The notes under the pieces are model-generated. The model saw nothing but the letters and a program-made list of their open reading frames with translations, had not been told where the DNA came from and did no database searches. A DNA stretch of 64,000 bases from Candidatus Micrarchaeia archaeon (lineage in GTDB: Archaea; Micrarchaeota; Micrarchaeia; Micrarchaeales; CABMGC01): assembly GCA_049976305.1 (NCBI GenBank), contig JBMFIM010000001.1:1-64000 (forward strand), read 5' to 3'. Position 1 is the first letter of the stretch. Each line of letters opens with the position of its first letter. The translations under genes were made by a program, and so were the position numbers. This document shows, piece by piece, positions 1 through 64,000 of this stretch.

Positions 1-93
1 GTAAGCCTTAACCAAGAGCTTCTTTGTTATGATAGGATAGGTATGGCGATGTATTTTAGAACGTTTATTATATATCAAGCCCTTTTTCTGCAT
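1..93 (-). CDS. 5' part of a hypothetical protein running off the window (MQKKGLIYNKRSK...)
   Basis: ATG at 93 preceded by GAGGG; frame open to window edge. Confidence 0.4.
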   Translation of the reverse strand, partial: MQKKGLIYNKRSKIHRHTYPIITKKLLVKAY

Positions 94-291
94 GCCCTCA
101 CTGATAGTATTGAAAAAAACAATAAATAGCTTGCTGCCGCTGGGCAGTAGCTACGCGATTGCATGCAAGCCTCAAGCTTGATCGATCGGAGATTCGCAAA
201 TGCAAATGCTCTGCTTTATCTTCTTGTTTGGCTATTGATTCTGATTACCACAAATGCACCAAAATAAAAAGCTTAACAGGCAAATACAACT

Positions 292-651
292 GTGGCTGGC
301 GAAATAAAGCAGGTGCTTGTTGTAAGGGCAGACTTGAAAATGGGCAAAGGCAAGCTTGCCGCACAAGTAGCACACGCATCTTTGATGAGCTATTTCGAAG
401 CGGAGAAGAAAAGCAAAAGCCTTGCAAAGGAATGGATTGAGACAGGAGAAAAGAAAATAGTGGTAAAAGCTAGTGGCGAAGAGGAGCTTATGCAACTTTA
501 TGAAGAGGCGAAGAAGGAAGGCATTCCATGCGCACTAGTCCACGATGCAGGCTTGACACAGCTTCCTCCTAATACAATAACAGTGCTTGGCATAGGCCCG
601 TGGAAAGGAGAAGAAATAGACAAACTAACCGGCAATCTCAAACTTGTCTAA
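292..651 (+). CDS. pth2: peptidyl-tRNA hydrolase Pth2
   Basis: KQVLVVRADLKMGKGKLAAQVAHA and DAGLTQ motifs. Confidence 0.95.
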   Translation: MAGEIKQVLVVRADLKMGKGKLAAQVAHASLMSYFEAEKKSKSLAKEWIETGEKKIVVKASGEEELMQLYEEAKKEGIPCALVHDAGLTQLPPNTITVLGIGPWKGEEIDKLTGNLKLV

Positions 652-665
652 TTTTGCAGCTTATG

Positions 666-1559
666 TCATACGTAGGTGAGCCATTCCTGGAATTCTTCTG
701 AATTGCCCCTTACTACGTCACCATACTCTTGCATTAAAGTCTTTGTTATAGGGCCTGGCTTGCCCTTGCCAACCTTTATTCCGTTTATCTCCACTATGGG
801 TGTTATCTCGGCCGCAGTGCCAGTGAAGAATGCTTCATCGCAGGTTTCTAGCTCTTCCTGGTGGACTTGCCTTTCCTCAACTTCTATGCCCATGCTTTCT
901 GCTATTTTGATAACAGAGTCCCTAGTTATGCCGAGCAAAATATCTGCTTCCTTGCTAGGTGTAACAAGCTTGTTGTCCTCCACTAGGAATATGTTTTCGC
1001 CAGGGCCTTCTGCCACATAGCCATCGAAAGTGAGAAGAATTGCTTCATCGGCGCCTGACTTCTTGGCTTCCAGGCTTGCAAGCAGCGAATTCAGGTAATT
1101 GCCGCTTCCTTTTGCTTCGGGCGGCAATATGCTGGAGTTTATCCTCCTCCAAGAGGAAACCTTGCACTTTAGCCCACCTTCTTTCTTGAAATACTTGCCC
1201 ATTTCGACTGTAGCAATTATTACGCTTGTCTCATCTACATTGCTTACGCCGAGGCTTGTGTTGGTGTAGAAGGCGAAAGGCCTTATGTAGCATTCGATGC
1301 TGCCGTTTTTCTTTACAGTATCTACAATTGCCTTGGAAATCTGCTGTGGGGTGAACTTTATAGGCATTGAGTAGATCTTTGCGCTGTTGAAGAATCTTTT
1401 GACATGGTCTTCAAGCCTGAAAATCGCAGTGCCGTTCTTAGCCTTGTAGGCCCTGATTCCCTCGAAAACACCGCTGCCATATTGTAGAGAGTGTACAAGA
1501 ACATTTACAGTAGCCTTTTCAAATTGCACAAACTTTCCATCGAACCAAACGTATCGCAT
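666..1559 (-). CDS. ilvE: branched-chain amino acid aminotransferase (class IV PLP)
   Basis: HSLQYGSGVFEGIRAY, AKGSGNY, EGPGENIF, LLGITR; start reassigned to ATG 1559 (MRYVWFDG). Confidence 0.93.
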   Translation of the reverse strand: MRYVWFDGKFVQFEKATVNVLVHSLQYGSGVFEGIRAYKAKNGTAIFRLEDHVKRFFNSAKIYSMPIKFTPQQISKAIVDTVKKNGSIECYIRPFAFYTNTSLGVSNVDETSVIIATVEMGKYFKKEGGLKCKVSSWRRINSSILPPEAKGSGNYLNSLLASLEAKKSGADEAILLTFDGYVAEGPGENIFLVEDNKLVTPSKEADILLGITRDSVIKIAESMGIEVEERQVHQEELETCDEAFFTGTAAEITPIVEINGIKVGKGKPGPITKTLMQEYGDVVRGNSEEFQEWLTYV

Positions 1560-1594
1560 ATCAAGAATTTGAAGGCTTAGAAATATAAGCGTAA

Positions 1595-1613
1595 GCGGGG
1601 CCCTAGGCCCCGC
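1595..1613. other. GC-rich perfect hairpin between wHTH gene and ilvE
   Basis: GCGGGGCC-CTA-GGCCCCGC, 8-bp stem; function (terminator, processing site, operator) unknown. Confidence 0.5.
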
Positions 1614-1621
1614 AGCCCACC

Positions 1622-1939
1622 TCATGCCCTATATGCCACAGCCACATAGTACTGCCTCGCAAGGCTAGACCTAAGCACATTTTGCCCTTGCTGAGTAAGC
1701 CTAAGGGGCTTAGGCTCGTCGCCTTTCTCTGTGAAATCCACAAGGCCGAGCTCCTTTAGCCTTTTAAGCCTATACCACACAGTGCTCCTGCTTTCTCCAG
1801 TTATTGCACAATACTCCTCAACGAAGCTCGTAGCTGTGCTTTCGGCTAAGCCTATGTTGCGAAGTATAGAAAGCCACTGAGGTTTTAGCTTTGAGCTATC
1901 AAAAACCTCAGCATTAATCCTATTATCGAACGCCTGCAT
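1622..1939 (-). CDS. winged helix-turn-helix protein
   Basis: SRSTVWYRLKRLKELGLVDF...LRLTQQG wHTH pattern; ATG 1939 after GGTGG. Confidence 0.75.
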   Translation of the reverse strand: MQAFDNRINAEVFDSSKLKPQWLSILRNIGLAESTATSFVEEYCAITGESRSTVWYRLKRLKELGLVDFTEKGDEPKPLRLTQQGQNVLRSSLARQYYVAVAYRA

Positions 1940-1977
1940 AAGGAACCACCACACAAAAGAGAAATTTTATAGCGCCC

Positions 1978-2079
1978 TTACGCAGGCGGCTTTATATCAA
2001 ATGTGCAGTTCAGATACTTCCTTATGACTGGCAATGAGAATGCATGCATTTGCCATACGTTGCCAGACACAAGGCTCAT
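1978..2079 (-). CDS. candidate 33-aa leader peptide (MSLVSGNVWQMHAFSLPVIRKYLNCTFDIKPPA)
   Basis: ATG 2079 to TAA 1978, embedded in a nested stem-loop upstream of the wHTH gene. Confidence 0.3.
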   Translation of the reverse strand: MSLVSGNVWQMHAFSLPVIRKYLNCTFDIKPPA

Positions 2080-2153
2080 TTTACTGCACTGAAAAAGATT
2101 TTGTATGGTTATCTTTTATAAATCTTTTGTACAAAAAGTTTGTAGGCATTTAA

Positions 2154-3029
2154 ATGTTTTTAGAATTGCTCAGGATAGCGATACTTCTTGCAATCGCCTT
2201 AGTCTACGCCCTGTTCGACTTGCTGAATAAAAGAGAAGTGCCTGATGGTTTTGTATACGCATCGTTCCTTGTAGGCCTTGCTCTCGCATTTACATATCCT
2301 GCGAATACACTTATCATAGACCTGCTCATCGCTGTGATTATAGCGAGCTTTGGCTACGTCATTTACAGAGCAGGGTATTGGGGCGCAGGCGACCTGTTCG
2401 AAATAACAACAATAAGCCTCATATTGCCGATACAGCCGAAGCCTTGGCTTGTTAGCCTTAACCAGCTGGGGCTTCCTTTTGTAATTTCATTTTTCATCTC
2501 ATCTGGCATTGCTGCGATTTGGATAGTGCCCATTTACTACCTAGCATTCAAGAAAAAGCAAGTCAAGAAGACTGGAAATGAGAGAATATACAGGACTTTA
2601 GGCATAATCTTGCTTGCGCTCTACTTGGTGCTTCTTCTCTTCATCTACTTTGTTTTTGGAATAAGCATAATAAGCTTTGCAATAGTTGCTGCGATCGGCA
2701 TACCTTCTGCTGTCGTACTTGCGTATGAGGAGGAAATAACAGGAAAAATGATAGACTATGTGCATCCAAGCAAAATACAGCAAGGCGACATAATAGCAAT
2801 AAACATGATGAGCAGAGAGGAGCTTGCCTATTTTAGGAGGATTTATCCTAATTTTTCAAGGCTTGCTACAAAAGGAATGGTAGAAAATTTCAAAAGGCTG
2901 AAAACGAGGAAGAGGCTGCCAGTATACGCCCACGCTGTGCCCTTTGCAGTATTTGTGCTAATAGGAGTAGTAATCTCCCTGCTCTTCGGCAACATAGTGT
3001 TGTTCTTGCTCCAGCCGCTACCTAAATGA
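2154..3029 (+). CDS. A24-family prepilin/prearchaellin peptidase
   Basis: multi-TM; DLLNKREVPD and WGAGD aspartate motifs; C-terminal PFAVFV. Confidence 0.8.
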   Translation: MFLELLRIAILLAIALVYALFDLLNKREVPDGFVYASFLVGLALAFTYPANTLIIDLLIAVIIASFGYVIYRAGYWGAGDLFEITTISLILPIQPKPWLVSLNQLGLPFVISFFISSGIAAIWIVPIYYLAFKKKQVKKTGNERIYRTLGIILLALYLVLLLFIYFVFGISIISFAIVAAIGIPSAVVLAYEEEITGKMIDYVHPSKIQQGDIIAINMMSREELAYFRRIYPNFSRLATKGMVENFKRLKTRKRLPVYAHAVPFAVFVLIGVVISLLFGNIVLFLLQPLPK

Positions 3030-3888
3030 GTTCAAGCAGCTCATCCTCAGACGTTAACTCGTTAAGCTGCTTCTTTGGCATTACTGTAATATTTCCTATC
3101 TTAGTATAGGCTTTGCCTAGAAAGAAAGGATAGACGTCGCTGAAATTGTCCATTAAGCCTTTGAAAAATGCAGCACGCTTTAGAAGGGTCCTTGCATCTG
3201 CTTCGCCGGCAATTGGATAATAGTTTCTTCCTTTGGCTAGCAAGGCAAAAGGGGCGTTGTTGAGCTCTACGCTCCTTATCTCGCTCTTGCCCAAACGCTT
3301 TTCTTCGATTTTCTCAGAACTCTCCTCAGGCACAACGCTAGCAGTGAGGTCTTCGCCGAAAAAGTCTTCTAGCCTACGCAGTATTTCCTCAGAAGCAAAG
3401 GAAGATGTGTGCTCATATTTGTAGATTGTACTCGAAGAAACATGCAAGGCGTCAGCAAGCTCCTTTATAGTCATGCCCTTTATGCGCCTGAGCTGCCTCA
3501 GCCTAGCCGAGTCTATAGGGCGCTTTATGCTTACATTCTTCGAAGCGAAATAGCGCTTAGGCGATGACAAGTAAGTGCTTATGGATTCACTGCTTATGCA
3601 TTCTATGGAGAAGCGGGTATAGCTTACGTTCCTCTCTAGCTTGCCATTCTGCGACTTTTCGCCTATGATTACTGGGGTTGAGTCCAAGAACTTGGCAATT
3701 TTGTAAAGAATGCGTGCATCGCTCTCACTAACAGCATCTATGTTCGCCACTACTTTAATTACTAACCTTTGCGCATTCTTCTGAGCGATTACCTTAGGTA
3801 TGGACCTAATACCCTCTGCTTTTACGAGCGCGAAGCCGTATGCCTTGAGCTCTTTTATCACTTCTTCTTCGAGCTTTTCTGCTAGCAT
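3022..3888 (-). CDS. archaeal HTH transcriptional regulator (COG1395-like)
   Basis: N-terminal IKVVANID domain plus Cro/HTH_3 LRQLRRIKGMTIKELADALHVSSSTIYKYE. Confidence 0.8.
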   Translation of the reverse strand: MLAEKLEEEVIKELKAYGFALVKAEGIRSIPKVIAQKNAQRLVIKVVANIDAVSESDARILYKIAKFLDSTPVIIGEKSQNGKLERNVSYTRFSIECISSESISTYLSSPKRYFASKNVSIKRPIDSARLRQLRRIKGMTIKELADALHVSSSTIYKYEHTSSFASEEILRRLEDFFGEDLTASVVPEESSEKIEEKRLGKSEIRSVELNNAPFALLAKGRNYYPIAGEADARTLLKRAAFFKGLMDNFSDVYPFFLGKAYTKIGNITVMPKKQLNELTSEDELLELI

Positions 3889-4011
3889 AAGTAAGTTTTC
3901 TCAAAAATCATTTATATGCATAACTGTTCGCTGTTAGCCTCTAAGTTTTTCTATTTTCGCAATTTCGAATAAGAATTTAATACTGAGTAGAGAACATAAC
4001 TAGGTGATAAG

Positions 4012-4632
4012 ATGGAGATAGAAGGCTTGCACAAGTATGAACTAAGGCCATTACCTTACTCAATAGATGCACTAGAGCCCTACATAAGCAAGGAGATCGT
4101 AGATGTGCATTACAACGGCCACCACAAGGGTTATGTCAACACAGCAAACACTCTAATGGACAGGCTTAACGGAATAATAAAAGGAGATGTTACAAGCTAC
4201 GACCTACACGGCGTGCTAAGGGCAATAACCTTCAACATAAACGGGGCAAAGCTCCACGAGGCCTATTGGAACAACATGGCACCAAGCGGCAAAGGCGGAG
4301 GCACGCCTGGCGGCAAGCTTGCTGACCTAATAAACAAGCAGTATGGCAGCTTTGAGAGGTTCAAGAAGCTATTTACAGAAGCTGCAAACTCAAACCCCGG
4401 CACGGGTTGGGCCTTGCTCGTATATGACAGAGAGAACAGCAACCTCCAGATACTGACGATTGAAAACCATTTCATGAACCACATAGCAGAAATGCCAACC
4501 ATTCTCATACTTGATGAATTTGAGCACGCGTATTACCTTCAATACAAGAACAAAAGGGCAGACTACGTGGCGAACTGGTGGAACATAGTAAACTGGGACG
4601 ACGCTGAAAAGAGGCTCGAAAAGGAGCTATGA
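4012..4632 (+). CDS. sod: Fe/Mn superoxide dismutase
   Basis: [31 protein letters not shown]. Confidence 0.96.
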
Positions 4633-4710
4633 TGCTTGGTTGAAATAGACTAAAAGAAATTTGAAGCCATTTTTAAAAGCTTATCTTCCTATGTGGATAT
4701 TGGTGTGGGC

Positions 4711-5199
4711 ATGCAAGATAGGGACCTGCTCGTTGAGCAAGGTCAAGCGTCAAAGGTATTTGTAAAAGACATAATGAGCTCTCCTGTTGTCACTGCTCAA
4801 GAGGGCGACAGCATAAAGGCTCTTGCCAAGAAGATGTTTGCTTACGATGTCGATAGCGTGGTGATAGTAAACGAGAATAATGAGCCTGTAGGCTTGGTCA
4901 CCGAAGGCGACATAGTAAGAAGGCTTCTCTCAAAGAAGCGCAACCTGTGGTTTACAAAGGCGAAGCATGTGATGAGCAAGCCTGCACTTACTATTTCACC
5001 AGAAGCGGAGCTGGAAGAAGTTGCAAAATACATGTCTTCCAAGAAGGTAAAAAGGCTCTGCGTAGTAAATGAGGAAGGCAAGCTCATAGGCATAGTCACT
5101 CAGACAGATATTTTGGAAAACGCCAACTACCTGATAGGCTTGCTCAAGGAAATGCTGGAAGCAGGCTATGGAGAGGAAGCTGCAACCATGCATAAGTAG
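4711..5199 (+). CDS. tandem CBS-domain protein
   Basis: VKDIMSSPVVT...GLVTEGDI and GIVTQTDI repeats. Confidence 0.9.
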   Translation: MQDRDLLVEQGQASKVFVKDIMSSPVVTAQEGDSIKALAKKMFAYDVDSVVIVNENNEPVGLVTEGDIVRRLLSKKRNLWFTKAKHVMSKPALTISPEAELEEVAKYMSSKKVKRLCVVNEEGKLIGIVTQTDILENANYLIGLLKEMLEAGYGEEAATMHK

Positions 5200-5288
5200 A
5201 CTAAACCGTTTCTAATGCTGCATGCGCATGAAGGGCCAAAGAATCACAAAGGCGCTTAATTGCCACGTCTTATAAGCGGTTAAAGATG

Positions 5289-5582
5289 TTAGATTATGCT
5301 AAGCAGGATTTTCATTAAGAAGTAGCTGATTATTTGGCCAATAAATACCCATCCAGATAGCGTGGACAGGTATTTATCTTTACCCTCCGCTAGGACGTAT
5401 GAGATTATGGGCCCGATTATAGGTATCAAGAACAATAACGAAAATGCCTTATCCTCGTTGTCTGACGAAATCACATAAAGCATGGCCACTATGCTCCCTA
5501 TCTGAAAGGGTATTGCGGATATCAATATCCATACAGGAGAGGATTTTACGTTTCTGGGGAGATGGCGCGATCCCATTATCAT
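5289..5582 (-). CDS. small hypothetical membrane protein
   Basis: hydrophobic ORF overlapping the upstream gene by 4 nt. Confidence 0.6.
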   Translation of the reverse strand: MIMGSRHLPRNVKSSPVWILISAIPFQIGSIVAMLYVISSDNEDKAFSLLFLIPIIGPIISYVLAEGKDKYLSTLSGWVFIGQIISYFLMKILLSII

Positions 5583-6043
5583 CTTGCTTTTACTTTATCG
5601 CCAAAAGCAGTCTTCAAAGTCTGGACATAGTTGTTGTAAACATCGCTATTTTTATTCTTTATATCAGGGTTAGCAAGGTTATACTTGTATGTTTTTTGAT
5701 TAGTTTTTATCTGAATGTTGTGCTTATCTATTTCTATTTCAAGTATGTCTCCATTATTCAATGCCAAATTGTCAGGATCTGACTTGAGTACATCGTCTAG
5801 GTTCATTTGTGAAAGCTTTTGTGTTACGTTTTCGATCTCCTCTTTCGTAGCCTTGTTAGCCATTCCTCTTCCAAAAATGCCAAACACATATGCAAATCCT
5901 GCATCGGCTGCGGCAGAAGAAGTGCTCGACACATTTAATATCAGCAGCCTTTTATCTGTAATTATGATGCTTCTTCTTTTCGGGGCTATAATTCCAAAAG
6001 AGGTCACGTTGTCTATGTATCCTAAAACTTGCTCGTTTTCCAT
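5579..6043 (-). CDS. hypothetical protein (possible PH-like fold)
   Basis: 154-aa ORF; IIITDKRLLIL motif and Gly/Ala-rich hydrophobic patch. Confidence 0.65.
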   Translation of the reverse strand: MENEQVLGYIDNVTSFGIIAPKRRSIIITDKRLLILNVSSTSSAAADAGFAYVFGIFGRGMANKATKEEIENVTQKLSQMNLDDVLKSDPDNLALNNGDILEIEIDKHNIQIKTNQKTYKYNLANPDIKNKNSDVYNNYVQTLKTAFGDKVKAR

Positions 6044-6113
6044 ACAATCGCTAGAATACTAGAGCTGACAGATTAAAAATCTTTTCTTTGCACCTTGCAC
6101 CAATTTGTCTAAC

Positions 6114-6237
6114 AAAGTGAGCGAGAAATTCCACCTCAGCCCTCTATATTTAGAGATGGGCAAACCCGTATTAGCGGGTTTAGTGGCTTTATACCTTGTT
6201 GCGCTTGGGAAGCCCGCGCCATTTATGGGGATGTCAC
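6114..6237 (+). mobile_element. degenerate non-autonomous IS200/IS605-family element
   Basis: begins AAAGTGAGCGAGAAA and ends GGGAAGCCCGCG...GGGGATGTCAC, resembling both ends of the element at 20526-20765; internal hairpin AAACCCG-TATTAG-CGGGTTT. Confidence 0.6.
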
Positions 6238-6266
6238 AATTATCAAATAAACAATCTATTAATCTA

Positions 6267-7679
6267 TTAAAGGCCGACACTGAGAGGAGATAGAAGCAAA
6301 GATGGCAAGATGCCAAACAACAAGATAAGGCCTAGAAGCAGAGATATTGCGAACAAGGAATAATAGCCTGGAAACTCGTAAGGCTCTATCGCCTCTCCTA
6401 CGTTGAAAAACATCCTTGCTACAATCCAGAACAGGAATATGCCAACAATGAGTATTGCAAGAAGCGGCAATACGCCGATGGCACCAAAAGCGTGCACCAA
6501 CGACATGAAAATGAGAAGGTCTGCTATGAAAGAACTTGTAAGAGGCAAGCCCACAATGGCAAAGCTTGCAAAAACGAAAGAGTACGCCAAACCTTTCATG
6601 CTCTTAGCCACCCCGCGCACCTTGCTTATCAAAGTGGTGCCGAATGAATTGTCTACTGTGCCAACAATTGCAAAAGCCAGTGCAATTATAAGGCCGTGGC
6701 TAAGCATTGCGTAGGTAGAGCCAGCATAGCCTATAGCTGAAAAGGAAGAAAGACCTAGGGCGATTATCGCCATGTCTAGCATACTGACATATGCGATGCT
6801 CGTCTTAAGGTTAGCCTGCCTTATTGCAAGGAAGCTGGAATAGAATGCTGAAAAGGCAAACGCCAAGGCAAGGATCTTGGCATAGGAAGAAGCGAAAGGC
6901 ATCATGAGAAACAAAAGCAGCATACCATAAGCTCCGAACTTTGACAAAACGCCGGCAAGCAGCATCGTGCTGGGCGTAGGGGATTCTGAATAGGCGTCAG
7001 GAAGCCATGTGTGCAAAGGAAATATCGGCAGCTTTATGCTGAATGAAAGTGCAAGGAGGATAAATGCTGCAAGTGCAAATCCCGGCTCTAGAGCGCTTGG
7101 AGAGCTTACTAGGTATGCTATGCTAAGGGAGTGGGCTGTGTTTCCAACAAATATGAGCATTATGCCAAGGAGAAGCAGGAGGCTTGAAACAAGCGAGAAG
7201 ATGAGAAACTTTATTGCTGCATATCTCCTGTTGTAGCCGCCGAAGGAATAGATCATGAAGAACATCACGATCTCACTGACCTCCCAGAACATGTAGAAAG
7301 GAAGAAGGCTTGAAGAGGAAAAGACGCCCACAAGCGATGAGGAAATAATCAAGTAAAGCGTGGCATAGAGCTTCTTTGATTCTTTGATATAGCTTTCAAG
7401 GAGCAGCGAAGATACAAAAACAAGCACAGCTGCAAGAAGCACGAGGACTTGAGAAAACGGCGTTAGGGAAAAGCTGAACTGCAAGCCAGGCAGATAGGAA
7501 AACGAAGCTTGCAAAGAAGCAAAGCCGTATAAGTTGGCAAGCACCAAAGCATATACCACAACAAGCAGAAGCAGAAAAGAAGACACAACAACAAGCTTTA
7601 GCGAGTACCTTTCAGGAAGCGCTGCTAGAGGTATCAGGAAAAGTAAAGGAATAAGCAAAGCTATAGGCAAAGCCAGCAT
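6267..7679 (-). CDS. NuoM-like proton-translocating membrane subunit (complex I/Mrp antiporter family)
   Basis: FYMFWE, AAIKFLIFS, IKLPIFPLHTWLPDAY, KFGAYG, SHGL, GLPLTSSF. Confidence 0.88.
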   Translation of the reverse strand: MLALPIALLIPLLFLIPLAALPERYSLKLVVVSSFLLLLVVVYALVLANLYGFASLQASFSYLPGLQFSFSLTPFSQVLVLLAAVLVFVSSLLLESYIKESKKLYATLYLIISSSLVGVFSSSSLLPFYMFWEVSEIVMFFMIYSFGGYNRRYAAIKFLIFSLVSSLLLLLGIMLIFVGNTAHSLSIAYLVSSPSALEPGFALAAFILLALSFSIKLPIFPLHTWLPDAYSESPTPSTMLLAGVLSKFGAYGMLLLFLMMPFASSYAKILALAFAFSAFYSSFLAIRQANLKTSIAYVSMLDMAIIALGLSSFSAIGYAGSTYAMLSHGLIIALAFAIVGTVDNSFGTTLISKVRGVAKSMKGLAYSFVFASFAIVGLPLTSSFIADLLIFMSLVHAFGAIGVLPLLAILIVGIFLFWIVARMFFNVGEAIEPYEFPGYYSLFAISLLLGLILLFGILPSLLLSPLSVGL

Positions 7680-7737
7680 CAGACATATTTGGGAATCTAT
7701 TTATTAAAAGGTTAGCTAGCAGTAGCCATTGAACTTG

Positions 7738-8049
7738 CTAGAGGACGTCTATGTTTGATTCGTGGTAGCCAAGGGCAAGCAATATTTTCTTAGCTGCTTC
7801 TTTGTGGTCGCCCTGAAGTTCTATTACTCCATTCTTGTCTGTGCCGCCGCAGGAGAGCTTGTTCTTTAGCTCTTTTGCGACCTTCTTGAGCTCTTCGCCT
7901 GACAGCCCTTCGACAACAGTGACAAGCTTGTTGAACTTCGATTTCTTGGTATAGATCTTTATCTTTGTAGCTGTCTCACGCTCAAGAACCTCGTAGACAT
8001 TCAGCTCTTTTGGCAATCCAGTAATTGGGTCTATTTCGCTTTCTACCAT
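7738..8049 (-). CDS. translation initiation factor aIF1 (SUI1)
   Basis: LKNKLSCGGT...IELQGDH. Confidence 0.93.
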   Translation of the reverse strand: MVESEIDPITGLPKELNVYEVLERETATKIKIYTKKSKFNKLVTVVEGLSGEELKKVAKELKNKLSCGGTDKNGVIELQGDHKEAAKKILLALGYHESNIDVL

Positions 8050-8246
8050 TATGTGCTTACACCTCTTTCCTTAAGAAGCGTCTTTATCTGAGCAATAGTT
8101 CTTTTCATCTCCCTTATCTTTGCCTTCTTTGTCTGAACGCCCGTGCTTGCAATCTTTCTTTTCTCAATAGATAAATCGAGTTGAATTTGGCTAAGCTTGG
8201 ATTGCAACGCCTCAGGCGTCAAGGAACGAAGATCTTTGATGTGCAT
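8049..8246 (-). CDS. rpl29: 50S ribosomal protein L29
   Basis: IREMKRTIAQIKT; operon position. Confidence 0.92.
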   Translation of the reverse strand: MHIKDLRSLTPEALQSKLSQIQLDLSIEKRKIASTGVQTKKAKIREMKRTIAQIKTLLKERGVST

Positions 8247-8281
8247 ATTATACCTGTTTGATAAGCAACATATAAATATAT

Positions 8282-9046
8282 TTATTTTCTTGCCGACTGC
8301 TTCTGCTCTGCTTGCTGTTGCTGGCCTTGCTGCCTATCTTTTGCATCTTGAACCGAAGCCTGGCTGGCAGGCGCTTCCTCAGGCTTCTTCTCATTTTGTA
8401 GTGCTTTAGCAGACTGCTGTGCAGCCACCTCTGCCTCTCCCTGCCCCGCCTTCGACTTTTGCTTTTTCTTAGGTTGCGGAAACACAGTACCGGGCTTTGC
8501 AATTCTAACAACAATCCCTATGGCTCCGTATTTAGGATAAGCGGCAAGCTTCGCAGTCTTTACCAGCTTTACGACGTTGCCTGCCTTTGGTATGTAGCCT
8601 TGTGTGACCTTTATCTGCCTTGACTTGGCCCCTTTTGCAGCAAGCTTGCCGGTTGCAATGAGCTCAGCACCCATGGCCCCATTTTTCATTATGTCCTCAA
8701 GCACCGAGTGCAGAAGGCTTCTTGCATTGGCCCCTCTTTCCAAGGCGTTTGCTATGTACCTGGCGACAAGCCTGGGCTCAAGCATTGGGTTGCTTACTTC
8801 TGCAACGCTTATTTGAGGATTCTCTATCTTGAATCTCTCAGAAATAGCCTTTGTAAGCATGTTTATTGACTCGCCGCCCCTGCCTATTACCCTTCCTGGA
8901 TTTGTCACCCAGACGGTAATTCTTGTGAGCATAGGGGTCTTCTGTATCTCCACATCTGAAAAGCCTGCTTTGCTCAAAGCGTTCTCCAGGTATTTGCTAA
9001 CCTCTGCCTTTATCAGCATGTCTTCGACAAATTTTCTCTCTATCAT
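8282..9046 (-). CDS. rps3: 30S ribosomal protein S3 with Q/K-rich C-terminal tail
   Basis: KH motif PGRVIGRGG; operon position. Confidence 0.95.
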   Translation of the reverse strand: MIERKFVEDMLIKAEVSKYLENALSKAGFSDVEIQKTPMLTRITVWVTNPGRVIGRGGESINMLTKAISERFKIENPQISVAEVSNPMLEPRLVARYIANALERGANARSLLHSVLEDIMKNGAMGAELIATGKLAAKGAKSRQIKVTQGYIPKAGNVVKLVKTAKLAAYPKYGAIGIVVRIAKPGTVFPQPKKKQKSKAGQGEAEVAAQQSAKALQNEKKPEEAPASQASVQDAKDRQQGQQQQAEQKQSARK

Positions 9047-9714
9047 GCTTTCTCACCACTCTGAACCTTGCCTTCGGCCTTTTCTGCCATGCCTCTTGCT
9101 TCTTTCTTTTCTTCTTTCTGCCTATTCTGCTTTTCTGCGCCTTTGTCTTCTGCCTTCTTTTCCTTTCCCTCCTCAGCCTTGCCTTTTTGCTCCTTGACGG
9201 CGATTGCCTTTTGACTCGGGCTTTGCTTGCTTTCCTCAGGCATTGCTATGGCAAGCTCTATCTTCGCATATTCTATGTCGCTGTGCACCCTAGCAGCAAA
9301 GCCGTACATGCCTCTTCCCCAAGACAGACTTCCTTTAGGTGGCAATCTTCTTTCTATCCTTGTCTTGTTTGCAGAAGCATAAAGCACAATTGCACCATCA
9401 GGGTCTATTGCCTTTAGCTCAGCATTTGCGATCGCATTCTGCAATACTTTCTTAACTTCCTTAGCAGCAACAACAGGATAGCCACCCTTCCTTCCATGGA
9501 GCTCGTGCCTTGCGCCCATGTGCTTGTTGAAGCGCCTGAAAGGAATGGGCTTCTTTTTGCTTATCACGCCATCGAGTATTGCCATTGCCTCATTTACCTT
9601 CTTGTGCCTTATTGCATCACACACTATGCAAAGGTCCTTGTAACTGGCGTTGACATCGTATGCCTGGGCAACGGCCATTGTGTTATCAACAGGGAAAGAG
9701 TACTTGTGCATCAT
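9043..9714 (-). CDS. rpl22: 50S ribosomal protein L22 with K/E-rich C-terminal tail
   Basis: PIPFRRFNK, GGYPVVAAK, NAIANAE. Confidence 0.95.
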   Translation of the reverse strand: MMHKYSFPVDNTMAVAQAYDVNASYKDLCIVCDAIRHKKVNEAMAILDGVISKKKPIPFRRFNKHMGARHELHGRKGGYPVVAAKEVKKVLQNAIANAELKAIDPDGAIVLYASANKTRIERRLPPKGSLSWGRGMYGFAARVHSDIEYAKIELAIAMPEESKQSPSQKAIAVKEQKGKAEEGKEKKAEDKGAEKQNRQKEEKKEARGMAEKAEGKVQSGEKA

Positions 9715-10097
9715 TTCACCGCTAAGAACTTGCTTCCACGCGTAGCCCTGATACCAGGCGCAGAGTGCTGCACCCTCTTGGTAGTATATGCAAACTCTCC
9801 AAGCCTGTGACCTATCATCTCCGGCGTTATTGTTATTTCTTTAAACTCCTTGCCATCATGCACGCCAAATGTCAATCCTACCCATGATGGCAGTATCACT
9901 GCTTCGCGCACATGGGTCCTTATCTTCTTGCCGAGCTTCCTTGCCTTTTCTATTTTCTTTAGCAAAAGCCTGTAATCTATTCCTTGCCTGAGCACAGCCC
10001 TCCTTTCCCTGGAGTTTAGAAGCTTAGCAAAGTCTGCAATGCTCATTGCCTGCAATTCTTCAAGCGTCTTGCCTCTATATGTGAATTGCTTCGCCAT
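9711..10097 (-). CDS. rps19: 30S ribosomal protein S19
   Basis: FTYRGKTLEEL, EMIGHRLGEF. Confidence 0.96.
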   Translation of the reverse strand: MAKQFTYRGKTLEELQAMSIADFAKLLNSRERRAVLRQGIDYRLLLKKIEKARKLGKKIRTHVREAVILPSWVGLTFGVHDGKEFKEITITPEMIGHRLGEFAYTTKRVQHSAPGIRATRGSKFLAVK

Positions 10098-10098
10098 T

Positions 10099-10818
10099 TC
10101 AACCACGCTTCTTTCTGCCTACGCGCCTTGCGGCTATGTGGCCTACCTTGGCTCCAGGAGGTGCATTGCGAGAAACCATTGAGGAATAGCCCTTGTGGTG
10201 CTGCTTGCCACCGAATGGATGGTCCACGGGGTTCATCTTGACTCCTCTGTTGACAGGCCACTTTGCGTTTACAGCGTGCATTATGTAGTAGTTCTTTCCT
10301 GCCTTCATTATAGGCTCTGTCACTGCGCCGCCTCCTGCAGCTACCCCTATCTCTGCCCTGCAATCGGCGCTGAGCTCTATGGTCTTTTTTGAAGGAAGCA
10401 TAAGCGTTACAGTATCGCCAGAATGCGAAATTATGGTGGCATAGGCGCCGCAAGACCTTGCAAGCTTGCCGCCGTCACCAGGCCTGAGCTCCACATTGCA
10501 CACATAAATCCCGTCTGCAATGTTCCTAAGCGGTAGCACGTTGCCGATCTCTATGCTTGCCTGCTCCCCAGCTTCTACCTTGCTGCCGAGCATTATGCCC
10601 TCGGGCGCTATGAGAATGCTTGAATAGCCTGTATCGTAAACAACGCGCATTAGCGGAGCCGTGTGCAGAGGATTGTCGATGAACTCGGTAACCTCGCCTC
10701 TAAGGGTCGTTGACTTGTCGAGTATGGGCAGGGCTGCATCTACCTTTCCGCTCTTAGGCGGCTTCGTGTAGGCATTGCTTCCTTTTCCTCTCCTCTGCTG
10801 CCTTAGCCTCTTGCCCAT
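10099..10818 (-). CDS. rpl2: 50S ribosomal protein L2
   Basis: MGKRLRQQRRGKG, RGVKMNPVDHPFGG. Confidence 0.97.
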   Translation of the reverse strand: MGKRLRQQRRGKGSNAYTKPPKSGKVDAALPILDKSTTLRGEVTEFIDNPLHTAPLMRVVYDTGYSSILIAPEGIMLGSKVEAGEQASIEIGNVLPLRNIADGIYVCNVELRPGDGGKLARSCGAYATIISHSGDTVTLMLPSKKTIELSADCRAEIGVAAGGGAVTEPIMKAGKNYYIMHAVNAKWPVNRGVKMNPVDHPFGGKQHHKGYSSMVSRNAPPGAKVGHIAARRVGRKKRG

Positions 10819-10820
10819 TC

Positions 10821-11072
10821 TTACACCAACTTAAGCTTCAAAGCTATGTCGCTGGCCTTGTATTCCTTGCCGAGCTTTATGTACGCCTTCTTGACGTTTG
10901 TAGGCGAGATTGCAAGGTTTACTTTTTCAACCTTGACGTTGAATGCTTTTTCGAATTCGTCCTTGACCTGTTTGCTTGTTGCATCAAGCCTTACGACATA
11001 GGTTATAACATTATTTTTCTCAATCATATTTATTGCCTTTTCTGTAGCTACAGGGTAAAGAAGAAACTCCAT
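10821..11072 (-). CDS. rpl23: 50S ribosomal protein L23
   Basis: PVATEKA, KKAYIKL. Confidence 0.95.
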   Translation of the reverse strand: MEFLLYPVATEKAINMIEKNNVITYVVRLDATSKQVKDEFEKAFNVKVEKVNLAISPTNVKKAYIKLGKEYKASDIALKLKLV

Positions 11073-11074
11073 AG

Positions 11075-11854
11075 TTACACCTTCACGCTCTCTATCGCAC
11101 CCTTTGTCCAGACCACAAGCCTCGGCATGCCGCCGGGCGCAAGCAATCCTATGCTGAGCTTGTCTACGCTTGCTACATCAACGCCAGGTATGTTCCTTCC
11201 TGCCTTCTCAAGCTTGCTAGCATCTTTAGCCACAAGCAACACGCTGTAGCGGAAGTGCCTTCTTCTAGCCGAGCGCCTAAGCCCTTTCCTAAGCCTGGGC
11301 TCGTGCGATTTCTCGATGTCTTCCTTCAAGCCGAGCCTAAGCAACAAGTTAAGCACGTCTTTTGTCTTGCTAAGCTTCTCCACGTCATCGCTTACGACAA
11401 TAGGAAGCTTGTTTTTGAATATGTGCCTCTTTGCAACCTCTTCCGCATTGGCTGTAGCAGCGATTGCCATAGCAATGGCTTTGTTGTACTCCTTCTTGTT
11501 TATCCTCTCCACAATCCTTTTCTCAACTTTTGAAGGATGGGCACGCCTTCCCTTTCTTGCCGAAGGTATTCTTCTTACCTCTCCCATTGCCCCTTTTGCA
11601 AGCTTCTGCCTAGGCCTTATTGCTACTCCCATGTGCCTAAGAGTCCTGTAGGTGTTGTATCTGCCTACGTAAGTGGCGGAAGTTCGCAACCCAGCAAGCG
11701 GATCCCTGCCTTGTGGCTGATAATTCCGGCTCTGCTCAGAAAGCAGAGCACGAAGCACCAGATCTGTGCTGTACTGCGGCCCAGAAGAAAAAATAGCAGG
11801 CAGGCTAACCTTGCCTACTACGTTGCCTTGAACATCATAAACATCGGCTTCCAT
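11075..11854 (-). CDS. rpl4: 50S ribosomal protein L4
   Basis: GRRAHP, RNIPGVDV, LAPGG. Confidence 0.95.
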   Translation of the reverse strand: MEADVYDVQGNVVGKVSLPAIFSSGPQYSTDLVLRALLSEQSRNYQPQGRDPLAGLRTSATYVGRYNTYRTLRHMGVAIRPRQKLAKGAMGEVRRIPSARKGRRAHPSKVEKRIVERINKKEYNKAIAMAIAATANAEEVAKRHIFKNKLPIVVSDDVEKLSKTKDVLNLLLRLGLKEDIEKSHEPRLRKGLRRSARRRHFRYSVLLVAKDASKLEKAGRNIPGVDVASVDKLSIGLLAPGGMPRLVVWTKGAIESVKV

Positions 11855-11855
11855 T

Positions 11856-12815
11856 TTATGCGCCTATCTTCGAATTTGTAGATACATAAGTAATCTTTGG
11901 CTCACTTACTGGCTTTGTAGGCCTTAGAGCCTTTCTTATCCTGAGCAGCATTCCCGGCGCGCCTGGCACAGATCCGTATACAAGCATAAAGTCATGCCTT
12001 ACTTCGCCATAGTGCGGGAAGCCGCCAGCCACGTTTATGTCCTTAGCTTCGTTAGCACTTCCTATTTTCATTATTCTCTTGTTTAGTTCAGTCCTGTAAT
12101 TGTGGCCCATGTGTCCTGCCATTGGAACAGAGTAGAGAACCTTCGGCGGATGCCATGGGCCCAATGTGCCGACGTGCCTTACCTTTCCAGTAGCCTTATG
12201 GAACTGTCTGGCAACGCCAAAGCGCCTTATAGGGCCTTGCCAGCCTTTGCCTTTTGTTATGCCAGTAACATCTACATACTCTCCAGGCTTGAACACGTCT
12301 GCGAGCTTGACCTCCTTGCCAAGAAGCTTCTTTGCAACCTCTAACTTTTCTTCTTTCTTTCCGCCCAGTGGGATCTCAAACCTAAGCCTTTTCTTTATTC
12401 CAAAACCTACACCTTCAGGATTGACATAAGCAAGAAGCGTAAGATCTGAAAACTCTGCCTTTGACGCGTCGTCAAGGCTTGTATGCTTCGGGTTTTTGAT
12501 TCCCACGTTAGCTGCGGATTGCTTGTCAAATACTTCGAGAATGGGCTTTTCGTATGAGTATTCGTCAGTAGAATAGAACCTCACGCCATATACAATAATA
12601 TTTGGAACTTCTATCACAGTAACAGGAGCCATTACCTCCGTTCCCTTAGACGGGCTTTCAGTAGTATCCACATGCATAGTGTGCGTCATTCCTGCCTTGA
12701 AACCCACTATGCCTAAAGGCACCGCTGCAGTAGATGCAGGCCAATGTCTAACTCTAGGCATGAGCTTCTTTGCTCGTCTATGTGGCCAAAATTCTAGAGA
12801 ACCTCTTCTCATCAA
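11856..12815 (-). CDS. rpl3: 50S ribosomal protein L3
   Basis: RRGSL, GFKAGMTH, TKGKGWQG, GTLGPWHP. Confidence 0.97.
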   Translation of the reverse strand: MMRRGSLEFWPHRRAKKLMPRVRHWPASTAAVPLGIVGFKAGMTHTMHVDTTESPSKGTEVMAPVTVIEVPNIIVYGVRFYSTDEYSYEKPILEVFDKQSAANVGIKNPKHTSLDDASKAEFSDLTLLAYVNPEGVGFGIKKRLRFEIPLGGKKEEKLEVAKKLLGKEVKLADVFKPGEYVDVTGITKGKGWQGPIRRFGVARQFHKATGKVRHVGTLGPWHPPKVLYSVPMAGHMGHNYRTELNKRIMKIGSANEAKDINVAGGFPHYGEVRHDFMLVYGSVPGAPGMLLRIRKALRPTKPVSEPKITYVSTNSKIGA

Positions 12816-12920
12816 TAACGCCTCATAAAAAAGGAAGCGTCGTAGTAGTTTATTATTTTTATCATTTATAAATCTTTTCTATTTACTGCTTTTAGCACGC
12901 TCTCCTCTAAGCAAGCCAAA

Positions 12921-13709
12921 ATGAATCTTTTTGGGCAGCATATTAGTAGCATACCCGACTATCTCGCGTACCAGCTCGGAGTAAAATTCAACAACAAAAA
13001 TAGTTCGCACAAGAAAAGAATATTAATCCCGCAGACAATATATTATGGTGGCTTTACGGGGGAGCCATTCAACGGAGTCTGCGAAAAATGTGGATTTAAA
13101 AGAGTTTGTGTAGGGGCAGGCCGCCTTTCACAGATTGGTGCAAGAAGAGGAAATCACGTAGCAAACTACATACACCCAATATTAGGTATTATAGACCATG
13201 AAAGATTGGCTAACATGCGCAATCTGAAAACTTCCCCACAAGAAATAATTGAGAGTATACGCTCTGGCAAAGATATCATATTTTCAGCATTCATATGCAG
13301 CCCAACATATAGGCTAAGAGGCACACCTGACGCTGTAGTAGTAAAACACAAAAATGGCAGAATGGAAATGACGGTAATCGAGGATAAATCAAAAGATCAT
13401 AGCGAAGACCTTAAGCAAGCAATAGCGTATGCAATAATATTAACAGACAAGAATGCTCAAATAATCTTGAACCATGAGGTTGTGCGCCTCTACGATGGAA
13501 AGCCAAGCAGTTCTGTTAGTGTATTTCTGAATTTTTACAATCTTGGTTCTAAAGATTTAAAAGAGCTAAAAAGACAGGTCTACCACATAGTGTCGCAAGA
13601 AGGAAAATTCAACAGCGAAATAAAGGAATTAATCGAAGCCACGCTGAGAAAAGCAGATACCATTTCTAAAAACAAGGATCCCCGTTTGGAACAAGTCCGC
13701 TACTATTAG
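12921..13709 (+). CDS. PD-(D/E)xK nuclease, Cas4/RecB-like, stand-alone
   Basis: GIIDH, LRGTPD, VIEDKS, QAIAYA motifs; CxxCx5C cluster. Confidence 0.65.
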   Translation: MNLFGQHISSIPDYLAYQLGVKFNNKNSSHKKRILIPQTIYYGGFTGEPFNGVCEKCGFKRVCVGAGRLSQIGARRGNHVANYIHPILGIIDHERLANMRNLKTSPQEIIESIRSGKDIIFSAFICSPTYRLRGTPDAVVVKHKNGRMEMTVIEDKSKDHSEDLKQAIAYAIILTDKNAQIILNHEVVRLYDGKPSSSVSVFLNFYNLGSKDLKELKRQVYHIVSQEGKFNSEIKELIEATLRKADTISKNKDPRLEQVRYY

Positions 13710-13721
13710 CAAGTAGTGAGG

Positions 13722-14378
13722 CTACTGGGCCTTTTTTACTGCTTCGTCAATGTATTCCAAAAACATTTCCTCAGGTACTGCGCCTTCGAACTCCACAGCG
13801 TCGTTTATTACAATCTTTGGAACAGCCATGACGCCGTATTTGTCAGCGAGCTCGGGAAACTCCATCGCTTCTATCATCTGAGCTTTTATGTTGCTATTTT
13901 CTATTGCGAACTGGTGTGCCATATGCACCGCTATCGGGCAGTATGGGCATGTAGGGGTAACAAATACCATTATGTTGAGTTTTTTGTTTATCCCTTTTAT
14001 CTTTTCCTTTGTTGAATTTTTCAAAGTAGTTTCGGAGTTTGAAGCGACCAATATGTCGTTAACAAGTGCCGCAAACTCATGCCCGTAAGGCATGCCGAAG
14101 TAATAGGCCGGGTATATTTTCTTGCCCCCTATTATAAGCGCAGGCACCTTGTCAACCTCTAAAAACTTCGCCTCTCTCTCATTCTTTTTGATGTCATAAA
14201 CAGTGAGCTTTATCTTGTCGCTAAGTGCAACAACCTCTTTCAGGAGCTCTAGCGTCTTGTCGCACAACTGGCATTCGCCTGAATCGCTGGTAAACAGGAT
14301 CAAATTTACCTCTCCCTTCATCTTCTTGCTGAACAGATCTCGCAAGTATGCTGCATCCTTCTCGCCAATAATTGCCAA
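13722..14378 (-). CDS. protein disulfide oxidoreductase (archaeal glutaredoxin-like, two thioredoxin folds)
   Basis: CQLC and CPYC active sites; likely TTG start 14378. Confidence 0.92.
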   Translation of the reverse strand: MAIIGEKDAAYLRDLFSKKMKGEVNLILFTSDSGECQLCDKTLELLKEVVALSDKIKLTVYDIKKNEREAKFLEVDKVPALIIGGKKIYPAYYFGMPYGHEFAALVNDILVASNSETTLKNSTKEKIKGINKKLNIMVFVTPTCPYCPIAVHMAHQFAIENSNIKAQMIEAMEFPELADKYGVMAVPKIVINDAVEFEGAVPEEMFLEYIDEAVKKAQ

Positions 14379-14490
14379 AAAAACCACCTAACTCAGAAAT
14401 CGCCTAGCAACATGCTAAGCATTTTAATTTTATGGTTAAATTAATATATAAGCTTTTGCTTAAGCTTAACCATTCTAGAGGTGCTTTGAA

Positions 14491-14817
14491 TTGCCACAAC
14501 CTAAAAATAGGTCAAGGAGTGTAAGGAGGCTCGACAGGGTAACGCCAAAAGGAAGGCATGTAATACACTACGAGAGGAAAGCGCATGCATTACCAAGATG
14601 CGCGATTTGCGGCGCTGAAATAAACGGGATAAGCGTAACAAGCAAGCTGAGAGGAAAAAGCAGAAAAAGCGTAGAGAGGCTATTTGGCGGAGTACTTTGC
14701 AGCAGGTGCACAGCAAGGGTAGTTACGCTAGCAAGCAGGATAGAGCATGGTGAGATGAAGCTAAACGACATAGGGCTGAAGGAAAGAAACTATGTGCTGC
14801 AAATGATGGCACACTAG
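14491..14817 (+). CDS. rpl34e: 50S ribosomal protein L34e
   Basis: TPKGR, CAICG, RLFGGVLCSRC. Confidence 0.93.
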   Translation: MPQPKNRSRSVRRLDRVTPKGRHVIHYERKAHALPRCAICGAEINGISVTSKLRGKSRKSVERLFGGVLCSRCTARVVTLASRIEHGEMKLNDIGLKERNYVLQMMAH

Positions 14818-14825
14818 GTTTTTGA

Positions 14826-15386
14826 ATGGAGCCCGTGCTTATCTCCGGTTTGCCAGCTAGCGGCAAAACAACACTTGCTGAGAAGCTAGCAAAAAAGCTA
14901 GGCTTGAAAACTGCTAGCGGCTCGCAAATACTCATCGAGCTAGCAAAAGAGCACGGCTACAAGCCAGCAACAGCGAACTGGTGGGATACGCCAGACGGCA
15001 TGAAGTTCCTGCACGAAAGGGCGTCTAACCCTGAATACGACATGGAGGTCGACAAACGGCTTATAGAAATAGCATCAAAGGGCGATGTTGTGATAACAAG
15101 CTACACGCTACCTTGGCTTACCGACTTTGGCATCAAGATATGGCTTGAAGCAAGCCCTGAGGAAAGAGCTAAGAGGCTTGCACAAAGAGATGGCTTAAGC
15201 TTGGAAGAGGCTAAGGAGATAATAAAGCAAAGGGATATTGAGAACAAGGATCTTTATGAAAAGCTTTATGGCATACACCTCGGTTCTGACTTTTCCCCTT
15301 TCCACATTGTGCTTGATGTTAACAGGCTTTCTGCTGACGAAGTTGCAAAAAATGTGATAGAAAAAATTAGGAAGGTGGAAAAATGA
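14826..15386 (+). CDS. cmk: cytidylate kinase
   Basis: P-loop SGLPASGKTT; between L34e and L14e. Confidence 0.9.
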   Translation: MEPVLISGLPASGKTTLAEKLAKKLGLKTASGSQILIELAKEHGYKPATANWWDTPDGMKFLHERASNPEYDMEVDKRLIEIASKGDVVITSYTLPWLTDFGIKIWLEASPEERAKRLAQRDGLSLEEAKEIIKQRDIENKDLYEKLYGIHLGSDFSPFHIVLDVNRLSADEVAKNVIEKIRKVEK

Positions 15387-15622
15387 GATTAATCGAAGAA
15401 GGAAGGGTATGCATAAAGAAGTATGGAAGAGACGCGGGCAAGAAGGCGGTGATTGTAAAGGTGATAGATGATAATTTCGTAAGCATAGTAACAGAACTTA
15501 GACCAAAGCCCAGGAAGTGCAACATCAACCATCTTGAGGTACTGGCAGAGAAGGTCAACGCGGCCGACAAGAACGAGATTGCTAAAGTGTTAGAAATACC
15601 TGCTGAGAAGCTAAAGCTTTGA
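15383..15622 (+). CDS. rpl14e: 50S ribosomal protein L14e
   Basis: GRVCIKKYGRDAGKKAVIV. Confidence 0.94.
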   Translation: MRLIEEGRVCIKKYGRDAGKKAVIVKVIDDNFVSIVTELRPKPRKCNINHLEVLAEKVNAADKNEIAKVLEIPAEKLKL

Positions 15623-18370
15623 GCCTTCTTGCCAATATTTCTTTGTGCGTATGAAATTCTTCTGCGCAATCAGCAAATCCACAAACAGTTCGTTGTATGT
15701 TTTTCTCGACATCCTGAGAATTCTTGAAGCTGTAGAAAAGCCTATGCCATAAGTAGACAGGGCGATGAGCGCCCTGTTAGAGTAGGAGCTTACAAGCCCT
15801 GCCTCTTTTACCATGCTTTCGTATTCCTCATCTTCTTTTTCGCTAAGCTCCTTGCCCTTTTTCCTCTTTTCCATTATGCCTGCCCTGGAATCGGAGTAGA
15901 AGCAGAGCATCGGACTTCCGCATTTAGGGCACTTGATCTCTTCATCCTTATCCTTTATCTCATGGTAAAAGGCGAAGCCGCAATAGGTGCAAAGAAGCTC
16001 CACCCGCTTGCCCACTATTCCTTTTCTAAGCTCCTCTATTTCACCCTCGCTGTGCGGTTCTATCAAAAGCTCAGCGTATGCAAACGCGCTGCTTATTACT
16101 TCTTTGGCGAAAGGAGAAAGGCCTTCTACGACCTCTACTTCTATCTCTTTTTTCTTTATTCTCTCTAGGATCTCCTTTGCAGCATTCAAATCAAAATAAT
16201 TGGCAAGAACGTCTCTTTTGGCCTCTTCGAAAAGAGGGGTTCCTTTATAGAAGTTTACAAGTCGTGTAGTATCGCGCCTTGTTAGCACTGCATTTTTCTC
16301 GACAACTCCTGAAAGCTTAGCCACTTGCACTAGCCTGTACCTAAAAACATCCGAGTTGATAAGATAAGCATCTCCGTCTAGGAGGTTTAGAAGGCTGCCG
16401 CTTGTCAAAAGCCTTGAAAGGTCCGGCCTTCTTATCGAATTGCCGAACCTTACTATAACTGCATAGGGCGTAGCTGCTGCCGATACCTCGTATCCCGCTG
16501 CAGATATTGCAAAGGAAATAAGCCTCGCTATGAGCTCATTAGCCTGCTTGCCTGCAGGAATCAGCACTACAGAGGCCTCGTCAGCATTTTCAACAACAAC
16601 CTTTCTTAAAGAAGGCATCAAATATTTTGATTGCTCGCCCCTAAGCTTCTTAATCGCGTTGAGGGAATTGGTGTCAAGCCAGTCTGCCTGAATTTTGCCT
16701 GAATCAAGCATCTCAAAAACAGCCTCTGCAGTTTTTCGAGTAACAGGCAAGTCTTCGCCTTCCCAGTCAGGTATTGCCGCCTCTATTTGGCTACTTTGCT
16801 CTACTTTTATCGAATAGCCATCAATGCTTATTACCCTCCAGGGCATGCCCTTGGTTATGAAAACAACGCCCTCGTCTAGATAGTTTGCAACAAACTCTTC
16901 ATCGAGAAAACCGATGACTTTGTTGGTTACAGATTCTATCACTGCATATTTGGCATTTTCAGGTATTGTGCTTATGTTTGCATAGAAATAACTTCTTGTC
17001 CTAGAACCCTGGCCTAGTTTGCCATCAACTTCTTTGATGAGCCTCTGTTCTGATGCAAATTGCACAATTTTATAGAATTCCTCTCTTGCCATTTGTGCAA
17101 AAGGGAATGCTGACGTTATTATAGAATAGGCTTCGTCTTTGCTTATCTCTTTCCTTTCAAGCACCATGCCACACAGCTGGTTTATTACCACGTCTGCTGC
17201 ATTGGCTTGTACATGGTACTTTTCAAGCTCTCCCTTCTTTGCTTGTTCCAATATTGCAAGGGATTCTAGAGCCTCTAGGGCTGTGGAGACTATTATGCTT
17301 CCTCTAGCTGCACTTTTTTCCCTGTGCCCGCCTCTGCCAATTCTCTGCACAAGCCTTGTAGCCTGTTTTGGAGAACCGTATTGCACAACCACATCCACAG
17401 TGCCGATGTCAATGCCCAGTTCCAACGAGCTTGTTGCTATTATGCTCTTTATCTTGCAATTCTTGAATGCTTCCTCTACAGCGATCCTTTCACTTTTGTC
17501 CAGCGAGCTGTGGTGCACCCCTATACCTCCAAAGCCGTATTGTTTGTCGAAGGCAATAAGCTTGTTGCCTAAAGATTCTACAATCTGTCTCGTGTTTGCA
17601 AAAAGAAGGAGAGAGTTCGAATTTCTTATAAGCTCGGCAATGCGCTCTATCCTTGCCAGCGCGGAATCATTGAGGCCAAACTGCTTTCTAAAAGAGGCAT
17701 AAGCCTCTTTAGGCTTAAGTGGCATTTCTATTCTTATTTGCAATTCTTTTGCTTCTTCCGATCTTGCTATTTTGCAGGGTCTGTTGCCAAAAAGCCATGC
17801 CTTTGCCTCTTCCACATTTCCTATGGTTGCGCTTATCCCTATTCTCTGGAAGTTGCCGGCATAAACGGCGAGCCTCTCCAAGGCGATAGCAAGCTGCGCA
17901 CCTCTTTTGTTCGGGAAAAGTTCATGCGCCTCATCAACCACAACGGCCTCGACGTTCACAAGCGCTTTCCTAAGCCTCTCTGAAAGAAAAAGGTTTTGCA
18001 GGCTTTCTGGGGTGGTGATAAGCACCGCTGGCGGATTTGCTGCCTGCTGCTGTCTTTCTGACTGCGGTGTATCGCCATGCCTTACTGCTATGTTTACTCC
18101 TGCTTCGGATGCAAGCCACCTAAGTCTTTTAAGCAGGTCCCTATTGAGCGCACGCAAAGGAGTAATGTAGATTACCCGTATTCCTTTTCCTCTCTTCTCC
18201 TCTTCCCTTCCAAGCCTGGAAAACAAAGGCAGCATTGCTGCTTCAGTCTTGCCGCTACCTGTGGGGGCTATAATTAGGCAGTTTTCCTTGCTCTCTACAA
18301 TCGGCATTGCAAGGCGCTGAATAGAGGTAAAGGCGCCGTATTTTGCTAAAAACGAATCATACAAGCCCAT
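15611..18370 (-). CDS. lhr: Lhr-family DEAH helicase
   Basis: APTGSGKT, DEAH, SAT, LELGIDIG, QRIGRGGH, C-terminal Zn ribbon. Confidence 0.92.
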   Translation of the reverse strand: MGLYDSFLAKYGAFTSIQRLAMPIVESKENCLIIAPTGSGKTEAAMLPLFSRLGREEEKRGKGIRVIYITPLRALNRDLLKRLRWLASEAGVNIAVRHGDTPQSERQQQAANPPAVLITTPESLQNLFLSERLRKALVNVEAVVVDEAHELFPNKRGAQLAIALERLAVYAGNFQRIGISATIGNVEEAKAWLFGNRPCKIARSEEAKELQIRIEMPLKPKEAYASFRKQFGLNDSALARIERIAELIRNSNSLLLFANTRQIVESLGNKLIAFDKQYGFGGIGVHHSSLDKSERIAVEEAFKNCKIKSIIATSSLELGIDIGTVDVVVQYGSPKQATRLVQRIGRGGHREKSAARGSIIVSTALEALESLAILEQAKKGELEKYHVQANAADVVINQLCGMVLERKEISKDEAYSIITSAFPFAQMAREEFYKIVQFASEQRLIKEVDGKLGQGSRTRSYFYANISTIPENAKYAVIESVTNKVIGFLDEEFVANYLDEGVVFITKGMPWRVISIDGYSIKVEQSSQIEAAIPDWEGEDLPVTRKTAEAVFEMLDSGKIQADWLDTNSLNAIKKLRGEQSKYLMPSLRKVVVENADEASVVLIPAGKQANELIARLISFAISAAGYEVSAAATPYAVIVRFGNSIRRPDLSRLLTSGSLLNLLDGDAYLINSDVFRYRLVQVAKLSGVVEKNAVLTRRDTTRLVNFYKGTPLFEEAKRDVLANYFDLNAAKEILERIKKKEIEVEVVEGLSPFAKEVISSAFAYAELLIEPHSEGEIEELRKGIVGKRVELLCTYCGFAFYHEIKDKDEEIKCPKCGSPMLCFYSDSRAGIMEKRKKGKELSEKEDEEYESMVKEAGLVSSYSNRALIALSTYGIGFSTASRILRMSRKTYNELFVDLLIAQKNFIRTKKYWQEGSKL

Positions 18371-18400
18371 GCTTCTCCTCAAATGGCCTCAGCAGTCATA

Positions 18401-20014
18401 TCAGCCTATTGGAATATACGCCCTTCCTACTGCCTCATGGTTTGTTGAATTTATTGAATAGCCTATGCCTACAAAAAGCCTGAGATTGAGCGCAAGACCT
18501 GTAATGACTCTGCCAAGATCGTAGCAAGGAACGCTTATGTTCATAGCTTGGCCTTTTGCCAGAGTTACGTTTAAAGGTTCGGGCTTGTAAGGCGGAAGCG
18601 AATAGCAAGACGCGTTGAGTATGCGCAATGTAGAGTTGAGATTCTTAAGTCTAAAAGAAATGTTTCCATTTAGAAAGCTTACGTTTGAGCATGAGAAGGT
18701 ATTGTTGAATGAGCAGGTGTTTGTTATTCCAGAGCTGAACGTCAAAGGCTTTCCTTCTATTCCAAAACTTCTTATTATGCCTATGTTTATCGGCACTTGT
18801 TGTAGGAGGTAAGAGGAGCTAAGCAGAGAAAATACTGAAAGGTTGTAATTGCCTATGTATGCAGTGGTCCTCATAAGAGCATTGGTTCCTACAAAGGTGC
18901 CGTTTTTAGGAAAGATGTATTGAGAGCAGTAGCTGGCATTTGAGACGTTTGTTATAAGACCATAGCAAATATTGTCTTCATAAGCCAAGGAATTTGAAGA
19001 GATGGTTGAATAGAGAAAAGACATATTGCCTAGAAGTGCAAAAGAGCCTGCTTTTTCTCCTACTGGAGTTACTAGCGAGTAATTGCCAAGGGCGATCGCG
19101 TTGGCTATTGCGGTGTTGGAATAGAAGCTTGATAACATAATTGAACTGGCATGTTTTGCAGACAGCATGCTTGTGCAGTTGCCTTGCTTGGCCAACAACA
19201 TCTTGAGCCAGCCTTGCGAATAGTAGCTGCAGAGGGTCGTATTGTTCGGAAAGTAAACTACAGTAACTTGCTTTCCAGCTACGCTTATGTTCTCAGCCTT
19301 AAGCCCATTTATAAGCGCTGCTGTGTTTGTGAGATTTGGGGACAAGAACCCCATAAGCCAAACTGCGGAAGCAGAAGTGCCATTAGCATAGGTTGCATCA
19401 GCAGCGACAAGCTGCTTAACGTCTGTGAGCACATATTGCAGGATAGAGTCTAGGAAATTGTTGAAGTAAGACACGTTGGTAAGCTTTATCCGTGCAAGGC
19501 CGTATGTTGCATTGAGATAACTTGCTAATGCATAACCACCGGCGTTTAAATGTTCGATCTCTTCTGCTATCATGTTTCCCGAAGGAAGCATTGCATAAGC
19601 ATTTGGCTTTTCTGCTGACACAACATGAAGATAGGTAACAGATTTTGCAAGTGGTCTGTCAATTATATCGTAAAGCCTTCCAGGGTCTGCAACCGCTGTT
19701 ATCTCGAAAGTAGAATTGAAGGAGGGCACATAGGTAAAATTGAGAAACACGAACTTTCCTGGGGGAAGAGTGACTTTGTATAATGTGTTGAGAGTAGAAT
19801 TGACATATACCCCAATACTCATATTTCTTATCGGTGTTCCGCCATTGTTCAAAACTTTTATCGGAATCTCTGCTAGCTGATAAGGATATAGGCTAATGTT
19901 TGTAGGCGCAGTAAGAACTATGCTCACTGCTGGCTGATAGAAAAGCCGCAAATAAAGGGCAACACCTGCTATCGCCACTATAAGCAGTATCCAAAAATAA
20001 ATCTCCCGCTTCGT
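18401..20014 (-). CDS. membrane-anchored surface protein with N-terminal CARDB/Ig-like domain
   Basis: signal anchor, many N-x-S/T sequons; proposed start ACG 20014 (track start GTG 19978). Confidence 0.7.
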   Translation of the reverse strand, partial: TKREIYFWILLIVAIAGVALYLRLFYQPAVSIVLTAPTNISLYPYQLAEIPIKVLNNGGTPIRNMSIGVYVNSTLNTLYKVTLPPGKFVFLNFTYVPSFNSTFEITAVADPGRLYDIIDRPLAKSVTYLHVVSAEKPNAYAMLPSGNMIAEEIEHLNAGGYALASYLNATYGLARIKLTNVSYFNNFLDSILQYVLTDVKQLVAADATYANGTSASAVWLMGFLSPNLTNTAALINGLKAENISVAGKQVTVVYFPNNTTLCSYYSQGWLKMLLAKQGNCTSMLSAKHASSIMLSSFYSNTAIANAIALGNYSLVTPVGEKAGSFALLGNMSFLYSTISSNSLAYEDNICYGLITNVSNASYCSQYIFPKNGTFVGTNALMRTTAYIGNYNLSVFSLLSSSYLLQQVPINIGIIRSFGIEGKPLTFSSGITNTCSFNNTFSCSNVSFLNGNISFRLKNLNSTLRILNASCYSLPPYKPEPLNVTLAKGQAMNISVPCYDLGRVITGLALNLRLFVGIGYSINSTNHEAVGRAYIPIG

Positions 20015-20488
20015 TTACTCACCCATAATCTTGCTCTTGTTTCTAAACTCCTCTACGACTTTTCCTATTCTTTCAACAATCTCTTTTAAATTTTGTTCGA
20101 ATATGCTGGAAAAAACAATGTTGGCATTAAACCTATCCCCGCTTGCAGGAGGCTTAAAGTAAAACTTGCCCTGCGAATTATCGATAAGGCCCATTCTTTT
20201 CATCCTAAGAAGATGGTATCTCAACGTCTTCTCGTTTATAGGTTCCCAATTTGTTGCTATGTATTGTTTTAGCGTTTCAACATCAGGATCTTGCTGCTTT
20301 ACAAACTGGAAATAGAGAAGGCCGTCTAGCACCTCCACAACGCTTTGCCTCGACTCACCAGGATTGACGAGCCCCAGTGCAAGCGCAAGCCATCTTGCAA
20401 TCGCCCTTCTCGTCTCGGTGGTTGTATTGTCTATTCTTAGCTTCCTTAGCGTAAGCTCGCTTTCTATAAGTGAGGCCTCGTTAAGCAT
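20015..20488 (-). CDS. hypothetical protein with wHTH-like segment
   Basis: EKTLRYHLLRMKRMGLI; start ATG 20488 (the track's upstream extension lies in the IS remnant). Confidence 0.7.
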   Translation of the reverse strand: MLNEASLIESELTLRKLRIDNTTTETRRAIARWLALALGLVNPGESRQSVVEVLDGLLYFQFVKQQDPDVETLKQYIATNWEPINEKTLRYHLLRMKRMGLIDNSQGKFYFKPPASGDRFNANIVFSSIFEQNLKEIVERIGKVVEEFRNKSKIMGE

Positions 20489-20525
20489 GATGATAATTCG
20501 GCTACAAAAAATATAAGTTAGTATC

Positions 20526-20765
20526 GTGACACCCTCCCACGACTGAAGTCGTGGGCTTCCAGAGTGGCTATAATTGGTGTCATGACGCCACCCGTGTAGT
20601 TCCTGCTTCTTCGGCAACTGCCTTCCTTGTGGAAGGTCTTACGTCGCCTCCACAGGCTTGACTTCCTCGAATGCCTGACGATCATTTATTCACTGTAAAA
20701 GTCTATATATTCTTCTGTTCGCTTTCATCCCACGATTGAAATCGTGGGCTTTCCCGCTCACTTTT
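20526..20765 (-). mobile_element. non-autonomous IS200/IS605-family element retaining a TnpB omega-RNA-like scaffold
   Basis: subterminal hairpins GCCCACGATTTCAATCGTGGG and GCCCACGACTTCAGTCGTGGG, right end GTCAC, internal AAGCCTGTGGAG...GAAGCAGGAA typical of tnpB 3' ends; no transposase/TnpB ORF. Confidence 0.85.
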
Positions 20766-20789
20766 ATAAGGGGAAGGCAGTAAGAGCAA

Positions 20790-21317
20790 CTAGTATTGGA
20801 TAAGTGAGAAAACTTCTCTACCTTTCAAATGCTCTCTACCCTTGAGATCCTTCAGCTCTACAATGAAGCCAAGACCCACAACCTCGCCACCAAGTTTCTC
20901 TATAAGTTCGCATGCGGCTTCGGAAGTGCCGCCAGTAGCTAAAAGGTCGTCTATCACTGCAACCTTTTTGCCAGGTTCCACTGCGTCTACGTGAATCTCG
21001 ATTGTTTCAGTATTATACTCAAGCTGGTAATCCTTGCTTACCGTCTTGTATGGCAGCTTGCCTTTTTTCCTTATCGGCACAAAGCCCACATTGAGCTTGC
21101 TGGCAACCGCTGCGCCGACTATAAACCCTCTTGCTTCTATTCCCGCAACATAATCCACCTGCTTCTGTGAAAAATACTTTGCAATTGCATCTACCGCTGA
21201 ACCAAAAGCAATAGGATCTTTGAGCAAGGGTGTGATGTCCCTGAAAATAATCCCGGGTTTAGGAAAGTCTTTTATGCTTCTTATCCTGGATTTTAGCAAT
21301 TCCTCAATGTCAGCCAC
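20790..21317 (-). CDS. apt: adenine phosphoribosyltransferase
   Basis: DFPKPGIIFRDITPLL, EARGF, IDDLLATGGT. Confidence 0.96.
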   Translation of the reverse strand: MADIEELLKSRIRSIKDFPKPGIIFRDITPLLKDPIAFGSAVDAIAKYFSQKQVDYVAGIEARGFIVGAAVASKLNVGFVPIRKKGKLPYKTVSKDYQLEYNTETIEIHVDAVEPGKKVAVIDDLLATGGTSEAACELIEKLGGEVVGLGFIVELKDLKGREHLKGREVFSLIQY

Positions 21318-21430
21318 ATAATAGATTCAATCGATAATTTTTTATTTGTAGTATATTTCAAATCCAAAGGCACAAAAACAGACTCTTGTATGCTTATTAA
21401 TTCTATCGCACAATAATATTCTTGATTTTC

Positions 21431-21784
21431 ATGGCTCAAGGACCCAACATGGAAAATGATGTGGAAAAGCTTGTAGAAGAATATCAAGCAGTACAAGAGC
21501 AGCTTAGGTCTTTTGCCGCTTTGCTCGATCAACTTCAAAACCAGAAAGAGGAGGTGGAGAGGGCGAAGCAAGAAGTGCAGTCTTCAAATGGAAAGATCTA
21601 TCTGAGTGTTGGAGGCGTAATGGTAGAAACAACAAAGGAGAAGGCATTGAGCGATCTTGACAATAGGGCTGAGATGCTGAGGCTAAGGATAAGCACCTCT
21701 ACAAAGCAGTACAACGAGCTAAAGGAAAAAGAAAAGCAGCTTGGCGAAAAGCTTTCGCAGCTATACGGATCTCGAAGCCAGTGA
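21431..21784 (+). CDS. pfdB: prefoldin beta subunit
   Basis: coiled coils flanking IYLSVGGVMVE. Confidence 0.88.
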   Translation: MAQGPNMENDVEKLVEEYQAVQEQLRSFAALLDQLQNQKEEVERAKQEVQSSNGKIYLSVGGVMVETTKEKALSDLDNRAEMLRLRISTSTKQYNELKEKEKQLGEKLSQLYGSRSQ

Positions 21785-21788
21785 TTGC

Positions 21789-22814
21789 TTGATCAGGAAG
21801 TTGAGCTTTGATGAGCTTGTTAATACCATAAGATCCTATTTTGAAAAAGAAGTGCTCATAACCTTCCACTCAATAGGCGATAGAGATGCTGTCGGCTCTG
21901 CCGTAGCGTTGTCTGAGTATTTGCCAAACAGCACTGTAGCAATGCCTGACTTCCTCACAAACAACGCAAAGAAAATGCTTGCAAGCGTAGGCTATGACAA
22001 AAAGATTTCTGCAAAATTCCAGGAAAAAGAAGCAGTAATTGTAACAGACGCCAACAACACTGCGGTTCTAGGCCCGTTTGCAAAAGACCTTGCTGCGTAT
22101 AGCGGGGAGGTGCTGTTTATAGACCACCATCTAGAGCAGGAAGAGCTCACTACAGAACTGCCAAGTGCAAAGTCCGTATTGCTTTTCAGCGACGAAAGCT
22201 TTAATTCTACGTCAAGCATTGTTTATGCAGTATTACAAAGGCTTGGCAAGAGGATAAGCAAAGAAGCTGCATTGCTTCTTGTTAACGGCATAACTGCAGA
22301 CTCTGCAGACTTGCAGAACGCAAGCCCGCTTACCTTCTTGCAACTTTCGCAACTTTTTGAAATCTCAGGTACTTCCTATGCTGCGCTTCAAGAGCAGTAC
22401 CATGAGAATATACCTATAGAGAACAGGTACATGACAATGATGGATGTGCAAAGGGCGCATGTGGAGAAAATAGGCAACTACCTGCTTGTTTTTGGCAAAG
22501 CTACAGAGCATGCAAACGTCGCTGCAGACACCGCAATGAACATGGGTGCAGACGCAACTGTATTTTGGGCAGTGACACAATACGAAGGTTCGGTCTCTGC
22601 AAGACTTAGATCCCCACTTGACAGGAAGCTTGGCATTCATCTGGGCGTATTCATGAGAGAGATTGCACCGCTGCTAAGTGGCAGTGGTGGTGGCCATGCA
22701 TGCGCAGCAGGCGCATACGGACCAGAAAAAGACAGAACAGAAGAAGCAGCTCTGCATGTAGTTAACAAACTAAGGGAGAAATTCGGCAATTTTGAAACAA
22801 AAATTGAAAAGTAG
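21789..22814 (+). CDS. DHH-family phosphoesterase
   Basis: HSIGDRDAVGS, IDHH, GGGHACAAG; likely TTG start 21789. Confidence 0.9.
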   Translation: MIRKLSFDELVNTIRSYFEKEVLITFHSIGDRDAVGSAVALSEYLPNSTVAMPDFLTNNAKKMLASVGYDKKISAKFQEKEAVIVTDANNTAVLGPFAKDLAAYSGEVLFIDHHLEQEELTTELPSAKSVLLFSDESFNSTSSIVYAVLQRLGKRISKEAALLLVNGITADSADLQNASPLTFLQLSQLFEISGTSYAALQEQYHENIPIENRYMTMMDVQRAHVEKIGNYLLVFGKATEHANVAADTAMNMGADATVFWAVTQYEGSVSARLRSPLDRKLGIHLGVFMREIAPLLSGSGGGHACAAGAYGPEKDRTEEAALHVVNKLREKFGNFETKIEK

Positions 22815-22888
22815 CAAACATGACGAGAAAGAAAAAGATGCAAAGGTAAGTATTTTATTTTTGAGTTTTTGAGTAATAATCGATAGAA

Positions 22889-23926
22889 ATGTATGGATTC
22901 GGCGACCCTCAAGAACAAGCAACGCAGCTGATAAATGAAGAGGAACTTTTCAAGCCAAAAATAGCTGTTGTCGGAGTAGGCGGAGGCGGCAACAACGCGG
23001 TGCAAAGGCTTAGCCAAATGGACATAAAAGGTGCTAGTCTCTTCGCCTTCAATACTGATGCAAAGCACCTTGGAATGCTCAATAACAACATCACAAAACT
23101 CATACTTGGCAAAGAGCTTACACACGGCCTTGGTGCTGGAGGATTTCCAGAGATAGGTGAAAAGGCGGCCGAGCTCAGCCGGGGCGAGATCGCATTGTTG
23201 CTCAAAGACACAAACCTCGTTTTTCTCACAGCGGGCATGGGTGGCGGTACAGGCACAGGCGCTGCGCCGATAGTTTCAAGAGTTGCGAAGGAACAGGGCG
23301 CAATAGTAATAGGCATAGTTACCATGCCTTTCTCACTAGAACGCGTCAGACTTGAAACTGCGAAGAGGGGAATAGAAAAGCTTAGGCAGAACGTTGATAC
23401 GCTTGTTGTTATAGACAACCAAAGACTGGTAGACCTTTATCCAAACCTGCCTATAGAGAAGGCCTTTGCATTGGCCGATGAGATAACAGCGAAGGCAGTT
23501 AGAGGTATAACGGAAACCATAACGCAGCCGAGCCTGATAAACCTAGATTTTGCAGATGTTAGAAACATAATGTCAGCCGGCGGGCTTGCGATGATAAGCG
23601 TAGGCACGGGGCAGGGAACTAACAAGGTAAGTGACGTTGTGGAGAGCACACTAAAGAACAAGCTCCTTGACGTGGATTATTCAAAGGCTACTGGCGTGCT
23701 AATCCACATAATAGGAGGGCCTGACTTAACCCTTGGTGAAGCAAATGAAATAGGTACAAGGCTTACTGAACATATAGCACCAAATGCCAACGTCACTTGG
23801 GGAGCTAGACTAGATCCCTCTTATGAAAACAGAGTAGAGGTTATTGCGATCTTTACTGGCGTGTCTGGAGCTTCTGTGCTAGGCAAGAAAGAAGAGCATA
23901 CAGAGTTTGGCCTGGGCATGCTCTAA
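22889..23926 (+). CDS. ftsZ: cell division protein FtsZ (paralog A)
   Basis: GVGGGGNN, GMGGGTGTG, NLDFAD. Confidence 0.97.
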   Translation: MYGFGDPQEQATQLINEEELFKPKIAVVGVGGGGNNAVQRLSQMDIKGASLFAFNTDAKHLGMLNNNITKLILGKELTHGLGAGGFPEIGEKAAELSRGEIALLLKDTNLVFLTAGMGGGTGTGAAPIVSRVAKEQGAIVIGIVTMPFSLERVRLETAKRGIEKLRQNVDTLVVIDNQRLVDLYPNLPIEKAFALADEITAKAVRGITETITQPSLINLDFADVRNIMSAGGLAMISVGTGQGTNKVSDVVESTLKNKLLDVDYSKATGVLIHIIGGPDLTLGEANEIGTRLTEHIAPNANVTWGARLDPSYENRVEVIAIFTGVSGASVLGKKEEHTEFGLGML

Positions 23927-26746
23927 CTAGACAACTTCTAGTTCTACATCCAAGCTAGGCTTTAGCGGCAAAGCTCTAGAAGCCCTTGCTGAATTTGATT
24001 TTGCTTCTTCCTCTATGCTGACATCGCACCCTAGCGTGCTTTGCATATACTCGGCAGCAGTGCTAAATGCCTGGTACTCTTCGCTGGCTGAAATTTCGAT
24101 TGGCTTTAGTTCCGCACCTGGTTTTGTGAACTGAGAAAGATATTTTGCAGCAGCATCTTTGTTTACATTGCTTTCAAAACCCTCTAGAGCTTTGGCAATG
24201 TTCTTTGATTCAACGTACTTGTTGTAGAGGTCTCTTTTCCACTGATTTGCAACTATTACCCTTATCCTCTTTACCTTCTTGCCTGATTTCCTTGTCATAA
24301 GGCTAGAGACTTCTTTCGCATCCTCTATAACTGAGTCTATTGCATCTTCGAGCATCTCAATTTTTTCGTTTACCAACTCTTTTCTGGCTTGAGGCCACTT
24401 TTCAAGCGATACAAAGGTGTTATTGCCAAGCTGGTGCCAAAGTTCCTCGGCAAAGTGCGGGGCTATAGGTTGAAGCATCAGCGCTATGTCAGAGAGAAAG
24501 TCCTTTACAACAATTGCGTTATTGCCGCCTCTTGCGAAGTATCGCTTTAGTTCTATTACACTGTCATAGAATATGCGCTGATAAGCTTCCCTGAACTCAA
24601 ACACATCCATCGCCTTTGTTGCTTGCTCTACCTTCTTGCTTAGCTTTGAATAAAGCCAATAGTCTATTTGCTTAAGACCGCCGCTTTGGAGCGAGTCAAG
24701 CTTTAGCGCAGTATCATACAAATACTCAAGCCTTTCCTGTATACCTCTAACTGCCTTTACAGAAAAGTCTGCATCGCTATAAAGGTCAGCACCAGCAATA
24801 AGGTTTATCCTAAGGGGATCTACGCCGTAAGTCTCAGCCCCGTCTATTAGCGGCACGATGTTTCCAAGGCTTTTGCTCATCTTTTCTCCTTCCATGAGAA
24901 GCATGCCATTGACCACTATCTGCTTTGGCCAATACTCCTTGCTAAAAACCGCAAGATGGTTGAAAATATACATGGTAAGATGGTTTGGTATCAAATCAGG
25001 TCCAGAGTGATTCGATGTTTGCCTGTACCAGTAATCGAAAGACTCCCTGCATCTTTTAATTATCTGGTAGTCTATGCCAGTATCCTTCGCAACCTGATCT
25101 ATATCGCCCTTGCCCAAGAATACATAGTCGAAGAAGGATGGCTTGAGCTTCTCGGGCTCTATCCCCCTTATTATGTGGGAGATTGTATAGAACGCTGGGT
25201 ATATCGTTGAATCAGAAAGCGATTCTATTATGTAGTTTTTGTCTAGAGGGAATCTCGTGCCAAGCCCTTGTGCACGCGCAACAGCACGCAGATTAAGCCA
25301 TTCTACAGTATTTTCAAAAGCCGGCCTTATCTTTTCCGGCACCAATGCCATATTCGGCAGATGCGCTCTCACCTGCTGCTTCCACTGCTCGTCGCCATAG
25401 TTAAGGAACCATTGATTTTCCACGACCTTTACAACAATTTCTGCACCACACCTGCAATAGACTGGCGCATTTGCAAGAATGTAAATTGGTAATGCATTCT
25501 TGTCGTTAAGAAGCTTCTCTTTTATCTTTTCCCTAGCTTCTGGCTCACGCATTCCTTCGTAGCCCTCTACAGTCATAATTCCGTATCTGGACTCCTCCTT
25601 ATACTCGAGCTTCGTTGCCTCTTCTATCTTCTCCTCGCTTGCATCGATGCCAATTCCAATCGCATCAAGATACGCCTTTGCTAATGGTTCGCCTTCCTTT
25701 TCAGCAACGCTGCCACCTGTACCTAATTTAAGAACAGGTATGGGCAAAGGAACAGGCATGCCTGCCTTTTTCAGCCTTTCCAAAGCGATATAGTCAAACG
25801 GCGCGTGGGCTGGCACGCTCATCACTATCCCTGTGCCCAGATCAGGCTTCACGAAGAAGCCGTGGTACACTGGGACCTTTACTCCATTCACTGGGTTTAT
25901 GCACTGCTTTTCTATGAGCTCCTGCCCGCTAAGCTCTTTCAACACACTTATCTTTAGCTGGAAGCCCAAAATGTAGCTTGCCTCTTTGGAGATATAGAAG
26001 CTTCTTTCGTCTTCGCCAATTTTGCAAAGCACGTACTGGCTATCTCTGTTGACAAAAATATTGGTTACACCGAATACCGTCTCAGGCCTGTAGGTAGCAC
26101 AGAGCATATATGCATCTTCTCCATCAACCTTGAACGCTATCGCCACCTCTTCCTCGATCTCCGGCTCGACATCATGCAAGGTGTCGTGCATTCCAACAGG
26201 GTTATTTTCATTAGGGCACCAGCCGACTGCATGCTTTCCTTGGACAAGAAGATGCTTGTCGTTGAGTATTCCGAACTGCCACTCTACAAACTTGCTGAAG
26301 AAGGGTTCTGTAGAAACAAACTTCCTCCTGAAGTCTATGCTTAGGCCAGACCTCACAAAGCTTGCCTCGCTGTTTTTGGTGAAGTATTCTGTTATGTAAA
26401 CAGGGTCTGTCATCTTTGCAATGTCTTCATCAGGAATATGGAAAAGTTTGAGCTCTTTTATAATTTCCTGGTCGTTGTTTTTTATGCGCTTTGCAAATGC
26501 AAGCACAGGAGTTCCGGTAGCGTGGAAGCCCATAGGGAAAAGAACGTTGTATCCTTGCATGCGCTTGTACCTTGCCAGTGCGTCAGTAATGCTGTATGTT
26601 CGCAAGTGGCCGATGTGCAAAGGTGTGTTGACATAAGGAAATGCTGCAAAAACCATATAGGCTGGCTTGTCGTTCGGCTCTACCTCAAATATCTTTGCTT
26701 CTTGCCAATTCTTTTGCCATTTTTTCTCTATGCCTGCAAAGTCCGT
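23927..26746 (-). CDS. leuS: leucine--tRNA ligase
   Basis: HIGH and KMSKS; conserved N-terminus (M)DFAGIEKKWQ extends to ACG 26746 (track start 26656). Confidence 0.95.
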   Translation of the reverse strand, partial: TDFAGIEKKWQKNWQEAKIFEVEPNDKPAYMVFAAFPYVNTPLHIGHLRTYSITDALARYKRMQGYNVLFPMGFHATGTPVLAFAKRIKNNDQEIIKELKLFHIPDEDIAKMTDPVYITEYFTKNSEASFVRSGLSIDFRRKFVSTEPFFSKFVEWQFGILNDKHLLVQGKHAVGWCPNENNPVGMHDTLHDVEPEIEEEVAIAFKVDGEDAYMLCATYRPETVFGVTNIFVNRDSQYVLCKIGEDERSFYISKEASYILGFQLKISVLKELSGQELIEKQCINPVNGVKVPVYHGFFVKPDLGTGIVMSVPAHAPFDYIALERLKKAGMPVPLPIPVLKLGTGGSVAEKEGEPLAKAYLDAIGIGIDASEEKIEEATKLEYKEESRYGIMTVEGYEGMREPEAREKIKEKLLNDKNALPIYILANAPVYCRCGAEIVVKVVENQWFLNYGDEQWKQQVRAHLPNMALVPEKIRPAFENTVEWLNLRAVARAQGLGTRFPLDKNYIIESLSDSTIYPAFYTISHIIRGIEPEKLKPSFFDYVFLGKGDIDQVAKDTGIDYQIIKRCRESFDYWYRQTSNHSGPDLIPNHLTMYIFNHLAVFSKEYWPKQIVVNGMLLMEGEKMSKSLGNIVPLIDGAETYGVDPLRINLIAGADLYSDADFSVKAVRGIQERLEYLYDTALKLDSLQSGGLKQIDYWLYSKLSKKVEQATKAMDVFEFREAYQRIFYDSVIELKRYFARGGNNAIVVKDFLSDIALMLQPIAPHFAEELWHQLGNNTFVSLEKWPQARKELVNEKIEMLEDAIDSVIEDAKEVSSLMTRKSGKKVKRIRVIVANQWKRDLYNKYVESKNIAKALEGFESNVNKDAAAKYLSQFTKPGAELKPIEISASEEYQAFSTAAEYMQSTLGCDVSIEEEAKSNSARASRALPLKPSLDVELEVV

Positions 26747-26792
26747 AAAACCACTAGAAAGAAAATGCCGTTAAAGATTAATAAAGCAAACG

Positions 26793-26866
26793 TGGAGCCA
26801 GGAAGGGGAGTCGAACCCCTCTTTGCCGCTCTGCAGGCGGCCGCATAGCCGATCTGCCATCCTGGC
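26793..26866 (-). tRNA. tRNA-Cys(GCA) with encoded CCA
   Basis: acceptor GCCAGGA/TCCTGGC, anticodon loop CTGCAGA, T-arm AGGGG-TTCGACT-CCCCT, U73. Confidence 0.95.
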
Positions 26867-26921
26867 TCAATAATTCTATTTCTAATATGCTTAATAATAT
26901 TTTATTGACCAACAAGCAAAA

Positions 26922-27104
26922 TCAGACAATCAGCTGAAGGATCAGGGCTATAATAAACCCCATTACGCCAAGGATTACTATTCCAAGAAGCACGATTTTG
27001 AGCGTTCGCATGAACTCGTCGTGCGTTGGCTTGTAGCTTACGCTCATTATGTGCTTTGACTCCTCGTAAAAGCGCTTTATGCCGGTGATCGGGTTAAGAT
27101 TCAT
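26922..27104 (-). CDS. secE: protein translocase SecE/Sec61-gamma
   Basis: KPTHDEF motif followed by single TM. Confidence 0.9.
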   Translation of the reverse strand: MNLNPITGIKRFYEESKHIMSVSYKPTHDEFMRTLKIVLLGIVILGVMGFIIALILQLIV

Positions 27105-27175
27105 GCTTCTATTTTCCTGTTTTCTTTAATAAACTTTTTGATTCAAATGCTAATGCCAATGCTAAGGCGCGTTTT

Positions 27176-27649
27176 ATGGAAAACATAAAAAGGTGCATAA
27201 CTGCTAGCTGCATAATCTGCAAGGAGGGCAAGGTGGTGCTTGTGCATCACAAAAAGCTTGGCATTTGGATCTATCCTGGCGGGCATGTTGATCCAGGCGA
27301 ACATCCGCACGATGCTGCACAGAGAGAGGCGCTTGAAGAAACAGGCCTGAAGGTGGAGCTTGTTTCTTGTGGCGGCATAACTGTAAGAACCAATGATGCA
27401 ACCTCTCTTCCTATGCCTTTCACGATTTTGCAGGAATACGTACCTTATCAAACCGGTGCCCACCTGCATTTTGACCTGATCTACGCAGCAAAGCCAGTAT
27501 CGGGAGAGCTTAGGCTGGCAAAAGAGGAATCAACAGACATAAGGTGGTTTTCAAAAGAGGAGATAGAAAGGCTCGATACCTTGGACAACATAAAACAAGT
27601 CCTGTTGGCATTCTTTGCAAAATGCAAGTTAGCCGAAAATGTCGTCTAA
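27176..27649 (+). CDS. NUDIX hydrolase
   Basis: PGGHVDPGEHPHDAAQREALEETG Nudix box. Confidence 0.93.
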   Translation: MENIKRCITASCIICKEGKVVLVHHKKLGIWIYPGGHVDPGEHPHDAAQREALEETGLKVELVSCGGITVRTNDATSLPMPFTILQEYVPYQTGAHLHFDLIYAAKPVSGELRLAKEESTDIRWFSKEEIERLDTLDNIKQVLLAFFAKCKLAENVV

Positions 27650-28702
27650 GTCTGTGCTTCCGTGCAGCATTTCATCTGCTTTTTTCTTTATTCCTTCTTC
27701 AGTGTACTCAGCATACTGCACGCCGCCCATGACTACCATTACCTTGACTGTATTCTTCTGCAGCTGAGGTTCTATCTTGGCGCCCCATTTTAGCAATGCG
27801 TCCTTGCTTATCCTGCTTGCTACTTCTTGGAATATGCTTTCGGCCTCTCTCAAGGTAAGGTCCGGCCCTCCTATTATGTTTACCAACGCCCTCTGAGCAG
27901 TGCTTAGGTCAACATCAAGCAACGGGCTCTTCAGCGTGTTTTCTACCGCTATTAATGCCCTGTCTTTTGTCTCCACGCCGTTGCTCTCTCCCAAGCCTAT
28001 TACTGCATAGCCTGAATCCTTAAGCACGCTTCTCAAATCCGCGAAATCCAAATTAACCATTCCTGGCTTTGTAACCATCTCCACTATGCCCTTCGTTGCA
28101 TTCGCAAGCACTTCATCGCTTACCTTGAAAGCCATGTTAAGCGGAAGGTCTGGCGCAACGCCAAGAAGCTTGTCGTTAGGTATTATTATCGTGGTATCGG
28201 TCATGCGCTTTAGCTTTGCCAAGCCCTCCAGGGCGTTGTGCATCCTTAGCCTTCCCTCGCTAGAGAAAGGCAGAGTGACTATGCCGACTGTTAGCGCACC
28301 GTTTTCCTTTGCTTCGTGCGCTATCACGGGAGCCGAGCCTGTGCCTGTGCCGCCGCCAAGCCCACAGGTGACAAAAACAAGCTGGGCGTCGCTAAGCATG
28401 TGCCTTATTTCTTCCTTGCTTTCCAATGCAGCTTCTTCTCCGAGCTTTGGATCGCTACCTGCTCCCAAGCCCCTAGTTGTCTTTTTGCCAAGCAATAGCT
28501 TCCGGTGCGCTTTGGTTATAGCAAGATGGTGGGCGTCGGTGTTTGCAGCTATGAGCGTTGCGCCTTCTATATTCATTTCGAACATTCGCGAGATTGTATT
28601 GGAGCCGCTGCCGCCTGCACCTACAATGTATATCTTTGGCTTTGCAGCCTCTATGAATTTAAGCAATTCTTCGTCATCGGGAGAGGTAAAACCTTCAGCC
28701 AT
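27629..28702 (-). CDS. ftsZ: cell division protein FtsZ (paralog B)
   Basis: GAGGSGSN, GLGGGTGTG, NLDFAD. Confidence 0.96.
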   Translation of the reverse strand: MAEGFTSPDDEELLKFIEAAKPKIYIVGAGGSGSNTISRMFEMNIEGATLIAANTDAHHLAITKAHRKLLLGKKTTRGLGAGSDPKLGEEAALESKEEIRHMLSDAQLVFVTCGLGGGTGTGSAPVIAHEAKENGALTVGIVTLPFSSEGRLRMHNALEGLAKLKRMTDTTIIIPNDKLLGVAPDLPLNMAFKVSDEVLANATKGIVEMVTKPGMVNLDFADLRSVLKDSGYAVIGLGESNGVETKDRALIAVENTLKSPLLDVDLSTAQRALVNIIGGPDLTLREAESIFQEVASRISKDALLKWGAKIEPQLQKNTVKVMVVMGGVQYAEYTEEGIKKKADEMLHGSTDLDDIFG

Positions 28703-28831
28703 AACATCCACTTATCTAGTCGCCTGATATAAAGACGCTGCTAAGAAATAAATACTTTTTGAGAGGCTAGCAAAGCAGGCAGGCTAGAAGCAAATCGAAA
28801 GATTGATATTGCTAAAGCGAGGAATTGCTTC

Positions 28832-29413
28832 ATGGCGAACGTTGTTTTTGTTTTTGGCACACCCGGAGCAGGGAAATCGAGCACACTCAGCGAGCTTGAA
28901 AACTTTGCAAATGGCAAGGCGACAAAGGTGAACATCGGAGACGAGATGCTAAAGCTTGCACAAAAGGAGTTTGGCATTACCGACAGGGATGCAATGAGAA
29001 AGATCAGCAACTATGCAGAAATATCGGAGCGATGGAGGCATGAAATACTTGAAAGCATAGCCAGGCAAGAAGGCCTTGTGCTAGTTGATACCCACGCAAG
29101 CATAAAATCTGAAAGCAGGCTTAGCCCTGGATTAAGCTTTAGCGACCTAGAGCTGCTAAAAGGCAGTGCAAAGGCTATTGTATACATAGACGCCTCAACA
29201 GAGGAAATAATTGCTAGGAGGCAGCGAGACACTACAAGGAAAAGGGAGCAAGAAACACCTGAAGAGATAGACCTTCAAAGGTCTATCAATCTAGCAATGT
29301 GCTCGCTGTTTTCAGCATACCTTAATATACCCCTTTATGTAATACATAACAGGGAAGGCAAGCTGGAAGAGACTAGGAAGCAGCTTGCTAAAGTGCTAGA
29401 AGGATTGGTATGA
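28832..29413 (+). CDS. adkA: archaeal adenylate kinase
   Basis: GTPGAGKSS, DTHA, RRQRDTTRKR. Confidence 0.88.
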   Translation: MANVVFVFGTPGAGKSSTLSELENFANGKATKVNIGDEMLKLAQKEFGITDRDAMRKISNYAEISERWRHEILESIARQEGLVLVDTHASIKSESRLSPGLSFSDLELLKGSAKAIVYIDASTEEIIARRQRDTTRKREQETPEEIDLQRSINLAMCSLFSAYLNIPLYVIHNREGKLEETRKQLAKVLEGLV

Positions 29414-29865
29414 TGCTTGTTGCCATTGCTTTGATTGCTATTGCTGCACTCTACGTTGTGTTCTCGGTATATTTGCAAAGAAAGCTGGTAAACCCGGCTA
29501 GGCTTCGCGAAGTCCAAGAAACCATAAAGACCAAGACAAAGGAGCTTAATGAGCTTAGCAAAAGCAATGCCGGCGCAGAGGTGCTTGCGCAAAAGCAGAA
29601 AGAGCTTATGCCGCTCCTAAACGAAACAATGAAGATGCAGTTCAAGCCTATGCTGGTAATCTTGCCCATTTTCATAATTTTGTATTACCTGCTCCTCCCG
29701 CTAGCTTTCCATGGCACTGTCAGCTTCTTCTCGATAAAGATGAGTTACCAGCTTTTCTTCATACTTTTCAGCTTCGCGTTCGGCATTATTGCCTCTATAG
29801 CGGTATCGCTCCATGACAGAAAAATGGCAAAGGCGCAAGCAGCGCTCAGAATGTCTCAATCCTAG
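29410..29865 (+). CDS. EMC3/TMCO1 (DUF106, Oxa1 superfamily) membrane protein
   Basis: TM-coiled coil-MQFKPM-TM-TM; follows adk. Confidence 0.85.
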   Translation: MMLVAIALIAIAALYVVFSVYLQRKLVNPARLREVQETIKTKTKELNELSKSNAGAEVLAQKQKELMPLLNETMKMQFKPMLVILPIFIILYYLLLPLAFHGTVSFFSIKMSYQLFFILFSFAFGIIASIAVSLHDRKMAKAQAALRMSQS

Positions 29866-30598
29866 GCCACACAATCTCTTCTTGTTCGCTGCTCATTTCT
29901 TCAGCAATCTCCACTGCGCTTATCCTGCTATAAACAACGGCAAGAATAGAAAAGAGGGTTATTACTGCTATTACCACAAAATACGTCGCGTTTGTATTCA
30001 GATATTCGAAGCTAGAGACAATAAGCATCGCAATGGCCACAGAGCCGGATGCAACATACACCCTGCCAAGCCTAAGGAGCATCAGCACGCCAGAAACGGC
30101 AAGGGCCAGAAGCATTATGAAATTTAGGAAGCTCATGCCATAGGCATAGTTGGCACTGTTTAGAAATCCAAAGAAGCCAACTTTTTGCATGTAGCTGAAA
30201 AGCAGGCCATACTGAGAGAAGGTAAAGAATCCAAAAGCGGCAGCGTCAAAAAGAATAATAAGGCCTGCAACAAGGCTTATTGTGGTTAATGCAACTTTGC
30301 TGGGCTTTTGAGCTGTAGGCGGCTGAGGCGCGGCAAACTCTATGCCCGCCTCTTCAGCCTTCTGCCTCTCTATCTGCTCCCTGACTTCCTCCTCTATTTC
30401 CCTCGCAATTTCAAGCTCCTTTTCTTCTGGCGTCTCTTCTTTTTCTTGAGGGTTTTGCGTAGCGGGCTTGGCTTGAGGTCGGGTACTAAGCTGCGGTTGA
30501 GGCTGGGGTTTTGGCTTCTCAGCCTGCGGGGCCTGCTTCTGAGTTGTCATGCCCCTTGCCCTGAATATCATTATATCGTTTACATCTACAGGCATCAA
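29846..30598 (-). CDS. hypothetical membrane protein with P/Q-rich N-terminus
   Basis: low-complexity N-terminus plus about 4 TM segments. Confidence 0.7.
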   Translation of the reverse strand: MMPVDVNDIMIFRARGMTTQKQAPQAEKPKPQPQPQLSTRPQAKPATQNPQEKEETPEEKELEIAREIEEEVREQIERQKAEEAGIEFAAPQPPTAQKPSKVALTTISLVAGLIILFDAAAFGFFTFSQYGLLFSYMQKVGFFGFLNSANYAYGMSFLNFIMLLALAVSGVLMLLRLGRVYVASGSVAIAMLIVSSFEYLNTNATYFVVIAVITLFSILAVVYSRISAVEIAEEMSSEQEEIVWPRIETF

Positions 30599-30825
30599 AC
30601 GCCGAGCCTCTTCCTATTGGCCAAGGCTTTCTTCTTTTCGAATATGCCAAGGTGCTTTGCGCAGCTTATGCAATAATAGACCTTCTTTCTCTCAAAGAAC
30701 CGCACATCGTTGGATGTGTGCAAGTCTGTAGAGAAAGAAACTACCTTCTCATAAGCCACTGCTTTGCTTCTTGGCACTTTCCTTCCGCAGTTGTCGCATG
30801 TCACGAGTTCTTCTCTTCCTCTCAT
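30595..30825 (-). CDS. rps26e: 30S ribosomal protein S26e
   Basis: CDNCGRKVPRSKA, YCISCAKH. Confidence 0.92.
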   Translation of the reverse strand: MRGREELVTCDNCGRKVPRSKAVAYEKVVSFSTDLHTSNDVRFFERKKVYYCISCAKHLGIFEKKKALANRKRLGV

Positions 30826-30888
30826 ACTATTGCCTTTTTGAAACTACCTTTATATTATTTTGTCTATTAAGTTTAATAAAGTGCTTGC

Positions 30889-31437
30889 ATGAGAATCCTT
30901 GTAATCAGCAATGTGCCAAAGGCGTTGGATCAGGTTGTAGATTCGCTTAAAGGCCACAACATAGTGGCAAAGGAAATGCCTATGCAAACACAGGAGCTTG
31001 TAGATGCAGTTGCAAGTGAGCTTGGAAAAGGCTATGATGTATGCGTGGTTGTGGCAAAAGATCCCGTTGGTACAGGCATTGCGTTGAACAAGCTTTCCGG
31101 CGTTTTTGCTGCAGTTTGCAACAATCCCGAGGATGTAGGCTTGGGCAAGGCAAACAATGCCAATGTCTTCATACTTAAAAGCAAAAACGAGCAGAATCCT
31201 GAAATCATAAATGCGATATCAGGCTTGGGCTACTCAAAGAGGTTCTTTTCCCTGCAGTTCCCAAAGTTTCAGCTTAGCCTAGGCAAGCAGCAAAGGCAGC
31301 AACAGACACAGCAGCCTCAGCAGACCAAAGCCAAACAGCAACAGGCACAGCAGGCAAGCAAAGATGAGGCAGAAGAGCAGAAAGGAGATGGGAAAGGAAT
31401 ACTTGGAAAGATTAAAAACGCGCTAGGAATCGTTTGA
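30889..31437 (+). CDS. RpiB/LacAB-fold protein, degenerate, Q-rich tail
   Basis: GTGIALNKLSGVFAAVC...NNANVF. Confidence 0.7.
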   Translation: MRILVISNVPKALDQVVDSLKGHNIVAKEMPMQTQELVDAVASELGKGYDVCVVVAKDPVGTGIALNKLSGVFAAVCNNPEDVGLGKANNANVFILKSKNEQNPEIINAISGLGYSKRFFSLQFPKFQLSLGKQQRQQQTQQPQQTKAKQQQAQQASKDEAEEQKGDGKGILGKIKNALGIV

Positions 31438-31742
31438 TGGAAAATTGCAAAAAGATTGTCAAGCTAATCCTGCCTGCGGTAAGGCTTGCGGTTACTAGAA
31501 AGGCCGCTGCAAAGGGGATTTCACAGGTAAAAATTGCTAAATATCTTGGAATTGCTCAGGCTGAGGTTAGCAAGTACCTAAGCGGCAATGTGTCAAATCA
31601 TATAAAGGAGTTGGCAAACAAAGTAGCAAGCAGCGAAAAGCAAATCGACGAAATAGTAGACACTATAGAGAATACTGGAGATGAAGAAGCTGTTTCAAAA
31701 AAGATCGACGCTTTGTGCGCAGAACTAGGCAACAGTCTATAA
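31434..31742 (+). CDS. small HTH transcriptional regulator
   Basis: LPAVR...GISQVKIAKYLGIAQAEVSKYL. Confidence 0.82.
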   Translation: MMENCKKIVKLILPAVRLAVTRKAAAKGISQVKIAKYLGIAQAEVSKYLSGNVSNHIKELANKVASSEKQIDEIVDTIENTGDEEAVSKKIDALCAELGNSL

Positions 31743-31783
31743 CAGGCTTATAAATTTTTATGCTGAAAATAGAAGGTGGGAAG

Positions 31784-33058
31784 ATGGCAGAGGAGTTGAA
31801 TCCATTCAAAATAGCACAAAAGCAGCTTGAAGATGCTGCGGAAATAATGCAACTTGACAGGCAGGTGCTTGAGCTTCTAAAGGAGCCGCAGCAAACAGTG
31901 ATTGTGAATTTTCCTGTAGAAATGAGAGACGGCACGGTAAAGACTTTCACTGGATTTAGAGTCCTTTATAACAATGCAAGAGGTCCGGGCAAAGGAGGTA
32001 TAAGATACCACCCGCAGGAAAGCTTGGATACGGTAAAGGCACTTGCTGCATGGATGACTTGGAAAACTGCGCTTGCTAACTTGCCATATGGCGGCGCCAA
32101 GGGCGGAGTAATATGCGATCCGAAGCAGCTAAGCGATAAGGAGCTTGAAAACTTGTCAAGAGGGTATATACGCGCAATAGCAAACTTCATAGGGCCGAAT
32201 GTAGATGTGCCGGCGCCTGATGTCTATACCACTCCCCAGATAATGGCTTGGATGATGGATGAATATAGCAAGCTAAAGGGCGCCAACGAATTTGCTGTTA
32301 TAACAGGCAAGCCTCTAGAGGTCTGGGGCTCGGAAGGCAGGTTTGACTCCACAGCCATGGGAGGCATGTATGTGCTCAGGGAGGCAGCAAAGCTAAAGGG
32401 CATAGACCTTAAGAAGGCGAAGATAGCAATCCAGGGCTTTGGCAACGCAGGCATGTTCGCAATGGACCTTGTTACAAAACTGTTTGGCTCAAAGGTAGTG
32501 GCAATAAGCGATTCAAAAGGCGGGGTTTACTGCGAAGATGGGCTTGATTTTGAAAAGTTGAAAGAGGCCAAGGCAAAAACCGGCAGCGTACAGAACTATG
32601 AAGGCAATAACGTAAGGAAGATAAGCAACGAAGAACTGCTTGAGTCTGATGTTGACGTGCTCATACCCGCAGCAATAGAAAACCAGATAACAGGCGACAA
32701 TGCAGACAAGATAAATGCGAAGATTGTGCTAGAGCTAGCAAACGGGCCGGTTACACCTGCAGCCGATGCAATATTATGGGATAAGGGAGTGCTTGATCTT
32801 CCTGACTTTCTAGTCAATTCAGGAGGAGTAATTGTTTCCTACTTTGAATGGGTACAGAACTTGCAGGCATACTACTGGACAGCAGACGAGGTTTACAAGA
32901 AGCTAGATACCATAATCACTCGGTCATTCAACGATGTAATAAGCATGCAGAAGCAGTATGCTGACAAAGGAAAGAAAATAAGCCCAAGAACTGCTGCATA
33001 CATAGTGGCTGTGAGCAGAGTAGTGGCTGCCATGAAAGTAAGGGGCTGGATCCACTGA
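31784..33058 (+). CDS. gdhA: glutamate dehydrogenase (Glu/Leu/Phe/Val family)
   Basis: [27 protein letters not shown]. Confidence 0.95.
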
Positions 33059-33061
33059 ACA

Positions 33062-33739
33062 CTAAACCTTCTTCAAAGTCACAGGAAGCTTATCGCTCAG
33101 CCTGACAAGCTTTACATAGAAGAATGCATGTGACTCTACATCGTTTGTCAGGCTTACTGCGTCTTCCTTGTAATCATACCTAATAAAAGCACTCTTGCCA
33201 TCATCATCGGCAAAGGTATAGTAGAAGGTTGGCACATCGTTTTCAAGCTCGCCGAGAAGATCGAATGCGCCAAACACGCTCTTTCCTCCTTCATTAGCGA
33301 CATATGCAATTGGCAGGACTTCTTCTTGCACCGCTTTTTTGACAAAAAGCTTTGCCATATCCAGCAAGCTCTCTAGGCCAACGGTAGGAATGCTTATGGT
33401 TCGTGCTTTTGCCTCAAGCTTGCTAAAATCCGCACTAACCACTGCAAGCGAGCAACGGGTATCTGATGCAATAGCTGTAACGTCCTCAATCTTATCAACC
33501 ATCTCTACTGCTTCTCCACTTTTGTCTAAAGAATAAACAAGATATCTCTTTGCCTGTTCAACAGGAAAGTAGTAAGCTAGGACTGTGCTATCGAGCTTCT
33601 CACCCAAGGCCACCAGCAAATTGGTGCCGTTCTTCTTGTATAGAAAAAGGAGGTTGCTCTTGTCTACACTGCACGCCCGCCTACATATGTCGCTGATGCC
33701 TTTAGCCTTTAGCAGCAAAAGCCTGTTTGCCTGGCCCAT
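33062..33739 (-). CDS. hypothetical protein
   Basis: 225-aa ORF with GGTGA SD; no recognised motif. Confidence 0.7.
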   Translation of the reverse strand: MGQANRLLLLKAKGISDICRRACSVDKSNLLFLYKKNGTNLLVALGEKLDSTVLAYYFPVEQAKRYLVYSLDKSGEAVEMVDKIEDVTAIASDTRCSLAVVSADFSKLEAKARTISIPTVGLESLLDMAKLFVKKAVQEEVLPIAYVANEGGKSVFGAFDLLGELENDVPTFYYTFADDDGKSAFIRYDYKEDAVSLTNDVESHAFFYVKLVRLSDKLPVTLKKV

Positions 33740-33743
33740 ATGT

Positions 33744-34556
33744 TCACCTGCTTATCAGCCTTAGCAATTGCATAATGACATAGGCAGGTTCGTAGGTGAT
33801 TGGAGATATCAAAATCCCCTGGCTCAAGGCAGCATAGTCATTTCCTACACTTACGTTGACTATAAGCGTTTCGGGAAAAACCTTTTTGACAAGCGAGCTC
33901 GTAGCTGACGCTACAAAAAGTTTGAAATGGTAAACGCCAGGCTCGTTCTCGTACACGGGCAAATAGAAGGTTGTGGGAGTATCTTTCTTTGCTATTACCT
34001 CATAGCTCTCGGCAAAGGCGGGAAGGCCCTGGGTATATAGCAAGAAAGGATCGTCTGAAGCTCCTGTGTTGTTTATGAAAATGTGGAGGTTTACTGGCTG
34101 GCCTACTCCGCTGTGCAAAACCAACGGCGAGACATTGGCTATTAGCACATCTGGCGTGACATTGATAAAGGCAGTAAAAGTAAGATTGCCAAGGCCTGAA
34201 TAATTTCCTATGTTGACAGCCCTTGCCACTATGGCATATGTGCCGTTTGGCGCATTCTGAGCGACTGTTATTTTAAGCTTCATTGGATTAGCGTAAAGCG
34301 GCGAAGGCTGAGACGTCCATCCAGAAGGCAGGCTTATTGTTTGCAAAGTGTCCCAACCTATGTTTATCATCATGCCGTTTGCATTGGTAGTATCTGCATC
34401 TGCATCTATATAGAAGCTTTCGCCAGGCCCCACCTTTCCTAAATAAAGGCTACTGCCATTGTGGAGTGTGGCCTGTACAGGATAAGTCAAGCTAAGGTAT
34501 GCTGCATTAGCAAGCACCATAGAAGCAAAGGCAAACAACAAAGGCAAAAGCTTCAT
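33744..34556 (-). CDS. secreted/surface hypothetical protein (Ig-like)
   Basis: signal peptide; beta-rich with N-glycosylation sequons. Confidence 0.72.
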   Translation of the reverse strand: MKLLPLLFAFASMVLANAAYLSLTYPVQATLHNGSSLYLGKVGPGESFYIDADADTTNANGMMINIGWDTLQTISLPSGWTSQPSPLYANPMKLKITVAQNAPNGTYAIVARAVNIGNYSGLGNLTFTAFINVTPDVLIANVSPLVLHSGVGQPVNLHIFINNTGASDDPFLLYTQGLPAFAESYEVIAKKDTPTTFYLPVYENEPGVYHFKLFVASATSSLVKKVFPETLIVNVSVGNDYAALSQGILISPITYEPAYVIMQLLRLISR

Positions 34557-34660
34557 AATTTAGACTGCTAATGCAAAAAATATAAATGAGTAACCACTTT
34601 TGTTCTTGCTCCGGTGAAAGCCACTTTAGTTTTGAAGTTTTTTAACAAATTTTTATGTTA

Positions 34661-34682
34661 TTTTCCAAAAAATCTTAGAAAA
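34661..34682. promoter_or_regulatory. candidate operator upstream of the HTH-grpE-dnaK-dnaJ operon
   Basis: TTTTCCAA-N6-TTAGAAAA imperfect inverted repeat just upstream of TTTATATA. Confidence 0.3.
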
Positions 34683-34722
34683 AAGCAAAAATTTATATAT
34701 CTGAATTACACCAAATAAAAAC

Positions 34723-35124
34723 ATGCCTCGCAGGACCTTACTACTCAATACGCCACAGCAAAAGGGAGAGAGCACTTCAGAGCTTACAGACATGCTTTGC
34801 AGTGCGCTGGGCATAGCAAACAAGACTGAAGACAAAAAGGTTTTCAAGGAGATTGTAGAAAAAAGTCTCAGGGGAGTAGGAGTAACAAGCAAGGCACTCA
34901 GCAGAGAGCTAAAGCTTCCAAGAAGCACAGTGATATACAAACTTAATTACTTCATAGAAAGCGGGCTTGTAGTAAGGAAAGGCAGGCAGTACTTCCTAAG
35001 GGGAAGCAACATGGAAGAAACAATACAGCAACTCGAGGCTGAGGTAGAAAGCACTTTCGAGAGGCTGCTTAAGCTTGCTTCAAAGCTTGACAAATTGATA
35101 GAAAGTGAGATTTATGGCAAATGA
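34723..35124 (+). CDS. wHTH regulator leading the chaperone operon
   Basis: SKALSRELKLPRSTVIYKLNYFIESGLV; overlaps grpE start. Confidence 0.8.
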   Translation: MPRRTLLLNTPQQKGESTSELTDMLCSALGIANKTEDKKVFKEIVEKSLRGVGVTSKALSRELKLPRSTVIYKLNYFIESGLVVRKGRQYFLRGSNMEETIQQLEAEVESTFERLLKLASKLDKLIESEIYGK

Positions 35125-35704
35125 AGAAAAGGCCAACGGCACAAACAAGAGAGAGCAGAGTGAGAGCAACACAAACAGCAATACTGAAGCTAAGCAACAA
35201 GAGAACAAGGAGGGCAACAAGCAGCAGCAGGAAAAACAGCAACAGCAGGAAAACGAGCTTGAAAAGAAGGAAAAGGAAATCGCAGAACTCAAGGACAGGC
35301 TTCTGAGGCTTGCAGCAGAATTTGATAACTACAAAAAGAAAGTTGCAAGCGACGTACAGTCGGCAAAGGATGTTGGCAAGGCAGAGCTCGTTTCCAAGCT
35401 ATTGCCTGTAATAGACGCTTTCGAAATAGCGCTTTACTCTTCGTCGCTCAGCGAGCAGCAAAAAGAAGTAACCAAGGGTTTTGAGCTCATCTTCAGCGAG
35501 CTATATGAAACCCTTAAAAACGAAGGCATGCAAGAAGTAGAAGTCAAAGGAAAATTTGACCCATACACGCAAGAGGTGCTGCTTACAAAACCTAGCGAAA
35601 AACCTGAGGGCAGTGTAATAGAAGTAGTAAGGAAAGGTTATGCTTTCAAAGGCATTCTGATAAGACCTGCGAGTGTAATTGTATCGAATGGAAAGAAAGA
35701 GTGA
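35114..35704 (+). CDS. grpE: nucleotide exchange factor GrpE
   Basis: LRLAAEFDNYKK, FDPYTQE, GY...IRPASVIV. Confidence 0.95.
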   Translation: MANEEKANGTNKREQSESNTNSNTEAKQQENKEGNKQQQEKQQQQENELEKKEKEIAELKDRLLRLAAEFDNYKKKVASDVQSAKDVGKAELVSKLLPVIDAFEIALYSSSLSEQQKEVTKGFELIFSELYETLKNEGMQEVEVKGKFDPYTQEVLLTKPSEKPEGSVIEVVRKGYAFKGILIRPASVIVSNGKKE

Positions 35705-35713
35705 GGTGATATT

Positions 35714-37564
35714 ATGGCAAAGATAATAGGAATTGATTTGGGAACATCAAATAGCGCAGCTGCAGTACTACAGGGAGGTAGGCCTGTTCTAATACCAAGT
35801 GCAGAAGGAGTGACTCTATACGGCAAGGCTTTCCCTAGCTATGTGGCCTTCACCAAAGACGGCCAAGTGCTAGTAGGCGAGCCGGCAAGAAGGCAGGCAG
35901 TTGCCAATCCAGAAGGCACAGTAACAGCATTCAAGAGAAAAATGGGTACAGACTACAAGTACAAGATCTACGGCAAGGAATACAGGCCGCAGGAGCTTGC
36001 TGCTCTGCTTTTGCAGAAGATAAAGAAAGATGCAGAGGCTTTCCTCGGCGAAGAAGTAAAGCAAGCAGTTATTACAGTGCCTGCATATTTCAACGACAAC
36101 CAAAGGCAAGCTACAAAGGATGCTGCAGAAATAGCGGGCCTTGAAGTAGTCAGGCTTGTAAACGAGCCTACTGCTGCATGCTTAGCTTATGGCATAGACA
36201 AGGCCAATACCGAACAGAAAATACTAGTATACGACTTTGGAGGTGGCACACTTGATGTAACAATCATGGAATTCGGAGGTGGAGTGTTTGAGGTAAAGGC
36301 GACTAGCGGCGACACCCAGCTAGGCGGCACTGACATGGATAACGCACTGGTAAGCTTCTTGCAGGGGGAAATAAACAAGCAATATGGCATAGACATAAGC
36401 GCCGATGCACAAGCAATGCAGAGGCTTAGGGAAGCGGCTGAGAGGGCAAAGATTGAGCTTTCCAATACGCTGACAACGCAGATAAACCTGCCATTCTTAG
36501 CAATGGGCAAGGACGGCAAGCCGATAAACTTTACATATGATCTTACTAGAGCCAAGCTGGAAGAGATAGTCTTGCCAATAGTGGAAAGGACAAGAATTCC
36601 AATGATGCAGGCACTAAAAGACGCAAAGCTAGAGCCAAAAGACATAGACAAGGTAATATTAGTAGGTGGCCCAACAAGAATGCCTATAGTACAGAGATTT
36701 GTAGAGCAGCTACTGGGCAAGAAAATAGAAAGAGGGGTTGACCCAATGGAAGCAGTAGCCTTTGGAGCAGCAATACAGGCAGGCGTACTAACAGGCGAGG
36801 TAAAGGACATAGTGCTGCTAGATGTCACTCCACTTTCTCTAGGCATCGAAACCCTTGGCGGAGTAATGACCGTGCTTATACCCAGAAACACCACAATACC
36901 TATAAGGAAGTCGCAGATATTCACCACCGCTGAAGACGACCAGACTGCAGTAGAGATAAGAATATTGCAAGGCGAAAGGCCACTGGCAAAGGACAACACT
37001 TTGCTAGGAACATTCACACTTACAGGCATACCTCCAGCACCAAGAGGCACCCCGCAAATAGAAGTAACATTTGACATCGATGCAAACGGCATATTGCACG
37101 TAAGCGCCAAAGACAAAGCAACAGGCAAAGAGCAGAGCATGCGCGTAGTCGCACCTAACAAGATGAGCAGAGAAGAGATTGAGCAGAAGATAAAAGAAGC
37201 AGAGATGCACGCTGCACAGGACAAGGCGGAGCTAGAGCTTATAGAAGCAAAAAATGATGCAGAATCTCTGATTTATGCCACAAATAGGACACTCAAAGAC
37301 TACAGGGACAAGATACCAAAGGACATAGTGGATAGGGTTGAAGCAGCAATCAAAAACCTGGAAGAGGCAACGAAAGGCAACGATGCTGCTGAGATCAGGC
37401 AGAAAATAGAGGAGTTGAAGAAGGAGGCAGAGGCCATAGGAGCAAGCCTGTACGGTGCACAGGCAGGAGGCAGCTTTGGGCCAGGGGCAGGCTCGGGCTC
37501 CTCTGATTCAGGCGCAGGCGCTGGATCAAGCGACTCTGATGTAAACTTCAGGGTTGAGAAGTAA
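35714..37564 (+). CDS. dnaK: chaperone DnaK (Hsp70)
   Basis: [27 protein letters not shown]. Confidence 0.98.
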
Positions 37565-38655
37565 TGGCAAAGGACTATTACGAAATACTCGGCGTGCCAA
37601 AAAACGCCACTTTGGACGAGATAAAGAGAGCCTACAGGCAGCTTGTAATGAAATACCACCCGGATGTAAACAAAAGCAAGGAAGCAGAAGAAAAGATGCG
37701 AGAAATAAACGAGGCTTATGCAGTACTCAGCGACCCGGAAAAGCGTAGACGCTACGATATGCTTGGATCAGAGCAGTTCAGCCAGGAGTACAGCCCAGAA
37801 GACATATTCAGAGGATTCGACATCGAAAGCATCTTCAAAGATCTTGGTTTGAATTTTGATTTTGATTTTGACCTATTTCCAGGGTTTGGCAGAGGAGACT
37901 TTAGCGGCGAACAACCTAGAGGAAGCGATATTCTTTACAAGCTCAACCTTACTTTTGAAGAGGCTGCAAAAGGGACTGAGAAGGAGATAACAATCAGGCA
38001 TGTGAAGAAATGCCCGCACTGCAACGGAACAGGAGTAGAGCCTGGCTATGGCTACATTACTTGCGACAAGTGTGGAGGTACAGGTAGGCTTGTCAGTTTC
38101 AGGAACACATTCTTTGGCAGGCTGCAAACTGTCACTGTGTGCGACAAGTGTGGAGGAAGCGGCAAAATACCTGAAAAGAAATGCAACGTATGCCGTGGAA
38201 AAGGCGGAGTGGTAGGAGAAGACAAAATTAAGGTGGAAATACCGCCAGGAGTAATGGATGGTATGAGGCTAAGGCTTAGCGGCATGGGAGACTATGCTAA
38301 TGGCAGAAGCGGCGACCTCTACCTTGAAATCCATGTCGGCAAAAGCAAAGTGTTCGAAAGAAGCGGAGATGATTTGCTAGTAACGGTAACAATTCCGTTC
38401 TATACTGCTGCGCTGGGTGGCGAAATAGAGGTGCCAACGCTAGATGGTGCAAAGAGAATTGTAATACCTCCTGGAACCCAGCCAGGCACAAAGATAAGAA
38501 TTCCAAACGCAGGAATAAGGCACTTCAAGTCAAGTGGTAGCGGAGACGAGATAGTAACGCTTAATATAGAGATACCAAAAAGCCTCACACCAAACGAAAG
38601 GAAATTGCTTGAAGATTTCAAGAATTTGAGGGAAAAGAAAAGGCCCTTCTTCTAG
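37564..38655 (+). CDS. dnaJ: chaperone DnaJ
   Basis: HPD J-domain; four CxxCxGxG repeats. Confidence 0.97.
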
Positions 38656-38666
38656 CCCCGCGTAGA

Positions 38667-39713
38667 CTAGAAGATACTCCTACCTTGCTTTTTTGCTACG
38701 CGCCTCGCAGTAAGAACCATTAAAATAGATATGAGAAAACCCAGCAAAACTAGCAATGAGCCAAAGTATGCGTTCTTAGCAATAAGGCTAAGCCCTAAAG
38801 CGATTGCTATAAAGGAAAAGATGGGGGGTATTGCAGGCAAACCTATTTTGTATGTCTTGAGCAGATACATTGTAAATACAAGGCCCAGCGATGCACCCAC
38901 CGCTATTACCACAGCGAAGAAGTAGCTTGCGAATGAAAAGTAAGCGCTAACTGCGAGCATAAGCGGCATTGTCAAATCACCAGTCCCCAAAGCAGTTTGT
39001 GTAGGCACCGGCAAAGCGCCTTGTCTTATTGCCTGCTTTATCTGCTTGCTCCTTATTTTTGCCTTGGCAAGCATCTTCTTGAGCTCTTTGATGCTCCTTT
39101 TGCTGAGATAAGCCTTAGGCACCAGCTCTACCTCAGAAGAGCCTACAAGCAAAGCCATGTTTCTATCTACCGCCTGCTTGCCCAATGCAAGCATGTGTTT
39201 TGTTACAAAAACCGCCACGTAGTCATAGGCTGCTATTATCATCATAAAGACAAAGGCGACAGTAAAAGGAAGAAAGCCAAGCACTATTCCTGCACCCAAG
39301 CTGGCGATTATTGCAACCTCGTTTCTCAGCCAAGGCTTCTTATATTTCGCAATCATAAGCAAGACAGGAAGGGCTATTGAAGCTGCCACTACTTCTGGCA
39401 CGTATGCCTGTTGCGGAAATATGCTGCCAAGGATTATTAGGAAAAGGTAAAAGGAAGCAATTACTACTATTACACCTTCTATTATCGCATAGATCGCCGC
39501 ACCGTGGTAAAACTTGAAAATTAGCAAAAGAAATACGGTGCCGGCAAGCACATAAAGAAAAAACCAAAGTGCATCAAAAGAGGAAGCCTGCTGCGCAGGC
39601 ACCACTGCTATCGGTGGCAAAAAGAAGAATACTATCAGCAAACCGAGAAACTGGACTAAGAGGAAAAGAGATACAATGTAAACAAGCTGCCTGTATTCTA
39701 TTATTCTCTCCAT
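38667..39713 (-). CDS. presenilin-like intramembrane aspartyl protease (PSH)
   Basis: AYDYVAV, LGTGD, LPAIP. Confidence 0.9.
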   Translation of the reverse strand: MERIIEYRQLVYIVSLFLLVQFLGLLIVFFFLPPIAVVPAQQASSFDALWFFLYVLAGTVFLLLIFKFYHGAAIYAIIEGVIVVIASFYLFLIILGSIFPQQAYVPEVVAASIALPVLLMIAKYKKPWLRNEVAIIASLGAGIVLGFLPFTVAFVFMMIIAAYDYVAVFVTKHMLALGKQAVDRNMALLVGSSEVELVPKAYLSKRSIKELKKMLAKAKIRSKQIKQAIRQGALPVPTQTALGTGDLTMPLMLAVSAYFSFASYFFAVVIAVGASLGLVFTMYLLKTYKIGLPAIPPIFSFIAIALGLSLIAKNAYFGSLLVLLGFLISILMVLTARRVAKKQGRSIF

Positions 39714-41776
39714 TACTCTGCCTCATGCTTTACTATCTTGAGCTCCCCTGGCTTTGGCATATAAACATCTCCGCTCCTCTCGAGCTCGTCAAGATATTTT
39801 ATTGCCGTTTGCCTGTCTATTCCTATTTTTTCAGCTTCTTCAAGCACAGCGGTAACCTTTGCTGTTTTCTCCTTTTCTTCAAGCTCCTTTATGATGTTCA
39901 TCAGCGCGTTGATCTTATCTACTTTCTCTTTCGGCATGCCTGTTTGCAAAATGTCAATGTCCCTCCTTCCACTTCTATCAACGGCAAGTGTGTTAAGCAT
40001 ATACTCAAACAAAGATATGGCAACATCTGCGTCTCTGCTGGTAACCACAGGCGAAAGCCTTGCTTTAGCGCTGGCTTCTGCAAGCCTAACAAGGCCTTCT
40101 ATTTGCCTGGGCGTTATTGGCGTTACGCCTTGCTTTAGCCCAAGCTTCCTGAGCTCTATGTAATAGTTCGCTATTCTATCGCTCGCTTCTCTAAGCAACC
40201 TAGGCTTTATGTTTTTCCTTGCGTAGGCTATGTATTTTCTCAACAGCTCAGGGTCTATAGGCGGAGCTGCGACCTGTTCGTATGCTTCAACTTGCTCGAG
40301 CTGCGCACCTGCTGCTTCATGCTGAACAAGTATGTGCTTTGCTATGTTTCTGTCAAGCTCCTCATCCATAAGATCTGCTATTGGGAAGATTAGGTCAAAC
40401 CTTGAAAGCAACGCTGGAGGTATGTCAAACTGCTCAGAAGGATAGATGTTCTTTTCAAACCTCCCAAACTTCGGGTTTGCTGAAGCTAGAATTGAGGTTT
40501 TCGCGTTGAACCTAGCAACTATGCCGGCCTTTGCCACACTGATAGTTTGCGACTCCATAGCTTCCAGAAGGCCTGCTTTGTCTTCGTCGCTGATCTTATC
40601 GAACTCGTCTATGCATACAGTACCTCCTGATCCTAAAACAAGTGCCCCGGCCTTGAGCGTCCAGCCGCCTTCGGAAAGCTCATCCCTCTCTGCAGTAGCT
40701 GTAAGACCTGCTGAGCTTACAGACTTACCGCTTACATATATTCCCTTCGGCACTATGCTAGAAACTGCCTGCAAAAGCCTTGTCTTGGCTGTTCCAGGAT
40801 CGCCGATGAGAAGAATATGTATGTCGCTTCTTATGAGCCCGCCATCAACAAGGCGCTTGTCAGGAGTCCCGCCAAACAGCTGCAGCACTATTGCCTTCTT
40901 TATCTCATCATAGCCGTAAATTGAAGGGGCAATGGACTTGGCCAGCTTATCAAATATGAGTGGATCCTTCGCAAGCTCAATTATCTTGGCTTCTTCCTCT
41001 GGTGTTATTTCAAGTTCAGCAAATTCTTTCTGTTTTGGCTTAACCGACACGGCATCCAAAAACATAGTAAATACAGACTTTTCCTGCTTACCCCTGCTAG
41101 TAATTCTAGGCCTTATTCGCAAAATTCCAGTAATGTCCGCCCTATCGCCGGGCAAGACGCTATTTACAAGATCATCCTGAAGCCAAATTTCCATATGAAG
41201 ATTAGGCACATTGCCCTTAAGCTTTTCGAGAGGGTCTTGTATTTCCAGCTTCTGCAGGTCTATGAATTGTGACTCCTCAGTAACTTGCTTTAGTGATCTG
41301 TGCTTGCATTGTGGGCAAACCTCAGGCACTTCTTCATGCTCTATGTCAAGCTTTACTACCGCCCCGCAGACATTGCAGCGAAATACACCAACGTGAACCT
41401 TTGGCATTATCTCTGAGCGCTTTGTAATTAGCGAGTCTATGGTGAGGAGCTTCCCTATTTCGTCAGAGCCGACATCCTGTAAGAGCGGCGCTGCGGAGGG
41501 GTCCGAGTTAAAGAATCTCACATACAAGGGCTTTGCAGGGTTGGGTGCAGGATTGAGCTTGGCGAGGGCTTCGTTTGCGGCAATAATAACAGGGTCTGGG
41601 TTGTTTAGCAGTTCCTGCGCAAGCTCATGGTCAAACCTCTCCAGGTCTACGATATCTACATAAAGCGACCTTTTCTGGGGGTAAACAATAAGCAAGTTTT
41701 TAATCTGCTCAGAATAGTAGGTATTGAGAAACTCGAGGAGCCTGTCCTCATACTCTCTGGCAACCACTGCTTCCAT
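39713..41776 (-). CDS. mcm: replicative helicase MCM
   Basis: Zn finger, GDPGTAKT, IDEFDK, SRFD; start ATG 41776. Confidence 0.97.
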   Translation of the reverse strand: MEAVVAREYEDRLLEFLNTYYSEQIKNLLIVYPQKRSLYVDIVDLERFDHELAQELLNNPDPVIIAANEALAKLNPAPNPAKPLYVRFFNSDPSAAPLLQDVGSDEIGKLLTIDSLITKRSEIMPKVHVGVFRCNVCGAVVKLDIEHEEVPEVCPQCKHRSLKQVTEESQFIDLQKLEIQDPLEKLKGNVPNLHMEIWLQDDLVNSVLPGDRADITGILRIRPRITSRGKQEKSVFTMFLDAVSVKPKQKEFAELEITPEEEAKIIELAKDPLIFDKLAKSIAPSIYGYDEIKKAIVLQLFGGTPDKRLVDGGLIRSDIHILLIGDPGTAKTRLLQAVSSIVPKGIYVSGKSVSSAGLTATAERDELSEGGWTLKAGALVLGSGGTVCIDEFDKISDEDKAGLLEAMESQTISVAKAGIVARFNAKTSILASANPKFGRFEKNIYPSEQFDIPPALLSRFDLIFPIADLMDEELDRNIAKHILVQHEAAGAQLEQVEAYEQVAAPPIDPELLRKYIAYARKNIKPRLLREASDRIANYYIELRKLGLKQGVTPITPRQIEGLVRLAEASAKARLSPVVTSRDADVAISLFEYMLNTLAVDRSGRRDIDILQTGMPKEKVDKINALMNIIKELEEKEKTAKVTAVLEEAEKIGIDRQTAIKYLDELERSGDVYMPKPGELKIVKHEAE

Positions 41777-41904
41777 ACTTCCCCTATTAGATTGATTTGA
41801 ACAGTTATTTAAATGTTGCAAATGCGGCTCTTTGTATTTGCCTCCTCCCTGATCGAGAAAAGATATTTTAAAGTAGAAGTCAAAAATTTTAACGAGGTGG
41901 GGAG

Positions 41905-44535
41905 TTGCCTAGCGTTGCAGGCTCTACCGAAGATGCTATAAATAATGCTGCATCTGCAGAAAAAACGTCTGTATTTCTTGTAGGCGAAGCTGGCGGCGGA
42001 CTAATTTGGTTTGACAAGGACAATTGGATTGGCCTATACCATATTTTGAAAGAGAGAATATTGGCAAAGAATGCACCGGCCGCGATAATTTTCCATGGCG
42101 AGATACTGCCTGCTTTGCCAAAATATATAACAAAAGGTGGTTACAGTAAGAGCCAACCTCTGCAAGAAGACATAAACAGCCTGGACCTGGCAGTAGTGCA
42201 GGTAAAGCCACACTTATCAAGGATAGCAAAGCTGGCAAAAGAGGAAGGAATTGAACTGTACTACGTAATGGGCCCAAGCGACAGAGACAATATTGCCCGA
42301 GAACACGACATGCTAGTGAGAATTTATACCAACTCTCCGAAAGACTTACTACAAATGATTGTAAGTATAAGGGAAAAAATTAGAGCGAATAACAAAATAA
42401 TCGAGACTACAGAAAAAATAATGAAAAAGGAGCTTGAAAAAACCACACAGAACACGAGCAAAATCCAAAACATGCAAGAAAAGATTAGGCAGCTAAAAGA
42501 GGAAAACGAAGATTTTGAGAAGCTTGATCAGCTTTATATCAAGCTTGTAGAACTATGGCTAGAAGAACATCCGGGCGAAGCTGAACAAGATAAATCTTTG
42601 AACCCTGAAGAGAAAGGTGACATCTCTAGGCTTGTCAACGAAATTAGAGGAAGAGGCATCGAGAAAAGTGAAATAGAGAAGAAAATAGAGGAACTGACTA
42701 GGGAGCTGGAGAAAACAGACAAAGACAAAGAGCCTGAAAAATACAAGCAGCTAGATGAAGAAATAAAAAAGCTCAACAACGAGCTAAAGAAAGGAACGTA
42801 CAAAGACATTAGAAAAACTAAGCAGAAAGCTGAAGAAGGCGTATTCAAAAGGGAGAGACCTGGAGAGCTTTATACAGGCCACTACGCGGGATCAAAAGAG
42901 CTAGATGCGCTTGCGTTTGAAATAGCCAATGCGTATATTGCGCTCAACATACGAAATGCGTTTGGAAGGAGAATAAATATACAAATACTTCCTGAGCTGG
43001 TAAATGATATAGCTATAAAAGGGCACGCTTTTAGAGTCTCTGACTTGCCTTCCGAAGCATCAAGAGAGTATCTTTCTGTACAGAACTATTTCAAGGCTCT
43101 AGTGCAAGGGCTAACAGGCACGACAATAGTCACTATGGCGCACACAACTTCTTACCATGTTGATACAGTTCCACCATACAATGATGTAAGGAAAAATACG
43201 GGAGTAGTATATGAGGTTGCGGTGCCGCCAATTATAGACGGAGAAAAAGTCAAAGATGCTTGGAGATCTGGCATTAATACCCCGCTTACAAAAGCCGTAA
43301 AGAAAGGCAAAGGAGTAACTACAGGATTTGTAGAGGTTACTTTTGACAGTAATGGCGTAAAGACAACATATTATTCATATGAATTCTTGCATCAGAAGGC
43401 AGGTGAAGAATACAATATACAAAGAGAGATTTTGAACAAATTGCTGAGGGGCAATGGCAACAATATTACAGAAAAGCCTAGCATAGAAGACAAAATCCAG
43501 ATCCATAACAAGTTGCCTGAAGAGATGAATAAGCGCCTGATCCAATTGGCCAAAAAATATTTCCCGGCCGCACTGGCGTTACCCAGTCATGAGCAGGGAG
43601 AAACGCGCCGCTTGGATGTTTTGATGGTAAATGATACGCACATCGGCACTGCTGGCTATGGTGAAATTACTACTCGCCGCATGCTCGATGCCCTGGCTAA
43701 AAAACTAAAGGAAATGGGGTTTAGCATTGGCCTACTTTTCCTTGGAGGGGACAACATCGAAGGCGCCTATAAGGCTATAAAATATGAGAAGTACGAAGGG
43801 CGTGACATACGTGGTATATATCAGCTGAAAGGCGGCGCCCTAAGGATTAAATACGAAGCTTGGTTGCAAGAGCATCAGCCCATACCGAGCACGAATGACC
43901 AAATCGCAGAGCTAGTGAACAACATAAAGCCATTGCTAAGATCTGCTAAAACAATACTGCTTGTTTCGGGCCAACACACTAACAAGACCTACCCTGACAA
44001 AACAATAGATGAAGCCACTGCAATAAGGGATGCGTTGTTGCCTATTGCTTCTAAATACGGCGTACGCGAAAAAGACATCATTGCAGTGCCAGGCGGAGAC
44101 AAAGGAGTTGGAGCGGTAAGACTTGACGATGGTACTACCATTTTTGTCGCACATAGTTTGCCTAACGGGTTACGATTTCCCAACGAAACAGTATTGGCGC
44201 TAGGTGCGGATAAGCATCAGCACATAGTTGATGTAGAAACCGACCATGGCGGGCATATAATTGTAAAAACAACGGGCGCTTCTTCTTCGCCGATTACCCA
44301 CTTTGTTAACCAGATAGGCATATCAACAAGTCAGTCAATGAGGGGCTTTACTACCGTTTCTGCAGAGTACGGAAACAGAACTCACATACTTCATAAGCTT
44401 GAAACATACTTCATATCACTAGACGACCTGATGCCATTAATAAGAAAAGGATTAGAAAGAGATTTTGGCAAAGAAGACCTGGAAAGGCTTGAAAAATTTG
44501 AAGAAGGGCGGATTACAATAAAAGCAAGCAGTTAA
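41905..44535 (+). CDS. large protein: degenerate metallophosphoesterase + coiled coil + calcineurin-like metallophosphoesterase
   Basis: C-terminal NDTHIG, GGDNIEG, SGQH, VAH, DKHQH motifs; central K/E heptad region. Confidence 0.65.
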   Translation: MPSVAGSTEDAINNAASAEKTSVFLVGEAGGGLIWFDKDNWIGLYHILKERILAKNAPAAIIFHGEILPALPKYITKGGYSKSQPLQEDINSLDLAVVQVKPHLSRIAKLAKEEGIELYYVMGPSDRDNIAREHDMLVRIYTNSPKDLLQMIVSIREKIRANNKIIETTEKIMKKELEKTTQNTSKIQNMQEKIRQLKEENEDFEKLDQLYIKLVELWLEEHPGEAEQDKSLNPEEKGDISRLVNEIRGRGIEKSEIEKKIEELTRELEKTDKDKEPEKYKQLDEEIKKLNNELKKGTYKDIRKTKQKAEEGVFKRERPGELYTGHYAGSKELDALAFEIANAYIALNIRNAFGRRINIQILPELVNDIAIKGHAFRVSDLPSEASREYLSVQNYFKALVQGLTGTTIVTMAHTTSYHVDTVPPYNDVRKNTGVVYEVAVPPIIDGEKVKDAWRSGINTPLTKAVKKGKGVTTGFVEVTFDSNGVKTTYYSYEFLHQKAGEEYNIQREILNKLLRGNGNNITEKPSIEDKIQIHNKLPEEMNKRLIQLAKKYFPAALALPSHEQGETRRLDVLMVNDTHIGTAGYGEITTRRMLDALAKKLKEMGFSIGLLFLGGDNIEGAYKAIKYEKYEGRDIRGIYQLKGGALRIKYEAWLQEHQPIPSTNDQIAELVNNIKPLLRSAKTILLVSGQHTNKTYPDKTIDEATAIRDALLPIASKYGVREKDIIAVPGGDKGVGAVRLDDGTTIFVAHSLPNGLRFPNETVLALGADKHQHIVDVETDHGGHIIVKTTGASSSPITHFVNQIGISTSQSMRGFTTVSAEYGNRTHILHKLETYFISLDDLMPLIRKGLERDFGKEDLERLEKFEEGRITIKASS

Positions 44536-44550
44536 GCTTTGCCTACTTTT

Positions 44551-45294
44551 CTACTCCTCGACGTAAGGAGCAAGATAGTAAGTTATCGAAGCCTCGCCGA
44601 TTTTGTAGCTTAGCTTGAGAGGCTGGTTGGTCTTGAGCGACAAAACAACTGAGCCGCCTACAGGGCTTGACTTCACCATATTCTCAAGAAACTCCAGGTT
44701 GAAAGTTGCTGTTGCGTCCTTACTCGCCTCTACCTTCTTAACCTCAGAACCGTCAATCTCATGCACCTCTTCCAGCTCGCCAGAGTCTCCCTTCGCCGTT
44801 ATTGCAAAAGAATCTTTGCTTGCCTTGAAAGCAACATAAGACGAGATTAGGCTTGCATCTTTGAGTATGTCCTTAAGATGCTCTCCATCTACTTCAACGT
44901 TCGCATCGAACTCGACCTTTGGCTCCTTCTCTTCCTTGCTCTTTATGTCTATAAGCTGAAGTTTGTATCTCCTTTTGCTTTTGCCTCCTGAAAATTCGAG
45001 AAGCAGCTTGTTGTCAAGATCTTTGAGCACAAGGCTTTCGTTGTCCCTTGTTCTTGATAGGATCTTGCTCAGGCTGTCTAGATTAACCCCAACGTTCACA
45101 TTCTTCTCCACATCATATTGGGAGAATGCCTTGCTTGGCATGAAAAATGAGACCATGCTTATGCCGGATGGGTCCATTGCCTTGAGAGAGATGCCATCCT
45201 TGCTTATAACAAATGAGCCTTCGTCTATCAAGCTGACAATTGCCTCGACGCAGTCCCTCCAATATTTTGCATCATCTATCTTTATTTCAAACAC
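44551..45294 (-). CDS. pcn: DNA sliding clamp PCNA
   Basis: AMDPSGISMV, YYLAP. Confidence 0.96.
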   Translation of the reverse strand: MFEIKIDDAKYWRDCVEAIVSLIDEGSFVISKDGISLKAMDPSGISMVSFFMPSKAFSQYDVEKNVNVGVNLDSLSKILSRTRDNESLVLKDLDNKLLLEFSGGKSKRRYKLQLIDIKSKEEKEPKVEFDANVEVDGEHLKDILKDASLISSYVAFKASKDSFAITAKGDSGELEEVHEIDGSEVKKVEASKDATATFNLEFLENMVKSSPVGGSVVLSLKTNQPLKLSYKIGEASITYYLAPYVEE

Positions 45295-45385
45295 GCAAAT
45301 CCCCTGATAAAGTTACAACGAAAACATTATTTAATTTTGCTAGCAGCAGAGAGCATGGAAGGGCATACGATAGGTATATTAATTT

Positions 45386-45415
45386 TATCGGATAATAGAT
45401 ATCGATTAACCGATA
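45386..45415. promoter_or_regulatory. candidate PadR operator
   Basis: TATCGGATAAT-N8-ATTAACCGATA, 11-bp inverted repeat with 1 mismatch, 6 nt before the padR start. Confidence 0.55.
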
Positions 45416-45421
45416 GATAGC

Positions 45422-45841
45422 ATGCAGAAGGTTTGGGGTAAAAGCAAGAGGGGATGGCTTAAGCCAATAATCATAGCGCTGCTCAGGCGATCGCCCAAAA
45501 CCGGAAGCGAGATCATGGACGAGATAGAGAGGCTCAGCTTCGGCTGGTGGAGGCCAAGTCCGGGCTCAATCTATCCGACACTCTACGAGCTTGAAAAGGA
45601 AGGGCTAATCAAGAAAAAACAATCGGGTAAATACGAGCTTACAGCCGAAGGCAGAGAGGTCATTTACCCATGGGAGAGCAGGTTTTATGCCAGAGGCGAA
45701 AGCCTTGATGGCCTGATAGCAGAAATCGACGGATACGTATCCTATCTTGAGGACATAAGCAAGGACCACAAAGAAGAGCTTCGTGAAAAGGCAAAACAAC
45801 TTCAAGACATATGCAAGAGGCTTGAAAGGCTGACAAGGTGA
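45422..45841 (+). CDS. PadR-family regulator
   Basis: WRPSPGSIYPTLYELEKEGLI...YELTAEG. Confidence 0.93.
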   Translation: MQKVWGKSKRGWLKPIIIALLRRSPKTGSEIMDEIERLSFGWWRPSPGSIYPTLYELEKEGLIKKKQSGKYELTAEGREVIYPWESRFYARGESLDGLIAEIDGYVSYLEDISKDHKEELREKAKQLQDICKRLERLTR

Positions 45842-45846
45842 AATTA

Positions 45847-46848
45847 ATGGTAGAGTATGCTATTGAAATAGACCATCTTACCAAAAAGTTTGGGGACTTC
45901 ACAGCAGTAAACGATATTAGCTTGAAAATAGAGAAGGGAGAGATCTTTGGCTTGCTGGGGCCTAATGGCGCGGGCAAAAGCACAACCATAAACATGCTTC
46001 TAGGCCTTATAGAGCCGACAAGCGGGACGATAATAGTAGAGGGCAAGGACATAAGAAAAAAATTAAACGAGGTAAAGCAGGATATTGGCCTGGTGATGCA
46101 AGAAACAATAGTCGAGCCAGAGCTTACAGCAGAACAAAACCTCAGGCTTTTTGGCAAGCTTTACCATATGAGCGAAGAAGAAATAGAAAAGAAAATACCG
46201 TTTTTGTTGGACCTTGCTGGATTGACAGAGTTCAGGCACGCGTATGCTGGCACATTTTCTGGGGGTATGAAAAGAAGGCTGGAAACTGTAAAATCTCTCA
46301 TTCACGACCCCAAGATTCTTGTACTTGACGAGCCTACAACCGGGTTGGACATACAAAATAGAGCCAAGGTATGGGATCTAATCCGAAAGATAAACAAGGA
46401 AAAGGGCGTGACTGTGCTCATGACAACCCAGTATTTGGAGGAAGCAGACGAAATGTGCAATAGAATTGCAATAATAGACCATGGCAGAATAGTAGCACTA
46501 GGGACACCTACAGAACTTAAGCATCAAATAGGAAAGAATGTAGTAGTTGAAGTTGCAACATCAAGACAATGGCTAGATAAAGTAGCAGAATTCCTTAAGA
46601 AAATAACAGGCGAGAAGGTAACAACTTCTGGGGATAGGGTCAGTGTTGCAATAAGCGGCGAGGCTGTAAAGAAAACAGAACAGATAATGAACGAACTCTC
46701 AAGGAACAAGATACCAATAAGCGGCATAAGCATGCATGAGCCAACTCTAGATGATGTTTTCTTGAAGCTAACTGGCACCTCTCTTAGAGATGCTGCTTCC
46801 AATGAGGCTTTTGCCTCTAGAAGGGAAATGCTGATGAGAAGAAGGTGA
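45847..46848 (+). CDS. ABC exporter ATP-binding protein (DrrA-like)
   Basis: GPNGAGKS, FSGGMKRR, LDEPTTGLD. Confidence 0.95.
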   Translation: MVEYAIEIDHLTKKFGDFTAVNDISLKIEKGEIFGLLGPNGAGKSTTINMLLGLIEPTSGTIIVEGKDIRKKLNEVKQDIGLVMQETIVEPELTAEQNLRLFGKLYHMSEEEIEKKIPFLLDLAGLTEFRHAYAGTFSGGMKRRLETVKSLIHDPKILVLDEPTTGLDIQNRAKVWDLIRKINKEKGVTVLMTTQYLEEADEMCNRIAIIDHGRIVALGTPTELKHQIGKNVVVEVATSRQWLDKVAEFLKKITGEKVTTSGDRVSVAISGEAVKKTEQIMNELSRNKIPISGISMHEPTLDDVFLKLTGTSLRDAASNEAFASRREMLMRRR

Positions 46849-46852
46849 TTAG

Positions 46853-47947
46853 TTGGGTATATTGGAAGACGCATATACACTTTACATAAGGGACATGCTC
46901 ATATTCAAGAAGAACTGGAAGACAAGCGTAGCAAGATCCATTATATTTCCGCTTACCCTTATTTTGCTTCTTGGTAATTTAGGAACTACAGTAAACCATG
47001 CACCAATTGCTGTGGTAAATCTGGCACAAAACCCTGAAGCCATGGAATTAATAAGCGACCTTAACAGTGTAAACACGCTCCGGATTTACGCATTGACAAA
47101 CCAACAACAGGCCATGCAAATGCTTGCCAATGGCTATGTTACCTCTGTGGTGGTAATACCGCAAGGGTTTACCAGACACGGCCAAATATACATATATACA
47201 GATGTATCTTCCCCTATCGCTTCACAAGAAGCAGATGCAGCTATAGAGCAAGTAGCTGCAGGGTTCGGAGCAGAGGTAAGCAGCTACAGCAGAGGCGTTG
47301 CAATCAACACAAACTATGTTTACGGAGCGGGCAGCAACTACAAAAGTTTCCTAATCGCAGGCATAGTAATAATGGTAGCGGCATTCGGCTCGATGTGGAG
47401 CGGGGGCTTTACCCTAATAACTGATAGACAGCTGGGCAACCTAAAGGCATTTATGGCAACGCCTGTGCACAAACTCTCAATACTCCTTGGCAAGATAGCA
47501 TATGGCATATCGCAATCAATGATAAACGGTATGCTCGCACTCGCCATCGGTCTACTGTATGGCGGTGCTATAGCAAGCGGTTATGCCGGCCTACTTCCGA
47601 TTATATGGTTTGCATTTTTGAGCGCCCTAGGCTTCAGCGGTGTAGCAACAGCGCTGGGTGCTAGGATAAACAAAATAGAAGTGTATTCGCTTATAGGCAT
47701 GGCCATCACTTTGCCATTATGGATACTTTCCGGTGCTTTCTTACCAACAAGCACGCTGCCTAGGTTTATGCAACCTTTCAGCACTTACAATCCTATGACT
47801 TATGCAGTAAACGCAGTTAGAGACGTGATGCTAAAAGGCGTCCTCCCAATTTCCACACTGATTTATTACTCGGCACTATTGATAGGCTTCGCAGCAGTAA
47901 CGATTGCGATAAGCCTAATGCTATTCAAAAACGTAAATCCGGTGTAA
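46853..47947 (+). CDS. ABC-2 type permease
   Basis: multi-TM; LSGAFLP, NPMTYAV. Confidence 0.92.
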   Translation: MGILEDAYTLYIRDMLIFKKNWKTSVARSIIFPLTLILLLGNLGTTVNHAPIAVVNLAQNPEAMELISDLNSVNTLRIYALTNQQQAMQMLANGYVTSVVVIPQGFTRHGQIYIYTDVSSPIASQEADAAIEQVAAGFGAEVSSYSRGVAINTNYVYGAGSNYKSFLIAGIVIMVAAFGSMWSGGFTLITDRQLGNLKAFMATPVHKLSILLGKIAYGISQSMINGMLALAIGLLYGGAIASGYAGLLPIIWFAFLSALGFSGVATALGARINKIEVYSLIGMAITLPLWILSGAFLPTSTLPRFMQPFSTYNPMTYAVNAVRDVMLKGVLPISTLIYYSALLIGFAAVTIAISLMLFKNVNPV

Positions 47948-47949
47948 AC

Positions 47950-49491
47950 ATGAAACCCTTCATCACTATGATTACGCTGGCTTTATTATTAGGCTTCGCC
48001 AGCGCACAGATAAACGGGGCACTCTCGATAGCAAATTTGGCAGTTACACCCAATCCAGCAATAGCAGGAAGTAATATAACAATAATTTTCCAGCTATACA
48101 ACTCCTATGACAATTCGCTCAAAAACATAAACATGCACCTAGAAGGCACGTATCCCTTGCTTAACTTCTCTCCCTCTGGCACATATGAAATAAGCAGCGT
48201 AGGGCAAGGGTTGTCAGAAATATACACATATACTCTTCACATTCCCAAAACCGCACAGGAGGGGACCTATACGCTTAACCTCGTTGCTACCTACGAAACT
48301 GCCTCGCCTATAATAGGGGGCAGCGAGGAAATAGGCAGTTCGATAATGCCAATAACAATATTCATCTACAACTTTCCAAACATCACCATAAATGCAGCAA
48401 TGCAGGCTATTCCTGGCAGCGAAGCGCAAGCAGGAATTACAATAAGCAACGTAGGTTATGGGAATGCAAGGAACGTGCATTTGATCTTGCTAAACTCCAC
48501 ATACTTTACCCCGTTAGGAGCCAAATCTTTTAGCTTAGGCACCGTACCTCCTTCTGCGACCTTGCAACAAGTAGCGCAGTATTATGTTTCAAGAAATATA
48601 ACGAGCGGAGAACACCGTCTTGCTTTCCTAGTAAACTATACCACAGATACAAACCAAACAATAAGCAGGCTTGTCTATGCTTATGTAGAAGTAAAAATCA
48701 ATAAGCCAGCAATAAAAGTGAATGTAGCAAGCGCACAGCCGCAGACATTATCTCCTGGCTACAATCAGACAGTTATGCTCTCCATCCAAAATACAGGCAC
48801 TGGCATAGCAAGGAACATAACAATAAGCCTATATCCAGGAAATGGAACGGTGCTCTTGAGCTCTATACGAAACTACTTTATAAGCTCGCTCGAGCCTTCT
48901 GCGGTTCAGCAAATACCTGTACTAGTAGGTGCTAATGGAGGGGCAGGCAAGGCAGAAATAATAGCTAACGTCACCTACTACTCTGCAAACTACGATGAGT
49001 CGTTTGCGTCTAGACAACTCCTTAACCTTACCTTATTCCCAATTGCGCAGTTTACCATAATTGGGGAAAAGTCTGCACTATATCCTGGGGCAACCGATGT
49101 ACCAGTAACGCTGGAAGTAGAAAACACAGGAAATGAAGAAGCAGATAACATACAGTTTAGCATGCAAAGTGTTTACCCAATATCCCCAATAGCAAGCACA
49201 TACTACTTGGCAAAGCTTATGCCGGGCCAGATCGCCAACATAACTTTCTTGGCAAGCGCCGATTCGCAAGGTGAGCCTGGAAGCTATCCTATAACAGTAT
49301 TTGCAGAGTGGAAGCAGCCAAACGGTGCCATAAACCAAGAGTATACTGGCACAATCAATTACTTTGCAACAGTTTCTGCCACTGCCAGTAACGGGAGCCT
49401 CTACGATGGCCTAGTCATAATTGCAATAGTAGTAATAGTTTTGGCATATGCTGCGCTAAAGGCGCATTCCAAAGCCAGAAGGAAGAGATAA
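47950..49491 (+). CDS. S-layer-like (COG1361-type) surface protein
   Basis: signal peptide, repeated NxGxxxAxNI Ig-like modules, C-terminal TM plus basic tail. Confidence 0.8.
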   Translation: MKPFITMITLALLLGFASAQINGALSIANLAVTPNPAIAGSNITIIFQLYNSYDNSLKNINMHLEGTYPLLNFSPSGTYEISSVGQGLSEIYTYTLHIPKTAQEGTYTLNLVATYETASPIIGGSEEIGSSIMPITIFIYNFPNITINAAMQAIPGSEAQAGITISNVGYGNARNVHLILLNSTYFTPLGAKSFSLGTVPPSATLQQVAQYYVSRNITSGEHRLAFLVNYTTDTNQTISRLVYAYVEVKINKPAIKVNVASAQPQTLSPGYNQTVMLSIQNTGTGIARNITISLYPGNGTVLLSSIRNYFISSLEPSAVQQIPVLVGANGGAGKAEIIANVTYYSANYDESFASRQLLNLTLFPIAQFTIIGEKSALYPGATDVPVTLEVENTGNEEADNIQFSMQSVYPISPIASTYYLAKLMPGQIANITFLASADSQGEPGSYPITVFAEWKQPNGAINQEYTGTINYFATVSATASNGSLYDGLVIIAIVVIVLAYAALKAHSKARRKR

Positions 49492-49530
49492 AGAAAAGCA
49501 TTATAAAAGTTCATAAGCAAAAAGAGAAAC

Positions 49531-49686
49531 ATGGCACAACTTACTTCGCCAGCACAGCAGGCAGGCATACTTAGCTTTTATGATGCGCCAGAAAAGGGGC
49601 CAAGGATAGGCGTAAAGACATTGCTGCTTGCTGTTTTGATTTTTACGCTGTTGATAATCATATTTGACAAAGTACTGGTTGTGTAG
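49531..49686 (+). CDS. Sec61-beta (archaeal SecG) translocase subunit, not in ORF track
   Basis: MAQLTSPAQQAGILSFYDAPEKGPRI + single TM, 51 aa. Confidence 0.8.
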   Translation: MAQLTSPAQQAGILSFYDAPEKGPRIGVKTLLLAVLIFTLLIIIFDKVLVV

Positions 49687-49694
49687 ATAAGTTC

Positions 49695-50517
49695 ATGCTC
49701 GCTCCGATTCAATATATCTTTGCAATTATTTCTGGAGTGATTGTTGGATTTTCGCTAGGCTTAATAGGAGGAGGCGGATCTATTCTCGCAGTTCCCTCTT
49801 TCTTTACTTTGTGGGCTTAGATCAATGCCAGACGCTGTACATATTGTTGTTGGCACTACTGCACTTGCAGTGGGAATAAATGCCTATATTAATTCCTATA
49901 TGCATTTGAGAAAAAAGAATGTGGCAATAAGAGTAGGTGGCCTGTTTGCAATAATTGGCATTTTTGGCTCCTTGCTGGGCGCGTATCTGGGAAGAATAAC
50001 TCCTGGCACAGACTTGCTTACTTACTTTGCAATCAGCATGATAGTGCTAGGCATTTATATGACTCTAAGAAAAGAGCCTACATTTACAGGAACCAAGGAG
50101 GAAGCATTGAGACTAAGAAAAGCTACACAAAAATACCCAAAGCTGAATGCAAAGAGTGCGGCTAAGGTAAGCGCATTGGGATTTATTGTAGGCGTGGTTA
50201 GCGGATATTTTGGAATAGGAGGTGGCTTCTTAATAGTACCTTCGCTGATGTTTTCTTCTGGGCTGTGCATAACAAGGGCCATAGGCACCAGCTTAATAAG
50301 CGTTGGTAGCTTTGGAGTTGCTAGCGGTCTAGAATATGCTGCATTTGGAGATGTTCTTTTCATGGTTTCTCTCCTTTATATCGTTGGAGGAGTAGGCGGC
50401 GGCTATCTTGGAACTTCGCTAGCTGTAAAGGCGCCTAAGAAAGCCTTGCGAATAGCATATGGAATAATTATTGTACTTGTTGGAATTTACATTCTTTTCA
50501 AGGTCGGTGTATTCTGA
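49695..50517 (+). pseudogene. TauE/SafE sulfite-exporter family permease, frameshifted twice (pseudogene or sequencing error)
   Basis: GLIGGGGSILAVP in one frame, LFLYFVGL in a second, remainder with GIGGGFLIVP in the third. Confidence 0.75.
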
Positions 50518-50550
50518 CATCCTCCCACGAATAAATCGTAGGCTTTCTGC
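50514..50550 (-). mobile_element. isolated IS200/IS605 right-end hairpin remnant
   Basis: minus strand AAAGCCTACGATTTATTCGTGGGAGGATGTCA resembles the right end at 20526-20560. Confidence 0.65.
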
Positions 50551-50565
50551 TAAGCATTCTGTAAG

Positions 50566-51402
50566 CTATTCGACAAGCGCAAAAACATCTTTTCTGTTTT
50601 CGGTCACATCGCCCTGCTCAGCCAACAGGTAGAGCGTCCCTCTTATCGCTTCCTCATCCTGATGCAACAGGGTTGCAAGCTCACTCACTTTCTTGGGCCC
50701 GTTCTTTAGCTGCTTGACTAGTTCAGTTCCAAGCTTGTCAAAAAACGACTTCATGAATATGTAGTACTTTTTGTTGAACGCCCTTGTACCTATAACTTGG
50801 CCCTGCCTTATGCTTTCAGACACCGCCATTGACAAAGCGGCAGCTTCAGCCTCTGTAGGCAAAACAACATACCCTTTGCTCTCCAGCGCTTTTACATTCT
50901 CGTTTTCTATGCCGGGCTTCACTTTAAGCAACGTCGGCTCGACTTCCCCCCATGCACGAGCCTGGTCTATCTCCTCCTTCTCCTTTGGCTTTTTCCTCAA
51001 CAAGAAGGTATCGTAAACATGCTTTGAAATGCTGTAAAGCTTCTCCTTCCTCTTTTCATCGTTGTATAGCACTACTGCTTTCTTAGCGATTAGACTTGAC
51101 AAAACCTTCTTTTCGCTCTCGTTAAGCAAGCCCGCTACCCTTTGCTCGGTTCTTGAAGGATATCTAATAGTATCTAACTTTTTGAGAACGTCAAGTTCTT
51201 CTTTTGTGAATTCTCCGGGCTCTGCAGATGGCTGACTAGAGGAGAGCAGTGACACTACATCTTCCTTCTTTGCAAACAAAAATGCGTTATCGCTAAACTT
51301 GAAAAAATCAACCTCGTCGTTTTGGTTAAGGTGAAGTTGCGCGACAACATCATAGGGGATGTAGATTAAGTATTTGTTATCCTTTTTGTAGACCTTTACC
51401 GT
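50566..51402 (-). CDS. hypothetical protein with N-terminal AbrB/MazE-like segment and C-terminal wHTH
   Basis: open frame extends 41 codons above track start to ACG 51402: (M)VKVYKKDNKYLIYIPYDVVAQLHL...DEVDF. Confidence 0.7.
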   Translation of the reverse strand, partial: TVKVYKKDNKYLIYIPYDVVAQLHLNQNDEVDFFKFSDNAFLFAKKEDVVSLLSSSQPSAEPGEFTKEELDVLKKLDTIRYPSRTEQRVAGLLNESEKKVLSSLIAKKAVVLYNDEKRKEKLYSISKHVYDTFLLRKKPKEKEEIDQARAWGEVEPTLLKVKPGIENENVKALESKGYVVLPTEAEAAALSMAVSESIRQGQVIGTRAFNKKYYIFMKSFFDKLGTELVKQLKNGPKKVSELATLLHQDEEAIRGTLYLLAEQGDVTENRKDVFALVE

Positions 51403-51443
51403 ATGGACACCCTTTTAAAATGTATTCTACGTTATATGGTTGT

Positions 51444-52973
51444 ATGCAAGACTTAAAATGGTTTTCTAAATTCACAAAACAGACGCTTAGTTCAGAAGAA
51501 ATGAAAGTAGTGGAACTTAATGCTGAGAATCTGGGAATTACTGAGTTGCAAATGATGGAAAGCGCAGGCAAAGCAGTGGCAGACTTCGTAGAACAGCATT
51601 TTAAAGACAGGAAAAACCTACTTGTGCTATGCGGCAGCGGCAATAATGGTGGCGATGGCTTTGTAACTGCGAGATACCTTAGCAAAAACCATAATGTTGT
51701 AGTTGGGATCGCTGGTGGTAGGGAGAAGATAAAAGGGGCTTCTTCCCTTATAAACCTGAAAGCGCTCGAAGCTTGCGGAGTGGAACTAGTAGAAAATGTA
51801 GAATATGAACTTAGAACGCGGCTTGACCATGCAGACTTAGTAGTTGACGCTTTGGTAGGGACAGGATTCCACGGTTCGCTGAGAAGCCCTCTAAAAGAGA
51901 TAGCTAGAATGTTAAACAATTCGAAAAAAGAGGTAGTGGCGATAGACCTTCCATCTGGGCTCGACGCCACAACTGGATATGAGAAAGAAGCGGTAAAGGC
52001 TACATATACAGTAACATTCCATAAAATGAAAGAAGGCCTGCTAAAATCTAAAAAGGCAGGGAAGATTGTTTGCTCAGATATAGGAATACCGCTAAAGGCT
52101 GAAGTTTTTACCGGACCTGGAGATCTGTGGAGGGCAGTACCAAAGAAAGAGCTGTTTGATAATAAACTTAGCCATGGACGAGTCCTAATATTAGGAGGCA
52201 GTGAAGAGTTTTACGGCGCGCCTTCAATGGCTGCGATTGCTGCGTACAACGCGCTTGCTACTTTAAGGTCTGGTGCTGGCTATGTCGTATTAATGGTACC
52301 TAACTCTATTCTGAAAGTTGCTAGAGAAGTGTCTCCCAACTTAATAGTAAGAGCTGCAGGAGAAGACTATATTACAAACCTAAAAGCCATAAAACAAGAG
52401 ATAGACAAAAGCAGCGTAATAGGAATTGGAATGGGAATAGGGCGTAGCATAGAGGTTCTTGAAGCCACAAAAGAAATCATAAAATACGCACTTGATAAAA
52501 ACAAAAGGCTTGTAATAGATGCGGATGCACTCTACGCCTTGGGAAGAAGCCCCTTAAACAAGAATGCCGTACTCACTCCTCAGGAAAAGGAGTTTGAAAC
52601 TCTTTATGGAAGAAAGCCTGAGGCAGAGATTGATAAAAGGGTAAGACAAGCAATCAAACTTGCCAACACATTAAATGCAGTAGTTGCATTGAAGGGTCAT
52701 ATTACTGTAATAACCGATGGAAAGCAAGTAAAGCTTAATGAGACAGAAACTGCTGCACTGGCGACCATGGGAACCGGAGATGTGTTAACAGGTATTATTG
52801 CAGGTTTTGCAACTAATAACGCTCAATCAATGTTCAACATTACAGCAGGAGCCATATATCTCCATGGAAGAATTGGAGATGTATTAGCAAAAGAGAAAGG
52901 GACGCACATACTAGCTAGTGATCTTATAGATCAAATTCCACTCATAGCTGCGCAATATAGTGCTGTGGTTTGA
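51444..52973 (+). CDS. nnr: bifunctional NAD(P)H-hydrate epimerase/dehydratase
   Basis: GSGNNGGDG, DLPSG, IDADAL, TMGTGDVL. Confidence 0.94.
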   Translation: MQDLKWFSKFTKQTLSSEEMKVVELNAENLGITELQMMESAGKAVADFVEQHFKDRKNLLVLCGSGNNGGDGFVTARYLSKNHNVVVGIAGGREKIKGASSLINLKALEACGVELVENVEYELRTRLDHADLVVDALVGTGFHGSLRSPLKEIARMLNNSKKEVVAIDLPSGLDATTGYEKEAVKATYTVTFHKMKEGLLKSKKAGKIVCSDIGIPLKAEVFTGPGDLWRAVPKKELFDNKLSHGRVLILGGSEEFYGAPSMAAIAAYNALATLRSGAGYVVLMVPNSILKVAREVSPNLIVRAAGEDYITNLKAIKQEIDKSSVIGIGMGIGRSIEVLEATKEIIKYALDKNKRLVIDADALYALGRSPLNKNAVLTPQEKEFETLYGRKPEAEIDKRVRQAIKLANTLNAVVALKGHITVITDGKQVKLNETETAALATMGTGDVLTGIIAGFATNNAQSMFNITAGAIYLHGRIGDVLAKEKGTHILASDLIDQIPLIAAQYSAVV

Positions 52974-54859
52974 TGACTGCCCCTATTGCTTTAATGAAAA
53001 CAGCATTCGTTGCGAGTCTAAAGAAGGCAATAGAAACTGCATTCAAAAGTCTTGAGGTAGAAGCGCTTAAAATCGAAGATACAATACTTATACCTGAAGA
53101 GGGATTCGGTGATTTGAGCACATCTGTGTCTTTTAAGATTAGCAAAATAGTAAAAAGAAAACCCAGTGAGATAGCTAAAGAGATTATTGAAAAAATGGGA
53201 AAGCCTTCTTTCGCTAGTAAGCTAGAAGAAGCAAATGGTTACATAAACCTGTTTTTCAATGAAAGAGAGTATGCAAAGCTAGTCATAGAAACAGTAATTG
53301 AAGAAGGCGATTTTTATGGCTCTGCTAACATAGGAGAAGACAAAAAGGTGCTTGTTGAGTATCCAAGTGTCAACCCAACAAAGCCTTGGCATATAGGCCA
53401 CCTTAGAAATGCTCTCCTTGGCGATTCGATTGCTAACTTGCTAGAATTTTGCGGCTACAAGGTAGAAAGAGAAGACTATATAGACGACTTAGGCTTGCAA
53501 GTAGCTGAAACGCTATGGGGAATAAAGCACTTAGGAAGCAGTCCAAAAGGCATGAAGTTTGACAGATTTCTCGGAGAACAGTATGTAGATGTAAATAAGA
53601 GGCTTTCAGAAAACCCAGAAGTTGAAAAGGAAATCGGCGAAATATTAAAGAAGATGGAAGCTGGCAACACCGAAGAGGCTCGAATGGCGAGAGAAGTGTC
53701 TGAGAGATGCGTAAGGGCGCAGTACCAGACCGCATATTCATATGGCCTTTACCATGACGTTCTTATATGGGAAAGCGATATTGTAAAAAGCAAGCTCCTA
53801 GATAAAGCCAAAATACTTGCGCAGGAAAAAGGGGTCATAGAAAACATTAACGAAGGAAAGTACAAGGGCTGCATTGTACTCGATTTGGAAAAGGTGAAAG
53901 GCGTTGCAAAGGAGTTTGAAAACCCGAAAGAAAAATACAAGGTGCTTATCAGAAGCAATGGTGTTGCAACGTACGCAATGAAGGATTTCGCATTCCACTT
54001 ATGGAAGTTCGGCGAAATAAAGGCAGAGATAACCTTTGAACTTTTTGACAAACAGCCAAACGGAAAGCAGCTATATAGCAGCTCGCCAAATGGCAAATAT
54101 ATGGAATTTGGCAATGCAGATATGGTAATAAACATAATTGACAGAAGCCAGAGCCACGAACAGGCTTCAGTAAAGGCGCTGCTATCGCTTGTGGCCAGTG
54201 GCAACAAGCAACTTATTCACCTTCCATATGGGGTCGTAAGGCTAGCTAGTGGCACATTAAGTGGGAGGCGAGGAGGCTGGCTTGGCGAGCGAGAATATAC
54301 CGCTGACGAATTACTCAAAGAAGCGACAATTAAAACTTTGGAGAAAACAAAAGAAAGCAGTAAGCTTGCACAAGGTGAGGTTGAAAAAACTGCAAAGGAA
54401 GTTGCGCTAGCGGCTATAAAATTTGAGTATTTGCGTGTTTCTCCTGAAAAGGACATTGTGTTCGATTGGGAAAGGGCTCTAAATCTTGAGGCGAATAGTG
54501 GGCCATATGTTCTTTATACTTATGCAAGGGCCAGCAGCATACTGGAAAAGGGCGGCTTTGAGCTAATGCCACCGAATGGAAAGGCTTATGAGTTTCTTAC
54601 TAGGGAAGAAGATTACGAGCTTGTAAAGCATATCGCCGTATTTCCAGAAGTAGTAGAAAGAGCATGCAAGGAATTGAAACCAAACCTTATTACAAACTAC
54701 CTAATCGATATTGCAACAATATTTAGCAAATTCTATGAGAAGATGCCAGTAATCAAGAGCGAAGCCAGGGAGTTAAGGCTCTCACTGGTATATGCAACCA
54801 AACAAGTTATAAAAAACGGCCTTGCCCTTCTCGGAGTACACGCCTTAGAAGCCCTTTAA
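52970..54859 (+). CDS. argS: arginine--tRNA ligase
   Basis: EYPSVNPTKPWHIGHLRN, GPYVLYTYARA. Confidence 0.95.
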   Translation: MMTAPIALMKTAFVASLKKAIETAFKSLEVEALKIEDTILIPEEGFGDLSTSVSFKISKIVKRKPSEIAKEIIEKMGKPSFASKLEEANGYINLFFNEREYAKLVIETVIEEGDFYGSANIGEDKKVLVEYPSVNPTKPWHIGHLRNALLGDSIANLLEFCGYKVEREDYIDDLGLQVAETLWGIKHLGSSPKGMKFDRFLGEQYVDVNKRLSENPEVEKEIGEILKKMEAGNTEEARMAREVSERCVRAQYQTAYSYGLYHDVLIWESDIVKSKLLDKAKILAQEKGVIENINEGKYKGCIVLDLEKVKGVAKEFENPKEKYKVLIRSNGVATYAMKDFAFHLWKFGEIKAEITFELFDKQPNGKQLYSSSPNGKYMEFGNADMVINIIDRSQSHEQASVKALLSLVASGNKQLIHLPYGVVRLASGTLSGRRGGWLGEREYTADELLKEATIKTLEKTKESSKLAQGEVEKTAKEVALAAIKFEYLRVSPEKDIVFDWERALNLEANSGPYVLYTYARASSILEKGGFELMPPNGKAYEFLTREEDYELVKHIAVFPEVVERACKELKPNLITNYLIDIATIFSKFYEKMPVIKSEARELRLSLVYATKQVIKNGLALLGVHALEAL

Positions 54860-54860
54860 C

Positions 54861-55748
54861 TCACCTTATAAGATCTATTATAAGCAGACCCGAAACAATA
54901 AGTATGCCTCCAAATACTTCAATAGGGTAATAACTACCAAGCAGAATGCTGCCTGCCAAGACTATAAGTACATCTGCGTACTCAAAATCATTAATAAAGT
55001 TTCTTTTCACTACAGCCTGTTCGGTGTCCTCTGTCCTTAGAAAACTTACTGCAGCAAGCTCTAGTACTGAGCCCCCAACAAACACAATGCCGCTAAGCAG
55101 ACCTAGAAGAAGGTACACTACGCTTATGTCTGCAAAGGCAAAAGACGGTGAAAAAAGCAGACCAAATAAAAGCAGAAATACCGGTTCAAACAAAACTTTC
55201 GACCCTACAGGATATTTATGAATCCTATAATATTGCAAATAATAGCCAACCCCCGCTAGAGTTGCTATAGCTAATGCGAAAGGGATTGCCGAAACTTGGA
55301 ATACAGAATTTTCTGTTTCTGCAAAATACGCACCGATACTAACTAAAGTCACACCTATAACTAAGAGGGCAAGAATTTTGGGTCTCATCTTAGTATGGTA
55401 TCTAAACAAATCAATCAACAAAAAGATAAGGGCAGAAATGTCCACTAACGAATACATACTGGCCAAGGTGAACCTTAAGTAGCCCAAGTAGAGAATTAGC
55501 ACATATAAGATGACAGCAAATGAGGCGACACAGCTAAACAGCCAATATTTTGGCACTTTGGGCTTTGTCTTCACCTTTGTAAAATATAAGTAAGAAGGAA
55601 GGCTAATAAACCCGCCGATAGCAAACAAGATAAGACTGGTGCCGAAATTAATAGCTTTTAAAACCATGAATTCAGTTATTCCTCCAACACCGTAAAGAAT
55701 AGAGCTAAGAACCATATAGTAATAACTTCTTAGTTCAGTGGCGTCCAT
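54861..55748 (-). CDS. DMT/EamA-like multi-pass membrane protein
   Basis: about 10 TM segments in two repeats. Confidence 0.6.
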   Translation of the reverse strand: MDATELRSYYYMVLSSILYGVGGITEFMVLKAINFGTSLILFAIGGFISLPSYLYFTKVKTKPKVPKYWLFSCVASFAVILYVLILYLGYLRFTLASMYSLVDISALIFLLIDLFRYHTKMRPKILALLVIGVTLVSIGAYFAETENSVFQVSAIPFALAIATLAGVGYYLQYYRIHKYPVGSKVLFEPVFLLLFGLLFSPSFAFADISVVYLLLGLLSGIVFVGGSVLELAAVSFLRTEDTEQAVVKRNFINDFEYADVLIVLAGSILLGSYYPIEVFGGILIVSGLLIIDLIR

Positions 55749-55809
55749 CTTTACCTTTACAAATTTACTTTGCTTATGTTTATATACTTTTAATTGTTAA
55801 AATACTAAA

Positions 55810-55904
55810 GGGCCCGTAGCTCAGCTTGGACAGAGCGGCGCCGTCCTAAGGCGAAGGCCGTGGGTTCAAAATAAGCTTGGCTTATGACAATCCCACCGGG
55901 CCCG
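55810..55904 (+). tRNA. tRNA-Arg(CCT) with 20-nt intron at 59/60 (55871-55890)
   Basis: acceptor GGGCCCG/CGGGCCC; removing ATAAGCTTGGCTTATGACAA restores T-loop TTCAAAT. Confidence 0.88.
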
Positions 55905-55915
55905 ATGGCGATAAG

Positions 55916-56929
55916 ATGACAAAAGCCGAAGAACCTAAAGAACCTAAGGTAGTAGTAAAGCCTGTAGGCGGGCTTGGCGGCTTAGACCAGATTCACGTAG
56001 CGTTAATAATACTAGTTTGTGTGCTAGTGGCGCTTGTTGTTGTGCTGGCATACTACAGGCCTACAGCAATTACTGTAGTAAACAACACTACAGCAGCTAA
56101 ACCCATGCACACTTCCTCGGAAATGCTAAATCTTACAGAAAGGTTGCTTGCAAGCTATAACAATCTCAACTCCTCACTAAACCTTCTGCCGTATATAACC
56201 AACATCAGCGCTGCTAACATAACCTACATATCGAGCATTAAATCGTGGCTCATAAGGGTTCCTGCAGCAAATCCAGCAACAAACGTTTCTTTCTACGTTA
56301 CCTTTTTGATAAATGACTCCAATACATCAAAAGTGCTGCCACTTATACAGACGGTGCTGCCCGCAAAACTTTCACAAAACAAAGTAGTGGCAAAGGGAGT
56401 GGTTCAATTATACAACCATTATCCGTGCAACAAGCAGCCTATGCCGGTTTATTGGTTTATAGATCCATATGCACCCGGTGGCATAAAGAGCTTAAACTAT
56501 GCAGTACAACTGCAGAATATGCTAAAGGGCAAAGTCAATGTGACAATAAAGATATTCAGCACGCAGGCGACACAGGCAATAGCAAGCCAGTATGGCATAG
56601 CAAATGCGCAGCTTCTAGGCAAGTACATATTCTGTGCTTCGCTTCAGCCAAATTTTGAAAAGTTTGCAAACATTTTGAGCTCTCTGTTTGCAGGCTCTTT
56701 CATGGGCCAGATAGAGCTCAGCAACATAGCCAACGAATCTGGGCTCAATTATTCTGAATTAAGCTCTTGTATAGGCACCTCTCAACCAATAATCAACAAT
56801 CAGGCTCTTCTAGCAAGCTACTACAACATTACTCAAGTGCCAAGCGTTATCGTTGACTGCAACCTTATGACTTTGCCTCAGACCGCTTACGATGCTGTCT
56901 GCTTTGCAAATAGCACACTTTGCAGGTGA
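55916..56929 (+). CDS. membrane-anchored protein with C-terminal thioredoxin/DsbA-like fold
   Basis: N-terminal TM; YWFIDPYAP and YNITQVPSVIVDC; no CxxC; start moved to ATG 55916 outside the tRNA. Confidence 0.6.
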   Translation: MTKAEEPKEPKVVVKPVGGLGGLDQIHVALIILVCVLVALVVVLAYYRPTAITVVNNTTAAKPMHTSSEMLNLTERLLASYNNLNSSLNLLPYITNISAANITYISSIKSWLIRVPAANPATNVSFYVTFLINDSNTSKVLPLIQTVLPAKLSQNKVVAKGVVQLYNHYPCNKQPMPVYWFIDPYAPGGIKSLNYAVQLQNMLKGKVNVTIKIFSTQATQAIASQYGIANAQLLGKYIFCASLQPNFEKFANILSSLFAGSFMGQIELSNIANESGLNYSELSSCIGTSQPIINNQALLASYYNITQVPSVIVDCNLMTLPQTAYDAVCFANSTLCR

Positions 56930-56933
56930 ATTC

Positions 56934-57404
56934 ATACACATCATTGTAGGAATAGATGGCGGTAAGACTGCTGCGATAGCGTGCATAGACTTATACGGCA
57001 GGCCAATCAGGCTTTTCACAGGAAGATATGTGGGCTTGAGCTGGTTCGTCAATATGATAAGAGAGGTTGGCGAGCCGGTAATAATAGCGAGCGACAAAAA
57101 GAAGCCGGATGAAATTGTAAAGAAGCTTGGTGCTGTTTTTGGAGCTGTGGTATTTTCACCTCAAGAGGATCTTACAGTAGATAAGAAGGAGGAACTGGCT
57201 AATCACGCATTTGAAAACCTTCATGAAAGAGATGCCCTTGCCGCAGCTAAGGCCGCTTACAATGCATATGCTAACAAGCTAAAGCAGGCAAGCAAGAAAG
57301 CAATAGAACATGGCATTGAAGCGGATAAGGCAATGACTTTGGTGATTGAGCGATACTCAATGCACGAAGCAATTACCGGGAAAAAGGCAAACAGGAAAAA
57401 ATAG
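56934..57404 (+). CDS. DUF460-like RNase H-fold protein
   Basis: IIVGIDGGKTAAIA, IIASDK, HERDALAAA; proposed ATA start after GGTGA. Confidence 0.78.
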   Translation: MHIIVGIDGGKTAAIACIDLYGRPIRLFTGRYVGLSWFVNMIREVGEPVIIASDKKKPDEIVKKLGAVFGAVVFSPQEDLTVDKKEELANHAFENLHERDALAAAKAAYNAYANKLKQASKKAIEHGIEADKAMTLVIERYSMHEAITGKKANRKK

Positions 57405-57967
57405 TCACGGTGGAGCCTGCAGATGGCCTATGATACTTGAAAGACCGACGAAAAGCGCAGCGATGACCACAAGCGCCAAGACAACGCCAAGGAGATAGTA
57501 TAGTGCTTTGCCGCTTCCTTTAGGGCTCAAGTAAACCACAGGCGACAGGATTGCTGAGATTGCTGAGAGAAGGAAGAAGCTTAGGGCTGGCAGAAGGTAA
57601 ACGCCCTTTTCTAAGCCGAATGCCACCATGCCATAGCTCTCTGCGAACAGGTATATGCCTAGAAGAAAGCCTAGTAAAGATATAGGCCTTACATCAAAGT
57701 TTTCATGAAGTGCATAGGCGCCTGCAAGCATTATTATTCCCAAAATCAGCATTGGGTCTCCAAAAAGCATGTTATAGGCGCCGGGCAATGGCCAGAAGAA
57801 GCTCAAGTAAAAGCCGCTTAGAAAGTCAAAGGCACCAAGGGTGAACATTACAGGAGCAAGAATGGCAAGATTTCTCTTGCCCTTGGCAAGCCCGAATACT
57901 GCATAAGCCAAAAATGCTGCGCTGGCAGAGGCTCCCAAAAGCATTACGGCAAGTGGTCTACAAACAT
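57405..57967 (-). CDS. DUF981-like membrane protein with a 1-nt frameshift near the start
   Basis: WPLPGAYNMLFGDP; ATG TTT GTA GAC C(C)A CTT GCC needs one extra C to join the body. Confidence 0.7.
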
Positions 57968-58064
57968 AGCACCACAATCTGATTGAAAAGAAAAAGTTTA
58001 TAAGAATGCTAGCCAAAAGAAGCATTCAGCAAATTAATTTAAATAAGGCGGGCATCTAAAAATT

Positions 58065-59075
58065 GTGGCAAACCTAAAAATCCTTGAAGGAGTAGACAGC
58101 AAACTATCAGAAGAGCTAAACCTTAGCTATTATTCTAAAACCATCAATCTTCATTTTAAAACTTTTGCTATGTCGGAAGATTACAAAGGCGCTTCGGCTT
58201 TGCTCCTATACTTTTTTTTAAACGAACAACCAGAAATGCAGAGCGAAAGTAGAATTAACATCCTTGAGTTGGGTGCACACGGCATTTATTTTGAAAGAGG
58301 AGTATATAAGTATATGAAATTGCTAGATAAACAAAATAAGACAAACTATGCAGAAAGGATAATATACAGGATACTAGACATCTCTAAAGAAGCCATAGAA
58401 ATTGCTAAAAAAAGCTATGATCTTGACAGAGATGGGTACTTCCTAACAGAATTCTATTTAGGAAATGCTTTAGATAAAAATTCGGTTCCGCCAGAAAACC
58501 ATGCTATCATAATGAATGAATTGCTTGACGATCTCGGCCACATGGTAGTAAAACGCGATGGAAAAGAGTTGCACGAGGTTATATTTTGTCTAGAGTGTGT
58601 AGGCGAGGATGCATGGCTTACTCCGTGTGAGGAACGACCACTCAAGGGAATACCTAAAAATGATCAGCTACGAATAATGCGAAGGCTAAAAGATGGCTAT
58701 GCAACAACATACTCGCCTCCGATACCTATATTATTTGACAATATAGAAGGAGCTTCGCGGGAACCAACCTTAACGATGGTCCATGATTACTTTATCTATC
58801 AGTCAAACTCCCCTAGGCTAGGCCGAGTATACGGTTCGATAAATTGCAACAACAAAGAACAGGTGAAAATAAACGGCTCTATTCAGATCACATACGACGT
58901 AAATTTTGGCGAACTCATTTACACGATGAAAAAACACGGCTTCGATATAATAGCAACTATGCCAACTGGCGATTTTGTAAAGGGCAATTTTGTCAACGTA
59001 CCGATAAATAAAATCAAAAGATTGCTAGAGGACAGAAACAGCTATCTTAACATCGCAGCAGTAAAAAGACCTTAG
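58065..59075 (+). CDS. SAM-dependent methyltransferase, MidA/NDUFAF7-like
   Basis: FKT, ILELGAHG, ILDIS, NELLDDL, HDY, QITYDVNF. Confidence 0.7.
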   Translation: MANLKILEGVDSKLSEELNLSYYSKTINLHFKTFAMSEDYKGASALLLYFFLNEQPEMQSESRINILELGAHGIYFERGVYKYMKLLDKQNKTNYAERIIYRILDISKEAIEIAKKSYDLDRDGYFLTEFYLGNALDKNSVPPENHAIIMNELLDDLGHMVVKRDGKELHEVIFCLECVGEDAWLTPCEERPLKGIPKNDQLRIMRRLKDGYATTYSPPIPILFDNIEGASREPTLTMVHDYFIYQSNSPRLGRVYGSINCNNKEQVKINGSIQITYDVNFGELIYTMKKHGFDIIATMPTGDFVKGNFVNVPINKIKRLLEDRNSYLNIAAVKRP

Positions 59076-59123
59076 TTTTGAGACTGAATAGTTGACTAGA
59101 ATAGAGATTGATACCACGCTCCA

Positions 59124-59603
59124 TTATTTTATTCGGCTCTTTTGGTCTTTCTTTGTCTGCCATTTTCTCATATCGTAAACATATTGAAATTGGGTAGCAT
59201 CGCCATAGTAAGATCTTGCCTCCGGACTTATATTTTTATCTTGTTCCCTCTTACGTCTTATTTCGCCCAGCCATTTTTTAAACTCCTCATAAGTTTGATA
59301 ACGCTCCAATCTAGGTCCAAATACTGTTATTTCGTTAGGTTCGGCGCCCAGCTTGTTTTTTATATTGTGGTATACCTTATCAGGAATCCCTTCTTTTACA
59401 TGGGAAAAGTACACAAGAACGCATCCGCCAGACTCTTCTACATCAAACCCAAGACCAAAAAAATAAAACCGAAGGCCAAGAGAATAAGCTCCATAGCCAT
59501 TTTTGCATTTTGAATCACATATAGAGTCATCAGTTCTAAGTGCTTCAATTACACTTGAATATAGGTCTTTTTTATTTTCCTTGGATGATTTAAAAAAGAG
59601 CAC
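59124..59603 (-). CDS. hypothetical protein
   Basis: 159-aa ORF in AT-rich segment. Confidence 0.55.
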   Translation of the reverse strand: MLFFKSSKENKKDLYSSVIEALRTDDSICDSKCKNGYGAYSLGLRFYFFGLGFDVEESGGCVLVYFSHVKEGIPDKVYHNIKNKLGAEPNEITVFGPRLERYQTYEEFKKWLGEIRRKREQDKNISPEARSYYGDATQFQYVYDMRKWQTKKDQKSRIK

Positions 59604-59611
59604 CTCATTAC

Positions 59612-59977
59612 CTATCTTTTAACTTTTAGTATTATTTGGTCATAGTTTAAGGGAACGTTTAGTTCTAAGGCATCCCTAGCTTCAACCTCCCTGTTACGTA
59701 TAATCCGTACCTCCGCTTGCTTTGCCACTGCCACCGTCTTAATTGCATCAGCTATCTCACGCACCTTGTCAACTATTAGAGCGTTGGGAAATATTATATC
59801 TGCTTCGTTGTCAGTTATATAAACCACATCTATGCCAGTGTTTTTGAATGATATCTTGCTTTCTTTATTTTCTATTTCTAATACATAAGATTCGCCAACC
59901 TTTCTCTGGATTGCTTTTGCTAATGTTTCTACGAACTGTAAATTTCTGCGATGATGCACTACTTGGCCAGAATACAT
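59612..59977 (-). CDS. hypothetical protein
   Basis: 121-aa ORF, tandem with 59124-59603. Confidence 0.6.
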   Translation of the reverse strand: MYSGQVVHHRRNLQFVETLAKAIQRKVGESYVLEIENKESKISFKNTGIDVVYITDNEADIIFPNALIVDKVREIADAIKTVAVAKQAEVRIIRNREVEARDALELNVPLNYDQIILKVKR

Positions 59978-60052
59978 AAAAATTTTAGAACTGCGATACT
60001 ATTTAAACATTAGCATTAAAGTTATTAACCTCTATTGTGACATAATTTTTGC

Positions 60053-60169
60053 GCCAGGATGGCGGAATCCGGTAACGCGTACGCCTGGAGGCTCTCCCAG
60101 GTAGCGTATGGCTCTTCCGAGCCTTCTGGGTTCAAAACAGCTTCTGCTGGGAAAATCCCAGTCCTGGCG
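60053..60169 (+). tRNA. tRNA-Ser(GGA) with introns at 37/38 (60091-60102) and 59/60 (60137-60155)
   Basis: acceptor GCCAGGA/TCCTGGC, long variable arm, two BHB-like junctions. Confidence 0.9.
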
Positions 60170-60202
60170 TTATTTAGATGTTTTATAGGAAAAGGGATAC
60201 GC

Positions 60203-60538
60203 ATGGAATCTAAAATAATAGCGGCGACAATAGATGACAGTTCGATGTTAACCGGAATAGGAAGGGCGCAAAGGATTGCAATAATTGAGGTTAAAGAAGG
60301 CAAAATAGCAAAAATCGAGGAGTTCGAAGTAAAATGGGACGAGGCCCATGAGAAAGAAGAAGAGGGTCTTCACCATGCCAACATTGCCAGATTTCTAAGA
60401 TCGCACAACGTTACAGACATAATTGCATTCGGAGCAGGGCCTGATATGCAGCGCATGATAGAAAGGCTTGGCATCAGGCTTCATTTCTCTTCTGGAGATT
60501 ATCAAGAAGCTGCAAAAAGGCTTATAGAAAGTGCCTAA
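60203..60538 (+). CDS. NifB/NifX-like (FeMo-cofactor-binding fold) protein
   Basis: GIGRAQRIAIIEV, IIAFGAGP; start ATG 60203 after the tRNA. Confidence 0.75.
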   Translation: MESKIIAATIDDSSMLTGIGRAQRIAIIEVKEGKIAKIEEFEVKWDEAHEKEEEGLHHANIARFLRSHNVTDIIAFGAGPDMQRMIERLGIRLHFSSGDYQEAAKRLIESA

Positions 60539-60539
60539 C

Positions 60540-60935
60540 CTAATCGGGCTCGAACTTGTATTGGTAATAAATAAGGCCTTCGTCTCCTTCTTTGTATATG
60601 CGCCTTAGCACCGCCCTTACCCTTGTGCCAATCTGCACTGGCTTGCCATTGTCAACAATATGCCCTTCCACGATCGGTCCTTCGTCTAGCTTTATCAGCG
60701 CAACGGTGTATGGAGCTAAGTCCTCAAAGCCGTCTGGAGGCGAGCGAATTATTGTATATGAGTAAATTTCGCCAGTTCCTTTGAACCTTAGGTCTTTCAT
60801 CTTTGAGTTTCTGCCGCAATTCCTGCACACTAGCCTTGGCGGAAAGTATTTTGCCCCGCAATTTTCGCACATATTGCCCAGGAGTATGTACCTAGACCTT
60901 ACTTTTCTCCACAAATCAGCAGGAGACTTTTCCAT
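60540..60935 (-). CDS. DUF35 Zn-ribbon/OB-fold protein (thiolase-HMGS scaffold)
   Basis: CENCG...FPPRLVCRNC, GEIYSYT. Confidence 0.92.
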   Translation of the reverse strand: MEKSPADLWRKVRSRYILLGNMCENCGAKYFPPRLVCRNCGRNSKMKDLRFKGTGEIYSYTIIRSPPDGFEDLAPYTVALIKLDEGPIVEGHIVDNGKPVQIGTRVRAVLRRIYKEGDEGLIYYQYKFEPD

Positions 60936-60942
60936 AAAACCA

Positions 60943-62106
60943 CTAATTTACGCGCTTAAGTATGTGCACAACGGCAGTTGCACCGCTACCGCCGACGTTG
61001 TGTGTGAGCCCAATTTCTGCGCCATCTACTTGCCTACCTTCAGCCTCTCCCCTTAGCTGCCAAGTAATCTCAACCGCCTGCTTTATTCCTGTAGCACCTA
61101 CAGGATGCCCGCAACCTTTAAGTCCGCCGCTGGTGTTGACAGAAACATCGCCGTTTATTGCGGTTCTGCCTTCTTCTATGGCTTTTGCCGCCTCGCCTTT
61201 TTTGAAAAAGCCTAGGTCTTCCATTGCAATTATCTCCGCTATAGTAAAACAGTCATGAACCTCTGCCACGTCTATGTCCTTTGGCGTTACCTTTGCATGC
61301 TCATACGCCTTCTGGCTTGCGATCCTTGCTGCCTTTATGCTGGTAAGGCTCTCTCTGTCTGCCAGCCTCAGGGTATCGCTTGCCTGCTCGCTTGCTGCTA
61401 TCAGTACCGGCGTATCGTTGTATTTCTTTGCAACCTCCATCGGAGCCAGCACTATTGCGGCTGCACCATCGGTAATTGGCGAGCAGTCAAGAAGTTTCAG
61501 AGGGTCTGCAACCATCTTTGAATTGAGCACATCATCTATCGTTATGCGCCTGTGGAACTGGGCGTATTTGTTGTGGTAGGCGTTTTCATGATTCTTTACT
61601 GCTACTGCTGCCATTTGCTCCTCAGTAGTACCGTATTCGTGCATATGCCGCCTTGCCATGAGGGCATACAGGCCTGGGAATGTTAGACCTTGGAAGAGCT
61701 CCCATTCTTGATCCCCAGCTCCGCCTAGTGCAGTTGTGGCTTCGCCTGTGCTTACATCTGTCATTTTCTCAACTCCGCCTACAACCACTATGTCATGGAG
61801 GCCGCTGGCGACCGCCATGTAGCCTTGCCTGAGTGCCGTACCGCCGCTGGCACACGCATTCTCAACACGCGTAGCAGGTATGTTGCCAAGGCCGAGCTGA
61901 TCAGCCATAAGCGCTGCAACGTGCTCTTGACCTATGAATCTGCCTGGTGTCATACTGCCACCATAGATGGCATCAATATCCTTGCTGGATATGCCTGCAT
62001 CTTCCAAGGCTGCAAGTCCGGCTTCAGCCATAAGCTCCTTTATTCCTGATTCCCATCTTTCACCAAACTTTGTAAGACCAACGCCTATAATTGCCACATC
62101 TCTCAT
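60943..62106 (-). CDS. acetoacetyl-CoA thiolase (archaeal type)
   Basis: [21 protein letters not shown]. Confidence 0.94.
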
Positions 62107-62110
62107 AGCA

Positions 62111-63157
62111 TCACCGTTCTATACTCCCCCTGTTTCGCAAATAGGTAGCGTAGTCCACATAAATCTTGCCTTCGCTTATCATCTTCTCCACAGCTTCTAT
62201 TGCGTATCTTTTCTCTTCTATTGGCTCCTTGACTTCCAGCGCGAAGGAATCGCTGCCTGCCCCAGAGCCGAAGCTTGTAACCATTATCTTCTCTCCAGGC
62301 TTAGCAACATCAAGCGTGGCTGCAAGGCCGAGCATGGAAGCGCCAGAGTAGGTATTGCCTATTCTCGGCGTAAGCAAACCATACTTTATTTGTTCCTCGC
62401 TAAACCCGAGCTGCTTTGCAACCTGCATAGGAAACTTTCCGTTAGGCTGGTGAAAAACAGCGTAGGCAAAGTCGCTAGGCTTAAGCCCTGTTTCTTCCAA
62501 AAGCTTATGGGTTGCATTTATTATGTGCTTGAAATATGCCGGCTCGCCAGTAAACCTGCCGCCGTGTGAAGGGTATCTTGCCCCTTCCCTTCTCCAAAAG
62601 TCGGGCGTGTCTGTCACATAGCTAACTGTTTTTATTATCTCAGCTATTATCTCCTTCTTTTCTTTTCCTATGATGAATGCGGCGCCCCCGGCGCTTGCTG
62701 TGTACTCTAGTGCGTCACCGGGTCTGCCTTGCGAAGTATCAGAACCTATGGCCATTCCATATTCTATCATGCCGCTGAGCACCTCAGCAGCAATTATCTG
62801 CATGCCGTCTGTGCCTGCCTTGCATGCAAACTCCAAGTCAGAAGCCATGGCATAAGGGCTTGCATCTATTGCTTCTGCCACTATACTTGCAGTAGGCTTG
62901 ACAGCGTAAGGCGGAGATTCAGAGCCGACATAGATGGCGCCTATTTTGCTGGCATCAATACCAGCATGCTTTATCGCCCTCCTTGCCGCCTCTACTGCTA
63001 TAGTTGCTGAGTCCTCGTCTATTCCGGGCACGCTTTTCTCAAATATGTTAAGTCCGGATTTTATCGACTCTGCATCTTCTCCCCACACTCTCGCTATCTC
63101 CTCTACCTTTATCCTGTACTTAGGCACATACGCCCCATACCCAACAATGCCTACCAA
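62111..63157 (-). CDS. hydroxymethylglutaryl-CoA synthase
   Basis: [33 protein letters not shown]; likely TTG start 63157. Confidence 0.95.
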
Positions 63158-63161
63158 GCAA

Positions 63162-64000
63162 TCACCTATATTCCTCAAGAAGCTGCAGCACTTGCTCCTT
63201 CGTATGCTGAGGCTGCTTGGCAAGGCTGCCTTTCTTCAGAGTTATATCAAGCTCATTGTATGTTGGCCTCTCTACCTTATAGAACAGGCCAATTGGTATT
63301 TTGCTCCAGTTGCTTCTCTCAGCCTCTGTTGCAAGATTAAACGCTGAGGCCAAGTCAGAGGTGTTGTTTCCTTGGAGCTTGTATATGCGCTGCCTGAACC
63401 AGTCGTAGGTGTTTAGCGTGTTAAAGCTTACGCAAGGGCTGAACACATCGATCAAGGCAAAGCCTTTATGCACTATGCCTTCTTTTATCAATTCGCTAAG
63501 GTGCGCAGGGTCTCCAGAAAAACCTCTTGCAACAAAGGTTGCGCCAGATGCAAGCGCTAGCGCAAGCGGGTTGACAGGATCTTCGATGTCACCGAAAGGC
63601 GTAGACTTAGTTTTGGCGCCGACAAGGCTCGTGGGAGAAGCTTGGCCAGTGGTTAGGCCGTATATCTGGTTGTTCATTACTATGTAGGCAATGTCTATGT
63701 TCCTCCTTGCTGCATGGATAAGATGGGCTACACCTATGCCATAAGCGTCACCATCGCCTGCAGTGCCTATTACCTCTAGATCACTGTTTGCAAGCTTTAC
63801 GCCTGTAGCAACTGGCAATACTCTGCCGTGTATACTGTGTATGCCGTATGTGCTGAATACATGTGGCATTGCAGAGCTGCAGCCTATTCCAGATACCATA
63901 ACCACTTTGCTCTTGTCTATTTGGAGCTCGTTCAAAGCCCTCAGAATGCCTGCCTGAACTCCATAATCGCCACATCCGGGGCACCATACCGGCTTTACGC
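63162..64000 (-). CDS. 2-oxoacid:ferredoxin oxidoreductase beta subunit (5' end outside window)
   Basis: [30 protein letters not shown]. Confidence 0.95.

Follow-up and report, generated by a model that had tools for sequence, protein, structure and literature searches.

On the minus strand of the window, the whole stretch of 64,000 nucleotides that we analysed, lies leuS, the gene for an archaeal leucine--tRNA ligase (LeuRS). The source organism is a tiny hot-spring archaeon. The features at the locus are as follows.

23927..26746, minus strand: leuS, archaeal leucine--tRNA ligase, 939 aa counted from ACG (TIGR00395 leuS_arch and PRK12300)
26744..26746, minus strand: proposed leuS initiation codon ACG (frame, conservation in the sister genome G004, four orthologues with ATG there)
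26771..26773, minus strand: in-frame TAA closing the leuS frame, 8 codons above the ACG and the same in G004 (sequence)
26654..26656, minus strand: first in-frame ATG of leuS, codon 31 (MVFAAF), an unlikely start (7 synonymous and 0 non-synonymous changes above it)
26750..26755, minus strand: weak Shine-Dalgarno (SD) site AGTGGT (pairing with the 16S tail of the relative G022)
26778..26785, minus strand: TATA-like box TTTATTAA (sequence and motif scan)
26793..26866, minus strand: tRNA-Cys(GCA), with its 3' end 46 nt above the leuS ACG (ARAGORN)

The protein belongs to the archaeal LeuRS family over its whole length, scoring 877.2 bits against TIGR00395 leuS_arch (curated cut-off 648.5), and its match to PRK12300 begins at residue 3. 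Residues 2-95 align to residues 5-101 of solved LeuRS (1wkb/1wz2), and for the N-terminal KWQxxW helix segment this alignment runs from residue 2. On the minus strand the start region reads TAA CGG CAT TTT CTT TCT AGT GGT TTT ACG GAC TTT GCA GGC and continues ATA GAG AAA AAA TGG. The sequence thus agrees with an earlier note on this DNA, which had read the frame from ACG GAC TTT with no ATG, GTG or TTG up to a TAA a few codons above. Before Asp2, ACG 26746 is the sole codon one letter off ATG; it lies where orthologues start, and the 30 codons from it to the first ATG (26656) encode the conserved LeuRS N-terminus, closed above by the in-frame stop. The note had also placed GTGG 4 nt from this ACG, which is true, although a better register is given by AGTG at 5 nt, a 3-of-4 SD match at the genome's own SD position. 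Pairing energies, computed against the G022 16S tail, are -4.0 kcal/mol for AGTGGT and -0.9 for the site at the downstream ATG. The TATA-like box TTTATTAA would yield a short leader carrying the leuS SD.

We compared this region with that of G004, which shares 90.6% nucleotide identity over 630,885 aligned bases, and with those of other relatives. G004 keeps the leuS ACG, and the 29 codons that follow it differ by 7 synonymous and no non-synonymous changes, a pattern that indicates purifying selection above the first ATG. Four LeuRS orthologues carry ATG immediately before the equivalent D/N-F/Y, the N-terminal motif was matched in 29 of 30 orthologues, all 29 of which start 1-4 codons above D/N-F/Y, and weak starts at leuS recur in 3 to 5 of the 30 genomes.

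It is very unlikely that leuS instead starts downstream, at ATA 26731 or ATG 26656, leaving the first helix partly or wholly missing. No canonical codon comes before ATG 26656, and ATA serves as a start elsewhere in the genome, but the former has no SD, the 12 nt before the latter hold no GGTG-like site, and the selection over 29 codons, the alignment of the KWQxxW segment and the orthologue starts all speak against truncation. In this genome leuS is a single-copy essential gene for which ACG is the only possible start, and we conclude that, having no normal start codon, it very probably begins at ACG 26746.

The genes at 51402 and 20014

Two other genes in the window present the same situation, as the earlier note had described, and both keep their ACG in G004.

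50566..51402, minus strand: 278-aa protein, ACG start at 51402, GGTG at 51411-51408 (frame, SD, order-wide orthologues)
18401..20014, minus strand: 537-aa protein, hydrophobic signal/anchor at its N-terminus, ACG at 20014, GGTG at 20023-20020 (sequence and orthologues)

The 51402 gene has the upstream context GGTG-TCCAT-ACG and has orthologues across the order, in 58 of 61 genomes. Its product matched nothing in Pfam or NCBIfam and is probably an AbrB-like plus winged-helix regulator; a MazE_antitoxin label in 11% of one cluster and winged-helix look-alikes scoring under 0.9 serve only as leads. Against G004, its 40 N-terminal codons show 12 synonymous and 0 non-synonymous changes. The start codon across 25 loci is ACG in 8, ATA in 5, ATC in 1, ATG in 8 and TTG in 2, with 1 unresolved; near-cognate codons thus occupy a single aligned position in 14 of the 25, and in 4 loci an in-frame stop stands directly before this codon. 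ACA, ACT and ACC occur at that position in none of the 25. G002 and G003 have in common the upstream CGT GGT GTT TCA, followed by ACG in G002 and ATG in G003. In G001 and G051, GGTG lies 6 nt up, which puts its own GTG in frame, and there that GTG may be the start.

This codon switching argues against sequencing error, C-to-U editing and an ACG-specific tRNA. Sequencing or assembly error, with T read as C, is almost certainly not the explanation: ACG at 51402 was seen in 8 loci, and the ACG codons of leuS, 51402, 20014 and C4:24284 are also present in the independently assembled G004. Such an error would fit alaS (C4:18824), whose start here is ACG but ATG in two close relatives (G004 and one metagenome contig, the latter found by a search pattern allowing both letters); this singleton ACG could reflect either a recent change or faulty assembly. 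At an SD-spaced position, ATG and ACG replace each other directly in alaS and in a small gene that lies on a contaminant contig of G004.

The 20014 gene has the context GGTG-AGTAA-ACG, its ACG immediately following the TAA of the upstream gene. The G022 orthologue starts ATG-AAG-AGA-GAG (MKREIY) at the equivalent position, the ACG in G004 is preceded by TAG, and the 11 N-terminal codons differ from those of G004 by 3 synonymous and 2 non-synonymous changes. The earlier note had expected gene callers to truncate such genes. This holds for 51402, which a public protein collection enters with 237 aa, begun at a TTG further down (6 of 7 cluster members), and for 20014, entered there with 525 aa, begun at a GTG further down (3 of 3), but not demonstrably for LeuRS, as none of the 6 start variants tried is in the collection; LeuRS was not found in Atlas either.

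Census of non-canonical starts

A genome-wide count of orthologue-anchored starts, which the earlier note had suggested for ACG and ATA, gave ten genes without a canonical start: ACG in 5, ATA in 3, ATC in 1 and CTG in 1. A first screen returned at least 27 candidates among 497 genes, most of them false (overlap with the upstream gene, shadow frames, tRNAs). In a second, 18 of 439 anchored genes lacked a canonical start, of which 10 were dropped by eye as projection artefacts and 8 kept; C13:16590 was added from the first screen and C1:78074 through its SD. Three candidates were left out: C8:11050 (ATT, with ATG 3 codons down), C12:14717 (ATA, with a canonical codon 20 up) and C3:44034 (ACG, with ATG and GTG up). 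AAG and AGG gave no credible case in the screens, L37Ae starts at ATG in this genome, and a motif search for Rrp4 found no match. Relatives across the order use ACG, ATA, ATT, ATC and CTG starts; in the 274 kb examined of the ~700 kb of G003, 195 anchored genes included no credible non-canonical start. Contigs X2-X4 come from one sample that is ~91% alike to the window and probably G004-like, and so they are not independent.

GGTG precedes eight of the ten non-canonical starts at exactly 5 nt, and the other two have a 3-of-4 match. GGTG lies 5 or 6 nt up in 30 of 213 ATG starts (14%) and in 0.65% of interior codons; in 487 upstream regions, 49 of ~100 GGTG placements are 5 nt before ATG. Allowing 9 positions per gene, hand arithmetic puts the probability of this enrichment at ~1e-7 for 7 of 9 genes, the choice of codon within each start window having been partly SD-guided; a P of 1e-16 that ignores this choice was not used. 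Of the ten SDs, that of leuS pairs most weakly, the other nine ranging from -5.4 to -11.0 kcal/mol. Nine of the ten start codons are identical in G004, including the ACG of C4:24284, while internal ACG codons are still ACG there in only 655 of 1129 cases. Conservation, selection and SD spacing together support the earlier note's proposal that ACG acts as an initiator behind an SD motif.

In four of the ten cases (20014, alaS, rnhA and C13:16590), 0-4 nt separate the start from the stop of a gene above it, which would suit an entry into the leuS frame from upstream, by read-through of the TAA at 26773, by a frameshift or by coupled re-initiation. ATG genes show a comparable share (191 of 552 within -30 to +15 nt of an upstream stop), however, and re-initiation still requires a start codon. 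Above leuS, moreover, stands a tRNA gene, inside which lies the sole in-frame ATG beyond the TAA (26860), and no gene on the same strand lies within 3.4 kb of the 51402 gene. We regard upstream entry as highly improbable.

ACG accounts for 5 of the 10 odd starts vs 4.4% of near-cognate codons in coding DNA (P 3e-5 to 4e-4). This over-representation aside, the earlier note's view that this lineage initiates at ACG has to be broadened: ACG is not the only such codon, ATA, ATC and CTG being used here too, and the pattern is not restricted to this species, relatives using such starts as well. C-to-U editing of start codons occurs in plant organelles, and editing of the mRNA from ACG to AUG would account for the ACG excess and could likewise mend CTG, to TTG. 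It could not mend the ATA, ATC and ATT found at equivalent aligned positions. Where LeuRS of this genome (G000) deviates from columns that at least 26 of 30 genomes share, none of the 3 deviations is mendable by C-to-U change, and across all 30 there is no enrichment of C>T fixes (19) over A>G (46) or G>A (37). A search for a single deaminase family, PF00383, found no member in G000 (93.7% complete), G004, G003 or G008 and found one in G022. Editing therefore seems to us most unlikely.

Initiation machinery and proposed mechanism

The translation initiation machinery of this genome is normal in its initiator tRNA and its factors. Initiator tRNA is identified by A1-U72 and three G-C anticodon-stem pairs, and the initiator-type tRNA C1:76141 has A1-U72, GGG/CCC and the anticodon CAU. 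A dedicated initiator with anticodon CGU, reading ACG as a lineage-specific start, would suit the ACG excess in the genus, but in this genome, 93.7% complete, a single CGU tRNA was found, C5:51862, and it is without the three G-C pairs of the anticodon stem; ATA, ATC and CTG would be left unexplained; we consider it extremely improbable.

7738..8049, minus strand: aIF1 (SUI1), start-codon fidelity factor, ATG start (profile/motif evidence)

aIF1, aIF1A, aIF2 alpha, beta and gamma, and aIF5B are all present in G000 (aIF1 in 40 of 41 genomes). The tolerance is therefore not due to loss of a factor, and relaxed fidelity by that route was rejected. The genes for aIF2 beta, aIF2 gamma and aIF1A start at ATG and that for aIF2 alpha at TTG or GTG. 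The AUU of infC is an example of a rare bacterial start; unlike infC, no autoregulatory loop was seen here, and the aIF1 gene starts at ATG in all 30 loci read. At 10 nt before aIF1 there is a conserved GAGAGGTG, probably the coding end of the upstream gene and not a control element. The aIF1 here has no zinc-knuckle cysteines, and its loop 1, KSKFNK, lacks the Gly found in two solved archaeal aIF1 matches, as it does in 29 of 30 genomes of the order. Loss of the knuckle was rejected as a cause: G005, G014, G022 and G037 keep it and have ACG starts, and 36% of archaeal aIF1 have no knuckle (PMC6237735). The 16S tail is GAUCACCUC in 11 of 12 relatives, and the anti-SD here lacks the final CU of the standard archaeal one.

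We consider SD-positioned near-cognate initiation at the leuS ACG by the ordinary archaeal machinery to be the best explanation, and very likely the right one. The short anti-SD of the 30S subunit (AUCACCUC) would pair with a GGUG-type site and so set the P-site codon 5 nt downstream, where Met-tRNAi (CAU), brought by aIF2, would accept ACG despite the mismatch at position 2, giving Met-Asp-Phe with an N-terminal Met. ATA, ATC, ATT and CTG would be served by equal tolerance, ~1-2% of genes in these archaea would use near-cognate starts, and an SD at 5-nt spacing, nearly always present, would compensate for the weak codon. Expression would be lower than from ATG. Against this explanation stand the weakness of the leuS SD (AGTG, -4.0 kcal/mol) and the efficiency of ACG in E. 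coli, which would be too low for the gene of an essential synthetase to be expected there if this lineage were no more permissive.

The gene-specific enrichment at 51402 hints at selection there and the alaS pattern looks like drift; selection may favour weak starts at some genes, 51402 and perhaps leuS, with others left to drift. More tentatively, and on balance doubtfully, the whole order may initiate at a eukaryote-like near-cognate set, its altered aIF1 loop 1 proofreading less, with such starts acting as a dosage dial. ACG, ATA, ATT, ATC and CTG would then be productive, but never AAG or AGG; the short anti-SD would set the distance from GGUG to the P-site at 5 nt; and particular genes, the AbrB/winged-helix-like regulator foremost (14 of 25 loci) and leuS repeatedly, would be held weak while the codon turns over.

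Known systems and implications

To our knowledge, ACG does not count among the accepted start codons of prokaryotes and is absent from NCBI table 11. Our literature search, for which most subscription journals were outside reach and supplements were excluded, found no paper describing archaeal ACG starts. The comparisons that follow concern the accessible portions of the sources cited. An archaeal review (PMC7531240) names only AUG, GUG and UUG there and not ACG, and no mention of ACG starts was found in those of PMC3219674, PMC11456600 and PMC8211752. Initiation at leuS would resemble standard archaeal SD-led initiation in its factors, initiator tRNA and anti-SD core, with GGTG 5 nt from the codon vs 6 in the P. 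abyssi model mRNA (PMC7531240, PMC6237735). Ribosome profiling in Haloferax volcanii, where ~30% of putative alternative sites are near-cognate, likewise suggests that archaeal ribosomes can start at such codons, although those sites are minor and were excluded as possible false positives, and ACG is unnamed in the main text (PMC7261190).

Near-cognate initiation is already known from Bacteria and eukaryotes. In E. coli, ACG initiates with an N-terminal Met at 0.1-1% of AUG, and the rare starts ATT, ATA, ATC and CTG, but not ACG, are annotated in 34 model bacterial genomes (10.1101/063800); initiation here would similarly be SD-dependent and probably lower expression. In yeast, ALA1 starts at ACG and GRS1 at TTG, and all one-letter ATG variants work except AAG and AGG (PMC2909995). 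Like leuS, ALA1 encodes an aminoacyl-tRNA synthetase (alanyl), and the codon spectrum is equal. The yeast starts, however, are alternatives beside AUG reached by scanning, whereas the leuS ACG is the sole possible start and would be placed by an SD.

If near-cognate starts are as frequent as proposed, ~1-2% of genes in these genomes would be mis-annotated, which is demonstrated for two genes: the truncated entries drop the probable DNA-binding N-terminus of the 51402 protein and the signal-peptide n-region of the 20014 protein. ACG-start genes would also be natural test mRNAs for the trade-off between aIF1 and the SD helix. With an essential single-copy enzyme restricted to an ACG start, archaeal start selection looks looser than described.

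The start region of leuS

On the minus strand, the leuS frame reads TAA (26773) CGG CAT TTT CTT TCT AGT GGT TTT ACG (26746) GAC TTT GCA GGC ATA GAG AAA AAA TGG, and its first in-frame ATG lies at 26656. From the stop to Asp2, no codon other than ACG 26746 differs from ATG by a single letter; further up the frame, an ATG first occurs past the TAA, within a tRNA-Cys gene. This gene ends 46 nt above the ACG (26747-26866, minus strand), with a TATA-like box in between; leuS may have a short leader of its own or share a transcript with the tRNA.

Read from the ACG, LeuRS scored 877 bits against TIGR00395 (cut-off 648.5), its match to PRK12300 began at residue 3, and its residues 2-95 aligned with residues 5-101 of the solved enzymes 1wkb and 1wz2. 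Relative to the sister genome G004, which is 90.6% identical to the genome studied here (G000) over 630,885 bases, 7 synonymous changes and no non-synonymous ones fall in the 29 codons after the ACG; across the genome, interior codons show synonymous differences in 19.5% of cases and non-synonymous ones in 4.9%. By these comparisons, the region above the first ATG appears to be translated. Since the ACG and 45 nt upstream of it are kept in G004, we excluded a private sequencing error. The earlier note had described an ACG with no canonical codon (ATG, GTG or TTG) up to the stop, together with ACG codons at 51402 and 20014, and we found all three as described, the latter two each with GGTG 5 nt upstream.

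Near the start position, the 30 leuS orthologues read have ATG (23), TTG (2), ACG (2, G000 and G004), ATA (2) or ATT (1). GGTG stands at 5 nt in both TTG loci and in all three ATA and ATT loci. In G010 (ATA) the frame above holds no canonical codon; in G006 and G011 an ATG lies 5-6 codons up, which makes both ambiguous. The ACG of leuS is very probably a true, conserved start and one case of a broader, Shine-Dalgarno (SD)-dependent use of near-cognate codons.

Odd starts across the genome

The G000 assembly comprises 723 kb in 34 contigs (93.7% complete), with 762 genes called by a hexamer model. Starts were screened by orthology and against G004 (609 pairs), and artefacts were then removed by eye. 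This left ten genes whose conserved sequence has no canonical start above it. The orthologue-anchored count, a check the earlier note had proposed, stands at 8 genes in 439 (1.8%); relative to all called genes, the total is 10 in 762.

Genes of G000 with odd starts (Cn:position, contig and position)
23927-26746, minus strand: leuS, ACG
18401-20014, minus strand: 537-aa protein with N-terminal hydrophobic anchor, ACG
50566-51402, minus strand: 278-aa probable AbrB-like and winged-helix regulator (51402 gene), ACG
C4:18824: alaS, ACG
C4:24284: second membrane-anchored protein, ACG
C9:13467: presumably an RNase H-like motif, ATA
C13:16590: ATA
C1:78074: ATA
C9:19293: taken by us to be RNase HII-like, ATC
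C20:9537: CTG

The suggestion of a recurring ACG pattern holds for five of the ten genes, but ACG is not alone, being joined by ATA (3), ATC (1) and CTG (1). Nine of the ten codons are identical in G004. The exception is alaS: G004 and the one metagenome contig found have ATG, and each of the 23 other genomes read has a canonical codon nearby. The relatives' ATG marks this position as the start, and the ACG may reflect a recent change or an error.

The two membrane-anchored proteins (18401-20014 and G000:C4:21978-24284, both minus strand) look unrelated, and each begins with TAA-ACG, a Lys codon and then a hydrophobic stretch. At 20527-20794, sequencing runs X3 and X4 lack 266 nt and have 22 other letters; this gap is an indel between G000 and a relative.

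G000 shows a sharp GGTG peak at 5 nt before ATG, and the 16S tail is GAUCACCUC in 11 of 12 relatives (G000's own 16S is absent from the assembly). Exact GGTG at 5 nt precedes eight of the ten odd starts, and leuS (AGTG) and C4:24284 (GTTG) match it at three of four letters. The same motif precedes 30/213 ATG, 6/31 GTG and 8/40 TTG starts and 0.65% of 180,712 interior codons, an enrichment somewhat inflated because codon choice was partly SD-guided. The duplexes at the odd starts have energies of -4.0 to -11.0 kcal/mol, whereas those at the canonical codons further down in the three window genes have -0.9 to -1.7 kcal/mol.

The anti-SD at the relatives' 16S 3' ends (L192-L203) is GAUAGAUCACCUC, divergent beyond and without the final CU of the archaeal consensus (11/12); it suits an SD of GAGGUGA type, not GGAGG. 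Full-length 16S matches span ~1,980-2,010 nt, versus ~1,486, in 12 genomes (G003:C9:12577-14552, G021, G011, G039, G006, G033, G010, G040, G013, G036, G034, G032), which suggests an insertion or intron of ~500 nt.

The 51402 gene and odd starts in relatives

Of the order's 61 genomes, 58 have the 51402 gene. Its protein has no Pfam or NCBIfam match, only AbrB-like and winged-helix look-alikes. Its Atlas clusters are mostly Microcaldota, by which G000 probably belongs to Micrarchaeota. We read 25 loci, which at the aligned start have ACG (8: G000, G004, a contaminant contig of G004, G001, G002, G005, G014 and G037, the last from another family), ATA (5), ATC (1), ATG (8) or TTG (2), with 1 unresolved; none has ACA, ACT or ACC. 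Internal ACG codons are still ACG in G004 in 655 of 1129 cases. Judged from this alignment, the start column appears unlike an internal Thr codon, whose third base would vary. GGTG lies at 5 nt in 11 and at 6 nt in 3 of the 14 near-cognate loci, and is so placed in 1 of 10 canonical ones. The near-cognate codon immediately follows an in-frame stop in G005, G012, G006 and the contaminant. G001, G051, G023 and G037 are ambiguous owing to an in-frame canonical codon upstream. Public records of the protein begin at residue 42. The expectation that gene callers truncate ACG genes was borne out for this gene and the 20014 gene, whose public records are shorter; LeuRS is not among the demonstrated cases.

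In G022, GGTG at 5 nt accompanies ATA, CTG, ACG on a small, presumably histone-like gene, and an ATA shared with C13:16590. The 274 kb of G003 read held 0 odd starts among 195 anchored genes. Of 159 anchored neighbouring genes in other genomes' loci, 10 are SD-backed near-cognate candidates, and an in-frame GTG makes 5 of these ambiguous; because kin are not independent, the relatives' counts are no tests of selection. A small gene beside aIF1, which we take to be uL29-like, has an apparent ATA or ATT start in five genomes (L133, L136, L137, L143, L153), ambiguous in four through an in-frame GTG inside the SD. Two G004 stretches, L080 (C40) and L082 (C42), carry genes that match G000 at only ~70-80% identity, a second leuS among them; the stretches are contamination by a third relative and bear two further ACG starts. 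Across these loci, odd starts appear to involve more than one codon and more than one species.

Initiation machinery and the reading of odd codons

By initiator tRNA identity rules, nothing is unusual about the initiator-type tRNA (C1:76141), whose anticodon is CAU, and tRNA-Thr(CGU) lacks initiator features. G000 also has two tRNA-Asn(GTT) genes and a tRNA-Ile with a TAT anticodon in the gene (C2:37828-37903), which is unusual, as archaea mostly use a modified CAU tRNA-Ile. aIF1, aIF1A, aIF2 alpha, beta and gamma, and aIF5B are all present. aIF1 starts with ATG in 30/30 loci, and thus there is no infC-like loop.

7738-8049, minus strand: aIF1, all four zinc-knuckle cysteines lost

Of the 30 genomes compared, only G000, G004, G003 and G001 have lost the knuckle; the congeneric G005 and the 25 others retain it. 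We rejected this loss as a cause, since it does not track odd starts; in the cited part of a study of P. abyssi aIF1, zinc is absent and proofreading still present (PMC6237735). Loop 1 reads KSKFNK, versus KRRFGK and RARYGK in two solved archaeal hits, and its Gly is absent in 29/30 genomes of the order (L126-L155), all but G025. The same study names loop 1 residues R31, Y32 and K34 as important for 30S and mRNA binding (PMC6237735), and a link between this change and start-codon tolerance is only a hypothesis.

We consider it highly likely that the SD helix would set the P-site register and that Met-tRNAi would accept a one-letter mismatch. C-to-U editing could instead create the start codon, but ATA, ATC and ATT would not be mended in this way and LeuRS has no C-for-T signature, so editing is unlikely. 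Odd starts are no more often coupled to an upstream gene (4/10) than ATG genes are (191/552).

There are precedents outside archaea, in the portions of the reports cited. ACG starts yeast ALA1, where all one-letter variants of ATG work but AAG and AGG (PMC2909995); in E. coli, initiation at ACG reaches 0.1-1% of AUG, with Met and some Thr at the N-terminus, and the codon falls outside annotated starts (10.1101/063800). For archaea, the passages cited from a 2020 review give only AUG, GUG and UUG (PMC7531240), the main text of a Haloferax profiling study records near-cognate sites and sets them aside (PMC7261190), and an excerpt on M. mazei small ORFs includes CTG (PMC11456600). The literature searched contained no description of ACG initiation in archaea.

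The hints that weak starts may themselves be selected differ among genes: there is none for alaS, a weak one for leuS and a strong one for the regulator-like 51402 gene.
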